42,505 bases of DNA, taken from IMG/VR virus record IMGVR_UViG_3300044676_005109, positions 1 to 42,505 of that record; one strand, 5' to 3'. Of this stretch, positions 1 through 42,505 are shown piece after piece. Positions within the stretch are counted from its first letter, which is position 1; each line of letters opens with the position of its first letter. Under the pieces are notes generated by a model. That model saw only the letters and a program-made list of their open reading frames with translations. It was not told the origin of the DNA and did no database searches. The stretch comes from a virus (taxonomy: Duplodnaviria; Caudoviricetes). A program made the position numbers and the translations under genes.

Positions 1-5
1 TGATA

Positions 6-197
6 ATGACTATAGGTGGCGTCGAGGTAGCTAACGATGACTGTCGTGAGGCTATGTGCTTCCGTAGTATCGACACCTGTAACGAGTTTGCCGCAAAACT
101 AAGACGAAGAGGTTCACCCAGTACCTCTATAGGGATCACAGCGTACTGCAAGCCAATACTGGTAGACCCGACTCAAGACGGGGTGAAAATCTACTAA
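6..197 (+). CDS. hypothetical protein, probably 5'-truncated by the window edge
   Basis: Frame is open back to the window start; the stop overlaps the next ATG (TAATG at 195-199). Confidence 0.6.
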   Translation: MTIGGVEVANDDCREAMCFRSIDTCNEFAAKLRRRGSPSTSIGITAYCKPILVDPTQDGVKIY

Positions 198-667
198 TGG
201 CCGCAGAGATCGTAGCAGCAGTACAGATATGCGCCTCTGCCTACCGCTTTATGAAGACGGCGGTGACTGAGGGTCGGGAGCTGGGTGATATGACCAGAGC
301 TTTGAGTAAGTTCTGGGATGCCCGTGAAGAAGTCAGTGTACTAGAGCAGAAAGCCACTAACCCCAGCAAGATAGAAAAGCTGTTTGGTGGCAAGTCTGTT
401 GAGAGTCAAGCATTAGAGATAACGCTACAGAAAAAGAAAGCAGAGCAGCTAGAGAAAGAACTGAAAGACCTGTTTTATTGGACGGGCAACGCCAATCTCT
501 GGCACGACATGATTAAGGAACGGGCTAGGATACGAAATATGCGTATTGCCGAGGCCAAACAGAAAGCGCAATCAAGAGCGGCAATGATCGACATAGCTGC
601 AATATTAGGGACATTTACAGTCATCTTTGTGGTGGCTATGGCAATTACTAGCGTGGCGGTAGAGTAA
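197..667 (+). CDS. hypothetical membrane protein (coiled coil plus C-terminal transmembrane helix)
   Basis: 156 aa, translationally coupled on both sides; hydrophobic C-terminus IAAILGTFTVIFVVAMAI. Confidence 0.75.
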   Translation: MAAEIVAAVQICASAYRFMKTAVTEGRELGDMTRALSKFWDAREEVSVLEQKATNPSKIEKLFGGKSVESQALEITLQKKKAEQLEKELKDLFYWTGNANLWHDMIKERARIRNMRIAEAKQKAQSRAAMIDIAAILGTFTVIFVVAMAITSVAVE

Positions 668-888
668 TGGAATATCAGTTGTTGTTTAACATAATTATAG
701 CGGTGGCCGGATTCCTTGGTGGGGTGCTGGTCAATCGTCTGTTTGGCACGTTAGATAAGATAAACGACGATCTTAAACAGATACCTGAGAAATATGTTGC
801 CAAGGATGATTTCCGCGAAGACATGCGCGAGATTAAAGAAATGCTTGGTGCAATCTTCAAGAGACTAGAGAACAAGGCCGACAAATGA
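667..888 (+). CDS. small membrane protein (N-terminal TM plus coiled coil; holin/haemolysin-like)
   Basis: LLFNIIIAVAGFLGGVLV followed by YVAKDDFREDM..IK, a pattern common in phage lysis-region proteins; coupled start and stop. Confidence 0.7.
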   Translation: MEYQLLFNIIIAVAGFLGGVLVNRLFGTLDKINDDLKQIPEKYVAKDDFREDMREIKEMLGAIFKRLENKADK

Positions 889-1658
889 AACTTGATCCCG
901 TACTGCTCAATATGGCCTGTAGCTGGGCTATGAAGGCTTACAATGACAAGAACAAAGACGCTATCAAAATCGAAAGTAAGTGGACATCTACTACAGTATA
1001 TATAGCGAAACGTAAGTCTATCGATGTCATAGCCTTCAGGGGTACACAGCAGGGCAGGGATTGGTTAACAGATGCTTTGGTAGTACCCGTGCCATACGCG
1101 GGTAGACTGTGCCACGGTGGGTTTGCTATGGCCCACAAGTCAGTCTGGAAAGAAGTTAAGAAACACATTGACCCCAAGAAACGCACCTTGATCTGCGGCC
1201 ATAGCCTTGGTGGTGCGCTGGCAGAACTCTCTGCCTCTATGTTGAACGGTAAGCACGACAACATAAACTTGATTACCTTCGGTAAGCCGAACGTGTTTTT
1301 CAAGGGCTTCAAGAAGCCAATGACTCTTGATAATCAAATCTCCTGTGTGCAGGGCAGCGATATGGTGGCTAGAATCCCACGCTTTTGCTACGGCCCCTCA
1401 AGCTCACAGACTATGCTGTACTTCAGCAATACCGGCCCTGACTACATAAACCCCAGCAAAGACACCAGAGTTGCTGACAGGGGTGACCTGAGAGACCGGA
1501 TAGCTGACCACATGATGGACGGCTACAAGGAAAGGCTGAAAGAGTTTCTGGATGAGCAAGAAGCACAAGCCAATAAAGTAGTGCAAATGAGTAGGGACAA
1601 AAAACTAGCTCGCAAAGAACTGGAGGATATGGCGAATGAAATGTTTATTAAAGATTAG
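885..1658 (+). CDS. class 3 lipase (alpha/beta hydrolase)
   Basis: IAFRGT, CHGGF, nucleophile elbow GHSLGG, TFGKP, D-MV-RIP and distal DH. Confidence 0.9.
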   Translation: MKLDPVLLNMACSWAMKAYNDKNKDAIKIESKWTSTTVYIAKRKSIDVIAFRGTQQGRDWLTDALVVPVPYAGRLCHGGFAMAHKSVWKEVKKHIDPKKRTLICGHSLGGALAELSASMLNGKHDNINLITFGKPNVFFKGFKKPMTLDNQISCVQGSDMVARIPRFCYGPSSSQTMLYFSNTGPDYINPSKDTRVADRGDLRDRIADHMMDGYKERLKEFLDEQEAQANKVVQMSRDKKLARKELEDMANEMFIKD

Positions 1659-1875
1659 CTTTTTAGCTGTTTTCACGTTGTCTAGCTGCACATCTGTACA
1701 GGGTGTGATCGACAACAAAGAAATCTACTGCTCGCAGTTCTACAAAGGCATTCGGGCTGTAGGTCGCTCTGCTCTGTCTGCTACAGCAGGTGTAGTGGTG
1801 CCTGATGTCTGTGACACGATTGATGAGATCGTTGCGGAGGAAAACGCCGACGGCGTAGACAAAAGCGATAGCTGA
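1636..1875 (+). CDS. putative lipoprotein
   Basis: Hydrophobic signal ending in lipobox LSSC; GGAGG upstream; two further Cys. Confidence 0.7.
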   Translation: MKCLLKISFLAVFTLSSCTSVQGVIDNKEIYCSQFYKGIRAVGRSALSATAGVVVPDVCDTIDEIVAEENADGVDKSDS

Positions 1876-1914
1876 TCTTAGGTTAATCCTGCAACTTTGG
1901 TTGGTGTTTCAGTG

Positions 1915-2379
1915 ATGTATGAATATACCTGTATTATTCGCAAGATAGTTGACGGTGATACGATATATGTTGATGTCGATTTGGGGTTTGGCGTTGTTCT
2001 TCGTGGTTCAAATGGCCGTGGTATTAATGTTCGCTTGTTTGGAGTTGACACACCTGAGTCGAGAACCAGAAATCTGGCAGAGAAAGCGCACGGATTGTTA
2101 GCCAAGAAATATGTTCAAGACAATCTTGCGGTTGGCGAAAAATATATTTTGAGGACAAAAGAGAAAGGCAAGTTTGGCCGGTACTTGGGTGAAATCAAGG
2201 TGGGCAGATCAACAATAAACAAGATGCTGATCAAGCAAAAACTTGCCGTTCCATATACAGGTCAGAACAAAAAAGAAATAGCCGCTGCTCACGAGTCTAA
2301 CAGACAAGCTCTTATCAAAGAGGGAATGCTAACTGATTCTGGCATCCCTCCCGTAAGCGAGTATGAAGATCGGTTATGA
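1915..2379 (+). CDS. thermonuclease (SNase-like) family nuclease
   Basis: Motifs IVDGDT, RLFGVDTPE and GKFGRYLG; ATG at 1915 preferred over TTG at 1897. Confidence 0.9.
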   Translation: MYEYTCIIRKIVDGDTIYVDVDLGFGVVLRGSNGRGINVRLFGVDTPESRTRNLAEKAHGLLAKKYVQDNLAVGEKYILRTKEKGKFGRYLGEIKVGRSTINKMLIKQKLAVPYTGQNKKEIAAAHESNRQALIKEGMLTDSGIPPVSEYEDRL

Positions 2380-2846
2380 AACTAGGCGGACTACTCAAAT
2401 CCCTTGCTCCTACTATAGCTAGTGCAGCGGGTGGCCCTATGGCCGGTATGGCAGTCAAGATGGCTGCTGAGAAACTTGGCGTCCCAGACGCTACAGCAAA
2501 CGAGATTGAAGACCTTATCGAACGACAGCCAGAGAAAGCGGTACTTCTCAAAGAAGCTGACAAGGACTTTGCTCACCGACTGAAAGAAATGGAAATCAAC
2601 CTAGAGTCATTTAAGGCCGAGGTTGATGACAGGAAAGATGCCAGAGCCAAGTTCTCTGGAGACATTACACCAAAGGTATTCTGCATACTGGCGCTAATTT
2701 TGTACGGTGCTTATGTAATGACTGTAACCATACTGCCACACGACCAGAACGATGAGACTATTATCTCTCTGGTACTAGGTCAGTTGTCTGGAATACTGGG
2801 TACTTGTGCTGCATTTTTCTATGGCGGATCTAATGGTAAGAAATAA
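2376..2846 (+). CDS. putative holin
   Basis: N-terminal LAPTIASAAGGP..G, DR.DAR motif, two C-terminal TM helices ending FFYGGS; lies directly before the lysozyme. Confidence 0.7.
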   Translation: MKLGGLLKSLAPTIASAAGGPMAGMAVKMAAEKLGVPDATANEIEDLIERQPEKAVLLKEADKDFAHRLKEMEINLESFKAEVDDRKDARAKFSGDITPKVFCILALILYGAYVMTVTILPHDQNDETIISLVLGQLSGILGTCAAFFYGGSNGKK

Positions 2847-2847
2847 C

Positions 2848-3288
2848 ATGAAGCAGTTAATTGAAATGTTAAAGCGTCATGAGGGCGAAGTTAAAACCAA
2901 TGGCCGTCATGTTGCCTATAAATGCTCTGAAGGATACTGGACTCTCGGTGTAGGGCGTAACATAGATCCAGAGAATGGGATCGGTTTGTCTGATGACGAA
3001 GTTGATTATCTTTTGGAGAATGACTTAGAGCGTTGCATAAAGGAAATCTCTAGTGAGTACCCTTGGTTCAATGATCTAGATGATGTAAGAAGGGACGCGA
3101 TAATTAATATCTTTTTTAATCTTGGCGCTACAAGATTCAGAGGTTTCAAGAAGGCAATAGCCGCTATGGAAGAGGGCGACTACAGCAGAGCTTCTACCGA
3201 GTTCTTGGATTCTAGATGGGCCAAGCAGGTAAAGGGTAGATCTCTGGAGGTCACTGATCTTATAAAGAATGGCGAGTATGTTGAATAG
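2848..3288 (+). CDS. endolysin, T4-type/GH24 lysozyme
   Basis: LKRHEG...Y.CSEGYWTLGVGRN, FNLG, and DSRWAKQV..R motifs. Confidence 0.9.
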   Translation: MKQLIEMLKRHEGEVKTNGRHVAYKCSEGYWTLGVGRNIDPENGIGLSDDEVDYLLENDLERCIKEISSEYPWFNDLDDVRRDAIINIFFNLGATRFRGFKKAIAAMEEGDYSRASTEFLDSRWAKQVKGRSLEVTDLIKNGEYVE

Positions 3289-3297
3289 GTTTACGAT

Positions 3298-5148
3298 ATG
3301 CTGGTTAAGTACAAGTTTGCTCCGGGTGTAAATAAAGAAGGTACAGAATATACAGCCGATAGTGGCTGGTACGATTCCGATAAAATAAGATTTAGAAAAG
3401 GCCGCCCGGAACAGATAGGTGGCTGGCAGAAATATTCAACCAATACATTCCTCGGCGTGTGCAGATCTATCCACGATTGGAAGGCTGCTGCCGCGACAGA
3501 CTACCTCGGTCTTGGAACCACTCTAAAGTATTACATCAACAGGGGTGATGAGTATTACGATATCACTCCCATAAGAGAAACCACTGCTGCTGGTGATGTA
3601 ACCTTTGCTGCCGTAAACGGCGATGCAACTTTGACGGTATCTGACACTGGTCACGGCGCACAACAGAATGACTTTGTAACCTTCTCTGGTGCTGTCAGCT
3701 TGGGCGGTAATATAACTGCGGCAGTTTTAAATCAAGAGTATCAAATAGCCACGGTTATTGATGGCAACTCTTATACTGTAGAAGCTAAAGATACTAGTGG
3801 TAACACGGTTTTAGCCAACGCATCGGACACAGGTAACGGTGGAGCCTCTGTGGTTGGGGCATACCAGATCAATGTAGGTCTGGATACCTATGTCCCGGCT
3901 TCTGGTTTTGGTGCTGGCACTTGGGGTTCTTCTGCTTGGGGTGGTTCCACTGTAATCACATCCGGTAATCAGATACGCCTGTATAGCGAAGACACTTTTG
4001 GTGATGATCTGATATTCAACCCAAGGGGTGGAAATATCTACTACTGGGATGAGAGTGCCGGGCTAACTAGCAGAGGCACAACTCTGGCTAGTAACCCTGC
4101 CGCATCCAACTGCCCTACCGTTGCCTTGCAGGTTATGGTGTCAGATACCGACAGGCATACTATTGCTTTTGGGACTAACGCGATTGGTTCGTCAACAATA
4201 GATCCTTTGTTTATTAGATGGTCTGATCAAGAAAATCCTTTTGATTGGACGCCTACAGCTACAAACACTTCTGGCGGTGTTTCTCTGCCTGCTGGCTCTT
4301 ATATCCTTGGAGCCTTAAAGACAAGACAAGAGATACTGATCTTTACAGATAATAGCATTCATTCAATGCGTTACTCTGGCTCTCCCTTTACTTATCAGTT
4401 TGCTTTGGTTAGTGAGGGATTCTCTATGGTCTCTCCTAAAGCCGCGACAAGTGCTGGTGACGTTGTCTACTTTATGGATCGTGGCGGGTTCTATATGTAC
4501 AACGGCGCTATCCAAAGATTGGTATGTACCGTTCTTGATTATGTATTTAGCAACCTTAATCAGGATCAGATATTCAAAGTGTTTGCCACAACTAGTGTGG
4601 ACTTTTCTGAGGTTACTTGGTTCTACCCGGTAGGAACTGGCAACACTGAGTGTACTAATTACGTTACCTACAACTATGTAGAGAACTCTTGGTCTGTTGG
4701 GACTCTTGACCGTGGCGCTTGGATACCGGCGCACACAAGAAACTTTCCGATTGCCTCTTCAAATATTACGGCAACAAACAATAACTATCTGTATACCCAC
4801 GAGAATGGATTTGATGCAGATGGTGAGGCGATGAACGCTTACATAGAGTCTGGCGGCATAGAACTTGTTGAAGGCGAGCAATTCATGTTCCTGACAAGAA
4901 TGATTCCTGACTTTGAGTTTAGAGGAACCACTTCTTCTGCGGCGCTAAATGTTGTGATTAAGGGTAAAGACTTTCCTTTGCAGGATGGTCAGACTCTTTC
5001 CACTTCTTTGGTTACAGAGGATACCAAGCAGTCTTTTATCCGGGCTAGAGCTAGAGAGACTGTGGTAAGGATAGAGAGTACTGGCACTGGATATGGCTGG
5101 ACTCTAGGTGATCTTCGATTCGATATGAGGTCTGACGGAAGAAGATAA
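3298..5148 (+). CDS. tail/head stabilisation (tail nozzle-like) virion protein
   Basis: 616 aa; PGVNKEGT.Y...GW.D.DKIRFR.G.PE.IGGW N-terminus, IRWSDQE, and terminal DGRR are typical of P22 gp10-like proteins; includes a beta-rich insert. Confidence 0.75.
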   Translation: MLVKYKFAPGVNKEGTEYTADSGWYDSDKIRFRKGRPEQIGGWQKYSTNTFLGVCRSIHDWKAAAATDYLGLGTTLKYYINRGDEYYDITPIRETTAAGDVTFAAVNGDATLTVSDTGHGAQQNDFVTFSGAVSLGGNITAAVLNQEYQIATVIDGNSYTVEAKDTSGNTVLANASDTGNGGASVVGAYQINVGLDTYVPASGFGAGTWGSSAWGGSTVITSGNQIRLYSEDTFGDDLIFNPRGGNIYYWDESAGLTSRGTTLASNPAASNCPTVALQVMVSDTDRHTIAFGTNAIGSSTIDPLFIRWSDQENPFDWTPTATNTSGGVSLPAGSYILGALKTRQEILIFTDNSIHSMRYSGSPFTYQFALVSEGFSMVSPKAATSAGDVVYFMDRGGFYMYNGAIQRLVCTVLDYVFSNLNQDQIFKVFATTSVDFSEVTWFYPVGTGNTECTNYVTYNYVENSWSVGTLDRGAWIPAHTRNFPIASSNITATNNNYLYTHENGFDADGEAMNAYIESGGIELVEGEQFMFLTRMIPDFEFRGTTSSAALNVVIKGKDFPLQDGQTLSTSLVTEDTKQSFIRARARETVVRIESTGTGYGWTLGDLRFDMRSDGRR

Positions 5149-5345
5149 TGGCTGAACAAAGATCTGTCGTGCTGCCTATTGCTGGGCAGGAATACGAATA
5201 CAACAACGAGCTTACCCTGAGAAGAACCGTTGAGAGATCCTTCAGAGAGGTTCAGGACACCATTAATGTGGTGGCGGATCAGACTGACAAGGATGCCTCT
5301 CTTTCTCTCAGGAAGTATCAGTTCATGTTTATGGGTGCTAAATGA
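5148..5345 (+). CDS. small hypothetical virion-module protein
   Basis: Coupled to both neighbours; LP....EY motif seen in genes following the stabilisation protein. Confidence 0.65.
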   Translation: MAEQRSVVLPIAGQEYEYNNELTLRRTVERSFREVQDTINVVADQTDKDASLSLRKYQFMFMGAK

Positions 5346-5671
5346 CAGACGTTATAAAAGTTCTGGGTCAGCTTGACGCAGCAGCTACAACCACTGAGGT
5401 TCTGTACACAGTCCCTGACTTGACTGTGACAACAGTCAGTTCTTTCGTTGCCTGCAACAGGAATGCGGGCGCTCAGACGTTCAGACTCAGCATTCATGTC
5501 AACAATGCTGGGGCAGATAACAAACAATTTTTATATTATGATAAGCAAGTAGACGCTAATGACACCTTGACAGCGGTCATAGGTATTACGTTGGGGCAGG
5601 GCGATGTCATGAAAGTATATGCCAGCTCAACCGATTTCAGTTTTAGCGTGTTCGGCGTGGAGACCAGTTGA
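5342..5671 (+). CDS. small beta-rich virion protein
   Basis: LYTVP...T.VSS..ACN and ITLGQGD...V...FS.FGVE pattern; coupled genes. Confidence 0.7.
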   Translation: MTDVIKVLGQLDAAATTTEVLYTVPDLTVTTVSSFVACNRNAGAQTFRLSIHVNNAGADNKQFLYYDKQVDANDTLTAVIGITLGQGDVMKVYASSTDFSFSVFGVETS

Positions 5672-6594
5672 TGAATAGAATGCCCCCGTTGCAAAGAAAT
5701 GCAGACGAGTTAGCTAGGTACGGTAGGTACGGTGACTCGATGCTGGTTCATATGAACCCCGCTGAGGTTCAGGGAATTGCTTCCTTGTCCCCCACTGGCA
5801 AGCTAACCAGAAACCCCGTCACGGGCCAGCCAGAGGCTTTCCTTCCATTCTTGGCTCCCCTTCTTGCTCAGTTTGTTCCCGGTGCGCTTTCTGCTGCTGG
5901 TCTCGGTGGACTTGGTGCTGCCGCTGCCGCAGCCCCTGCTGTAACTTCTGCAATTACGTCCGGTCTGGTTACTGGCTTGGTTGAGGGTGATCTTGAGAAA
6001 GGCATTATGGCTGGTATCACTAGCTTTGGTTTGGGCAAAGCTCTAGGCGCGGCCAGCGATGCGGCTAAACTAGGCAAAGAAACTGCTGAAGTTGCTAAAG
6101 CTGCTGAGGCTGTTGATGTCGCTAAGGAAGCTTTGGGTACTCAGGCTACCCCAACTTTGGGAGACGCATTAATTCCGAGAGATCCAGCGGTTGCCGAACA
6201 ACTTGGTTTTGATGTTCTTTCTCCACAGCAAGTTGACTTTGTAAAGGCTGCTGGTAGGTCAGAAGCCGCGCAGCAGGCTCTTGATACAGGAAGACAGGGA
6301 CTCACAGGCACTCAGAGAATAGGATCTCTCTTTGATCGAGAGGGCGCTCAAGCGGGATTTGAGGCTTTTATGAAGCCTGAGGCTATCCTTCCAACGGCTG
6401 TTGGTGCTGGAAATCTAGCGCAGATGGACGCTATGGAGAGACAGAACGCTATAGGTAGAGAGCAGGAAGCTAAGAGACAAAGGATGCTAGATAGGCAGCG
6501 AGGCATTATGTCTGGAGCCGCCTCTGTGGCACAACCAAGAAATCCATTTGCCGGTGTATTTAAAAAACCCGGACTAAGTGCGTTTAGTAGATAG
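5668..6594 (+). CDS. putative internal virion/ejection protein
   Basis: GRYGDSMLVHMNP.E...T.NP.TG.PEAF N-domain followed by an Ala/Gly-rich hydrophobic stretch. Confidence 0.7.
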   Translation: MMNRMPPLQRNADELARYGRYGDSMLVHMNPAEVQGIASLSPTGKLTRNPVTGQPEAFLPFLAPLLAQFVPGALSAAGLGGLGAAAAAAPAVTSAITSGLVTGLVEGDLEKGIMAGITSFGLGKALGAASDAAKLGKETAEVAKAAEAVDVAKEALGTQATPTLGDALIPRDPAVAEQLGFDVLSPQQVDFVKAAGRSEAAQQALDTGRQGLTGTQRIGSLFDREGAQAGFEAFMKPEAILPTAVGAGNLAQMDAMERQNAIGREQEAKRQRMLDRQRGIMSGAASVAQPRNPFAGVFKKPGLSAFSR

Positions 6595-6603
6595 GAGCTA
6601 GAG

Positions 6604-9288
6604 ATGGAAGATGATACAGAATTCACCTCTGGCAGAGACGAGATATACCCCGGTGCGGCTGGAGATATTCCTATGACTTTTGATGAATACGGTAATGTAA
6701 TACCTGTAGCCGGAGAAGCTGGCGGTGGTAACAGGAATATTCCGGGCGGCGGAGGAACTAATCCTATTACTTATGGCGGCGCTGGGTTTGGTGCTGGACA
6801 AGTTCTGGGCGGTGAGGCAGCTAGAAGACAGCAGGAAATATTAACGGGCAGTCAGTACTCAGCGAATATGCCGCCTCCGGGCTACCGTCCCGGCTTTGGC
6901 CCAGAGTATCTGTACTTCGGAGATCCTCGTTATGAAGATTATGCGGCTCTTCTTCCGGGCGTATATGGTACTGGCTACCAGCCTCCCGGTGTCCCTGCAC
7001 CAGCACCCGGTGCGCCAGCTCCTGTTGTACCAACCCCAACTCCGACACCCACTCCAACACCTGTTGGCGGTGTAGACCCTGTAACCGGGCTTCCCTTATA
7101 TACTGGAGGTGATCTAAGTTTTTCTCAGGCCGATATAGATCGAGCGATGGAGCTTATTATATCGGGCCAGTACGACATCAATTCTCTGGCATCTCAGCTC
7201 GGTGTGCCACAGGAGACCGCTTACAACATTTACAATCAGTATCTGTCTGACACCTATGGTGTGGGCGCATTCGATCCTAACAGACAATATGAAGATCAGG
7301 CTTTACAAGATCTAGCGCAGCAGTACTACGGTGTTGCTAATCAGTATGGCTATAGCCCAGAGCAATTGTCTCGTATCTTCGGTACTCCGCTTGATCAAAC
7401 AAGATCTTACCTATCCCAGCAATACCTTGGTGGCATCCCGGTAGATCAAGACTATACCGCTGATGAGGCGCAGCAGGTCTATGATCTGTACAAGTCTGGA
7501 CGTATGGGTGTTACCGGAATAGCTAACTACTTTGGCATTCCAGAAAGTGAAGCTCTTAATATCCTCAATAGTATTGAAGGAAGCGGAGGTCAGGCTTCTT
7601 CAGTTATTGGCTCTCAGCAGGACATAGATCGCAATTCTCTTATTTCTGAGATGAGGTCTCTCTTCCCTAACATTGAGATGGGCAATCTTACTCCAGAGCA
7701 AAAGCTTACTGTTCGGGAATTGATCAATAAAGGGCTTTACGGAAGTCTTTCTATGGAAGATGCCAGATCTATTTTTGGCGATCTATCCGATGAGTTTACT
7801 GAGGACGATGCAGCTCTCATTGAAAATAAGGTAAAAGGATCTCTTCCGTTATCTGATATTCAGGCTGATGGGGATTACTCTCAGTCTGAGATTGATCAGG
7901 TTTACAGTCTGTACACCTCTGGTAAAGTTTCTGCCCAAGATATCTCCGACTATTTCAACATTCCTGTTAGCGAAGTTAATACTGCTTTGTCTGACATTGC
8001 TCAGAGCAGACGGCAAGTTGCTGCTGGTGGGGTGGGTTCTACTACTGTACCTGCTGAGGATGTGAGAAACACTGCAAGATCTAGCGGGGCCGTTATCTCA
8101 CAAGATGATACTGAGGGGCAGGGCGTCAACCCTATCACCACAGCTATGGATCTTTATTCTTCTGGCGTTGAGATTCCTGCTGATCAGATTAGAGAGACCC
8201 TTGAGTATGCACAAGCAAGGGGCATTTCCTACGCACAGCTAGACCAGATGTTTGGCGCTCCTGCTGGTAGCGCACAGGACGCAGCCGCTGCTCTTGGTAT
8301 GGCTGCTAGTGCTGGCGGTATTGTAGGTATGGCTAAGGGTGGCAAGTTCCCAGACCTCAGCGGTGACGGAGAAGTTACTCAGGAAGACATCCTGATTGGC
8401 CGAGGTGTAATTGAAAAGGCTGACGGTGGATTGCTTGATAAGCTTTCTAAGCTTGATCGAGATCTCAAGGAAGACCGAGAGCAACGACAAGCCGAGAGAA
8501 GGGAAAGGGGCCGCAAGGTCTCCGACTATATCCCTTACCCCAGCTTTCTTGGCGGCGATGTCTACGGCGCACTTGAAAACATAATGTATGACGCCGGTGC
8601 TGGTATAGCTGGTCTGTTTGAGAAGGAAGAAGAACCCAAGCCACAGGGCGGTGCTTTGCTGACCGAGACCGAAAGCTATTTGGAAGCCCAAAGGATATTG
8701 GGAGACGCAGATTCAAGCGACAGAGACAAGGCGTTTGCCAGAGGCACGTTAGAGACTCTCAAGCCTGAGCAGCAGGGCGGCAATATGGATATGAACTCCT
8801 ATTCCGAAATGATGCAGCAGGTGGACAAGATCCTTGGCGCGACTAGGAATATGCAGGAAGGCGGCTACATAGATCGAGACCAGCTAGACAGTCTTATCTC
8901 AATGACCCGTGATGCAATCCTTGGTGATGCCGAGAATGCTGATCAGATCATACAAGCTTTTATCTCTGTGTTTGGTCAGGAAGCTTTTGAGCAGCTTAGA
9001 GATCAAGTACTCCAGTCACAAGTTCCTGATGCACAAACAGAGGGCATAATTGAGGGTTCTGGTGGCGGTATGGATGATGAGGTTATGGGTATGATCGGCA
9101 ACCAGCAAGGTGTGGCCGTGTCTCCCGGTGAGTACATCATCCCCGCTGACGTGGTCTCCTCTCTTGGCGATGGCAGCAGTGATGCTGGCGCTGACAAATT
9201 AGACAGAATGCTTGACGATGTCAGGATGGCTAAGACCGGGCGTACTATTCAGCCCGGTAAGATCGATGACGGGGTTATGCCTGCATGA
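6604..9288 (+). CDS. putative internal virion protein with HTH-like repeats
   Basis: 894 aa, AGGAG RBS; Pro/Thr linker, about five helical repeats, xxGG motifs and C-terminal SPGEYIIPADVVS domain. Confidence 0.7.
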   Translation: MEDDTEFTSGRDEIYPGAAGDIPMTFDEYGNVIPVAGEAGGGNRNIPGGGGTNPITYGGAGFGAGQVLGGEAARRQQEILTGSQYSANMPPPGYRPGFGPEYLYFGDPRYEDYAALLPGVYGTGYQPPGVPAPAPGAPAPVVPTPTPTPTPTPVGGVDPVTGLPLYTGGDLSFSQADIDRAMELIISGQYDINSLASQLGVPQETAYNIYNQYLSDTYGVGAFDPNRQYEDQALQDLAQQYYGVANQYGYSPEQLSRIFGTPLDQTRSYLSQQYLGGIPVDQDYTADEAQQVYDLYKSGRMGVTGIANYFGIPESEALNILNSIEGSGGQASSVIGSQQDIDRNSLISEMRSLFPNIEMGNLTPEQKLTVRELINKGLYGSLSMEDARSIFGDLSDEFTEDDAALIENKVKGSLPLSDIQADGDYSQSEIDQVYSLYTSGKVSAQDISDYFNIPVSEVNTALSDIAQSRRQVAAGGVGSTTVPAEDVRNTARSSGAVISQDDTEGQGVNPITTAMDLYSSGVEIPADQIRETLEYAQARGISYAQLDQMFGAPAGSAQDAAAALGMAASAGGIVGMAKGGKFPDLSGDGEVTQEDILIGRGVIEKADGGLLDKLSKLDRDLKEDREQRQAERRERGRKVSDYIPYPSFLGGDVYGALENIMYDAGAGIAGLFEKEEEPKPQGGALLTETESYLEAQRILGDADSSDRDKAFARGTLETLKPEQQGGNMDMNSYSEMMQQVDKILGATRNMQEGGYIDRDQLDSLISMTRDAILGDAENADQIIQAFISVFGQEAFEQLRDQVLQSQVPDAQTEGIIEGSGGGMDDEVMGMIGNQQGVAVSPGEYIIPADVVSSLGDGSSDAGADKLDRMLDDVRMAKTGRTIQPGKIDDGVMPA

Positions 9289-9716
9289 GCCTACTGGTTA
9301 AACAGATCCTACCGCAGGACATAAGTTCTGTTTGGGATACTGTTGAGCCATTTATAGAGGACGCATTAAAGAAGGGTACGGAGAGCGAAGACTACTCTCT
9401 AGACTACAACTCTTCTCACATCCAGCTCTACTTATCTAAGGGAGAATGGATGCTTTTAGTAGCAATGGATTCCGATGGTCTGATTCGAGGCTGTGCCACT
9501 GTTGCTTTCATTAACTACCCTATGCACAGGGTAGCTTTTATTACTGCTATTGGCGGCAAATTGATATCAAATAAAGAGACATTTGATCAAATGAAAACTA
9601 TCCTTAACAAGTTCGGAGCGACAAAGTTACAGGGCTATGCCCGTAAGTCTGTCGTTAGGCTCTGGGAGCGTTTTGATTTCAAGCCGGTTAATACTCTGAT
9701 CGAGGTGAGAATATAA
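9285..9716 (+). CDS. GNAT-like acyltransferase
   Basis: Size, W.LLV...G.I.GC.T / AFITAIGG / G.AR.SV.RLW.RF.F pattern, and position before an ejection gene. Confidence 0.6.
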   Translation: MSLLVKQILPQDISSVWDTVEPFIEDALKKGTESEDYSLDYNSSHIQLYLSKGEWMLLVAMDSDGLIRGCATVAFINYPMHRVAFITAIGGKLISNKETFDQMKTILNKFGATKLQGYARKSVVRLWERFDFKPVNTLIEVRI

Positions 9717-10726
9717 TGGGCGGTGGCGGCGGCGGTACTACAACCGTACAACAAACTATACAAGAGATCCCAGAACAGTTAGCTCCCTATTATGACGAGC
9801 TACTGGGCCGGGGTACGTTTCAGTCCTTACAACCATACACTCCTTACCCCTATAAAAGGCTGGCTGAGTTCTCTCCATTTGAGCAGCAGTCTATGTCTGG
9901 TATTGGTGCGCTTGCTCAGACCGGGACGCCAGAGGCTATGCAGGCTGCCATAGAAGGAAGTCAGTATGTGGCCTACAAAGACCCCTATGCTGAGGCGATC
10001 AGGCAAGACCCAATCACTCAGGCGATGGTCAACACAATCTCTGCTGCCCAGCCAGAACAGGTGGGTACGTTGGGTGAGGTTGGCACTTACCAAACTTACA
10101 TGAGTCCCTATCAGCAGCAAGTCACAGACATTGCGAAGCGGGAAGCGCGACGAGCCTCTGATATCCAAGGCGCAGAAATAGGTCAACAAGCAGCCCTTGC
10201 TGGAGGCTTGGGTGGCTATAGGGAAGCCATCATGCAGGCTGAAAGAGAGCGCAATTTGGCCCAACAATTGGGCGATATTCAGGTTCAAGGTAGCCAGCAG
10301 GCGTTTGAGTCTGCTCAGAGGGCGTTCGAGTCCGACAGAGCGGCTAGGGAATCCGCTGCACAGTTGGGTATAGCTGGGTATGGTGCGCTTCAAGCAGACC
10401 TTGGACAGCGTGTCAGGGCTGCACAGCAGGCTTCGGACTTGGCTTCTCAGGCTCAAGGAATGGAGCTTGAAAGACTTGCCGCTTTGGAGTCCGCCGGTCA
10501 ACGACAGAGAGGTCTGTTGCAGCAGAGCTACGACATTGGCTATCAGGACTTCCTGCGCCAGCAAGCATTCCCTGTGGAGCAGTTGTCTCTCTACAGCAAT
10601 CTGGTCAGAGGTCTGCCAATGCAGCCCGGAACCACACAAATTCTCTATGGGCAGCAGCCCACAATGGCACAACAGTTGCTCGGCAGTGGCATAGCCGCCG
10701 CTGGTTTATATGGGGCGACTCGTTAG
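9716..10726 (+). CDS. putative DNA ejection/pilot protein
   Basis: MGGGGGGTTT start, YM.PY.QQV motif, Gln/Ala-rich helices and a Gly-rich hydrophobic end. Confidence 0.7.
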   Translation: MGGGGGGTTTVQQTIQEIPEQLAPYYDELLGRGTFQSLQPYTPYPYKRLAEFSPFEQQSMSGIGALAQTGTPEAMQAAIEGSQYVAYKDPYAEAIRQDPITQAMVNTISAAQPEQVGTLGEVGTYQTYMSPYQQQVTDIAKREARRASDIQGAEIGQQAALAGGLGGYREAIMQAERERNLAQQLGDIQVQGSQQAFESAQRAFESDRAARESAAQLGIAGYGALQADLGQRVRAAQQASDLASQAQGMELERLAALESAGQRQRGLLQQSYDIGYQDFLRQQAFPVEQLSLYSNLVRGLPMQPGTTQILYGQQPTMAQQLLGSGIAAAGLYGATR

Positions 10727-10736
10727 GAGATAGAAT

Positions 10737-12662
10737 ATGTATAACATCCTTGAGGTTGAGGATAAGATCAAGGGCTTGCCGGATCAGATATTGATAAGAG
10801 AAGCCCAGTTTCCTAGCGGTGATGTGCCGCAGTTCCTTTTGGTGTCTGAGCTTCAGCGCAGAAATCAAATGCGTAAGTCTTACGAGGCTACGCAGCAACC
10901 ATCTACCCTTCCGGTTGCACAGCAGATAGTGGCAGAGGCGGGCCAAGGTATTTCCGGTATTGTGGGCGGCAATGCGTTGCCTGTCTCTGCTCCTATGCAG
11001 GCCCAGACCCCGATGGCCTCGCCTATGCAGTCCTCTATGGCAGCACCCCAAGCCCCTGCTGGGATAGTGGGTATGAATTCTGGTAGACGAGTTCCAACAA
11101 CTACCAGCAATATGGTTGCTGCTGTAAATGCCGCTATTGAAAGTCTTAATTCTCAAGGAAGGGATTACACAGTCTATTCTCAAGGCGAGCTACGAAGGAT
11201 GGGTGAAGAAATACTTGGCACAAATACTATTCCCTCTTTAGTCAGTCAAGGATTTAGAGAGTTTCGCCCAGATCTTGGCGCAGATTATGAATTAGAATCA
11301 ATGGATTATGGTTTTTTTAGTTATGATCCTAGCAATCCTTTCAATAGAGCAAAGGATGCAATTGCAAGTATGGCTGCGCCCAGTGGCGCTCAATCAGCTT
11401 CTCGCGATATAGAGTCAGAACAAAGGTCTAAACTAGGCGAGTACGCCACACAAACAGGGCAGCCAATAAGGAAATACATTAGAGAAGACGAAGGTCTTGG
11501 TACTCTAGGGGAAGTTTTAATGGGTGGTTACAATTTGATGGGTAACTATCTTGGCAGTATTGGCCCTTCAGAAAACTTACTAGATCAGCCGACTGAGTCT
11601 CAAGTATATACCGGAACTATTGATAGAAGCGGTAGCCCTTCAGTTGTAGATGATGTTGCTGTTCAATCTGGACAGATTGACACTGAAGATTTAATAGATC
11701 AATCGGAGTTGGACTCTATGAGTTCTGCTCTTTTGGGGGAATCCCCGCCTTCAAATGTTGATCCTATAAATATTAATATGCCCGCTCTTTCAGGCTCTCA
11801 AGCTCTTGCTGGATTTAATATCCCTGCTGGTAGAGCGGTCACTACAGATATCTCAAAGCTTATTGATAAGGAAGTCTTTGGTAGCACTGGTCAGATGTCA
11901 GTCGATGATATTGTTTCAGGGTTGAATCTTGGCAGTGGAGACATAGAACTACCCGCCGGGGCAGACTTTTCCAGCATAGCTAAGGCCCGAGCAGAAAGAT
12001 CTGAAGCTGCCTCCACTAGAATGGAAGAGCTGATTCAGTCCATACAAGACAAAGCTAAATCTGATGCTCTTAATATGGCGCTTATAAACATAGGTGCTGG
12101 TGTTGCTAGTGGAGACTTGGCTGGTGGTCTTGAGAGAGCAGGATCTGTTGCTGGTCAAATATCTAGCGATGCAAGAGACGCAGCCCGCGCTCTTGAGCTT
12201 CAGCAAATTACAATGGCTGAAGAAGGCGCAAGATCAAGTGAAGACATACAAATGCAAGAAGCTCTCAGTGACTTGCGGAGGTTTTCTGTTGAGCAGGGTA
12301 TTGCAAAAGATCAAAGAGATTACAATCTTAGCCTTATCAGGACTAGGATTGAATCTGATCTTTCGCTTAGAAAGCTAACGGCAGATGTTGCTCAGTCCGA
12401 AAACGTCAGTAAGAGAAGCGTTCTGAGTTTGATTAGTGACATCATTGAAGAAGAGGCTGATCTCGCTAGAGATCAAGGCGAAACTTATAATGCTGCTGCT
12501 AGGGCGCTTTCTCTTTATAATCCAATCGCAGGTATTGTTGGTTTGGATTCCTTATCGGAGGCAGAACTTAATAACGCTCTTGCTGCAATTGGGACACAGT
12601 CAACAGTAGAAACCGATCCTGCCGATTTAGAAGCTGCGCTTGATAGCTTTATCTCTAGATAA
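10737..12662 (+). CDS. putative internal virion/ejection protein
   Basis: 641 aa with AGGAG RBS; acidic and helical; sits in the ejection module. Confidence 0.65.
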   Translation: MYNILEVEDKIKGLPDQILIREAQFPSGDVPQFLLVSELQRRNQMRKSYEATQQPSTLPVAQQIVAEAGQGISGIVGGNALPVSAPMQAQTPMASPMQSSMAAPQAPAGIVGMNSGRRVPTTTSNMVAAVNAAIESLNSQGRDYTVYSQGELRRMGEEILGTNTIPSLVSQGFREFRPDLGADYELESMDYGFFSYDPSNPFNRAKDAIASMAAPSGAQSASRDIESEQRSKLGEYATQTGQPIRKYIREDEGLGTLGEVLMGGYNLMGNYLGSIGPSENLLDQPTESQVYTGTIDRSGSPSVVDDVAVQSGQIDTEDLIDQSELDSMSSALLGESPPSNVDPININMPALSGSQALAGFNIPAGRAVTTDISKLIDKEVFGSTGQMSVDDIVSGLNLGSGDIELPAGADFSSIAKARAERSEAASTRMEELIQSIQDKAKSDALNMALINIGAGVASGDLAGGLERAGSVAGQISSDARDAARALELQQITMAEEGARSSEDIQMQEALSDLRRFSVEQGIAKDQRDYNLSLIRTRIESDLSLRKLTADVAQSENVSKRSVLSLISDIIEEEADLARDQGETYNAAARALSLYNPIAGIVGLDSLSEAELNNALAAIGTQSTVETDPADLEAALDSFISR

Positions 12663-12666
12663 TTAG

Positions 12667-15600
12667 ATGAAATTTGATTACGAAAAAGCAAGAGAGGCTG
12701 GTTACAGCGATCAACAGATCGCAAGTTTTCTGTCGCCAAAATTAAACTTCAATTTGGAAGACGCCCTCTCTTCTGGCTATCAGTATGAGCAGATAGTTCC
12801 TTTCTTGGTAAACAAATTTGGCGAGGATGATACGAGTGTCCTCGGACAGATTGCAGAAACAGCGAAGGGTGTTCCTCGTGGCTTTGCCAATACCTTTCTT
12901 AGTGCCGGAGAAGGTCTTGCTGAAATGGCAGATGCGGCTACTAACTTCGTTGGGTATGAAGACCTCATAGATTCAGGCGAAGAGAATGAGTTGGTTCGCC
13001 TTGCAAGAGAAGGCAAGGACTATATCAATCAAACTCTGGGTGCAGATGAGCGTTATGAAGACAAATGGCTGACCAAACTCGGTGATGCTGTTGGTTCTTT
13101 TGCTGGGTTCTTTGTACCCGGCGGTGCGCTCAAGGCTGTGGGTGCTGGCTCCAAGCTTATCGGAGGTTCAAGTCTTGCCTTGGCTACAAGTTCTGGTGCT
13201 GGAGAGCAGGCACAAAGAATACAGATGGCCCGTGAGCAGGGCATTGAGGTCAGTCAGGATCAAGAGGATAAAGCTATTGGGCTTGGTGGCCTTATTGGAA
13301 CTAGCGAGGTTCTTGCTCCTCTAAGCCTTCTTAAAAAATTCCGAAGACTACCAGATAAAGAGGCAGATACTTTATTCTCTCAACTGGCTGGTGCTGTAAA
13401 GACGGGCCTTGCTGAAGGCACTCAGGAGGCCACTGCTGGCGCTTTGCAAAGTGCGGTAGAGAAATATACATACAACGAGAACCTGCCCCTTGGCGAGACT
13501 CTTTATGACCAAGTCATAGAGGATGCAAGTCTGGGCGGCGCTGCTGGTGTAATAGCCGACCTTGCTTTGGGCAGCTTTGCCAGAAGGGTGAGGAGCGGTG
13601 CTGCAACTGAGGCAGAATTTGAAAGAGAAAGACAGTTACGCGCAGAGGAAGAGGCGCGTATTGCGGAAGAACGCCAAGCAGTATCAGACTATATAGCGCA
13701 AGAAGACAGAACAAATGCTGAGGCTGTAGTTAATGCCGAAGAAACTCTTATGCTTCCTGCGCCAACCCCAGTTGATCTAAGAACTGACGAGGATCAAGTT
13801 GGGTATGCCAGCAATATATCCAATAGTCTGAACTACAATTTCCCGACTGCCACATCGTTTAGTTTTAGAACAAACGAAATCACTGATCCAGAAACTGGCG
13901 AGATTACTGGCGCTAACTACACTATCGTTGATGATCTTGGTAACACTTACGGCGCTTCTCCTATCACTACCAGAGAGGCGGCGGCTACAGTTGCTGGTAG
14001 ATTAAACGATAAGCTTCTTGATCGAACTCTGAGTCGGTCTATACGGGACACTCTAGAAACTTCCCCAACTTCCTATGATCAAAGAGCCACTGAAACCTTG
14101 CTTCGTATAGGTAACAGGGTTCTGAATCCTAGATCAAACCTGATCACAGATGTAGAGCTTAACGCAGCAGCTACAGAAACTGTTGATCCTCGTGTGGAAG
14201 AGGACAGAAGAAGGCTATACATAGAATCTCTGCCCCTTGATCAGGCTCTTTACTATTTGCAGCAAGGGCCACAGCAGAACAGGGCTAAGAGCAAGGCTGA
14301 GATGATGCGCCTATTGTCTCCAGCTCAGAGGATAAATCTTCGCAGACGCGATCAGGGTCTGCCAGAGACCAAGTTCTTTACTGTGCAAGAGGCAAGAAGG
14401 GAGTTGAAGGATTCTTTTGGCAACCTAGCCAATAAGAAGTTTGAGTCCCCGGAAGTCAGGGAGAAGATTGATCAGTTACAAAATGCTAGGACTTACATCA
14501 ACCCAGAGATAAGTAAGAACATTACACCGGCACAGATACAGAAGCTGCTCAACGAAAAGAACATTGCTTCGGATATCAACAGCCCAGAGATAGATGCTCT
14601 GGCGCGTAGCTTTGTTGGCGTCAAGTCTGTCGCTGACATGAATGTTGGTGACCGCAGAGTATTCTTCAAGAAGATACAGTCCCTCCCTCGTCTAGACGAT
14701 TCTACTAAGCTCCCTGTATTTCAGCTTAAGCCGTTCACCAACGCACAGTTTGTGGCGTCCGTTGAAGCTGTCAATACAACAGGTGATTTCAGCAACGAGA
14801 CTATAGCTGAAGCCGCGCAGATAAAGCCTGATGATCCCAGATATGAAAGCAAGATCGAGTCTATCAGGAAGGAACTCCGTAAGCAGAGAGTAATCCGAAG
14901 CGGAAAGATTCCTGTCTATGACAGAAGGATCAAGGCTGAGGCAGAACAGATCCCCTTGGCAGAAGAGGTTGATACTGTCGTTGAGGAAGAGATTACTCCA
15001 GAGGTTGTTGAAGAAACCGAAGCTCAGGTGGTAAGCCCTGACGTTCTGGAGAGAATACGGTCAAGTTTAAAAAGCTACCTTGATTCAAAAGGACTCAAGG
15101 ATGTAATGCTTAACGTAGATCATTCCCTCAGAAATGTTGTTATGGATGCTGAGGGTAATCTTAGATATGGCATAAGAAGGCGAAGACTTGATGATGAGTA
15201 TGAATCTGGCCCTGTTTCAGATCTTGATACTATTTTTATCAGAGATGAATTTGCTCCAGAAGAATCAGAAGGTTTCTATTCAAGACAAATAAACGGAATC
15301 TTTTTAGCTGCTGACAGGCTTGCCAATTTTGAGGGCATGACCGAAGAGCAAATGCAGTCTGAGCTGGCGTCCATTCTCAACCACGAGATGGTACACGCAA
15401 TGCGTAACCTAGATCTCTGGACTGAAAGCGAGTGGAAAATACTCAGTAATGCGGCTGCTAAGATAAAGAATAATAAAGGTCAAACATATCTTGATGAAGC
15501 AAAAGAATATTACCCAGATGTTATTCCTACTATTCAAGTAGAAGAAGCTGTTGCTAATTTAATTAGAGGAACTATCAACGGCAATACGAAGGTTGGAGGC

Positions 15601-18600
15601 AAGCCAAGAACCTTAATCAATAAGATGTTTGACTTCTTTGAGAGAATATCAAACTTCTTAAGAGGCTCTGGTTACAAAAGTTTCAATGACATACTTGCAG
15701 ATATTGAATCTGGTGTTGTTGGAGGAAGGGAGCGCGGGGTAGTAAGAACCCCGAGAAGGGTTGCAGAGGAAGCTGATCTGGAAAACTTTTGGAATACAGA
15801 CTCTGATATTTCTTACTCAAGAACTAAAGCTCCAAAGAAAACTCAGAAAGCCTACAAGTTATTTAGAATAGATCCTGAGCAACCCGGCAAACTTTTCCCT
15901 CTTTATGTTGACTCAAAGACCCCAGTTCCTATGAGGGAGTGGGTAGCAGCTACGGATGGTGGGTATAGTTTTGTTGCTGATAACGGCAAGAGATACGCTC
16001 CAGCTAAGACAGGTGTATCCAGACCAGTTAGCAGGAAGGTTGCTAAGGAACTTTACAAGCGCGGCTATGTAAAAAGTCCTGACGCAAAAAGCATTACAGC
16101 GGTAGCCTATCGACCCGGATGGCATTCAGGTGACCTGCCTTCGTCTCAACATATAGGTGGCATCAGTGTAAATTCTGTTGGCAGGAAAAAAGACTTTAGA
16201 CAGAACGATCAGGTCTGGGCAGAGATAGAAGTTGCTGACGATAGATCTGACTATTGGCAGGATCTAGCTAACTCAAGAGCGTCCACAGTAAAGTCTGGCC
16301 CTAGAAAGGGAATGCTTAATCTCGGCGAGGCGCATCTTACCAATGAGGGTGAGATACCAAGGGGTGGTTATTATAGATACAAAACCAACCCGGAGATGGA
16401 GGGCAACTGGTTAATTAGCGGCGAGATAAAAATTAACAGAGTTTTGTCTGACGCTGAGGTTAAGAAGTTAAACAGAGACGCCGGTAGAACTCCAGATTTA
16501 CCAAGAATAAAGAAGGGTTTGGGTAACAAGTCAGGCCCAAGATTAGATCCAAGAGATGTCGTTTACTCAAGAAAGAGTGCGCCCAAAGCTGTAAGCAATA
16601 TATTCCCCACAGCTAAGAGGAGAACAGTAGATCCTACAGAGACAGTTCTTGTCAGCGACTTTCAAGAGTACATGAAGGACGCTCCGTTTAAAAAGAATAT
16701 GGAGATCGTCAAGGGCTATGATGATCTTCGCAAGGACAGAAATCTTAGGACTGATGAACAAAAGGCTGTTGCTTTTGTAGATCATATTAAGAACAACCTT
16801 CTTTACTTGTTTGATTCTGTGCCTCCTGATGTTCGCACCAGATCCGCAAAGTGGTATGAGGGCGCTAATAAATTGATGCAGAATCTTGCCGACAAGCACG
16901 GCATAGATTTGTCTCAAGCTTCCGCTCTTGCTGCGAATCTTTCTCCACAGAAAGATTGGTACATGAACGCCAGCCTTGCAGAAAGAACTGCGGATATATT
17001 CTTTGAGAAAGCTGACGAAACTTTCACTCCAGAGATGGAGAAGAAAGCCAAAGAACTCTACATAGATGGAAAGGCTGTTTCTGCCTCGAAGAAAAAGATT
17101 AATCAGAAGGTTCTAGATGGGATCAAAGGCAAGTCTTTGTCTGATCTTATAGCTGAAGATGCCCCTCCTGTCATGCAGGCTATGTGGGTTCGTACTTATG
17201 ATCAAACATATAACAGTCCAAGTTATCGAATTGTTTCTCCAGAAGGTGATTACCTACAGTACGCAAAGAAAAAGGACGGCACTAATGCCCGTGTTGCGTG
17301 GGGATCTTTTACTGAGATAGCAAAAGGCATTAAGGCTCTGTTAGATCCTGACATCAAGTCTGTTTCAACCAGCCTTGGTGAGGCTAACAAAGTAAGAAAC
17401 TTCTACAACAATATCTATGACCCTTCTTCAGAGCTGGGTTTTGTGACGATAGATACTCATGCTGTTGGCGCTGGTCTACTACGCCCTGTGAGCGGCGACT
17501 CAGATCAAGTGAGCGCAAACTTTGGAACTCTTAAGGGTTCTTCCAACAGCTCTATTACTGGATACCGTGGACTCTATCCCTTCTACGAAGAAGCTTACAA
17601 GCAGGCCGCAGCAGAGCGCGGCGTTCTTCCGAGGGAGATGCAGTCTATAACTTGGGAGGCTGTGCGCGGTCTATTCTCTCCATCATATAAAGCCAGTGAC
17701 AAGAATGTTGAGTTTGTCAATAATGTCTGGAGAGATTATAATCGTAAAAAGATTGATCTCGATGAAGCCAGAGAGAGGATATTAAATCATGCCGGACGTA
17801 TCACAGATCCCGACTGGACAAGATCCGATAGTGGAGAGCTTGCGGAAGATGCAACTTCCAGTTACGAGAGCCAACTACCTAGCACTGGCGTACCCGGACA
17901 GACCGGACAACTCCCCGCTGGGGGCGGAAGAAGAGGCGATGTTGCCGCCAGAACTACAGAAGAATCAAACGTCCTAGCGGCGCAGAAATCTGAGGCAACA
18001 AACAGAGAATCGCAAAGGCTCAAGGTCAGGAATCATGTTGATGTTCTTGAGTCCAGAAGATCCCCCGGCTCCGTGGCATCCGCCACTACCTATGAAAACC
18101 TAAAGACAGAAGCAGAGAACAGGGCGTACAACGCCGGTGACTACGCTTCTCCTATGTCTTTTGAGACTCCCACTTACACCTATCAAGAGGCCGGTCTATC
18201 TGGGCCAGCCCGTGGCTTCCTGTATCAGGTGGCTGACAAGTTGCTTGGCCTCAAGATGGTTGAGGATTCTATCAACCGCAACAGAAGGAAGGCGGGGCAG
18301 AAAGAGATACCTACCCTAGCGTCCCCTTACAAAGGCGAGGAGCGCGTTGCTGGCATAGTTGGTGGTAAGGTAAGGGACTTTGATTTAAATGAGCTACAGC
18401 CTTTCGTACAGGCTATGGTTGATAACGATGTCTCTCGAAAGGAGATGGATGATTTCCTAATCCTGAGACACGCCATTGAGCGCAATGCCAGAATCAGGAG
18501 TATCAACCCTGCTATCAGAGAAGCTGGGGCCGGGATGCTAGATGGGCAGGCGCTGACTGACAGCTACGTCAAGTCTAAGATGGCGTCCCTCTACGGTATG

Positions 18601-21075
18601 GAGTGGAACGATGCTACCCGGTCTTGGAAAGGCGGTAATGCCAGAGCGCAAGTTCTGAACTCTCTTGCCAGCCGGTTTGATACCTTCACTCAGGGTACTC
18701 TAAAAGAGCTGCGTGATGGTGGCCTGATCTCTGCTCAAGATTTCAATACCCTGTCCAGATACTATAAGTATTACGCCCCACTCAAAGGCAAAGTGGTTGA
18801 GGACGATGTGTCTTCAGAGCTTTCCCAAGGATCTACCGGGATAGGTGGCAGCTATACCATTGTTGGTCAGGATGTTAAGACCGCTATGGGTAGACAGAGC
18901 GAGGCGTTCTCACCCTTATCCACAGCTATCTCTGACAGAGAAAGGGCTATAGTCAGGTCTGCTAAGAACAAAGAGATTGGTCAGAATCTGGTTCGTTTGA
19001 TACGGGCTAACCCTAACCCAGAGTTCTGGGAAGTCATAGACAAGAACAATCCAATCTACAAGAGAGCGTTCAAGACTAGGTATGTGTACGCTGGTAACGA
19101 CCCATCTATCCCGGTTGGCACAGTTCGATCCGATCTGTCTGGCGTCAAAGACAAGAACGCTTGGTTCAAGAAGAAGATTGTAGAACCTTCTGCGGCATCA
19201 CCTATCCTTCGCAATGATTTGCTTGGCGTCAAGATGGACGGTGAGCAGGTATACATAGATATTCGCGGTGATGACAGGCTCAAGAAATCATTGATGAATC
19301 TTGATGCTGACACTATGGGTTTCCTGACTAAGACTTTAGGAAAGGCAAGTAGGTTCCTGTCCTATGTCAACACAAGTCTCAACCCTGAGTTTGTTGTCGG
19401 TAACTTTGTTAGGGATATACAGACAGCGATAAACAATATCGTTGGTGAGCAGACTATGGCGGGAGGCAAGGCGCTGAACACCAAGGGTCTCAAACGTGCT
19501 GTCGTAAAGGACACTGTACCTAGCATCAAGGACTTCTATAAAGGCTACCGGAATAGTAAGAACAGAACAGCCGAACAGATCAAAGACTTTGATGAGTACA
19601 TAAAGTCCGGGGCCAAGACAGATTGGTTTGTTTCCAGACCGCCAGATCAGGTATCAAGCAACATAGATAACCTGATCGAGATGCAGAAGGGTACGTTCAG
19701 CGGTAGCTTCAGAAAAAGATACGAAGGCGTCAGAGACTTTGTTGATGACATCAACTCTGCTGTTGAGAACGGTGTTCGTTTTGCTACCTTCAAGAAAGCT
19801 AGAGATTTATTTGTTGAGAACGGCGTTCCAAGAGATGAGGCCATAGCTAGGGCGGCAACTCTTGCCAAGAACCTGACCGTAAACTTCAACAGGAAAGGGG
19901 AAGCAGGTAATCTCCTCAACAGTCTCTACATATTCTTCAACGCTTCAGTACAGGGTACGGTCAACTTTGCCCGTGGCTTGAATGTGTTCGACCCAGAGTC
20001 ATCAAGAACCAAGCAGGCTATGGTTGGTTCTATGATTGGGTTCGGTGCTTTGATAGCGTACATGAACTCTATCCTGAGTGATGACGATGAAGAGTCTGAG
20101 CGATCTTATTACTCTCAGATCCCAGCGTTTGAGAAAGAAAGAAACATCATAGTCATGAAGAACATCTTTGATCCTGACGCAGCGCCCGATCAGTACTACA
20201 AGATCCCGTTGCCCTATGGATACAATGTATTCCACGTTCTCGGCACATCCATTATAGATTCTATGACAGGCGCTCAGTCTAAAGAGGAGGCCGCTGCTTC
20301 CTTGGTCACCTCGTCACTGGGTTCTTTCTCTCCTATAGGTTTTGGCACTTCAGATAATTACTTTAACTCTATAGTGAGAGGAATTACTCCGAGTGTCGGA
20401 CAGCCTTTTGTAGAGATACTCGCTAACGAAAACTACTTTGGTTCTCCGGTCTACTCGGAAAGCCAGTACGGTCAGGATATTCCAGCTAGTCAGATGGCAT
20501 TCCGCACTACACCTGAGGTATTCAAGCGGTCTGCCCAGATGCTGAATGCAATATCTGGCGGTGATGAGAGCGAGGCTGGCATTTTAGATTTCTCCCCTGA
20601 CACTATGAATCACCTATTCAAGTTTGCTCTCGGTGGTACAGGAGCTTTTGCTGTAAGAAGTATGAGCGCGTTGGAAAGAGGTCTTATGGATCTTGATGTC
20701 ACGCCTAATGACGTTCCTTTTTATAGGAGGATTGTCGGAGAGGTAAATGACTTCGACCAACAGACAGACTTCTATGACAGAAGAGACACCATTGCTGCTA
20801 AGTACAGACAGTCCCAGATTGAGACAGGTGTAAACAGAAGGAGCTATGCCAGACAGAATAAAGACTATCTGCGGCTTCGACCTGTAATGAACACTGCTGA
20901 AAGAAGAATAAGGGCTTTGAATAAGAGGCTAGATATGTTGCAGCAGAAGGCAGCTAACTCAATGATTGATGCTGTAACTTTCGCCCAAGAGCAGGAGAAG
21001 ATACAGGATGAGAAAGCTGCCATCTACAAGCAGTTTAATCGCAGGTATGATTCTCTTATTGGCAGGAACCAATAA
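12667..21075 (+). CDS. large polyvalent virion protein (zincin peptidase, two effector-like domains, LPD38-like C-terminus)
   Basis: 2802 aa; HEMVH...EEAVA metallopeptidase motif; AYRPGWH domain; LSPQ..W/KVRNFYNNI/VTIDTHA domain; TVNFNRKG, FFNASVQG, IPLPYGY and N.NYFG.PVY C-terminal motifs. Confidence 0.85.
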   Translation: MKFDYEKAREAGYSDQQIASFLSPKLNFNLEDALSSGYQYEQIVPFLVNKFGEDDTSVLGQIAETAKGVPRGFANTFLSAGEGLAEMADAATNFVGYEDLIDSGEENELVRLAREGKDYINQTLGADERYEDKWLTKLGDAVGSFAGFFVPGGALKAVGAGSKLIGGSSLALATSSGAGEQAQRIQMAREQGIEVSQDQEDKAIGLGGLIGTSEVLAPLSLLKKFRRLPDKEADTLFSQLAGAVKTGLAEGTQEATAGALQSAVEKYTYNENLPLGETLYDQVIEDASLGGAAGVIADLALGSFARRVRSGAATEAEFERERQLRAEEEARIAEERQAVSDYIAQEDRTNAEAVVNAEETLMLPAPTPVDLRTDEDQVGYASNISNSLNYNFPTATSFSFRTNEITDPETGEITGANYTIVDDLGNTYGASPITTREAAATVAGRLNDKLLDRTLSRSIRDTLETSPTSYDQRATETLLRIGNRVLNPRSNLITDVELNAAATETVDPRVEEDRRRLYIESLPLDQALYYLQQGPQQNRAKSKAEMMRLLSPAQRINLRRRDQGLPETKFFTVQEARRELKDSFGNLANKKFESPEVREKIDQLQNARTYINPEISKNITPAQIQKLLNEKNIASDINSPEIDALARSFVGVKSVADMNVGDRRVFFKKIQSLPRLDDSTKLPVFQLKPFTNAQFVASVEAVNTTGDFSNETIAEAAQIKPDDPRYESKIESIRKELRKQRVIRSGKIPVYDRRIKAEAEQIPLAEEVDTVVEEEITPEVVEETEAQVVSPDVLERIRSSLKSYLDSKGLKDVMLNVDHSLRNVVMDAEGNLRYGIRRRRLDDEYESGPVSDLDTIFIRDEFAPEESEGFYSRQINGIFLAADRLANFEGMTEEQMQSELASILNHEMVHAMRNLDLWTESEWKILSNAAAKIKNNKGQTYLDEAKEYYPDVIPTIQVEEAVANLIRGTINGNTKVGGKPRTLINKMFDFFERISNFLRGSGYKSFNDILADIESGVVGGRERGVVRTPRRVAEEADLENFWNTDSDISYSRTKAPKKTQKAYKLFRIDPEQPGKLFPLYVDSKTPVPMREWVAATDGGYSFVADNGKRYAPAKTGVSRPVSRKVAKELYKRGYVKSPDAKSITAVAYRPGWHSGDLPSSQHIGGISVNSVGRKKDFRQNDQVWAEIEVADDRSDYWQDLANSRASTVKSGPRKGMLNLGEAHLTNEGEIPRGGYYRYKTNPEMEGNWLISGEIKINRVLSDAEVKKLNRDAGRTPDLPRIKKGLGNKSGPRLDPRDVVYSRKSAPKAVSNIFPTAKRRTVDPTETVLVSDFQEYMKDAPFKKNMEIVKGYDDLRKDRNLRTDEQKAVAFVDHIKNNLLYLFDSVPPDVRTRSAKWYEGANKLMQNLADKHGIDLSQASALAANLSPQKDWYMNASLAERTADIFFEKADETFTPEMEKKAKELYIDGKAVSASKKKINQKVLDGIKGKSLSDLIAEDAPPVMQAMWVRTYDQTYNSPSYRIVSPEGDYLQYAKKKDGTNARVAWGSFTEIAKGIKALLDPDIKSVSTSLGEANKVRNFYNNIYDPSSELGFVTIDTHAVGAGLLRPVSGDSDQVSANFGTLKGSSNSSITGYRGLYPFYEEAYKQAAAERGVLPREMQSITWEAVRGLFSPSYKASDKNVEFVNNVWRDYNRKKIDLDEARERILNHAGRITDPDWTRSDSGELAEDATSSYESQLPSTGVPGQTGQLPAGGGRRGDVAARTTEESNVLAAQKSEATNRESQRLKVRNHVDVLESRRSPGSVASATTYENLKTEAENRAYNAGDYASPMSFETPTYTYQEAGLSGPARGFLYQVADKLLGLKMVEDSINRNRRKAGQKEIPTLASPYKGEERVAGIVGGKVRDFDLNELQPFVQAMVDNDVSRKEMDDFLILRHAIERNARIRSINPAIREAGAGMLDGQALTDSYVKSKMASLYGMEWNDATRSWKGGNARAQVLNSLASRFDTFTQGTLKELRDGGLISAQDFNTLSRYYKYYAPLKGKVVEDDVSSELSQGSTGIGGSYTIVGQDVKTAMGRQSEAFSPLSTAISDRERAIVRSAKNKEIGQNLVRLIRANPNPEFWEVIDKNNPIYKRAFKTRYVYAGNDPSIPVGTVRSDLSGVKDKNAWFKKKIVEPSAASPILRNDLLGVKMDGEQVYIDIRGDDRLKKSLMNLDADTMGFLTKTLGKASRFLSYVNTSLNPEFVVGNFVRDIQTAINNIVGEQTMAGGKALNTKGLKRAVVKDTVPSIKDFYKGYRNSKNRTAEQIKDFDEYIKSGAKTDWFVSRPPDQVSSNIDNLIEMQKGTFSGSFRKRYEGVRDFVDDINSAVENGVRFATFKKARDLFVENGVPRDEAIARAATLAKNLTVNFNRKGEAGNLLNSLYIFFNASVQGTVNFARGLNVFDPESSRTKQAMVGSMIGFGALIAYMNSILSDDDEESERSYYSQIPAFEKERNIIVMKNIFDPDAAPDQYYKIPLPYGYNVFHVLGTSIIDSMTGAQSKEEAAASLVTSSLGSFSPIGFGTSDNYFNSIVRGITPSVGQPFVEILANENYFGSPVYSESQYGQDIPASQMAFRTTPEVFKRSAQMLNAISGGDESEAGILDFSPDTMNHLFKFALGGTGAFAVRSMSALERGLMDLDVTPNDVPFYRRIVGEVNDFDQQTDFYDRRDTIAAKYRQSQIETGVNRRSYARQNKDYLRLRPVMNTAERRIRALNKRLDMLQQKAANSMIDAVTFAQEQEKIQDEKAAIYKQFNRRYDSLIGRNQ
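17789..17977 (+). CDS. overprinted 62-aa protein nested in the +1 frame of the polyvalent gene
   Basis: AGAGGA RBS 9 nt before the ATG; globular-looking product, while the host frame over the same bases is a low-complexity linker. Confidence 0.65.
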   Translation: MPDVSQIPTGQDPIVESLRKMQLPVTRANYLALAYPDRPDNSPLGAEEEAMLPPELQKNQTS

Positions 21076-21487
21076 CAGTAAACTCAGATAGCGGGATGTA
21101 GCAGCAAGGGTCTATGTCCTGCCAATCTCCCCGGTCTCTTCTTCCCCCCATAGCCACTTTGTACTCGCAATGCAGCAGGTCACATCGGGCTATCTTGTCT
21201 GTCCATCTGACTATCAGGAAAGTCTCCTTACCTGACGCACCAAACAGCAGTTTTGACCACATCATCTTCGACAAACTGATCATGAATGTGGGGTATTTGT
21301 CCATCTCAAAGGTGCGACACTTCAGTTCCAAAAAGGCTCGGATCTGATTGTCTCTCTCCGCCACATAGTCTAGGTGATACTGTAGCGGCAGCTTGTGTAA
21401 TTCGCAGTTCCATCTGTTAGAGATCTCGTCAGCAAGCTGACTCTCCCTCTTCAGATCCTCTTCCGTCTCGTACATTTTTCTCGTCAT
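21056..21487 (-). CDS. PD-(D/E)XK-type nuclease-like protein
   Basis: Y.LDY...FLELKCR motif; GGR.DR.D..D.DP tail; GGAGAGG RBS. Confidence 0.7.
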   Translation of the reverse strand: MTRKMYETEEDLKRESQLADEISNRWNCELHKLPLQYHLDYVAERDNQIRAFLELKCRTFEMDKYPTFMISLSKMMWSKLLFGASGKETFLIVRWTDKIARCDLLHCEYKVAMGGRRDRGDWQDIDPCCYIPLSEFTVIGSCQ

Positions 21488-21567
21488 CTAACCTCTCCAA
21501 AAGTATTTCCATAAGCTCTTCGATATCCTTCATCTTGCCAAGCACGATCTGTGCTTCTTCTTCAGAG

Positions 21568-22005
21568 CTAAACTTGATTGTAATTTCCATTGGCATTTCT
21601 CAAGGGAGGAGGAATAGAGAAGCCCATCTCTCCTGCCACAATTATCAGTTGTTCTATCAGCATCCCGTAGGTCTCGGTGTTGGTGTCGGCACTGCGCTTT
21701 GCTGGCCTTCTCCTGTCACCGAACTTGGTTGCCACTATCTGTGACCCAAAGCATCTGCACAATAACTCATCGTGCATCTCCTCCTCTGTGAGTCCGACAA
21801 ATTCTCCGAAGGCTCTGACCCACTTGCGATAATAACCTTCCTGAGATCGGCTCCTAGAGTCTCTGTGTCGGGATACTTCAACACAGACACCCTTATCGCA
21901 ACGCTTCAGCAGCTCCATCAGCTCCTCAATCCTGTCTGGTTCGGCGTGTGCAGCCATCACCATTATCCTGTCGAGGTCTTCAGGCGTATCGATCTTGAAC
22001 TTCAC
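21568..22005 (-). CDS. NinB-like recombination accessory protein
   Basis: RSRSQ.GYY.KW, E.H..L, S....T......IE pattern. Confidence 0.65.
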   Translation of the reverse strand: MKFKIDTPEDLDRIMVMAAHAEPDRIEELMELLKRCDKGVCVEVSRHRDSRSRSQEGYYRKWVRAFGEFVGLTEEEMHDELLCRCFGSQIVATKFGDRRRPAKRSADTNTETYGMLIEQLIIVAGEMGFSIPPPLRNANGNYNQV

Positions 22006-22331
22006 AGCTTGATCACCTCATCATTGACCCGGCGTATCAGGGTCTTGATTACAAGGAACAGGAACTGCTCAGACTGATCGATGTCTCTCATGTACTGGTT
22101 GTCAAAGGTGCTGACATCATACTGGTCAAATTTGGAATGACACTTCACGCACAGGTCAGCGATACAAAGGTCATGCCCCTTGATGCCTTTGCCTTTTCCG
22201 AATGCGTGTTGCCTCATGCCCGAGTAGTGTGCAGCAACCACGGTGTCATCTCTGACACCGCAGTTGACACAGCTTTGCCCTTTGGCAGCAGCAAGTAGCT
22301 TCTTAGAACGAATGTTAGAAGGGGATGTCAT
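22002..22331 (-). CDS. Zn-binding YbcO/DUF1364-like (HNH-like) protein
   Basis: RSKKLL.AA.G..C..C, VVAAH, G.GIK..D...A..C..CH..FD. Confidence 0.75.
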   Translation of the reverse strand: MTSPSNIRSKKLLAAAKGQSCVNCGVRDDTVVAAHYSGMRQHAFGKGKGIKGHDLCIADLCVKCHSKFDQYDVSTFDNQYMRDIDQSEQFLFLVIKTLIRRVNDEVIKL

Positions 22332-22755
22332 CGTCTATGAAGTCACTTGAAGGTGTTGGTGCAGCTTGTGGGGCTGGCTGCTGCACTGGAGGCGGAGGTG
22401 GAGGAGCAGGTTGATACTGCGGCTGCTGTTGTTGCGGCTGCTGATATTGCTGCTGCTGTCCCTCTGGCTTGTAGTAAACCTCACTACTGATAGAGATGTA
22501 TGGCGCGCCTCCTGCCTTTGGGGTTTTCTCCCAAGCAGACAGTTGGATTGTCATCTCTTTGCCATCCTTCGCCATCTGAATCAGAAGCTTCATCATCTCT
22601 GGGGTGAGCTTGATGTTGCCTGAATAGTCTGGCTTCCGCTTGTAATCTGCGGATGCCGCTTGTGTGTTACGGATAGAGCAGACCTGACCCCCGTCTTGCT
22701 TTATCCAGAGACCCCCGTCTTTACTCTGAGGGTACTGAGTTTTCTGCTGTTGCAT
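22315..22755 (-). CDS. single-stranded DNA-binding protein
   Basis: PDYSG core, Gln/Pro linker, acidic DDDIPF tail; adjacent to the annealase gene. Confidence 0.8.
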   Translation of the reverse strand: MQQQKTQYPQSKDGGLWIKQDGGQVCSIRNTQAASADYKRKPDYSGNIKLTPEMMKLLIQMAKDGKEMTIQLSAWEKTPKAGGAPYISISSEVYYKPEGQQQQYQQPQQQQPQYQPAPPPPPPVQQPAPQAAPTPSSDFIDDDIPF

Positions 22756-23407
22756 TGTTTACTCCTTGCTGTTGAACAAATTTCTTTGTGTGTCCGCTGA
22801 CCCAAACCTTAAAGCTTGCCTTGGCTTCAGGGTCTAAACTTTCGGCCACATAATTGTGAGCATTCAGCAGATCAAGAATCTGCTTCTTGCTTGTTGCCTT
22901 CTCGATCTCTCCTTCAAGCTGCTCCTTTGTCAGGAATGTAAACTCCTGATCATCTTGCTCAGAAAGCTGACCGGGAACGGAATCATCTATCCCGCCATCC
23001 GACTTCCTCCAGAGCTTGATGCCAAGACCATACATACCTAGACACTTTACTAGGCATCTCATCCTACAGTCTTGTATCTGCCTGCTTGTTGGATTGACCA
23101 AAGACTTCTTGGCTCTACCAGACTCCATAACCGGGAGCCACATCGTGCGTTCGACGTAGTCCTCATGCGTCATGTCATCTGACAGGTGAACCCTGACGGT
23201 GCAGTTAACCATCACTGTGCCGTTGGGGTAGTGAGTCTCTGGGTGAAACTCATAGAAACTGTTTGGATATCTTGTGACAAACAATGCCCAAGCATCCGCC
23301 CAGCTTAGGTAGCTGTTACCGTCATAACCTGTTTCAAGCATTCCATCTAGGTCAAGACCGTAAAGCTTATCCCATATCTCTCTTACACTAGTTCGAGACA
23401 CGCCCAC
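22721..23407 (-). CDS. Sak/Rad52-like single-strand annealing protein (DUF1071-like)
   Basis: YLSWA.AW, G.VMV.CTV, MWLPVM and MRCLVK...GLG motifs. Confidence 0.85.
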   Translation of the reverse strand: MGVSRTSVREIWDKLYGLDLDGMLETGYDGNSYLSWADAWALFVTRYPNSFYEFHPETHYPNGTVMVNCTVRVHLSDDMTHEDYVERTMWLPVMESGRAKKSLVNPTSRQIQDCRMRCLVKCLGMYGLGIKLWRKSDGGIDDSVPGQLSEQDDQEFTFLTKEQLEGEIEKATSKKQILDLLNAHNYVAESLDPEAKASFKVWVSGHTKKFVQQQGVNNATAENSVPSE

Positions 23408-23603
23408 TCTCCTTTATCATCTTAGCTATCTCATTGCCGCTAAGTTTGTAAAAGAGAGAGACGCTTAGGTCTATGTTGGTTCTGATATTGTTTACAAATA
23501 TCGCCACTTTTTCCCCCTCTATTACAAGCTTGATGGCATCCTTTTTAAACTGACCCATAATGCCTATGGCCTTCCTGAAGAAGTCCTCGTCCTGTTCAAT
23601 CAT
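23388..23603 (-). CDS. hypothetical protein
   Basis: ATG at 23603 with GGAGG RBS; fills the gap between exonuclease and annealase. Confidence 0.65.
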   Translation of the reverse strand: MIEQDEDFFRKAIGIMGQFKKDAIKLVIEGEKVAIFVNNIRTNIDLSVSLFYKLSGNEIAKMIKESGRVSN

Positions 23604-24465
23604 CTGACCTCCATTGATCACAGAATCCAGCGACCCGGCAATAATTCTGCTGACATCTGGTTGACTCACCCGGTCTGTGTTCAACGTAGAGTTTATCCGT
23701 TGAGTCCTCACAGAATTTGGTGGCGTCCTCCTCGTTGTCGAACAGTTTGATTGCCCTCTTCCTGCCCTTCTTCATTGCCGCCCACTTCTCTCCGCGCAGC
23801 CAGCGTTGCTTATCAGTACAGTGTGGGATATCTCCTCCCAACATATCCTGTAAACGTGCTTCAGCGTGTTCGTCCAGAAGGGTTTCGACAATTCTGTTTT
23901 GTTGCTCTTCATCTCTGATCGGGATATCTATAGTGACAATGGGGGACTGAGGATACTCTGCATTGTTATCCGCCTCCCGCTGTTTCCAATCCCGAAGCAC
24001 TGCAATGATCTGTAGGTCAGCGACACGCAGCTTCTTCACTGTGCGTACCAGCCAAGCATAGCAGTTGAGTTGATCGACCCACTCTTCTTTGCCATAGATT
24101 ACAGACCACACTGATGTGCATTTGTAATCGGCAATAGAGACCGTTCCATCAGGGTTAATCTTCTGGACATCAATGGCCCCAGAGACTTTCCAATCTTTGA
24201 ACGTGACGTGTAACCGCTCTTCCAATATGTAATCGTCCGACTCTTCAGCCTCGAATATATTGTGAACAGCAGTCCCCAGAACAGACCAGACCTTGTCACT
24301 CACATCCTCGGTCAATTCATCCCAGTGTTTCTTTCTCAAGATATTTATCCGGGGCGAATCAATCATAGTGGTCACGCTAATCTCAGCGTCACCCATTGAG
24401 TAACTGTCTTTGGATAGTGCCTTGTATACAGGCTCTGGCAGGTTGTGGTTATTGGTTATTTTCAT
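23596..24465 (-). CDS. Cas4-like/PD-(D/E)XK exonuclease
   Basis: GTAVH, SGAID, IADYK, QLN.Y, and a C-terminal RC..YC.V..FC.QW Cys cluster. Confidence 0.85.
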   Translation of the reverse strand: MKITNNHNLPEPVYKALSKDSYSMGDAEISVTTMIDSPRINILRKKHWDELTEDVSDKVWSVLGTAVHNIFEAEESDDYILEERLHVTFKDWKVSGAIDVQKINPDGTVSIADYKCTSVWSVIYGKEEWVDQLNCYAWLVRTVKKLRVADLQIIAVLRDWKQREADNNAEYPQSPIVTIDIPIRDEEQQNRIVETLLDEHAEARLQDMLGGDIPHCTDKQRWLRGEKWAAMKKGRKRAIKLFDNEEDATKFCEDSTDKLYVEHRPGESTRCQQNYCRVAGFCDQWRSDD

Positions 24466-24773
24466 GTGATCCTGAAGACTCTGCAACCGCCTTCTTCACG
24501 ATGCACTGTGTACCGCTTGCCGTTGGCTTTGTTGTTTTTAGTACTGGCCTGCGACCTCACGTTGCTCTCAGACATATTGTCCTCGGGTACGAACACACTG
24601 TCCCCGGTCTCCATCTTGTCGAACGGTATCGGAGAGGATGCTCTCTTCGGTACGGGTATATCTTTTTCAATTTCCAAACTCATGCGGTATTCTCCATATT
24701 GAATACTGTCAGAGAAGTCAGGGAGGTTGCCTGACTCCTGCTGATCTAGAACATAACTACCAATCTTACTCAT
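24462..24773 (-). CDS. hypothetical small protein (IEK.IP.P...PFDKME.GDS family)
   Basis: ATG at 24773 with GGAGG RBS; a second in-frame ATG at 24683 has a GGAG RBS. Confidence 0.7.
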   Translation of the reverse strand: MSKIGSYVLDQQESGNLPDFSDSIQYGEYRMSLEIEKDIPVPKRASSPIPFDKMETGDSVFVPEDNMSESNVRSQASTKNNKANGKRYTVHREEGGCRVFRIT

Positions 24774-24792
24774 ATCAAAACCTCCAGAGGCG

Positions 24793-24821
24793 ATACTAAT
24801 GTTGCGTAATATTGATGTCAA
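24793..24821 (-). promoter_or_regulatory. sigma70-type promoter of the recombination operon
   Basis: Minus strand reads TTGACA-17 bp-TAGTAT, 20 bp upstream of the ATG at 24773. Confidence 0.7.
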
Positions 24822-25191
24822 CGCTAATATCATTTATGAATGTTGTGTCAAAGGGGAGCCTGCATCCAAGGCTAACAGTCGGCGCTTCGTTCAGATAAAG
24901 GGCAGGCCGTACTTCATCAAGTCAAAGAAGGCTCTGGATTATGTGAAGACCTTCGAGGCTCAGGCTGAGAAGCTTGAGGAGTTGATTGAGTGTGATGTCG
25001 CTGCTCACATAACCATTCATTACAAGTCGCGCAGGCCGGATCTGGATGAGTCAGTCATCCTCGATTGCTTGCAGGGGGTTGCATATAAAAATGACAGACA
25101 GGTCAAAGAGAAACACATCTACTGGGCGCTCGACAGAGATGAACCCAGAGCCGTCATTAGGCTCGTTGCTATCGAAGGAGATAGCGCGTAA
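24799..25191 (+). CDS. rusA: RusA-family Holliday junction resolvase
   Basis: GEPASKAN, RRPDLD...ILD.LQG..Y.NDRQV, D...PR motifs. Confidence 0.85.
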   Translation: MLRNIDVNANIIYECCVKGEPASKANSRRFVQIKGRPYFIKSKKALDYVKTFEAQAEKLEELIECDVAAHITIHYKSRRPDLDESVILDCLQGVAYKNDRQVKEKHIYWALDRDEPRAVIRLVAIEGDSA

Positions 25192-25429
25192 GCTTATTGA
25201 TCGAAGCTTGCGGGATCTTTGTTTGGCGGATGAGGCAGAAAAAGCTTTAGAGTTTTTTGTCTCGGACGATCTAAATAAACACTGTGTGGATGCCGGGGTT
25301 GATGCCGATTGGGTCAGAAAATCGGCGCTTGAAATGGCGAAGCACAGTAAAATACAACGTCAATATTTATTGAAAGGGATACTTAAGAAATTGAAGGGGT
25401 CAAGATGGGGGTCATCGAAGAAGCCATAG
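25139..25429 (+). CDS. hypothetical protein
   Basis: Fills the gap between rusA and the primase; A..FF.S.D....C..AGVD...VR pattern; start uncertain. Confidence 0.6.
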   Translation: MNPEPSLGSLLSKEIARKLIDRSLRDLCLADEAEKALEFFVSDDLNKHCVDAGVDADWVRKSALEMAKHSKIQRQYLLKGILKKLKGSRWGSSKKP

Positions 25430-27123
25430 AGCAAATCTATGACGATTGCAGGATTGTCTGTCCGAAGTGTGGTCATGACAGGAAAAAGAAAAACGTCAAA
25501 ACTTTGTCGGTCACCGTCAAGAATGACGCCAAGCTATATCACTGTCACCACTGCTACGCTTCCGGCGCAGTCAGAATAAAGTCACTTTACGAACAACACT
25601 CTCAACCTAAAGTTGTTCACATCCAAACCACTAGGGACAATGCCGTGCTAGAAGAGTTCCTTTCGAGCCGGGGCATCCCTATGTCTGCGGTTCAGACTGA
25701 GGTTATTACTGGGGAAAAGTATTTCAATGGCGGCGGTAACCTACCGGCTGTCGGTTTTGTGTACGCATCTGGGGCTGAAAGGGCCGTAAAATGGCGCTCT
25801 ACTGAAGGTAAATACTTTACCCAAGACGGTGCTGCCAGATGGCTATATGGTATCGAAAAGGTATCAAAAGAGGACGATCAACTGGTCATCTGTGAGGGTG
25901 AGGTTGATGTGCTGGCACTGTCTGCTGCTGGGGTGACCGCTGTGTCCTGTCCTAACGGAGCGCCACAGAAGGTTAGCAATAATAAGATAGACCCAGAGGA
26001 GGATGGCAAGTTCAGCTACCTCTGGGACGCCAGAGAAATCATCACGACCATCCCCAAGATTGTACTGGCTACCGATGGTGATCAGGCTGGTGAGGCTCTA
26101 GCTGAGGAGATAGCGAGACGGGTAGGCCGGGCTAAATGCTGGCGCGTAACCTTCCCTGAGGGATGCAAGGACAGTAATGATGTGCTGCTAAAGCACGGCT
26201 CTGAGTTCCTGTCAGACTTGATAGCTAACCCCACACCGATGCCCCTGAAAGGCGTGTATTCTGCACAGGATTACGCTCTTGAGGTTGAGCATATCTACAC
26301 CGAGGGCGTGGGCAACGGCCTGTCTACTGGGATAGCCAGTGTTGATGACCTGTTCACTGTCTCTGAGGGCCAGCTATCTATCGTCACTGGTCTGCCCAGT
26401 TCAGGTAAGTCTGAGTTCATCGATCAGGTCATGATTAATATGGCCCAGCAGCACCACTGGAAGTTTGCAGTGTGCAGCTTTGAGAACCCGCCCCACTTTC
26501 ACATAGCCAAGCTTGCCGAGAAGATAGTCGGCAAACCTTTCTTTGAGGGGAAGAGTCCGCGCATTGAAAAGCATGAGCTTGATCATGCTATGAAGTTTAT
26601 TGATGAGCACTTTGTGTTTCTGGATCAGAAGGATGGAGTGGTTGCCACGATAGACAGCATCATTGACCGGGCGAAGCAGGCGGTACTCAGGCTGGGCGTC
26701 CGGGGTCTGGTGATAGATCCATATAACTACATCGAACAGGACGGGACTGAGGAGCATACCTCCATCTCTGCGATGCTGACCAAGGTCACGACATTCTGCA
26801 AAGCCCACGGTATACACTGCTGGTTTGTTGCACACCCTGCCAAGCTATATCCCAAAGAGGATGGAACCTATCCTGTACCGAAGGGCATGAGCATCAGCGG
26901 ATCTGCGGCTTGGTTTGCCAAGGCGGATCTCGGTGTGACTGTACACCGAGGTGAGGATGATGTTGAAGTTCACTGCTGGAAGTGCAGATTCAAATGGGTA
27001 GGCAAGCAGGGCGTGACAAATCTGGATTACGATCTGTTGAGTGGTAGGTATTCTGATAAGCCTCGGGTCAAAGAGTATGCCCCGGACGCTAAGGTGAATT
27101 GGTATGACCAAGTCGATATCTGA
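25405..27123 (+). CDS. bifunctional DNA primase-helicase (T7 gp4/Twinkle-like)
   Basis: Zn finger CPKC...CHHC, TOPRIM ICEGE.D and ATDGD, Walker A GLPSSGKS, Walker B VIDP, VAHP. Confidence 0.92.
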   Translation: MGVIEEAIEQIYDDCRIVCPKCGHDRKKKNVKTLSVTVKNDAKLYHCHHCYASGAVRIKSLYEQHSQPKVVHIQTTRDNAVLEEFLSSRGIPMSAVQTEVITGEKYFNGGGNLPAVGFVYASGAERAVKWRSTEGKYFTQDGAARWLYGIEKVSKEDDQLVICEGEVDVLALSAAGVTAVSCPNGAPQKVSNNKIDPEEDGKFSYLWDAREIITTIPKIVLATDGDQAGEALAEEIARRVGRAKCWRVTFPEGCKDSNDVLLKHGSEFLSDLIANPTPMPLKGVYSAQDYALEVEHIYTEGVGNGLSTGIASVDDLFTVSEGQLSIVTGLPSSGKSEFIDQVMINMAQQHHWKFAVCSFENPPHFHIAKLAEKIVGKPFFEGKSPRIEKHELDHAMKFIDEHFVFLDQKDGVVATIDSIIDRAKQAVLRLGVRGLVIDPYNYIEQDGTEEHTSISAMLTKVTTFCKAHGIHCWFVAHPAKLYPKEDGTYPVPKGMSISGSAAWFAKADLGVTVHRGEDDVEVHCWKCRFKWVGKQGVTNLDYDLLSGRYSDKPRVKEYAPDAKVNWYDQVDI

Positions 27124-27535
27124 TCTCGGGACAAAAGAAATCCACGAACGACACAGCGTCATGATTGAGGGCGGGACTATCCCCCGCGCCAAGGTTATGG
27201 ATCAGTTGATAATCGACAGGCTGTTGATGCAGGGCCGGATAACTCTGGCCCAGCATATGGCTGCGGAGATGTTTCTGGGGCAGGCTGAGAGAGCCTCAGT
27301 CAACGTGAGAGCGCAGAAGTATGACGCCCTACCCGTAGGCAATGGTAGAAAGGATAGCTACAGTAACGGCTACGGTGCGTTCTCTAAGACTATGTCATTG
27401 GTTAAGGGATTACTCAGCATAGAACACGCTAGAGTTTTGTTTGATTGCTTGATCAGTAACAAGCTAGTGGAGGATAACTTTGACAAGCTTTGTGAAAGCT
27501 TAGATGTGATTGTGAATCGGAGACTCACGACATGA
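27104..27535 (+). CDS. hypothetical protein
   Basis: 143 aa, coupled; ID.L...G.IT..Q..AA motif. Confidence 0.7.
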   Translation: MTKSISDLGTKEIHERHSVMIEGGTIPRAKVMDQLIIDRLLMQGRITLAQHMAAEMFLGQAERASVNVRAQKYDALPVGNGRKDSYSNGYGAFSKTMSLVKGLLSIEHARVLFDCLISNKLVEDNFDKLCESLDVIVNRRLTT

Positions 27536-27735
27536 TTTATCGCGGACGCCTAGTCTTTAATGAAAACAAAGATGAAGGTGAGGTGTTGATAGATACTGAT
27601 TTTTTTTATGAGTTGCATCCGACAACACAGTTGGATGTGTTAAGCGATTGGATCTGTTATTTGAAGGATCTTTATAAAGAAATACAGACTGATCCTTATG
27701 AAGAGCGACAGTGTTTATTGCTAGAGAATGACTGA
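27532..27735 (+). CDS. hypothetical protein
   Basis: ATGA overlap with the previous gene, GGAG RBS; LD.L.DWI..L..LY motif. Confidence 0.65.
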   Translation: MIYRGRLVFNENKDEGEVLIDTDFFYELHPTTQLDVLSDWICYLKDLYKEIQTDPYEERQCLLLEND

Positions 27736-27790
27736 CGGCATAGCAATAAACTTAGGCGCTGTCGCACCGCCCTTTGGAGAATGCCGCCAG
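27732..27790 (-). other. stem-loop between convergent operons
   Basis: Minus strand CTGGCGGCAT pairs with ATGCCGTCAG, with inner GGCG/CGCC; no U-tract. Confidence 0.5.
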
Positions 27791-27976
27791 TTAATCTACG
27801 AACGACCGATGACAGCGTGGACACCCAGTGATAACTTCCTTATCGATCTTGGATGAATCTGCTAGATCGAACCCGCAGCTCCAGCAGATACCCCCGGAGG
27901 GAAACAAGGAGTAACCTCCCCATAGGCGTACCTGTTCATCGATCTTATCATCTCTACTCTTCTGTTCGATAGTCAC
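27791..27976 (-). CDS. small Zn-finger protein
   Basis: CWSC...ITGCPRCHRSFVD; GTG start with AGGGGG RBS. Confidence 0.7.
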   Translation of the reverse strand: MTIEQKSRDDKIDEQVRLWGGYSLFPSGGICWSCGFDLADSSKIDKEVITGCPRCHRSFVD

Positions 27977-28208
27977 CAGTTACCCCCTTCTTTTTAGAAT
28001 ACGTTACGAACCCTAGATGAGCCAGCCTCTCTCCGAATCTGACCTCCCAAGTCAGTATTCGGGAGCAGTCATGCTGGTTGGCTTTCATCCTAGCAAATCG
28101 TTCTACCTTTTGCTCAATGTCATCCGACCCCCGGCCCTTAACATTGAAAGCAAACGATCTGTGTCCGCCGTTACTCAGTTCAATCTTAACCTTCGCATTC
28201 CCCATCAT
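27954..28208 (-). CDS. hypothetical protein
   Basis: Part of a tiled minus-strand block; GGGGGT RBS before ATG 28208. Confidence 0.55.
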   Translation of the reverse strand: MMGNAKVKIELSNGGHRSFAFNVKGRGSDDIEQKVERFARMKANQHDCSRILTWEVRFGERLAHLGFVTYSKKKGVTGDYRTEE

Positions 28209-28452
28209 CGATTTGACCCCCGTCAAAATGTTCATCAATTAATTTGTCTACTTCCCGATGCATCTCATCGAGTAATTTGTAGGTCATCATTATTCCAGAC
28301 CACACAAACGCATCTTTGTTCCCGTCGAGGCAGTGTTCTTTTATCCGCCTCATCCTGCGCTCTACCTTTTCAGCCTGATCGTAAAGGTTCCCACGAGCGT
28401 CAGCCTTCCTGCCGTCCTCGACCCTTTGAATTAAATCAACTACGTTAGTCAT
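28186..28452 (-). CDS. hypothetical protein
   Basis: ATG 28452 with AGGGGG RBS; tiled block. Confidence 0.55.
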   Translation of the reverse strand: MTNVVDLIQRVEDGRKADARGNLYDQAEKVERRMRRIKEHCLDGNKDAFVWSGIMMTYKLLDEMHREVDKLIDEHFDGGQIDDGECEG

Positions 28453-28460
28453 ACGACCCC

Positions 28461-28712
28461 CTAGTTTATGGTTACGTTGTCTCTCTCGTGGCGCTTGGCT
28501 TTGATTAGTTCCCGCATCATATCGAACACCCATTCCTCTGGGATGTCAGTGTCTCTGCTGCCGGGAACCCCGGTCACCAATACATCGGTCAGGATCTCTA
28601 CCAGTGCGGCTGACACCGCTGCTCTGGATAAGTCTGACGCCGTCTCATTAAGGGTATCGGTCACTGCCCGCCCCACTATATCCATCTCATCCTGAAAGTT
28701 TTCAAACTTCAT
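28461..28712 (-). CDS. hypothetical protein
   Basis: ATG with AGGGG RBS; tiled block. Confidence 0.6.
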   Translation of the reverse strand: MKFENFQDEMDIVGRAVTDTLNETASDLSRAAVSAALVEILTDVLVTGVPGSRDTDIPEEWVFDMMRELIKAKRHERDNVTIN

Positions 28713-28715
28713 AAC

Positions 28716-28964
28716 TTACCCCTTTGTCTTTTTCCAGATAGCCCAACCCGACTTAACCCTGCTGGATGACGGGCGATGACTCTTTTTATTACTTCGACAC
28801 CAGTTACTGATGTTGCCATACGCTTTTCGGCAGTCCTCGTAGTCTGTAAAAAGAAGGCAATCATTACTGTCAGGCTCCATAGCCTTAAAGTTTTCGACAG
28901 CCTCCGACCTTGTACGACCTGCGGTTTGAATGGACTCGCTTGGATCAATCTCGGTCTTAATCAT
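28716..28964 (-). CDS. hypothetical protein
   Basis: ATG 28964 with GAGG RBS; resembles the 24462 protein. Confidence 0.6.
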   Translation of the reverse strand: MIKTEIDPSESIQTAGRTRSEAVENFKAMEPDSNDCLLFTDYEDCRKAYGNISNWCRSNKKSHRPSSSRVKSGWAIWKKTKG

Positions 28965-29184
28965 CCTCTGTCTCCAAAATATCATTAAGAATTAAACGCC
29001 TAAGTCTTTTGCGATCCTCACCAGTACACTTGCTGGCGATCTTGATATCACTGAGCCTCAGTTTGTAGCTTGACGGTTGCCAATACAGTGCAGCCGGGGG
29101 ATCGGTGACCAGTTGGTACTGGTACACCTTCCCCTCCTCATCTGTGATTGAGAACTGCCAATCGGTTGGCATTGTGCTGCTCAT
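28957..29184 (-). CDS. hypothetical protein
   Basis: ATG with AGGGGGG RBS; tiled block. Confidence 0.6.
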   Translation of the reverse strand: MSSTMPTDWQFSITDEEGKVYQYQLVTDPPAALYWQPSSYKLRLSDIKIASKCTGEDRKRLRRLILNDILETEDD

Positions 29185-29193
29185 GTCACCCCC

Positions 29194-29676
29194 CTAAACG
29201 TGCCGGGAGATGACGTTGAACTCACGCTTGTCATGCTCCGGGTGTTCCGGGTGATGCTTTGCGTAGGTCTCAAGGATGTCCAGCAGATCCTCTTTATGAT
29301 AGGCGTAGTGACCATCATCTATCGGATCTTTATCCAGCCACTCAGGGCAATCGACCCAGTAACTGTAGTCAGTCACTGGTCTACGCCGGGCGTCACAGTA
29401 ATAGCTCTCCAGCACTGTCTTGTCATAGGTCAGGCTGTACTTATCGCAGAGATTCTTAATATCCCGGCGACACTTGGCATCGAGAGCCTTATCTCTCTGC
29501 TTGCGTATATCATCCTGTGCTGACTTTGCTCCCTGCAATTGATACTTGAGCGTGGCGATCCTTTCCTGAGCGGCCTCAATGTCAGCCCGCTGTCGGCGAA
29601 TAGCATCCTCAATGCTGGCTTGCTTGCGCTCCTGCGCGTCGATCTTGCGTTGGTACTTCTCATATAAACTAGTCAT
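29194..29676 (-). CDS. hypothetical coiled-coil protein
   Basis: 160 aa, GGAG RBS, N-terminal heptads. Confidence 0.7.
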   Translation of the reverse strand: MTSLYEKYQRKIDAQERKQASIEDAIRRQRADIEAAQERIATLKYQLQGAKSAQDDIRKQRDKALDAKCRRDIKNLCDKYSLTYDKTVLESYYCDARRRPVTDYSYWVDCPEWLDKDPIDDGHYAYHKEDLLDILETYAKHHPEHPEHDKREFNVISRHV

Positions 29677-29734
29677 ATCTCATCTCCAAAATGATTAATA
29701 GAATGCCCCGTCTCGTGGGGCGGACGGCTGAAGG

Positions 29735-29941
29735 TTACAGCTTTTCAAAGTTTTGTTTCGCAGCCTTACTGAGCGTAGCAATAATGCTACAGTAAGTGTC
29801 GAACTTTCGAGACAGGATGTAACGACTCCTGTCACTGAGAGTCCGGCTGAGATCCCGCTCGATTGATTCCCGAGTTTCGGTAGTGATCAGGATTAACTCA
29901 GCCAGATCCTCGCGGTCCAAGTCTAGATTGACTTTCTTCAT
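29735..29941 (-). CDS. hypothetical protein
   Basis: GGAGG RBS and ATGA overlap. Confidence 0.65.
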   Translation of the reverse strand: MKKVNLDLDREDLAELILITTETRESIERDLSRTLSDRSRYILSRKFDTYCSIIATLSKAAKQNFEKL

Positions 29942-30216
29942 GCGGCCTCCCGCTTATTGTTATACCCCCTCAGAGAGGCTGACAGAACCTCTGTGACGCG
30001 AGTGTGAGCGACAATGAATTGCCTGCTCAGTTTCTTCCTAACCGCCCTCATATCGAGCGTGGGGCGCTCTGTCCGGGACACTACAACGTAGTGCTTAGTC
30101 CCGAAGTATTTGCCCTCACCCTCAGCCTTGAGCAGGTCTATCAACTCCTGCTTCTCGGCATTCAGGGCGGTGATTGCTGCTGATAACTCAGCGATTCTAT
30201 CTACTTGCTTTTCCAT
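29938..30216 (-). CDS. hypothetical protein
   Basis: ATG 30216 with GGGGGT RBS; VD.IA.L.A.I..L...G.GKY.G...R.TLD pattern. Confidence 0.65.
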   Translation of the reverse strand: MEKQVDRIAELSAAITALNAEKQELIDLLKAEGEGKYFGTKHYVVVSRTERPTLDMRAVRKKLSRQFIVAHTRVTEVLSASLRGYNNKREAA

Positions 30217-30233
30217 ATTGACCCCCGTCAAAG

Positions 30234-30437
30234 TTAAAGTGATTCGATTGCATACCGTAGAGATTCTGTTGCAATCTCCCATTGATCTGGCCTTTCGATG
30301 AGGCAGAGATCATAACCTCTGGCGATCAAGTAACTCTCTGCCCATAGCGCACCCATTCCGATTTGATCCTGCTTCAGATACTCCTGCCGATCTGAATGTG
30401 TTGCGGCCTCACCTAGCTCTATAATTTCTTTGTACAT
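30234..30437 (-). CDS. hypothetical protein
   Basis: ATG 30437 with GGAG RBS. Confidence 0.55.
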   Translation of the reverse strand: MYKEIIELGEAATHSDRQEYLKQDQIGMGALWAESYLIARGYDLCLIERPDQWEIATESLRYAIESL

Positions 30438-30476
30438 TTTTGACTCCAAGTTATGCCCCCGTAGGCGGCGTTAATA

Positions 30477-31472
30477 TTAAGCGGCCTGCTCAACCGCATC
30501 ATTAGTGTTAGGTAGCCCGGTCATGAAGTTGCTAGGGTATGAAGTGTTACCCTCTTCATCGACTACAGGCTGGAAGCTGTGCAGGAATGCAGCAGCTTTC
30601 TGAGCCTTGCCAGCAGCCTTGAAGAATAGATTCTCATCATTCTCCAGAGCCTTGATCCAGCTCGCCAGATACTGGGCGTGGTCAGGTGCTGGCGTATGCT
30701 CTATGCCGAGGTCAGCAGTCATGAATATTGCTGTCAACTCAGCGGTGAGTTCCTCGAACGCATAATTCTCAGTGGTGCGCTCATAGATCTCCGGGCGATT
30801 GAGGCGTGACTTGTTGCCCGTCCAGTGGCCCTCCTCATGAAAGAGAGTGCCGTAGTATTTCACCAGCTTTTCTTCTGGAGTATCGCCAATGAAGTCTTCT
30901 GGAGCAGGCATCACAATGTAGTCCGCGATGGGCTTGTAATAAGCCTGCGGGCTTCCGGGCTTGACCCTGATGTCAGCGCCAGTGTTTGCAATGAAGTCTT
31001 CAACATCTTGAAGCCTCTGCAACTCAGTGCGCTCCTCACCTTCAGACACTACAGGCTCAAGGCCGACTTGCTCTGCATTCCAGAGAGCCACTGCCCGGAA
31101 GAACAGCCCGGTCTTCTGGTTACCATTCTTATCCAGCTTGGGCTTACCTTTGCTGTCTTTCAGCTTCGTAGGCATAGGCGTCAGGACATAGGCGGTAGCC
31201 TTCTCACCCTTGGGGACAGGCGTGTCGGTAGACTCCCAGCCCTTGTAGGTTGACCAGCGGGTGTCGGTGAACCCGTGCTCCTCTGCTGCTATCCAGAGTA
31301 GGAACACGTTGCCGCCAGTGTATACGTTGCCGGTGACGCAGTTATGGTGAGCGCCGTTGGCAATCTGTCCAGCCCAAGGCTTGACCCAGCCAGTACCGTG
31401 AGTTTTCATCTGCTCCAGCACCTTGCGGGTGAGGTCAGCGCGAGGGTTGCGTTTAACTTTTGATGTAGCCAT
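30477..31472 (-). CDS. ardC: ArdC-family antirestriction protein (ssDNA-binding domain plus zincin-like domain)
   Basis: W.KPW, N.VTG..Y.G.N..LL, W.TYK.W, KGEK, AYY.P..D.I.MP, YY.TLFHE.GHWTG..RLNR, YAFEEL.AEL, HA.YL.SW. Confidence 0.92.
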   Translation of the reverse strand: MATSKVKRNPRADLTRKVLEQMKTHGTGWVKPWAGQIANGAHHNCVTGNVYTGGNVFLLWIAAEEHGFTDTRWSTYKGWESTDTPVPKGEKATAYVLTPMPTKLKDSKGKPKLDKNGNQKTGLFFRAVALWNAEQVGLEPVVSEGEERTELQRLQDVEDFIANTGADIRVKPGSPQAYYKPIADYIVMPAPEDFIGDTPEEKLVKYYGTLFHEEGHWTGNKSRLNRPEIYERTTENYAFEELTAELTAIFMTADLGIEHTPAPDHAQYLASWIKALENDENLFFKAAGKAQKAAAFLHSFQPVVDEEGNTSYPSNFMTGLPNTNDAVEQAA

Positions 31473-31519
31473 TTTTCTCGTCTCCAAATCAAGAATGTCA
31501 AAGTGTAAAGGTTTGTCAA

Positions 31520-32008
31520 TCAAGCTGCAAGTTTGGCATCACTGCCCCACTTGCAGCCGGTGCGAAAGGTTATGACGCGCACACTGTGCGCTCCAGCAAG
31601 GCCGTTACCGCTGCCCGCTGTGCAGACCCAAGCCGGGGCCAGCTCTTGGCGCTCACTGAGGCCCAGCTTACGCTGTACTGTGGAACGCTTGCCGATGGGA
31701 ATGAAGGCGCGACCGCCAGTGAGGTGCTGATCGCAATCATCAATCAGCCAGACTGACCCGTACTGACCATTGACGATCTTGGCTCTAACGCGAGTGTCGC
31801 CAGAGTACAGCCCGGTGAAGGTATCGAAACCTTCCTGCCTGCAGATTCGGGCCTTCTCTTGGTTCAGGCCAGCGGTAATACCACTGGCCCACTGCGAGAC
31901 AAACCCGTCAGTGTCGCACCGCTCAAATGAGTCGCTGGCTTCCTGAAGGTTTTGAGAGGCAGCAGCCTCATATCGTGCAGCCTCTGCTGCGAAGTCTTTG
32001 ATTTCCAT
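31520..32008 (-). CDS. hypothetical phage early protein
   Basis: 162 aa, GAGG RBS; SFERCDTDGFVSQWA motif. Confidence 0.75.
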   Translation of the reverse strand: MEIKDFAAEAARYEAAASQNLQEASDSFERCDTDGFVSQWASGITAGLNQEKARICRQEGFDTFTGLYSGDTRVRAKIVNGQYGSVWLIDDCDQHLTGGRAFIPIGKRSTVQRKLGLSERQELAPAWVCTAGSGNGLAGAHSVRVITFRTGCKWGSDAKLAA

Positions 32009-32040
32009 AATGATTCCTCGGTTTGTTGATTGAATTAGAT

Positions 32041-32098
32041 GCGGGGATTGAGGCCCGAGACTTACGCCTTTGACGGCTCGGTCAACCTCACGCCCCCG
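32041..32098 (-). other. long interrupted stem-loop upstream of an early gene
   Basis: Nested pairings CGGGG/CCCCG, TGAGG/CCTCA, CCGAG/CTCGG and an inner GCC/GGC hairpin. Confidence 0.6.
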
Positions 32099-32115
32099 AC
32101 TTTAAAGCTTTGCGA

Positions 32116-32349
32116 TTACTCAAGCGCCTCCTCTAGAGACCTGATCAAGTTGACTGCGAACTCGTCAGCTTCAATCAGCCCGGAGAAACAGGAACCCTCA
32201 GCGGTGTCTAGAAAGGCGCTGTGCAGAAAAACCCGGAATGGGCGCTCATAACCCCGGCTGACATCGAATGTCACGGTGACAGTCAGTCCCTTGTCGTTGG
32301 TATATCTGCTGATTTCCTGCGCTTTTGCGCGGTTAGTTTGCTTATCCAT
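32116..32349 (-). CDS. hypothetical protein
   Basis: ATG with AGGGGG RBS. Confidence 0.6.
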   Translation of the reverse strand: MDKQTNRAKAQEISRYTNDKGLTVTVTFDVSRGYERPFRVFLHSAFLDTAEGSCFSGLIEADEFAVNLIRSLEEALE

Positions 32350-32352
32350 TGA

Positions 32353-32559
32353 TTACCCCCTGCAATCGATTGTGATTTGAATGTCTTCCTCCTCAGAGCA
32401 TACGCAACGCTGCACAGCTTCCAAGGCGTCAGATTGAGTGGCGAAAATGTTGCTGAATCGCCCGTTAAAATGGACCGCCCAGCCTGACAGCGGGGCATAG
32501 TGAAAATTAGCCTGATAGTCTGCGTCAGGTCTGGCGCGTGAAATTATTACCTGATTCAT
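32353..32559 (-). CDS. hypothetical protein
   Basis: ATG 32559 with AGGAG RBS. Confidence 0.6.
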   Translation of the reverse strand: MNQVIISRARPDADYQANFHYAPLSGWAVHFNGRFSNIFATQSDALEAVQRCVCSEEEDIQITIDCRG

Positions 32560-32747
32560 GATCGCTCCTGATAGTCGTTTGGAAAGTCTCTGATAAAACT
32601 TTTGATAAGACTTACACGCCACTGCAATTGCTCATCGTTGAGCGAGCTTAAGTATTCACGGTTCATTGTTTGCTTTATTAAATAAACGATGTGATCGTTT
32701 TTTAAGCAATATTCAATAGCAGATTCTCTGTCCATTTTGTGAGCCCC

Positions 32748-32936
32748 TCACAGTATCGGTTGTTTGTTCAGGCGAACGGTCACGCTGTCCGCATTCCATT
32801 TTTTTTCAAACTCTCGCTTGAGCTGTGCCAGCTCTGGAGTACCCGGCTGGTATAGCTTGACGCCAGTGAATTGGCAAAGCTTTGCCCAGCTCAGATATTT
32901 GGTCTTGCCGTTTTTAACGATCTCAAAATCAATCAT
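32748..32936 (-). CDS. hypothetical protein
   Basis: ATG with AGGGGGAG RBS. Confidence 0.6.
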   Translation of the reverse strand: MIDFEIVKNGKTKYLSWAKLCQFTGVKLYQPGTPELAQLKREFEKKWNADSVTVRLNKQPIL

Positions 32937-32945
32937 GTCTCCCCC

Positions 32946-33149
32946 TTACCATCCGGCAACGCAAAAATGACTATTGTTTAAGCAGTATGGCTGAGCATCC
33001 CACCCGATAAAAACTAGGTGATATCTACCCTCGCTGTTCACTGCGACAATCCACTTGAACTCTTCTAAGGCGGCAGGATCAGCCGCTTTGATTGCATTCG
33101 CTTCGGTCTTATAGGTTTTGCAACCCTTTGTGTTTGGAAATAATCTCAT
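32946..33149 (-). CDS. hypothetical protein
   Basis: GGAG RBS; KTYKTEANAIKA...GRY..VF.G pattern of small phage early proteins. Confidence 0.7.
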   Translation of the reverse strand: MRLFPNTKGCKTYKTEANAIKAADPAALEEFKWIVAVNSEGRYHLVFIGWDAQPYCLNNSHFCVAGW

Positions 33150-33194
33150 CTCATTTCTCCGGTTTATTTAAAAAATTTGTTGGTTGTTAATCAT

Positions 33195-33463
33195 CAGATT
33201 TATCGATAGATGCCACTGTCGGCAATGGCATCGACTATAAATCTGTTCGCTCCTCTAGACCGCACGATTGTGAAGTCACCCCGTTGCCAGCCGAAGCTGA
33301 GACTGCTCTAGGCAGTCAGAGGGGCTCTCGCCCCAATCTCAGGAGTCCGACCATATACCGGGACCGTTCGGTTTGCCGCGAACCCTGTCACTTGCGAGAG
33401 GCATAGTCAGCTTCAGCAGTGGGGCCAATCCAATTTGTCGTGCGACTCAGCCAATCCGTTGGC
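33195..33463 (-). ncRNA. putative structured RNA of unknown family (multibranch domain plus a downstream long hairpin)
   Basis: Many nested inverted repeats; G-U pairs and GAGA/UUCG loops are valid on the minus strand; fills an intergenic gap. Confidence 0.65.
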
Positions 33464-33527
33464 CGTCAAACTGTATGCGAACTATAACGACTATAAAGAT
33501 TATTAGACCAGTCAAAATATTAAATTG

Positions 33528-33782
33528 TCACAATTTGTCACAATTGTCCTCATGCCACCGTTCCACTGCCGCATCGATGTCTGCCTGCCACCACTCCAGC
33601 GATACCCGATTGATGCCACCTGTCGGCCCGACAATGCGCGGCGGCTCCGGGGAATCAGCCGGGGCTTCATTTGTCCACGTTGCATAAAAGTAAGTCAGGC
33701 CACAGTCGCTGCCTCTCACTATCTGATAGTCAGGCAGTGCAGCTTGCAGGTAGGCGTTCAGTTGTTTCAGGGTGATTCTCAT
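33528..33782 (-). CDS. hypothetical protein (first gene of the leftward early block)
   Basis: GGAGG RBS before the ATG. Confidence 0.65.
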   Translation of the reverse strand: MRITLKQLNAYLQAALPDYQIVRGSDCGLTYFYATWTNEAPADSPEPPRIVGPTGGINRVSLEWWQADIDAAVERWHEDNCDKL

Positions 33783-33866
33783 ATCAATTCCTCCATTGCT
33801 TCACTTTGATTGACGGGTGAGTCCAGATTTATTCCCAGAAATATCAAAAAAATGTCAGAAATATTG

Positions 33867-33976
33867 TAAGTGTCTGATGTATAAAGATATTTAATTTATA
33901 GTGAGTGACATGACCCCTTTTTTCTGTTCTAAGTATTTGAAATATAAAGGGAATCAGTAAGTCATTGATATTAAAG
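33867..33976. promoter_or_regulatory. three IHF-like sites in an AT-rich tract
   Basis: TAAGTGTCTGATGTATAAAG (33867), TAAGTATTTGAAATATAAAG (33930) and TAAGTCATTGATATTAAAG (33958); the third is an exact match to YAANNNNTTGATW. Confidence 0.6.
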
Positions 33977-34122
33977 GAAATCAACGATATCAATAAATTC
34001 GATGCAGGGTCAGGGGTCAGTCTAAAATCGCTTAGAACGGCTCTCAGGGCTTCTGAAGACTATTGTTTAAAAATTGAACAATGTTGGTTAAAATTTGATC
34101 AATCAACAGTGGAGTGATTCAA

Positions 34123-34593
34123 ATGGGCAAGCCAAGATCAGGATTAACCGATAAGCAAAGGCTATTCGCTATGTGCGTGGGAAGCCGGGGAATGACGTAT
34201 GCAGACGGCTACCGGGAAGCGTATGACTGTGACGATATGTCTGCAGCATCTATTAGGAGGGAAGCCAGCAAGCTTATGGCGAACCCCGACATAACCTCTA
34301 TGGTGAACAGGCTAATAGCCGCTAAGGAGGGGCAGATACAAGCATCTGCCGTCTCTGACAGAGAGAAAGTCCTGAGTAAGCTCCGGGGCTGGATGGAATC
34401 CGCTGAGGGCGCCGATGCAATGAAGATCAGGTCAGCCGAGCTGCTGGGCAAGTCGGTTGGCCTATTCAAGGATGTAGTCGAACAAAAGAGCACTGCAAAC
34501 TCTGCTGAAGTGGAGGCCAAGCTGCAGGCCAAGCTTGAACAACTGTTGGCAAGCGAACAGGATCAGCCTAGTGAGGCAAGTGATCTGCATTAG
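34123..34593 (+). CDS. terS: terminase small subunit
   Basis: LT.KQ..FA, AY, A.KL..NP.I HTH region and R..ELLGK..GLF; GGAG RBS before ATG 34123. Confidence 0.85.
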   Translation: MGKPRSGLTDKQRLFAMCVGSRGMTYADGYREAYDCDDMSAASIRREASKLMANPDITSMVNRLIAAKEGQIQASAVSDREKVLSKLRGWMESAEGADAMKIRSAELLGKSVGLFKDVVEQKSTANSAEVEAKLQAKLEQLLASEQDQPSEASDLH

Positions 34594-34605
34594 TCTATTG
34601 TGATA

Positions 34606-34754
34606 CCTGACACCTTTAACATAATTGACATGACCCTTCCTTAGTAATAGTCCTGACCCCTTTCATATGTGTGACATGACCCTTACATAATAATACACAT
34701 GACACCTTCTATGTGTGCAACATGACCCCCCTTAAATAATACACTTGACCCCCG
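34606..34754 (+). repeat. seven direct repeats C[ACT]TGAC[AC]CC-like at an exact 23-bp period
   Basis: TGAC at 34608, 34631, 34654, 34677, 34700, 34723 and 34746, with variable AT-rich spacers. Confidence 0.9.
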
Positions 34755-34892
34755 TGACAGGTGTCACACTTTGATACCCCTCCCCCCCTTGACAGGTTGG
34801 CCGGGTATATATGCTATATACATAGTGATCCACTCAAATAATTCCCTAGTTTTGACGCCACCCCCACCCTAATTTCTGGGAATGCCTAATGA

Positions 34893-34905
34893 AATCAATA
34901 ACTTG
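34893..34905 (+). promoter_or_regulatory. IHF consensus site
   Basis: AATCAATAACTTG matches WATCAANNNNTTR exactly. Confidence 0.6.
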
Positions 34906-35033
34906 CGTCGCGGTTGGTCAAAATTTGTACAGAAAAAGGGGTAGGAATCCTAGTACCCCCAAAAATTTTGCAAAAAAAGTTGACCTTGCCCTTGTCAATA
35001 TGCAAAATATGTTAAAATTTCTTACAGTTGTGT

Positions 35034-35271
35034 CTAAGGATTACCCTTACTAAGGATTACCCTTGGCTAGGTACACCTAGCATTACGCTAGGTAATCCTT
35101 ATTTTTTTTTAGTAAAAAAAATAGAAAAGTAATTCTTATCTAGGGTAATCCTTACTAGGGTAATCCTTAGGTCAAAGTAGCTATAGGTATAACTCTGGGT
35201 ACAGGTATAGCTGTAACTAAAACTATAGCTATAAGTTGGAATTAGAGTAATCCTTACTAGGTTAATCCTTA
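35034..35271. repeat. direct and inverted repeat cluster (TAAGGATTACCCT / AGGGTAATCCTTA)
   Basis: Two tandem copies at 35034 and 35050; about six opposite-orientation copies near 35088, 35126, 35140, 35155, 35243 and 35257. Confidence 0.9.
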
Positions 35272-36050
35272 TGGCTGAAAAGAGTTCTATTACAAGAGTC
35301 GGGACATCTGAGCCTTTTGAGCTTCAGGTTTCCCGAGGTCAGATATCTTTTCACTATGCTCTGCATAAGTTTGGATTTAACCCGGACGTAGATGATTCTT
35401 TAGAGACCGTGTGGACTGAGGGAGGATTGTATTCCTACCTATCCGCCGCGACTGTTCTGAAGGTTTCCAGCTCTAGCACCGCCGACACATCAGCGGGTAC
35501 TGGGGCTAGGACTGTTCAGCTATATGGGCTGGACGCCGACTATAACGAAATCAATGAGACCGTCACCCTTAACGGTCAGACCGCTGTCAACACCACCAAT
35601 TCATTCTTGCGTATCAATCGTATGATTGTTCGCACTGCCGGAACTGGTGGCATTAACGCAGGGGTTATCTATGCTGGCACTGGAACCGTCACAACCGGCG
35701 TTCCTGCGAATAAATACGCCACCATAGCGATAGGTGATGGGCAGACTTTGATGGCTTTGTGGACTGTACCGGCGGGATTTACGCTGTACATCTACCAGAC
35801 TGATGTCACTGTAGCCACCACGCAGAACAACAAGTATGCCACGATCTCGCTTGTTGCCCGGCCTCTTGGTGAGGTGTTTCAGGTTAGGGACAGGTTCGTT
35901 AAGGCAGAGAGCCAGACCACAATTGAATATGCTTTTCCTTTGAAGTTTGAAGAAAAGACTGACATTGAGCATCGATGCATAGGTGACTCATCAGGTGCTA
36001 ATATAGCCATTTCTGCTGCAATTGATGGCGCTTATATAGCTAATTCGTGA
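35271..36050 (+). CDS. conserved hypothetical beta-rich phage protein (possibly virion-associated)
   Basis: 259 aa, Thr/Gly-rich; KFG.N.DVD...ETVW..GG.Y and D...GTGAR.V...GLD motifs; coupled to terL. Confidence 0.75.
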   Translation: MAEKSSITRVGTSEPFELQVSRGQISFHYALHKFGFNPDVDDSLETVWTEGGLYSYLSAATVLKVSSSSTADTSAGTGARTVQLYGLDADYNEINETVTLNGQTAVNTTNSFLRINRMIVRTAGTGGINAGVIYAGTGTVTTGVPANKYATIAIGDGQTLMALWTVPAGFTLYIYQTDVTVATTQNNKYATISLVARPLGEVFQVRDRFVKAESQTTIEYAFPLKFEEKTDIEHRCIGDSSGANIAISAAIDGAYIANS

Positions 36051-37558
36051 ACATTGATCAAAATTTAATCAGTTCTCTGGATAAGGCTTCTCCTGAAGAT
36101 AAGGCTGAGATCCTTGCTCTGATCGAAGAGCTGGAGGATCTTAAGCAGGTTGAAGCTGCCCGTGGTGGGTTTATCGACTTTGTACGCACGATGTGGCCGT
36201 CCTTTATCGATGGTGAACACCATAAGATAATGGCCTCGGCCTTTGAGCGTATTGCTCGTGGCGAGTTGAAGCGGTTGATAGTAAATATGCCGCCTCGACA
36301 CACCAAGAGCGAATTTGCCAGTTATATGCTCCCGGCTTGGTTTCTGGGGCAGTACCCAAATAAGAAAATAATACAAACCGCCCATACCGCCGAGTTGTCT
36401 GTTGGTTTTGGTAGGCGGGTTCGTAACCTCGTAGATAGTGAGGATTTCAAGAAAGTTTTCCCAGAGCTGACTCTTAGGCCCGACTCCAAGGCTGCTGGGA
36501 GATGGAGTACCAGTGTCGGTGGCGAGTATTTCGCTATCGGTGTTGGTGGTGCTGTAACTGGTAAAGGTGCTGACCTGCTCATTATCGATGACCCCCACTC
36601 GGAGCAGGAAGGACAGAGTGCCGACCCCACTGTGTTTGACAGAACCTATGAATGGTACACATCCGGGCCTCGTCAGCGATTACAACCGGGAGGAGCTATT
36701 GTCATCGTAATGACTCGATGGCATATGCGAGATCTGACCGGAAAGATACTCAAGTCTTCTTCTCAACGGGCTGGAACCGATGAATGGGAGTTGATTGAGT
36801 TCCCTGCTCTGATGTATGAGAACACAGAGAGGGAGAAGTCATTGTGGCCTCAGTTCTGGTCTAAGAAGGAACTGGATGCCCTGAAAGCGGAACTGCCGCC
36901 TTCTAAGTGGAATGCACAGTATCAGCAGAACCCTACCGCAGAGGAGGGTGCGCTGGTTAAGAAGGAATGGTGGAAGATCTGGGAGAATGACAGACCGCCT
37001 CCCTGCGAATTTGTTATTCAGTCTTGGGACACGGCGTTCCTCAAGACACAGAGATCAGACTACTCAGCCTGTACAACGTGGGGCGTCTTCTATGCCCCGG
37101 ACGATGAAGGCAAGACTCAACCAAACATAATCCTTCTTGATGCCTACAAAGAGCGTCTGGAGTTCCCAGAGCTTAAGCAGAAGGCATTTGAGATGTGGCA
37201 GACGATGCAGCCGGACGCTTTTATTGTGGAAGCCAAGGCCGCTGGAACCCCATTGATATTTGAGCTACGGGCAATGGGTATCCCAGTATCTGAGTACACC
37301 CCATCCAGAGGTAATGACAAGATCGCTAGAGTTAACGCTGTGGCGGATTTGTTTGCTTCAGGCAACGTGTGGTGTCCAGAGACGAGGTTTGCTGAGGAAG
37401 TGATGGATGAGTTCGCGGCTTTCCCGGTGGGTGAGCATGACGATCTGGTGGACTCCTCCACACAGGCGCTACTGAGATTTCGTCAGGGCGGTTTCTTGAG
37501 ACTGCACAGCGATGAAGAGGATGAGCCTTTCTATGGCGGAAAAGCCAGTTACTATTAA
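36047..37558 (+). CDS. terL: terminase large subunit
   Basis: NMPPRHTKS Walker A, IIDDP Walker B, MTRWH, YQQNP, SWDTA and HDDLVDS nuclease motifs. Confidence 0.95.
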   Translation: MNIDQNLISSLDKASPEDKAEILALIEELEDLKQVEAARGGFIDFVRTMWPSFIDGEHHKIMASAFERIARGELKRLIVNMPPRHTKSEFASYMLPAWFLGQYPNKKIIQTAHTAELSVGFGRRVRNLVDSEDFKKVFPELTLRPDSKAAGRWSTSVGGEYFAIGVGGAVTGKGADLLIIDDPHSEQEGQSADPTVFDRTYEWYTSGPRQRLQPGGAIVIVMTRWHMRDLTGKILKSSSQRAGTDEWELIEFPALMYENTEREKSLWPQFWSKKELDALKAELPPSKWNAQYQQNPTAEEGALVKKEWWKIWENDRPPPCEFVIQSWDTAFLKTQRSDYSACTTWGVFYAPDDEGKTQPNIILLDAYKERLEFPELKQKAFEMWQTMQPDAFIVEAKAAGTPLIFELRAMGIPVSEYTPSRGNDKIARVNAVADLFASGNVWCPETRFAEEVMDEFAAFPVGEHDDLVDSSTQALLRFRQGGFLRLHSDEEDEPFYGGKASYY

Positions 37559-37577
37559 ACAGAGGAGTTAGAACCCT

Positions 37578-37778
37578 ATGTCAATAGAAATAAAAAATGT
37601 TTCTAATCAAGACTATAAAACCTTAGAAGATGTTATAACTAAGTCTATTCATGTTCTTAGCCACAACGCCGCTTGCGGAGATGCTAACGAATCGATGAAG
37701 GCTTCTCAGTCAGTATTAAATCTTTCTAATGCGCTTGCTGTCTTATCGAGGGTGGATGAACACAGACAATCAGTCTGA
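37578..37778 (+). CDS. hypothetical protein
   Basis: GAGGAG RBS; MK.SQ.VLNL.NA motif; lower GC than neighbours by eye. Confidence 0.65.
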   Translation: MSIEIKNVSNQDYKTLEDVITKSIHVLSHNAACGDANESMKASQSVLNLSNALAVLSRVDEHRQSV

Positions 37779-38370
37779 CGAAGCTATTGATCTCGAAGAA
37801 GAAGAGCAGAAGATCGAGACCGAGATTAGGGAATGGTCATCCAACGTCATTGAGATGCCTAACCCTTACTTCAACAACATCCCTACCTGCCCCTATGCCA
37901 AGGCAGCGTGGGAGAAGGATCTCGTTAAGATAGTGTTCGATCATAACGGCAGGGATGAGCAGCTACTCAAGTTTATCTCTGAATATGATGATGACTATGA
38001 CCTAGTGATCATTGTTGAGACCGACTACCCGGATGATCAGGAAGGCTTTCATGATGCTATTGACGAAGTTAATAGTCTTATCAGCCAAGATGTCTGGGGC
38101 GATACGGACTTATGGGTGATGGGATTCCATCCCCTTGATGAGGATATCGACGTTCTAAACGACGAGAGCTTTGAGCCTATCAGCGAATACAGCTATGGGT
38201 TAGTGTTTATCCAAAGGCTTTCTCTTCTTCAAGAGGCTGCTAACAAGCTTGAGACTCAGGGTTACTACGATGTATATAAAGGTAACACTGAGATGACTAG
38301 AATGTACGAAATCCGTAAAGACTATTACAGGAGATTCCTCGATGAGAAAGAAGGGAATGCGCGGCGGTAA
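37756..38370 (+). CDS. DUF1415-like protein
   Basis: W...V.E.P......P.CPYAK.AW, MGFHP, and QRLS.L..A...L...GYY motifs. Confidence 0.65.
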   Translation: MNTDNQSDEAIDLEEEEQKIETEIREWSSNVIEMPNPYFNNIPTCPYAKAAWEKDLVKIVFDHNGRDEQLLKFISEYDDDYDLVIIVETDYPDDQEGFHDAIDEVNSLISQDVWGDTDLWVMGFHPLDEDIDVLNDESFEPISEYSYGLVFIQRLSLLQEAANKLETQGYYDVYKGNTEMTRMYEIRKDYYRRFLDEKEGNARR

Positions 38371-38500
38371 GACTGTAGCCAAGAAGGTTATGGGCATGAA
38401 GGCTGGCAAGAAAGTCCCCAAGGTCAAGAAGATGAAAGCTGGAGGCCAGTGTCGAGGTATGGGCGCTGCCACTAAAGGCGGAAACTTCGAGGTCGTTTAA
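38342..38500 (+). CDS. 52-aa basic protein with repeated MxxG[GK] motifs (not in the ORF track)
   Basis: AGGAG RBS; MRKKGMRGGKTVAKKVMGMKAGKKVPKVKKMKAGGQCRGMGAATKGGNFEVV; TAATG coupling to the portal gene. Confidence 0.75.
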   Translation: MRKKGMRGGKTVAKKVMGMKAGKKVPKVKKMKAGGQCRGMGAATKGGNFEVV

Positions 38501-40962
38501 TGGCTATTGAAAAGTCTTTAGTCAGCAATCCGCTTGATGTAGATAGCGAGGAAGCTGTCGAGGTTAATATCGTTAACCCGGAGGCGGTCTCTATTGAGAC
38601 TCCAGAGGGTGGCGTTATTTTTGACTTCGACCCTAACGCATCAATGATGGGCGCCGAAGAACACGGCGCTAATCTTGCTGAATACATTGAGCCAGATGTT
38701 CTCGATATGATCGGGGCGGATCTTGTTGGTATGTATAACGCCGACAAAGACAGCCGATCTGATTGGGAAGAGTCCTACGTCAGGGGCTTAGATCTTCTGG
38801 GGTTGCGATTTGAAGACAGGACTATGCCTTGGGCAGGGGCTTGTGGTGTGTTTCACCCAATGCTTTCTGAGGCGGTGGTTCGGTTTCAGGCTCAAACCAT
38901 ACAGGAAATCTTTCCTGCCAGTGGCCCAGCCAAGACATCTATCGTTGGTAAGCTGACTGACGATAAGGTCAAGCAGGCTCATCGTGTTCAGGACTACCTG
39001 AACTACCTGATGACCGAGAGAATGTCGGAGTATCGCTCCGAAACTGAGAAGCTTTTGTTCTCTTTGCCTATTGCTGGCTCTGCTTTCAGGAAGGTTTACT
39101 ACGATCCTAACCTCGGCAGGCCGTGCAGTATGTTCGTTCCTGCTGAAGACTTCGTCGTTAGCTACGGCGCATCCGACTTAAAGACCTGTGAACGTGCCAC
39201 ACACGTCATGAAGAAGACTCCTAACGAGATTAGGAAGCTCCAAGTGTCTGGTTTTTATAGAGATGTTGACCTTCCTACCCCTAGCCCGGACATTGGGCAT
39301 ATTCAGGAGGAGTACAACAAGCTCACAGGCAGCAGTATCAACTACGAAGTTGATCAGAGACACACTCTTTTGGAGATGGTTGTCGATTATGACCTCCCCG
39401 GCTTTGAAGATATGCAGGGCGGAGAGGAAACTGGCATAGCTTTGCCCTATGTAATCACCATCGACAAGGGTTCTCGTAAGGTTTTATCCATAAAACGCAA
39501 CTGGAATGAAGAAGATCCGCAGAAACTTAAGGTAGAACACTTCGTTCACTACACCTATTTGCCCGGATTGGGCTTCTACGGCTTCGGATTAGTCCACATG
39601 ATCGGCGGATTGAGCAAATCTGCTACCTCATTACTGCGTCAATTGGTGGATTCAGGCACTTTAGCCAACCTACCCGGCGGTTTGAAGGCCCGTGGCCTCA
39701 AGATTAAGGGGGATGACACCCCAATTATGCCGGGCGAGTTCCGAGATGTGGACGTTCCGGGCGGAACTATACGGGATAACATCAGTTTTATGCCGTATAA
39801 GGAGCCGTCTAACGTCCTTTACCAGCTATTAGGGGACATTGTCCAAGAAGGGCGGCGATTCGCCTCCTCAGCGGACGTGAAAGCCTCTGATATGAACTCT
39901 GAAGCGCCGGTTGGCACGACATTAGCCATACTTGAGCGCGAAATGAAGGTGTTAAGCGCCGTTCAGGCCCGTGTTCACCACGCTATGGGCGTTGAATTAA
40001 AGATTTTAAGCAGAATTGTTAGGGATTACGGCCCAATGCGCTACCCATACGACGATTCTGAGGAGCCTTTGATGGCTCAGGACTTCGATGATCGCGTTGA
40101 TATCATTCCTGTCAGCGATCCGAACAGTGGCACGATGGCCCAGCGCATAATGCAGTACCAAGCCGCGCTGCAACTATCAGCTACCGCGCCACAGATGTAT
40201 GACCTACCACTACTTCACCGTCAAATGATAGAAGTACTGGGCATAAGGGATGCCGACAACATTATTCCAACGGATAAAGACCTTAAGCCTACAGATCCGG
40301 TAAGCGAAAACATGAACATCATTAACGGAGAACCCGTTAAGGCGTTTATCTATCAGGATCATGAGGCGCATATACAAACGCATATGTCTGCTATGGAAGA
40401 TCCTAAGCTATTGAAGATATTAGCGATGGCTCCAGACGCGAAAGTCAAGCAGGCGCAAATGATGGCGCATATTTCAGAACACGTTGCCTTCTCTTATCGA
40501 CAACAGATAGAGAAAGAACTCGGCGTGGAGCTGCCTCCGCCAGACGAACCATTACCAGAAGACATCGAATTGAGGCTATCCAAGCTCGTTGCTCCTGCCG
40601 CTGCACAACTCACCGGAAAGGACAAGAAAGAGATGGAAGCCCAGCGCATACAGGAGCAGATGCAAGATCCACTCATCCAGCTCCAGCAAGCAGAGTTGCA
40701 GCTTAAGGCGAAGCAAGCTCAAGACAAAGTCCAGACTGATATGGCTAAGATTCAGGCGGATCTCGAAAAGAGTAGAGAGAAGACTGAGCTTGAGAGAGAC
40801 AAGCTTTCTCAGGAAGCCAAGGTTGAGGGCGCTAAATTGGGCGTTCGTGTAGCTGAAGACGCATCCAGAGATGACATAGAGAAAACTCGAATGAAATCAA
40901 AGGATATGCTTGAAGGCGTTAAGGTGGGTGTCGATATAGCGAAGGAGCTATCTGGTGAGTGA
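38500..40962 (+). CDS. portal protein
   Basis: 820 aa after terL; SR.DWE..Y..GL.LLG, HP.L.EA..RFQA, GSAFRKVYYD, GFYGFGL.H and a C-terminal coiled-coil barrel. Confidence 0.9.
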   Translation: MAIEKSLVSNPLDVDSEEAVEVNIVNPEAVSIETPEGGVIFDFDPNASMMGAEEHGANLAEYIEPDVLDMIGADLVGMYNADKDSRSDWEESYVRGLDLLGLRFEDRTMPWAGACGVFHPMLSEAVVRFQAQTIQEIFPASGPAKTSIVGKLTDDKVKQAHRVQDYLNYLMTERMSEYRSETEKLLFSLPIAGSAFRKVYYDPNLGRPCSMFVPAEDFVVSYGASDLKTCERATHVMKKTPNEIRKLQVSGFYRDVDLPTPSPDIGHIQEEYNKLTGSSINYEVDQRHTLLEMVVDYDLPGFEDMQGGEETGIALPYVITIDKGSRKVLSIKRNWNEEDPQKLKVEHFVHYTYLPGLGFYGFGLVHMIGGLSKSATSLLRQLVDSGTLANLPGGLKARGLKIKGDDTPIMPGEFRDVDVPGGTIRDNISFMPYKEPSNVLYQLLGDIVQEGRRFASSADVKASDMNSEAPVGTTLAILEREMKVLSAVQARVHHAMGVELKILSRIVRDYGPMRYPYDDSEEPLMAQDFDDRVDIIPVSDPNSGTMAQRIMQYQAALQLSATAPQMYDLPLLHRQMIEVLGIRDADNIIPTDKDLKPTDPVSENMNIINGEPVKAFIYQDHEAHIQTHMSAMEDPKLLKILAMAPDAKVKQAQMMAHISEHVAFSYRQQIEKELGVELPPPDEPLPEDIELRLSKLVAPAAAQLTGKDKKEMEAQRIQEQMQDPLIQLQQAELQLKAKQAQDKVQTDMAKIQADLEKSREKTELERDKLSQEAKVEGAKLGVRVAEDASRDDIEKTRMKSKDMLEGVKVGVDIAKELSGE

Positions 40963-41155
40963 TGTTTTCAGTAATAACGCTTTAAAGGTTTTGCGCGATA
41001 ACTACCGGCGGATGATGAACGATATAAGCGATCATGTCAGCACGGGTAGCTGCAAGACATATGACGAATACTCTAAATGCTGCGGGATCATTGAGGGTCT
41101 TGCTATGGCAGAAAGAGAACTTCTGGATCTGAACGAAAAGATTGAGAAGGCATAG
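40955..41155 (+). CDS. hypothetical protein
   Basis: G......Y...CG.I.GL..AE pattern typical of the gene between portal and GroES; GGAG RBS. Confidence 0.75.
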   Translation: MSDVFSNNALKVLRDNYRRMMNDISDHVSTGSCKTYDEYSKCCGIIEGLAMAERELLDLNEKIEKA

Positions 41156-41218
41156 TTCTCCGCACATTGCGGTGCAAGGTGACTCTGGACACCATCTTCC
41201 AGTGCGAAAGGAATAGAT

Positions 41219-41602
41219 ATGAGCGAAGCTGCTACGGTTGAGGTTGGTTCTGTTGAGGCAGATACAAAGCCTTCTCAGTTACCTGAGCCTACTGGATACA
41301 AGATATTAATCGCGCTGCCTGAAGTTGATGAAAAGACAGAGGGCGGAATCATTAAGGCACAAGAAACAATGCACCTTGAAGAGGTGGGTTCCATTGTGGG
41401 ATTTGTGATGAAGCTTGGCCCGGATGCTTATGAAGACAAAAAGAAGTTCCCTAACGGTGCTTATTGCAAGGAAGGGGATTTTGTTTTGATGAGGTCTTAT
41501 TCTGGGACTCGGTTCTCGATACACGGGAAAGAGTTCAGGCTGATTAATGACGATAGCGTTGAGGCTGTTATTGACGATCCAAGAGGCATTAGGAAGGTAT
41601 GA
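41219..41602 (+). CDS. groES: co-chaperonin GroES (Cpn10)
   Basis: P.GYKILI, EKTEGGII, G.V.K.GP.AY, K.GD.V, YSGT and RLINDD.V.AV. Confidence 0.9.
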   Translation: MSEAATVEVGSVEADTKPSQLPEPTGYKILIALPEVDEKTEGGIIKAQETMHLEEVGSIVGFVMKLGPDAYEDKKKFPNGAYCKEGDFVLMRSYSGTRFSIHGKEFRLINDDSVEAVIDDPRGIRKV

Positions 41603-42505
41603 GCGAAGAACAAACCCAAGAGACAAGTAGTGAAGACAAGTTCTTTGGCGTTAAGACTCAGATTGGCAAGAAGTCCGACCCTGCTCCTGTTGAGGAAGCT
41701 AGTGACATTGAGGTCAAGGTTGTCGATGATACTCCGCCAGAGGACAGGAACAGACCTAGCTTTAGTGATGACACCCCGGCTGATGACGGTATCACTGAGG
41801 ATGAGCTGAAAAGCTATACCGGGTCTGCTCAAAAGAGAATCAATAAGCTGCGGGCGATTAACAACGATGATCGCCGGAAGCGAGAGCAAGCTGAGAAGAT
41901 GCGCGACGAAGCTGTTCGTGTAGCTCAAGAGCTTGTCGAGAAGAACAAGAACTACCAATCTATGATAGATCGTGGTGAGTCTGCTCTTCTTGATTCTGTG
42001 AAGCAGAAGGCGAAAGTTGACTATGAATCTGCCAAGCAGAACTATAAGACGGCTTATGAGGAAGGCGATACTGAAAAGATATTAGCCACTCAAGAAGCTA
42101 TGAACTTGGCTCACTATGAGCTTAAGGAAGTTGAGAAGAAGGAACAGGGCAGGCAGTTTGCTCAAAAGGCTAGGGAAGCTCAGGCCAAGTATCAGCCTCA
42201 GCAACCAGCCCAACAGCCAGCCCCAGAGCCTCAGCAACTTTCTCAAAAGCAAATTAGCTGGAAGGAAAACAATCCTTGGTTCATGCATGATGATCACAAG
42301 GATATGACTGCCTTGGCGTATGGTGTTCATGAAAAACTGATACGCGACGAAAGGTTAGATCCTAACAGCGATGAGTACTACAATAGGATTGACGCAACAA
42401 TGCGTCAGAAGTTTCCTGAATACTTTGGTGAAGATGCTCGTTCTGGGAGCGAAGCTCCATCTGCACCAAGTAGGGCAAACGTGGTGGCCCCAGCCAATAG
42501 AAATA
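41599..42505 (+). CDS. putative capsid scaffolding protein, 3'-truncated (not in the ORF track)
   Basis: ATGA overlap with groES; acidic N-terminus with VVDDTPPEDRNR, coiled coil, W...NPWF and MTALAYGVHE.L; runs off the window end. Confidence 0.75.
   Translation, partial: MSEEQTQETSSEDKFFGVKTQIGKKSDPAPVEEASDIEVKVVDDTPPEDRNRPSFSDDTPADDGITEDELKSYTGSAQKRINKLRAINNDDRRKREQAEKMRDEAVRVAQELVEKNKNYQSMIDRGESALLDSVKQKAKVDYESAKQNYKTAYEEGDTEKILATQEAMNLAHYELKEVEKKEQGRQFAQKAREAQAKYQPQQPAQQPAPEPQQLSQKQISWKENNPWFMHDDHKDMTALAYGVHEKLIRDERLDPNSDEYYNRIDATMRQKFPEYFGEDARSGSEAPSAPSRANVVAPANRN

Follow-up and report, generated by a model that had tools for sequence, protein, structure and literature searches.

Can an effector domain in the middle of a giant phage protein keep its antidote in the same stretch of DNA, as a second gene read out of frame just behind it? 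The question is raised by IMGVR_UViG_3300044676_005109, a 42.5-kb virus record (Duplodnaviria; Caudoviricetes) with terminase, portal and primase-helicase genes, which was analysed over its whole length of 42,505 nt (the window). Close strains of this phage come from estuary and marine metagenomes. A sequence-only reading of the window had singled out a 62-aa ORF in the +1 frame of a giant polyvalent protein gene, and had proposed that it is an overprinted immunity gene for the glycosylase-like domain that precedes it. The product of this ORF is referred to below as peptide A.

The giant gene and its DUF7178 domain

The giant gene (Table 1) is the third and final large gene of a likely ejection-protein block, and to judge from this position its product is likely to be packaged in the virion and injected. 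The text of PMC5512222 describes phage polyvalent proteins as giant and multi-domain, with LPD38 as a marker of the phage type, and proposes their delivery at infection; the words 'glycosylase' and 'overlap' do not occur in its main text. The window protein is likewise giant and multi-domain and carries LPD38, and its relatives add ART-PolyVal, InPase and LPD22. Also seen in its sequence are a metallopeptidase-like HEMVH (HExxH) motif at aa ~905–915 and, immediately before the glycosylase, an unnamed module (aa 1143–1281) that matches phrog_30118. Elsewhere, this phage genome carries an ArdC-like anti-restriction gene with ArdcN and MPTase-PolyVal domains (nt 30477–31523, minus strand), a Lipase_3 gene in the structural region (nt 885–1658) and a GroES-like gene after the portal gene (nt 41219–41602).

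Table 1. Positions of the features discussed in the text (nt of the window unless another reference is given)
Feature	Position	Strand	Remarks
Match to PHROG 4287 'DNA ejection protein'	9716–10726		Upstream of the giant gene; PHROG E 8.5e-13
Giant polyvalent protein gene (host frame)	12667–21075	+	2802 codons/aa; DUF7178 and LPD38 domains
DUF7178 (PF23802) domain	16600–17820	+	Host aa ~1312–1718; Pfam E 1.4e-22
Invariant Lys (K264 of the domain)	17389–17391	+
VTIDTHA motif	17443–17463	+	Invariant Asp (D285) at 17452–17454
Shine-Dalgarno AGAGGA of the nested gene	17774–17779	+	Within codons of the domain's final helix
Nested gene (peptide A)	17789–17977	+	62 aa; ATG start; frame +1 relative to 12667–21075
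Invariant last Trp of the DUF7178 domain	17815–17817		Overlapped by the small ORF
Host-frame linker, G/S/A/R/P-rich	17821–17977	+	Reads through the small gene
LPD38 domain	20110–20721	+	Pfam PF18857; E 1.2e-36
Different +1 ORF of A-lacking loci	L059 ~+688; L125 ~+700; L130 ~+610; L150 ~+613		nt after the domain end
Nested family linked to the 'EAFAQ' motif	L008:4026; L015:5365; L065:5773; L029:2171; L061:2459		0-based segment starts

The DUF7178 domain (model pLDDT 89.8) is predicted to have an HhH-GPD DNA glycosylase fold. Its best fold match was Thermotoga Ogg (3n0u; Z 8.9, rmsd 3.8, 186 residues aligned), followed by queuine salvage enzymes of DUF2419 (Z 8.4 and 8.3) and AGOG (Z 7.8), values that can be generic, as for any helical protein below Z 13; glycosylase-fold entries made up 20 of the top 23 matches. 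Foldseek with the domain model returned nothing at E <= 0.001 (AGOG at a probability of 0.60), the domain sequence had no match in PDB or PADLOC, and no paper on DUF7178 was found. Two residues, K264 and D285, are invariant in 41/41 domain sequences. By analogy, the former is likely the catalytic lysine of HhH enzymes and the latter, within VTIDTHA, the catalytic aspartate. From the nearest folds, and from these only, the substrate may perhaps be a derivative of guanine. A scan for a surface that might bind the peptide compared 10 domains lacking peptide A with 63 bearing it; the sites lost most were H62, K64, Y380, E339 and W377, a hint only (p about 5e-5 to 2e-4 over 390 sites, with statistics that ignore kinship).

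A conserved gene nested behind the domain

The ORF has the properties first ascribed to it: the ATG at nt 17789 is preceded, with a 9-nt gap, by the AGAGGA ribosome binding site, and the peptide and host-frame stretches quoted earlier both match the sequence. Its placement needs correcting. It does lie directly behind the domain that contains VTIDTHA, although it begins about 10 codons before the domain end and not exactly at it, and the VTIDTHA motif itself is ~330 nt upstream of the ATG. The ORF is unremarkable by itself, since a stop-free +1 window of 46 codons occurred in 24/208 control windows.

Conservation is more telling. Among the best 80 of 504 matches to the domain, 79 loci were obtained (38–87% identity), giving 80 with the window, and a profile found peptide A in 73 of these (window included; E <= 4.2e-15). 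An in-frame ATG is kept in all 73 and the position directly behind the domain, in +1 register, in 72. The host frame runs through the small gene in 53 of the 73 and stops before it in 20. The remaining seven loci comprise one truncated, one with a deletion and five that lack the peptide. Mean Shine-Dalgarno (SD) pairing was −7.2 at 38 small-ORF ATGs (−8.2 in the window), whereas 424 control +1 ATGs averaged −2.0 (p 5e-20), and in most loci the SD and the first codons overlap the end of the domain.

Selection was proposed to act on the nested frame rather than on the host frame, and the comparisons bear this out. Pairwise identity among 30 nested representatives was 0.43 in the small frame and 0.25 in both the host and third frames, in an alignment built on the small frame, a choice that favours it; nucleotide identities at codon positions 1, 2 and 3 of the small frame were 0.57, 0.63 and 0.40. 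Gly10 of peptide A is conserved as a reflection of the host Trp codon, and the frame tests leave it out. Pooled pN/pS over 11 hand-chosen close pairs was 0.27 for the small frame and 2.06 for the host frame, and the small-frame value was below 0.5 in 10 of the 11. The exception is the pair of the window with L007, where the short-range signal is reversed (1.27 small, 0.49 host). Close strains from four runs have six variant sites, and at five of them the small protein changes whereas the host-frame protein does not, so that purifying selection on the small frame is not apparent at this range; two of the changes to the small protein fall in the stretch shared with the domain end, and none creates a stop. 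One RNA run (X20) gave a single contig, which ends at nt 17599, before the small ORF begins.

Taken together, these data make it almost certain that the ORF is a real nested gene. The term 'overprinted' is likely the wrong way round, since constraint acts on the small gene, which also exists in free form, while the host linker that reads through it is unconstrained; of the two, the linker is likely the secondary frame. Strict de novo overprinting, in which a new frame arises on an older conserved host frame, is not the pattern observed, on a tree that is midpoint-rooted only. Within the window's own giant gene, no other nested gene passed the two-frame screen.

Linkage of peptide A to the domain

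Searches seeded with the peptide gave the association that had been predicted, with matches behind the same domain in both nested and free-standing form. A first such search added 34 viral loci, 33 of which have the domain directly upstream while one is cut by the contig start. A motif scan for peptide A, covering 80 of 141 viral and 80 of 88 metagenome matches, added 159 loci. Of these, 108 are nested, 15 are free but adjacent to the domain and 1 is displaced; 28 have no domain on the same strand, and in 7 the upstream sequence is too short. Within the viral set the domain is adjacent to peptide A in 79/79 loci, many of them on contigs already met in the preceding scans. Of the 28 loci without a same-strand domain, one (L330:3004–6153) has the domain on the other strand, with the two genes convergent, tail to tail; the lone copies thus number 27 of the 80 metagenome loci. 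Among 42 genome loci with the domain, 24 have an adjacent peptide A (3 of them weak) and 18 have none by profile; profile iteration over the genome loci adds L146, and several others have diverged +1 ORFs by eye.

Nested and free states interleave on a midpoint-rooted tree of 82 representatives (85% identity), of which 44 are nested and 19 free, the other 19 having no match, in a set that mixes domain- and peptide-seeded loci and is biased towards presence. The proposal that domain and small gene travel as a movable cassette is likewise borne out: the flanks of the nested cassettes sort into 19 unrelated groups on the downstream side (37 sequences) and likewise into 19 on the upstream side (39 sequences). 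In four loci (L105, L123, L134, L152) peptide A follows the host stop in other frames. In L078, an in-frame insertion of a ~145-aa domain separates the glycosylase from peptide A, which then follows the host stop, and L081 carries nearly the same peptide adjacent to its glycosylase. The arrangement also occurs in a cultured phage, LS06-2018-MD07 (OP947163.1, L159), where an unannotated nested copy at nt ~7000–7240 (profile E 4.5e-6) lies within the CDS of a giant 'methyltransferase' (WBK39883.1).

Some domains are without the peptide. Lys and Asp motifs are intact and peptide A is absent in 5/80 domain-seeded loci and, by profile, in 18/42 genome loci; two such records, with a completeness of 100% and 94%, are devoid of a copy over their whole length. 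Two of the three GenBank phage records with the domain (the cultured phages CRP-738 and zth2-2) lack it, and one contig, L035, which was set aside, shows an apparent deletion that removed the domain end and the peptide start. Four A-lacking loci (L059, L125, L130, L150) have an unnamed domain of ~200 aa after the glycosylase and then a different +1 ORF with an SD (Table 1). In L040/L043, L077/L079, L137, L143 and CRP-738, also A-lacking, no substitute +1 ORF was found.

Properties and relatives of peptide A

The model of peptide A has four short helices (pLDDT 73) and no fold match, and an Atlas search gave scores <= 0.80 with TM <= 0.45. The C-terminal half is acidic; the mean net charge over 38 sequences is −5.3, residing mostly in residues 36–57. 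A profile search gave 22 matches, and exhaustive phmmer over representatives at 50% identity gave 110 relatives, from which the repeat protein P0054 was rejected as a chance match; a word-index protein search with the single peptide gave no candidate. Pfam, NCBIfam and PADLOC contain no family to which peptide A could be assigned, and PHROG gave one weak match, restricted to 2/38 members. Tandem duplicates within one polypeptide are seen in P0042, P0046 and P0067, and P0132, a single sequence, is an in-frame fusion of the domain end with peptide A.

Lone copies and other nested genes

The frames of all 27 lone copies are intact and 26 have an ATG, while the former host frame is interrupted in 26. 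Their neighbours include a tRNA and an IS element, an integrase, ordinary cellular genes and, on small replicon-like elements, AAA_25 and HTH_36 genes; the contigs are of 1–6 kb, so that the domain could lie elsewhere in those genomes. Further cellular genomes yielded no lone copy: 400 from one phylum had no match, and of 200 from one genus the single genome that matched peptide A also has the domain. In 9 of 35 domain-less or short loci, peptide A is beside or fused to one or both of two other small modules, B and C. These arrays and fusions (L198:413–1131, L181:221–1020, L175, L179, L182, L185, L186, L188 and L197) are without cargo and occur on small elements, several of which carry AAA_25 and/or HTH_36 genes.

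Modules B and C are themselves nested genes. In viral loci, B is nested in the +1 frame in 30/32 (L332–L363), the other two being cut by contig ends, and C in 15/15 (L364–L378). Each sits behind different cargo, in the same phage gene slot as the A-type cassettes: the next genes after the slot are 77% identical between A and B loci and 89% between B and C. This slot with exchangeable cargo is seen in related freshwater-type phages, as distinct from the window's own lineage. Small-frame conservation again exceeds that of the host frame (0.74 vs 0.54 for B, 0.89 vs 0.82 for C). The hosts of B carry a domain distantly related to the glycosylase (hhalign 74%, E 3e-6) and a second domain for which no PDB sequence match was found, and the last domain of the C hosts resembles the post-glycosylase domain of the A-lacking loci L059, L125 and L135 (53%, E 2e-5). 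C-host cargo was also considered as a glycosylase; motifs were seen by eye only, profile comparisons were not significant, and such an assignment is not claimed. Peptide A was not found in the B and C loci (0/47), no B or C was found in the A-type loci searched, and none of the three peptides matches a Pfam family.

A survey of alternative frames behind other polyvalent-protein domains had been suggested. Besides B and C, there is a further +1-nested family of ~70 aa. This family lies behind a domain with an 'EAFAQ' motif, upstream of the glycosylase (Table 1), with identities of 0.44–0.48 in the small frame and 0.25–0.27 in the host frame. The giant genes that carry it have two nested genes each.

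Alternative explanations

The tight linkage would be explained equally well if peptide A were a positive partner of the domain, such as a folding chaperone, an activator or a packaging adaptor, and the one natural fusion of domain end and peptide (P0132) would suit such a partner. A helper is useless without its client, yet 27 intact copies stand alone and some are fused with the nested genes of other cargo, and a positive role is considered unlikely. Somewhat less likely again is a small gene with an unrelated job, tied to the domain by the overlap of the two and carried along with it for that reason. An overlap of SD and first codons with the domain end is indeed usual, but the linkage persists where there is none (L105, L123, L134, L152, L078 and L330), and the mutual absence of peptide A and modules B and C from each other's loci also speaks against a chance passenger.

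Very improbable is a programmed +1 frameshift at the domain end, producing a shorter protein that ends in the peptide, without any separate gene. The fixed +1 register and the fused P0132 would agree with it; the universal ATG, the strong SD enrichment and the copies that lie past the host stop in other frames, behind an inserted domain or on the opposite strand do not, and on account of these copies peptide A is regarded as a separate gene. Ugi and p56 are inhibitors of uracil-DNA glycosylase, and peptide A, being small and acidic, might be an inhibitor of a host repair or defence glycosylase that merely adjoins the phage enzyme. Little credence is given to this either, as it would leave unexplained both the complete viral adjacency and the lone copies among cellular and plasmid-like genes.

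Relation to known systems

The closest parallels are toxin–immunity systems. A small ORF follows 89.4% of 191 MuF phage toxin genes and is read as immunity in the account of PMC5576092. As at the present locus, those toxins are phage-encoded variable cargo domains followed by a small ORF; unlike them, the cargo here is often internal and is a predicted glycosylase, the small gene has an out-of-frame, nested position, and Pfam detected no MuF domain either in the window protein or among 27 scanned host proteins. Polymorphic toxins, as presented in PMC3482391, share an N-terminus and a slot for exchangeable cargo, while polyimmunity loci consist of small genes in tandem on the same strand, some fused, without a toxin and in some cases near recombinase genes. 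The shared N-terminus, the exchangeable slot cargo and the toxin-free tandem or fused small genes, some of them close to recombinase genes, are features in common with the present case, in which the donors are phage virion-module genes and not the bacterial secretion systems covered in that text.

Nested partners are also known. In lambda, the Rz/Rz1 spanins are encoded by a small gene embedded in a shifted frame and their products interact (see 10.64898/2025.12.20.695498), although these are cooperating lysis membrane proteins and involve neither enzyme nor inhibitor. The same preprint reports that in Synechocystis Slr0489L/S the product of the out-of-frame nested gene binds the protein made from the host frame, whose growth inhibition it neutralises. 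This resembles the pair proposed here in having an out-of-frame nested gene for a neutralising partner; it differs in that the proteins are small chromosomal membrane proteins, not phage-borne, and no mobile enzyme cassette, free-standing form or orphan array features in the available description. The arrangement had been put forward as undescribed; given Slr0489L/S, this can hold at most for a phage polyprotein and not for nested antitoxins in general. A literature search, with subscription papers and supplements outside its range, found no description of nested or overprinted immunity genes in phage polyvalent proteins.

With regard to the enzyme, Dag1 is a defence HhH glycosylase reported to destroy phage DNA carrying modified guanines (10.1101/2025.10.29.685425). 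Ogg/AGOG, QNG1 and Dag1/Dag2 share the fold predicted for DUF7178. Dag1/Dag2 are host defence genes for which that report, as available, describes no partner, while the DUF7178 domain is phage-borne and of ~400 aa with insertions. In sum, embedded genes (Rz/Rz1), a nested neutralising partner (Slr0489S) and phage toxin–immunity pairs (MuF) are already known from these sources, and to these the present locus adds a small gene tied one-to-one to an enzyme domain, the coexistence of free and nested states, and the orphan arrays.

A probable built-in inhibitor

The genomic pattern suggests that peptide A probably inhibits the predicted DNA glycosylase domain that it accompanies. Of the built-in immunity gene originally envisaged, the gene itself, the selection on it, its linkage, the cassette and the nested and free forms are all observed, while immunity is a reading of that pattern; it has gained support from lone, duplicated, fused and arrayed copies and from two more nested genes behind other slot cargo. 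The reading is favoured because exchangeable cargo with its own small genes, together with toxin-free arrays and fusions, constitutes the pattern of polymorphic toxins and polyimmunity loci. As in toxin–immunity systems, the small gene lies behind its cargo and moves with it across contexts, each exchangeable slot cargo has a small gene of its own, and orphan, tandem and fused copies of the candidate immunity gene occur, on contigs that are short.

Late in infection, ribosomes would start internally on the mRNA of the giant gene. The small acidic protein so produced would bind the newly made enzyme and, up to the time of packaging, prevent it from acting on the DNA of progeny and host. Injection into the next cell would deliver the enzyme free of its inhibitor, and it could then excise bases from the DNA of the host or of a rival phage. 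Where the domain is at the end of its protein, the small gene would simply be the next gene downstream, with an overlap; where the protein continues with further domains, the host frame would read through the small gene as a linker. Other elements may keep lone copies of peptide A as protection.

A wider picture can be drawn more tentatively, with slightly less than even confidence. Polyvalent and ejection proteins may be strings of injected toxin cassettes, joined by G/S/R/P-rich linkers that read through hidden +1 immunity genes; DUF7178 domains would be glycosylase weapons delivered by virions, and satellite- and plasmid-like elements would collect and fuse the matching immunity genes as a shield against phages.

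If the inhibitor reading is true, an unannotated domain family and three unnamed small-protein families would acquire a role, and the problem of how an internal effector domain keeps its antidote would be solved. It would also supply a rule for recovering effector–inhibitor pairs that gene callers miss, namely to read the +1 frame behind each domain. The proposal, in the text of PMC5512222, that polyvalent proteins are injected conflict weapons would become testable with a 400-aa domain and its 62-aa partner.

Follow-up and report, generated by a model that had tools for sequence, protein, structure and literature searches.

The giant protein and its cargo

The window, by which we mean the whole stretch of 42,505 nucleotides analyzed here, is the entirety of a marine phage record (IMGVR_UViG_3300044676_005109) that is ∼76% complete. 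It carries genes for a terminase, a portal, a primase/helicase, and a Sak annealase together with a virion module, which closes with an open reading frame (ORF) of 2,802 aa at 12667-21075 (+ strand), located after virion structural and DNA-ejection-like genes. The encoded protein is a phage polyvalent protein: it is large and joins disparate domains in an architecture that varies among orthologs, its gene sits among the virion (late) genes, and it combines LPD38 with zincin-like metallopeptidase (MPTase) features in which HExxH...EE is invariant. Judging from virion proteomics of LPD38-bearing relatives, it is likely packaged and injected with the DNA. Orthologs share a layout in which the N-terminal and C-terminal scaffolds are constant and enclose a zincin followed by a variable zone, and the corresponding features in the window are as follows.

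12667..21075, + strand: polyvalent protein, likely ejected, encoded by the final gene of the virion module; LPD38 (E value 1e-36) and DUF7178 (E value 1e-22)
12667..15036, + strand: constant N-terminal scaffold, aa 1-790, tag-free
15229..15759, + strand: zincin-like metallopeptidase; HEMVH at 15382-15396, invariant Tyr at 15511-15513, EE at 15541-15546
15805..15837, + strand: junction tag 1, DISYSRTKAPK (aa 1047-1057), core YSR at 15814-15822
15832..16515, + strand: cargo module 1, the "AYRPGWH" domain, predicted ADP-ribosyltransferase (ART)/RES-like fold
16555..16587, + strand: junction tag 2, DVVYSRKSAPK (aa 1297-1307), core YSR at 16564-16572
16684..17826, + strand: cargo module 2, containing DUF7178 (E value 1e-22)
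17789..17977, + strand: 62-aa ORF overprinted on the end of module 2 (+1 frame) and preceded by a Shine-Dalgarno-like GAGAGG
18040..18066, + strand: junction tag 3, DVLESRRSP (ESR variant), core at 18049-18057
18154..21072, + strand: constant C-terminal scaffold, including LPD38 at 20110-20721

The C-terminal 973 aa have matches in 338 phage records, among them giant proteins of cultured podoviruses (Vibrio and Stx-converting phages), with best identities of 31 to 33%, while the N-terminal 800 aa have zero matches in phage records and none in a cultured phage. The model of cargo module 1 (pLDDT 83.7) gave a weak best structural match (Z 5.2, rmsd 3.7, 124 residues aligned), and most of its best 50 structural matches are titled ART, RES, or PARP, all at Z ≤5.2; an ART/RES-like fold is predicted on this basis. 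The module is found in many unrelated giant proteins, and around aa 1098 (15955-15965), inside the module and far from the tags, close relatives exchange alleles. A PDB sequence search with module 2 recovered no meaningful match. The overprinted ORF lies at 17789-17977, ahead of site 3, just where the sequence-only reading had placed it; it is present on 17 other contigs, always in the +1 frame and always within a giant ORF, and is a candidate partner or immunity gene.

Several other genes in the window are of related interest. Class-3 lipase and SNase-like nuclease genes (885-1658 and 1897-2379) lie upstream of the endolysin. An 894-aa protein (6604-9288) carries a second type of tag (MAKGG at 8329, KADGG at 8416, and MQEGG at 8851), and its C-terminal end resembles, by eye, the C-terminal end of gp38 of Roseobacter phage CRP-212, a carrier of module 1. 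A gene at 30477-31523 (− strand) combines ArdC-N with MPTase-PolyVal, matching PF18818, in what looks like a lytic phage; ArdC-N is rare in phage-type polyvalent proteins according to the parts of Iyer 2017 (PMC5512222) drawn on here.

Junction tags and swap breakpoints

The sequence-only reading had described DISYSRTKAPK and DVVYSRKSAPK as copies of a single DxxYSRxxAPK motif bracketing domains of the giant protein. Their spacing is exactly 250 aa, the 11-mer that they share is present at 15813 and 16563, the HEMVH of the zincin lies upstream of site 1, and the two tags flank the AYRPGWH domain, all in agreement with that description. The inclusion of APK in the motif has to be rejected, since relatives differ at these positions and residues of the neighboring domain explain PK: at site 1, PK is the start of the next domain (the Pro is invariant in 21 of 21), relatives have APA or PPA at site 2, and copies 1 and 2 encode APK with different codons at each of the three positions. 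The third site, DVLESRRSP, was correctly located, but it is a conserved variant rather than the "degenerate" copy it was taken for; ESRR is kept at this site in all six close relatives and is also seen in more remote members of the family. The tag 1 position reads YSR or FSK in 6/6 close relatives, and at tag 2 the window's protein and three close relatives have swap breakpoints 4 to 9 aa ahead of the tag.

Judged from the window alone, the tag match is within chance, and it is the relatives that supply its significance. The peptides at sites 1 and 2 are identical at 7 of 11 residues; in a whole-protein comparison four diagonals reach this level, versus 0 to 5 in 20 shuffles. There are 30 repeated 11-mers in the gene, and the shared one is lost in a relative with 85% identity (L002). 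A reading of the two sites as a DNA repeat was rejected, as they ranked only 16th among at least 60 chance-like repeat families in a DNA repeat search. A further YSR at aa 871 was also discarded: it lies inside the zincin and at no junction, and its R is present in only 7 of 51 aligned rows.

Among relatives, the motif is enriched in the swappable zone, both in a first set of proteins and in a held-out set. The first set comprised 154 family members, reduced to 96 nonredundant proteins, of which 84 have enough sequence after the zincin. In the variable zone of these 84 proteins, [FY]SR occurs 151 times (1.86 per 1,000 aa); the corresponding densities are 0.23 ahead of the zincin and 0.64 across the final 800 aa, and five permuted motif controls gave 0.11 to 0.43. 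A profile search supplied 141 new proteins, of which 118 are <70% identical to the first set and 89 are long enough; here [FY]SR occurs at 1.29 per 1,000 aa in the variable zone versus 0.24 ahead of the zincin, with permutations at 0.22 to 0.35 except for R[FY]S (0.78), which overlaps RYSR tags. With the held-out set included, the density in the swappable zone is 5 to 8 times that ahead of the zincin, and in a ranking of tripeptides in the held-out set YSR comes 2nd and FSR 4th. Acidic residues are found ahead of [FY]SR and basic residues behind it (K/R in 44% at +3 versus a 13% background), and Pro is enriched at +6.

When each zone was searched, blind to the motif, for 7-mers repeated three times, [FY]S[RK] was picked in 15/84 variable zones, compared to 0/79 zones ahead of the zincin, and wider tag variants in 29/84 variable zones. 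This motif-blind search missed the tags of the window's own protein. The variants that it turned up include IRESR, ASRR, and LESRR, and site 3 is therefore considered a true variant. When a wider pattern was applied to 116 proteins, 101 had at least one tag and 70 had at least two, versus 42 to 67 and 9 to 28, respectively, for control patterns; 15 of the 116 are tagless even by this pattern.

We then compared tag positions with 67 independent swap breakpoints, 58 after the zincin and 9 before it. Twenty of the 58 postzincin breakpoints have an [FY]S[RK] no more than 10 aa away (null mean of 4.1, maximum of 11 in 2,000 draws), and none of the 9 prezincin breakpoints does. The other 38 of 58 lie >10 aa from a strict tag. 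Fourteen of the 58 fall 57 to 79 aa ahead of the last tag; in these cases the tag belongs to constant scaffold and is not a swap scar. The remaining breakpoints are module 1 allele swaps, lie at uncounted variant tags, or are unexplained. Taken together, it is strongly supported that the tags mark the borders of swappable modules.

Codon usage at the tags points to the peptide as the level of constraint. At 94 tag sites in 58 loci, a count that includes a few nonjunction sites from cut-off loci, Ser is encoded by TCN in 82 cases and AGC in 12, and all six Arg codons are used; the codons vary freely, and the constraint therefore acts on the peptide. Tag copies within a gene share codons in 95/231 pairs versus 74 expected, and their flanks do so in 74/166 versus 61 expected (pairs are not independent in either comparison), which fits shared descent. 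In one pair of relatives, L014 has a module that L017 lacks, and the imperfect repeat on either side of it (24/33 bases by hand count) matches the empty site of L017. Shuffling therefore sometimes crosses at tags, without a fixed site. The suggestion that the motif provides microhomology for domain shuffling holds to the extent that some gains and losses occur at such an imperfect repeat of ∼33 bases, but neither a fixed DNA site nor a conserved 11-mer exists, and the 14 swaps upstream of the last tag break elsewhere. Integron, Xer/dif, and shufflon-type cassette systems were rejected, as the junctions share no fixed recombination site in their DNA. Among the 31 scanned of the 80 listed ORFs in this ∼76% complete record, no dedicated recombinase gene was found. 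Crossovers between tags are best read as a by-product, with no site-specific system involved.

The zincin, the junction code, and scaffold-only proteins

The H, E, H, Y, E, and E residues of the zincin are invariant in 51/51 aligned rows, and its predicted structure shows features of gluzincins: HExxH, a third-ligand Glu on a later helix, and a three-stranded sheet. The model has a pLDDT of 67, with weak fold matches to known zincins (best Z 5.2). Neither the giant protein nor the 51 zincin rows matched a Pfam peptidase family above the cutoff, MPTase-PolyVal (PF18818) included. A search of NCBIfam gave no match, a search of PDB sequences with the zincin profile gave no meaningful match, and Foldseek at an E value of ≤0.001 returned no match for the zincin or module 1 models. 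A complex prediction of the zincin with a tag peptide and Zn scored 0.00, which is evidence neither way. The zincin profile matches 2,434 representative proteins. Some relatives (P0155, P0119, L014, and L017) have extra HExxH domains as cargo, with four zincin-like stretches in P0155.

The tags of this family fall into codes that follow the host protein and not the ancestry of the module. Of 86 module 1 carriers, 41 show matching code classes on either side of the module (null of 12.3, maximum of 22 in 5,000); the classes were assigned by eye from these same data. In the module 1 tree an [FY]ADGG-flanked carrier is sister to two RYSR-flanked ones (clade support of 95 in a fast tree). The code at the N flank also varies with the type of zincin: it is [FY][SA]x in 33/36 proteins with the HExIHALR type, RKQ in 5/7 with the RTVxHE type, and FQ, YQ, or YEQ in 3/3 with the STFLHE type. 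Zincin clades change the code at every junction (LASR/RASR, IRESR, and RYSRK), and 26 code changes were found on the zincin tree among 91 labeled of 128 rows. This covariation is no proof of coevolution because kin share both zincin and code, and kinship alone could explain much of the association.

Proteins in which the zincin is missing offer a natural comparison. Of 120 proteins picked by the C-terminal scaffold, 46 are nonredundant, and 41 of these carry this zincin, 40 of them with a visible HExxH and one that is cut off; the other five include one with a different HExxH zincin and four that are scaffold-only. Eleven full-length scaffold-only orthologs of 1,879 to 1,940 aa (P0262 to P0266, P0269, P0274, and P0277 to P0280) all lack HExxH, cargo, and tags. 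They probably represent one lineage and a single loss. This joint absence indicates that zincin, tags, and cargo are tied together. The scaffold-only proteins are a natural minimal form of the ejection protein, and their existence argues against the conduit itself needing the zincin. HExxxH zincins are present in four relatives. In a different group of host proteins, AxGG tags border module 1 in the absence of a zincin, and 15 of 22 AxGG-tagged host proteins lack any HExxH or HExxxH, indicating that tags are possible without a protease in cis.

Possible functions of the tags

The proposal that the tags are processing sites survives as a candidate, and as the best explanation for the peptide-level constraint, the host-specific code, and the joint absence with the zincin, while the autoproteolysis that it invoked is something we infer. 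From sequence comparisons, it seems likely that the tags would be cut sites of a protease of some kind, and we lean, with some caution, toward their being self-cleavage sites of the built-in zincin. Provided that the zincin is active and that the protein is packaged and ejected, as both are presumed to be, the zincin would cut at or next to the S-R of each tag, freeing the modules as four pieces: the N-terminal scaffold with the zincin (aa 1 to ∼1051), an ART-like piece of 250 aa, a DUF7178 piece of ∼495 aa, and the C-terminal scaffold of ∼1,007 aa. Cutting after ejection is preferred over cutting in the capsid, since scaffold and cargo have to make the journey together first. An incoming module would be useful only once tagged on both sides, and look-alike tag DNA might then double as a crossover point for the gain and loss of modules. 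The structural models are divided on the ten residues that begin at tag 1, which are placed with confidence in the module 1 model (pLDDT of 81) and disordered in the other (<50); the confident placement, if the model is right, would count against a cut site.

Tags might instead be bound and left uncut, as docking, capsid-loading, or unfolding/threading signals on a protein that passes through ejection like beads on a string. The HExxH-bearing virion RNA polymerase (vRNAP) of N4 stays whole with flexibly linked subdomains (PMC13434306, in the parts drawn on here), and tags do occur without a zincin in cis, but the scaffold of ∼1,800 aa needs no tag, its scaffold-only forms are tagless, the catalytic residues of the zincin are invariant in every aligned row, and a near-invariant Ser-Arg core in a linker has, by inference, the look of a protease site; we regard this reading as rather unlikely. 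It is likewise unlikely that the tags are cut in trans by a head maturation protease, a host protease, or the ArdC-N/MPTase protein encoded at 30477-31523. The mostly zincin-less AxGG hosts, the second zincin gene within the window, and the basic residues behind the tag would fit such an enzyme, yet the code class tracks the type of zincin in cis, tags are rare ahead of the zincin, and zincin and tags vanish together in the scaffold-only orthologs; in addition, the same phage has a different tag (xxxGG) in its 894-aa protein, which makes a single shared reader unlikely.

That the tags have no peptide function and are recombination scars or microhomology only, reused for instance by the Sak annealase (gene at 22721-23407), appears improbable. 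The repeat around the L014 module, with its counterpart in the empty L017 site, and the somewhat raised codon sharing of copies within a gene are what scars would leave; against this, silent positions are free to vary (the TCN and AGC serines included), the 11-mer is gone in the relative with 85% identity, 14 swaps break at a distance of 57 to 79 aa from a tag that has stayed conserved, and codon sharing is raised in the flanks like in the core, as shared descent predicts. Chance likeness, with which the match in the window by itself is compatible, is scarcely credible given the breakpoint, enrichment, motif-blind, and wider-pattern results, and it is refuted by the held-out set.

Carrying the self-cleavage reading further, we tentatively propose, at somewhat less than even confidence, a self-addressing polyprotein, in which each scaffold lineage would have its own protease and its own junction code, incoming effectors (often with an overprinted partner gene) would be retagged on either side with the resident code, and the protease would make up, together with the tags and cargo, a removable payload block within the ejected protein. 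If true, this code would predict cut sites and released effectors across a large family (2,434 proteins). The tags also give a rule by which giant proteins can be divided into domains on paper, exposing unannotated candidate anti-host effectors, and the different codes point to metallopeptidases of differing specificities. With a tag, a candidate enzyme, and natural controls in the form of zincin-less orthologs and lineages with other codes, the proposal is testable in one in vitro experiment.

Relation to known systems

Self-processing of polyvalent proteins by MPTase domains has been predicted since 2017, with P1 DdrB cited there (Iyer 2017, PMC5512222), and what is now proposed is a tag at an exact position together with a candidate enzyme. 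The phage-type polyvalent proteins of that study resemble ours as giant late-gene products with disparate domains, LPD38, and HExxH with a downstream Glu, and the predicted autoproteolytic release of domains is the same idea; they differ in their MPTase, as the zincin of the window's giant protein has no PF18818 match. The parts of its main text drawn on here name no junction motif or cleavage site, and they describe N4 vRNAP, ArdC, and TraC1 as packaged or transferred at full length. The literature searched, which covered few subscription journals, likewise held no named cleavage site, and among the papers listed (20 of 69) none mentioned a "YSR motif" or "FSR motif."

Among the nearest known systems are proteins of the class of phi24B gp47 (bioRxiv 10.64898/2026.04.10.717836) and JC1 gp69 (PMC9144972), which also combine LPD38 with a metallopeptidase, are known from virion proteomics, and are 31 to 33% identical in the C-terminal part. 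In the portions of these reports used here, gp47 was detected in virions and proposed to be an ejection protein; unlike our reading, its authors propose a conduit role with digestion of peptidoglycan by the peptidase, and no processing of gp47 is reported there. In the giant protein of Vibrio phage 252E42.2, the zincin is of the HExxxH kind and strict tags number only two. Coliphage N4 vRNAP (PMC13434306) is another ejected giant protein with a zincin-like HExxH, but it is seen intact and, as far as the material consulted describes it, is without swappable tag-delimited cargo. The gp65 and gp66 proteins of crAss-like phage phi14:2 (bioRxiv 10.1101/2020.03.07.982082) are ejected giants beside a zincin-like domain for which polyprotein cleavage was proposed; they differ in that, in the sections drawn on here, zincin cleavage is proposed without a site, and no swappable tag-delimited cargo is described.

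Polymorphic toxin systems with cassette exchange (see also PMC5512222) are similar in having variable effectors, exchange by short homology, and small partner genes, but they carry one C-terminal tip, whereas the cargo in the window is internal and multiple and its partner ORF is overprinted. No paper on overprinted partner genes was found in the literature searched, in which few subscription journals were covered. Many cargo modules of relatives (L024, L033, L054, L063, L081, and others) likewise have a terminal ORF of 55 to 80 aa overprinted in the +1 frame. A Shine-Dalgarno-like sequence often accompanies these ORFs, which are candidate nested partner or immunity genes. The low-complexity "linkers" resemble read-through of such overprinted ORFs.

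What the first reader, a model, noticed from the sequence alone, without database searches (positions are those of the whole stretch)
33261..33463. About 190-nt multibranch structured RNA in the early (ArdC) region
Seen on the minus strand: 5' hairpin GCCAA-CGGA-TTGGC; closing stem CGCACGA/TCGTGCG; GCCCC..TGC/GCA..GGGGT; TGAAGCTGA/TCAGCTTCG. These enclose a three-way arm (CAGG/CCTG with GTTCG/CGAAC and GGTCC/GGACT), GGGGC-GAGA-GCCCC and GACTGC-CTAGA-GCAGTC. Three G-U pairs and the GNRA loop favour the minus strand. An alternative CAGC-TTCG-GCTG hairpin competes with the TGAAGCTGA stem, suggesting a possible switch. I cannot match it to tRNA, tmRNA, hammerhead or a riboswitch I know. Inference: a novel phage ncRNA, such as a decoy/anti-defence RNA, an antiterminator like HK022 put, or an ssDNA structure.
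Basis: partly seen in the sequence, partly recalled or inferred. Interest (0 to 1): 0.8.

Follow-up and report, generated by a model that had tools for sequence, protein, structure and literature searches.

The report
Swappable phage early non-coding RNA
A marine phage carries, just behind a predicted early promoter, a conserved folded RNA of a family missing from the standard RNA library; it is likely cut free from the early message and likely acts as an optional decoy against the host, since related phages swap it for unrelated RNAs or lack it.

Summary
No Rfam match. A cloverleaf-like core at 33252-33370 covaries (93.6% of cells paired, 71 double changes, 0/500 shuffles). The 3' end is followed by a type III hammerhead (8 members) or a hairpin resembling T7 RNase III sites (9, including the window); 5' GGA-loop hairpins resemble CsrA sites. 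Sister phages carry unrelated RNAs or none in this slot, and the downstream gene varies. Best reading: an accessory RNA released from the first early transcript, acting in trans as a protein decoy (0.45); function is untested. Expression is not shown (inconclusive). The scan noted such swappable leader slots earlier on other DNA; this sequence had no look-alike there.

The parts
33481..33486 (-). Predicted sigma-70-type -10 hexamer (TATAGT) of the promoter that would start the RNA near 33474; a second TATAGT lies at 33490-33495, and the -35 element is weak in the window
   Evidence: Sequence; aligned upstream regions of 20 members show a -10-like hexamer at this position in most; the consensus scan did not list it. 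Start site is inferred.
33448..33465 (-). 5' hairpin with GGA in the loop (CsrA/RsmA-like site 1)
   Evidence: GGA inside a hairpin loop in the first 35 nt of 11 of 20 members versus 0-13.5% of shuffles; CsrA consensus from PMC7652899. Binding untested.
33426..33437 (-). Second GGA-loop hairpin (3-bp stem)
   Evidence: 30 of 30 cells paired in 10 members with one compensatory pair (A-U/G-C)
33371..33425 (-). Variable 5' domain; holds CCUCU (33401-33397), a candidate partner of the 3'-terminal AGAGG
   Evidence: Present in 8 of 10 aligned full-length members, replaced by other modules elsewhere; 5'/3' closing helix not stronger than shuffles
33348..33366 (-). Core hairpin P2: 5-bp stem, 8-nt loop with conserved UAUA-like sequence
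   Evidence: 94.1% paired, 3 of 5 pairs compensatory; recovered by RNAalifold; 20 of 20 pairs kept in four held-out members
33278..33347 (-). Core arm P3 (ACUCC/GGGGU with conserved NGAG / CAAN internal loop) carrying three variable hairpins: 33334-33321, 33317-33301, 33299-33288
   Evidence: P3 100% paired, one pair C-G/U-A compensatory (13/4 members); hairpins 82-93% paired. RNAalifold prefers pairing CUY with the 3' GAG instead, so P3 is less certain.
33258..33277 (-). Core hairpin P4 (GACUUCAC/GUGCGGUC) with variable distal loop
   Evidence: 96.6% paired, 3 compensatory pairs incl. G-C 11 / A-U 6; recovered by RNAalifold
33252..33257 (-). Invariant 3' end of the core (U-N-GAGG)
   Evidence: Invariant columns in 17 of 17; covariance-model hit ends at 33252
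33195..33245 (-). Long irregular hairpin resembling T7 early-region RNase III sites; predicted 3' processing site (replaced by a type III hammerhead in 8 relatives)
   Evidence: Fold and shared CAUU/AGUGG upper stem plus 3' UAU with three T7 intergenic hairpins; that those T7 hairpins are RNase III sites is recalled, the record does not annotate them

Best explanation
This is a conserved structured non-coding element that occupies an exchangeable slot at the start of the phage's leftward small-gene operon; it is likely transcribed first from its own host-type promoter, likely cut free at its 3' end (by RNase III here, by a hammerhead in relatives), and likely acts in trans as a stable decoy that binds a host protein, for example a defence or RNA-processing factor. 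Shown: conservation, covariation, position, exchange with unrelated RNAs, the adjacent hammerhead or hairpin. Inferred: promoter use, start at about 33474, RNase III cutting near 33208 that would leave a protective 3' hairpin on an RNA of about 265 nt, CsrA binding to the 5' GGA hairpins as 5' protection. Guess by elimination: the decoy role; the target is unknown.
For: Covariation of the core (93.6%, 15 pairs and 71 cells with double changes; 4/500 and 0/500 shuffles; slid controls 32-48%), independent RNAalifold recovery of P2, P4 and two hairpins, 64 of 64 core pairs in four members not used for the alignment. 3' processing element in every member with flank held: type III hammerhead in 8, T7-like hairpin directly behind in 9, another element followed by such a hairpin in 4, one contig cut inside the hammerhead. 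A type III hammerhead cuts about 8 nt behind the core and leaves with the downstream message, the geometry expected for trimming an upstream RNA (sequence; ribozyme topology from established knowledge). An intrinsic terminator lies just upstream of the promoter in close relatives (3 of 5 by pattern; a variant visible in L203). First downstream ORF differs among members. On a 38-row TerS tree the family needs at least 6 changes, 4 forced by well-supported branches; sisters carry no RNA (L257) or unrelated RNAs (L017/L021, L036, L053). L259 has the same first gene as the window with no RNA.
Against: No evidence of transcription or ends: metatranscriptome contigs cover it only at depth 2-7, the same as the rest of the genome, and two run 26-32 nt upstream of the predicted start. 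No partner protein or target identified. The core is not the MFE fold of most members: forcing it costs 17 kcal/mol in the window, and P3 pairs have near-zero predicted probability in 17 of 18, so it must rely on tertiary contacts or a partner, or the model is partly wrong. Only 22 sequences in a handful of clades; compensatory changes are few independent events. Family found by motif patterns, which favour sequences that fit.
Confidence: 0.45

Rival explanations
1. Cis-acting leader: a put-like antiterminator or stabiliser that modifies RNA polymerase or the early message so that the small early genes are fully expressed.
For: Promoter-proximal position at the head of a long operon; structured and conserved.
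Against: Closest relatives express the same operon, ArdC included, without it (L257-L259); unrelated RNAs replace it; a hammerhead or hairpin would cut it from the message within about 10-45 nt; it is about three times the size of HK022 put (size recalled).
Confidence: 0.15
2. A new ribozyme class (self-cleaving or ligating) clustered with hammerheads in the early operon.
For: Invariant junction nucleotides with freely variable peripheral helices; neighbours are hammerheads, including further type I-like ones downstream in L224 and L243.
Against: A second cutter always sits right behind it, and nothing lies between promoter and core that would need release; no match to any Rfam ribozyme.
Confidence: 0.13
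3. A two-state switch (CsrA- or ligand-controlled): a rod in which the 5' segments pair with the 3' strand versus the cloverleaf, controlling processing or downstream expression.
For: The rod pairs 90.7% of cells in 10 members (slid controls 30-56%), buries the second GGA hairpin, and is close to the MFE fold in the window.
Against: Rod does not exceed shuffles (62/500 paired, 95/500 covariation); its 5' segments are absent from about half the family; no terminator or start codon is coupled to it and downstream genes vary.
Confidence: 0.12
4. A passenger: a mobile or selfish RNA module that spreads by recombination in a tolerant slot without benefit to the phage.
For: Patchy distribution and module shuffling.
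Against: No mobility gene nearby, one copy in the window, strong purifying selection on structure.
Confidence: 0.1
5. A single-stranded DNA structure (entry promoter, priming or packaging signal).
For: Lies near the small-terminase gene, repeat arrays and an ArdC-containing early operon.
Against: Invariant G-U wobbles, adjacent hammerheads, core folds no better than shuffles as DNA (z -0.82; the RNA fold of the same piece is also unremarkable), absent from close relatives.
Confidence: 0.03

Closest known systems
Hammerhead ribozymes flanking ardA in an Agrobacterium prophage (Perreault et al. 2011, PMC3088659; passages read)
   Same: Hammerheads in a phage polycistronic transcript next to an anti-restriction gene.
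   Different: There the ribozymes flank protein genes; here the hammerhead (in relatives only) sits behind a structured RNA, and an RNase III-like hairpin can take its place. The window itself has no hammerhead.
Theta ribozymes beside phage tRNAs (Kienbeck et al. 2024, PMC10879173; abstract read)
   Same: A small ribozyme placed to make the 3' end of an upstream phage RNA.
   Different: Ribozyme is hammerhead type III, not HDV-like; the upstream RNA is not a tRNA.
T7 early-region RNase III sites (sequence; site identity recalled; single-strand cutting leaving protective 3' hairpins from PMC1540722 and PMC3867540, passages)
   Same: 10-bp upper stem with CAUU/AGUGG followed by an internal loop starting UAU.
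   Different: In T7 they separate mRNAs; here one closes a non-coding RNA. Cleavage not tested.
CsrA/RsmA-binding hairpins, e.g. flhDC 5' end; CsrB/Rsm sponge sRNAs (PMC7652899, passages)
   Same: One or two GGA-loop hairpins at the 5' end.
   Different: Only 1-2 sites, absent in some members; the conserved core is unrelated to Csr/Rsm sRNAs and no Rfam model matches.
Phage RNAs used in counter-defence, e.g. T5 tRNA-Tyr against retron Ec78 (10.1101/2023.03.15.532788, start of abstract in search listing); RNA anti-CRISPRs (recalled)
   Same: Precedent for phage non-coding RNAs acting in trans against host defence.
   Different: No tRNA fold, no CRISPR-repeat likeness seen; analogy of role only.
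HK022 put antiterminator (recalled)
   Same: Promoter-proximal structured RNA in a phage early operon.
   Different: Larger, multibranched, optional, and followed by a cut site.

Membership tests
Any Rfam 15 family | Covariance-model score at the gathering threshold | tested here: not met
   Window: 0 hits; 32000-35000 at E<=10: five weak hits, none over the core; 14 loci at gathering: 0; 12 loci at E<=1: only sub-threshold hammerheads elsewhere
tRNA / tmRNA | Cloverleaf with T-loop and anticodon arm, or tmRNA tag | tested here: not met
   ARAGORN 0 genes in the window; P4 loop is variable in length
rRNA fragment or mimic | Profile similarity to 16S/23S/5S rRNA | tested here: not met
   nhmmer no hit, only scattered 9-11-mers; covariance model best 7 bits on the E. 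coli operon with filters off
Hammerhead ribozyme (the element itself) | CUGANGA and GAAA core around three stems | tested here: not met
   Descriptor found none in the window region L202
Hammerhead type III (3' neighbour in relatives) | Stem III-UH-stem I-CUGANGA-stem II-GAAA-stem III order | tested here: met
   Descriptor hits directly behind the core in L014, L040, L041, L045, L224, L235, L239, L243; below Rfam thresholds
Hammerhead type III (3' neighbour in relatives) | Self-cleavage | not testable with these tools
   Needs in vitro transcription
T7-type RNase III site (3' hairpin) | Long irregular helix with T7-like upper stem and internal loop | tested here: met
   Side-by-side folds; of 12 minus-strand matches to the short motif in the window this one gave the most stable hairpin
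T7-type RNase III site (3' hairpin) | Cleavage by RNase III | not testable with these tools
   Needs enzyme assay or end mapping
CsrB/RsmY-type sponge | Many GGA-loop hairpins as the main conserved feature | tested here: not met
   One or two sites, 5' only, missing in L224 and L243
put-like antiterminator | Terminator read-through in cis | not testable with these tools
   Distribution argues against
Riboswitch | Expression platform and consistent downstream gene class | tested here: not met
   No terminator-like site in the element; first downstream ORFs differ; alternative fold lacks covariation
Candidate viral structured RNAs of Fremin et al. 2023 | Presence among their unnamed DNA-virus candidates | tested here: inconclusive
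   Motif terms absent from the four readable supplementary files; five archive/PDF files could not be read

The most novel reading that the evidence does not exclude
This phage group keeps a hypervariable slot for RNA genes at the head of its first transcript, the RNA counterpart of anti-defence protein islands: at least five unrelated structured RNA families are swapped in and out, each cut free by a hammerhead or RNase III and capped by host CsrA, and this family is a new class of RNA decoy that neutralises a host defence or ribosome-associated protein.
Probability: 0.3. Interest if true: 0.88.

Novelty: categorically new. Interest (0 to 1): 0.66.

Why it matters
Few phage non-coding RNAs have known jobs. 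A covarying RNA family with predicted defined ends, interchangeable 3' processing (ribozyme or RNase III) and gain/loss among near-identical phages is a ready test case for RNA-based host takeover or counter-defence. It also offers one explanation for hammerheads in phage early regions: releasing an upstream RNA product. Even if the decoy idea fails, the invariant junction is a candidate for a new ribozyme or RNA-protein module that can be tested by simple in vitro transcription. 'Categorically new' refers to the RNA family, which fits no known kind tested; the processing parts are known kinds.

Tried and rejected
blastn of the window element against phage and plasmid records, and of two divergent members against phage records: no match. 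Exact-hairpin scan: 121 stretches, no new homologue by blastn/nhmmer. Chance pattern hits dropped after inspection: L204, L205, L210, L215, L216, L218, L223, L230, L253 from the bacterial genome collection (10.6 bits), L268. rRNA-mimic idea for this family: rejected. Homology to the other slot RNAs: none. HDV-like fold in the 5' domain: considered by eye, the needed P1/P3 partners are missing. Anticodon-loop mimicry by P2: loop triplet is not invariant (L234, L243). Overlapping plus-strand ORF 33373-33687: relatives show 1- and 2-nt indels there. Packaging-RNA role: absent from close relatives that have the same terminase. 5'/3' closing helix: not stronger than shuffled 5' regions in any of 18 members. 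Metatranscriptomes: three runs of one study hold a 90-95% identical relative; contigs cover 33205-33500, 33252-33385 and 33286-33506 at depth 2-7, but 20-22 of 30 bins across 20 kb are also covered, so expression and ends are not shown. No protein fold or complex prediction was run: no partner protein is indicated.

Full report
Setting. The window is a 42.5-kb virus record, about 76% complete, of a tailed phage with terminases, portal, primase/helicase, Sak-like annealing protein, GroES and an ArdC-type anti-restriction gene at 30477-31523(-). Its large terminase is closest to pelagiphages HTVC027P/HTVC023P and phage DSL-LC04 at 52-56% identity; the host is not known. The finding lies in a gap between small leftward ORFs (33528-33782 and 32946-33149), about 750 nt from the divergently oriented small-terminase gene at 34114.

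Observation. The minus strand folds at -84.7 kcal/mol, z -3.34; the plus strand at z -2.36. Rfam gives nothing over the element and ARAGORN nothing in the window.

Homologues. Eighty large-terminase loci (best 80 of 184) gave first hits by blastn/nhmmer. Motif scans of viral and metagenome contigs and small-terminase searches extended the set; chance hits were dropped as listed under Tried and rejected. A covariance model from 16 members searched over 100 sources gave 21 hits at 38.9-114.6 bits (16 are training sequences, 5 are not) and then nothing above 10.6 bits; L240, not among those sources, is one more variant, so 22 distinct sequences with the window. A small-terminase gene lies next to it, on the opposite strand, in 16 of 21 homologues; the other 5 are short contigs without a hit. 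No true member was found in the bacterial genome collection with one stringent pattern, nor in annotated phage or plasmid records.

Structure. The conserved core is 33370-33252(-): a 5-bp hairpin P2 with an 8-nt loop; one G; arm P3 (ACUYC/GRGNU, then an NGMG / CAAN internal loop) bearing one to several variable hairpins; hairpin P4; and an invariant 3' GAGG. On 17 sequences this structure pairs 93.6% of 467 cells, with 15 pairs and 71 cells changed on both sides (shuffles reaching these: 0/500, 4/500, 0/500; slid controls 32-48%). I drew it by eye from these sequences, so three checks matter. RNAalifold independently recovers P2, P4 and two of the hairpins but pairs CUY with the terminal GAG instead of P3. 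Four members left out of the alignment keep 64 of 64 core pairs, though P3/P4 letters were partly fixed by the search pattern. Against the model: the core alone has z -0.70, is not the MFE in most members, costs 17 kcal/mol to enforce in the window, and P3 has near-zero predicted probability in 17 of 18.

Ends. A -10-like hexamer precedes the element in most of 20 members examined, and close relatives have an intrinsic terminator just upstream of it, so the RNA likely has its own start, about 33474 in the window (inference). GGA-loop hairpins occur in the first 35 nt of 11 of 20 members by automatic folding versus 0-13.5% of shuffles, and four more have a GGA hairpin that the fold partly zips; these resemble CsrA sites, which protect the flhDC 5' end from RNase E (PMC7652899, passages). 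Behind the core, 8 members have a complete type III hammerhead pattern whose cut would fall about 8 nt after GAGG; 9, including the window, have a long hairpin whose upper stem and internal loop match three T7 early intergenic hairpins (that these are RNase III sites is recalled); 4 have another element followed by such a hairpin; one contig ends inside the hammerhead. Single-strand RNase III cuts leave protective 3' hairpins (PMC1540722, PMC3867540, passages). Two unrelated cutting devices in the same position are the strongest argument that the product is a discrete RNA.

Distribution. Reading the slot in 17 further terminase loci and 10 more showed no RNA in the closest small-terminase relatives L257-L259, which keep ArdC, and unrelated structured RNAs in others (L036/L053/L060/L068; L032/L048 with a hammerhead; L017/L021; L061/L064/L066); these assignments are by eye, and the model finds no homology to them. 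On a 38-row small-terminase tree (15 rows with this family; members without a usable terminase left out) the family needs 6 changes, 4 forced by well-supported branches, and near-identical terminases carry different RNAs. The first downstream ORF differs among members (18 called). ArdC was found near the RNA in only 2 of 9 loci checked.

Expression. Three metatranscriptome runs of one study hold a close relative, as contigs only; coverage of the element is no higher than elsewhere and two contigs extend upstream of the predicted start. Inconclusive.

Mechanism. Shown: a conserved, covarying, strand-specific structure in an exchangeable slot with an adjacent processing-type element. Inferred: first-made transcript, released and end-protected, acting in trans. 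The invariant unpaired nucleotides and weak thermodynamic stability of the core suggest a binding surface stabilised by a partner. Optional presence and replacement by unrelated RNAs is the pattern of accessory anti-host cargo, so a protein decoy is my best guess (0.45), ahead of a cis leader (0.15), a new ribozyme (0.13), a switch (0.12), a passenger (0.10) and an ssDNA signal (0.03).

Literature. Searches listed no paper describing this RNA or such a slot. Perreault et al. 2011 (passages) report hammerheads flanking ardA in a prophage; Kienbeck et al. 2024 (abstract) ribozymes beside phage tRNAs. An HTVC023P-type genome paper (PMC9599517) has no occurrence of ribozyme or non-coding terms (term search). 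A 2026 preprint on prokaryotic intergenic clusters (passages) does not mention phages. Fremin et al. 2023 list about 8,500 unnamed DNA-virus candidates; four supplementary files were searched without a hit and the archives that may hold the alignments were unreadable, so prior listing there cannot be excluded. Earlier notes of this scan describe similar hammerhead-released swappable leaders in other genomes; sequence and place look-ups found no look-alike of this family. I had reached the same reading before seeing them; they are not independent support.

Verdict. Interest 0.66.

Noticed in passing
L036, L053, L060/L281, L068/L280 (same slot, upstream of TerS, minus strand): A second, unrelated structured RNA family of about 250 nt. 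All four share a 10-mer with E. coli 23S rRNA at position 2592 (peptidyl-transferase region) and a nearby resembling stretch; could be chance or rRNA mimicry.
   Followed up: partly
L032 4227-5276, L048 637-1686 (minus strand): A third slot RNA followed directly by a type III hammerhead-like sequence (seen by eye).
   Followed up: no
L017, L021; L061, L064, L066; L290, L293, L294: Further unrelated structured leaders in the same slot, the L066 one about 500 nt; small modules (GGA hairpin, a CAGGGUG-loop hairpin, a GAGGU/ACCUC hairpin) recur across families.
   Followed up: no
L224 1343-1425, L243 1026-1107: Additional type I-like hammerheads further down the early operon, below Rfam thresholds.
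   Followed up: no
L056, L057, L073, L234, directly 3' of the core: A conserved roughly 75-nt two-stem element that is neither a canonical hammerhead nor a simple hairpin; possibly another small structured RNA or a degenerate ribozyme.
   Followed up: no
window 34606-34797: Three to four degenerate 46-nt tandem repeats just after the small-terminase gene; copy number varies in a relative. Possible packaging or replication signal.
   Followed up: no
window 35034-35271: Direct and inverted 14-16-nt repeats (CTAAGGATTACCCT family) upstream of the late operon; possible protein-binding sites.
   Followed up: no
window 885-1658 and 41219-41602: An esterase/lipase-like gene in the lysis region and a GroES-like co-chaperonin.
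   Followed up: no
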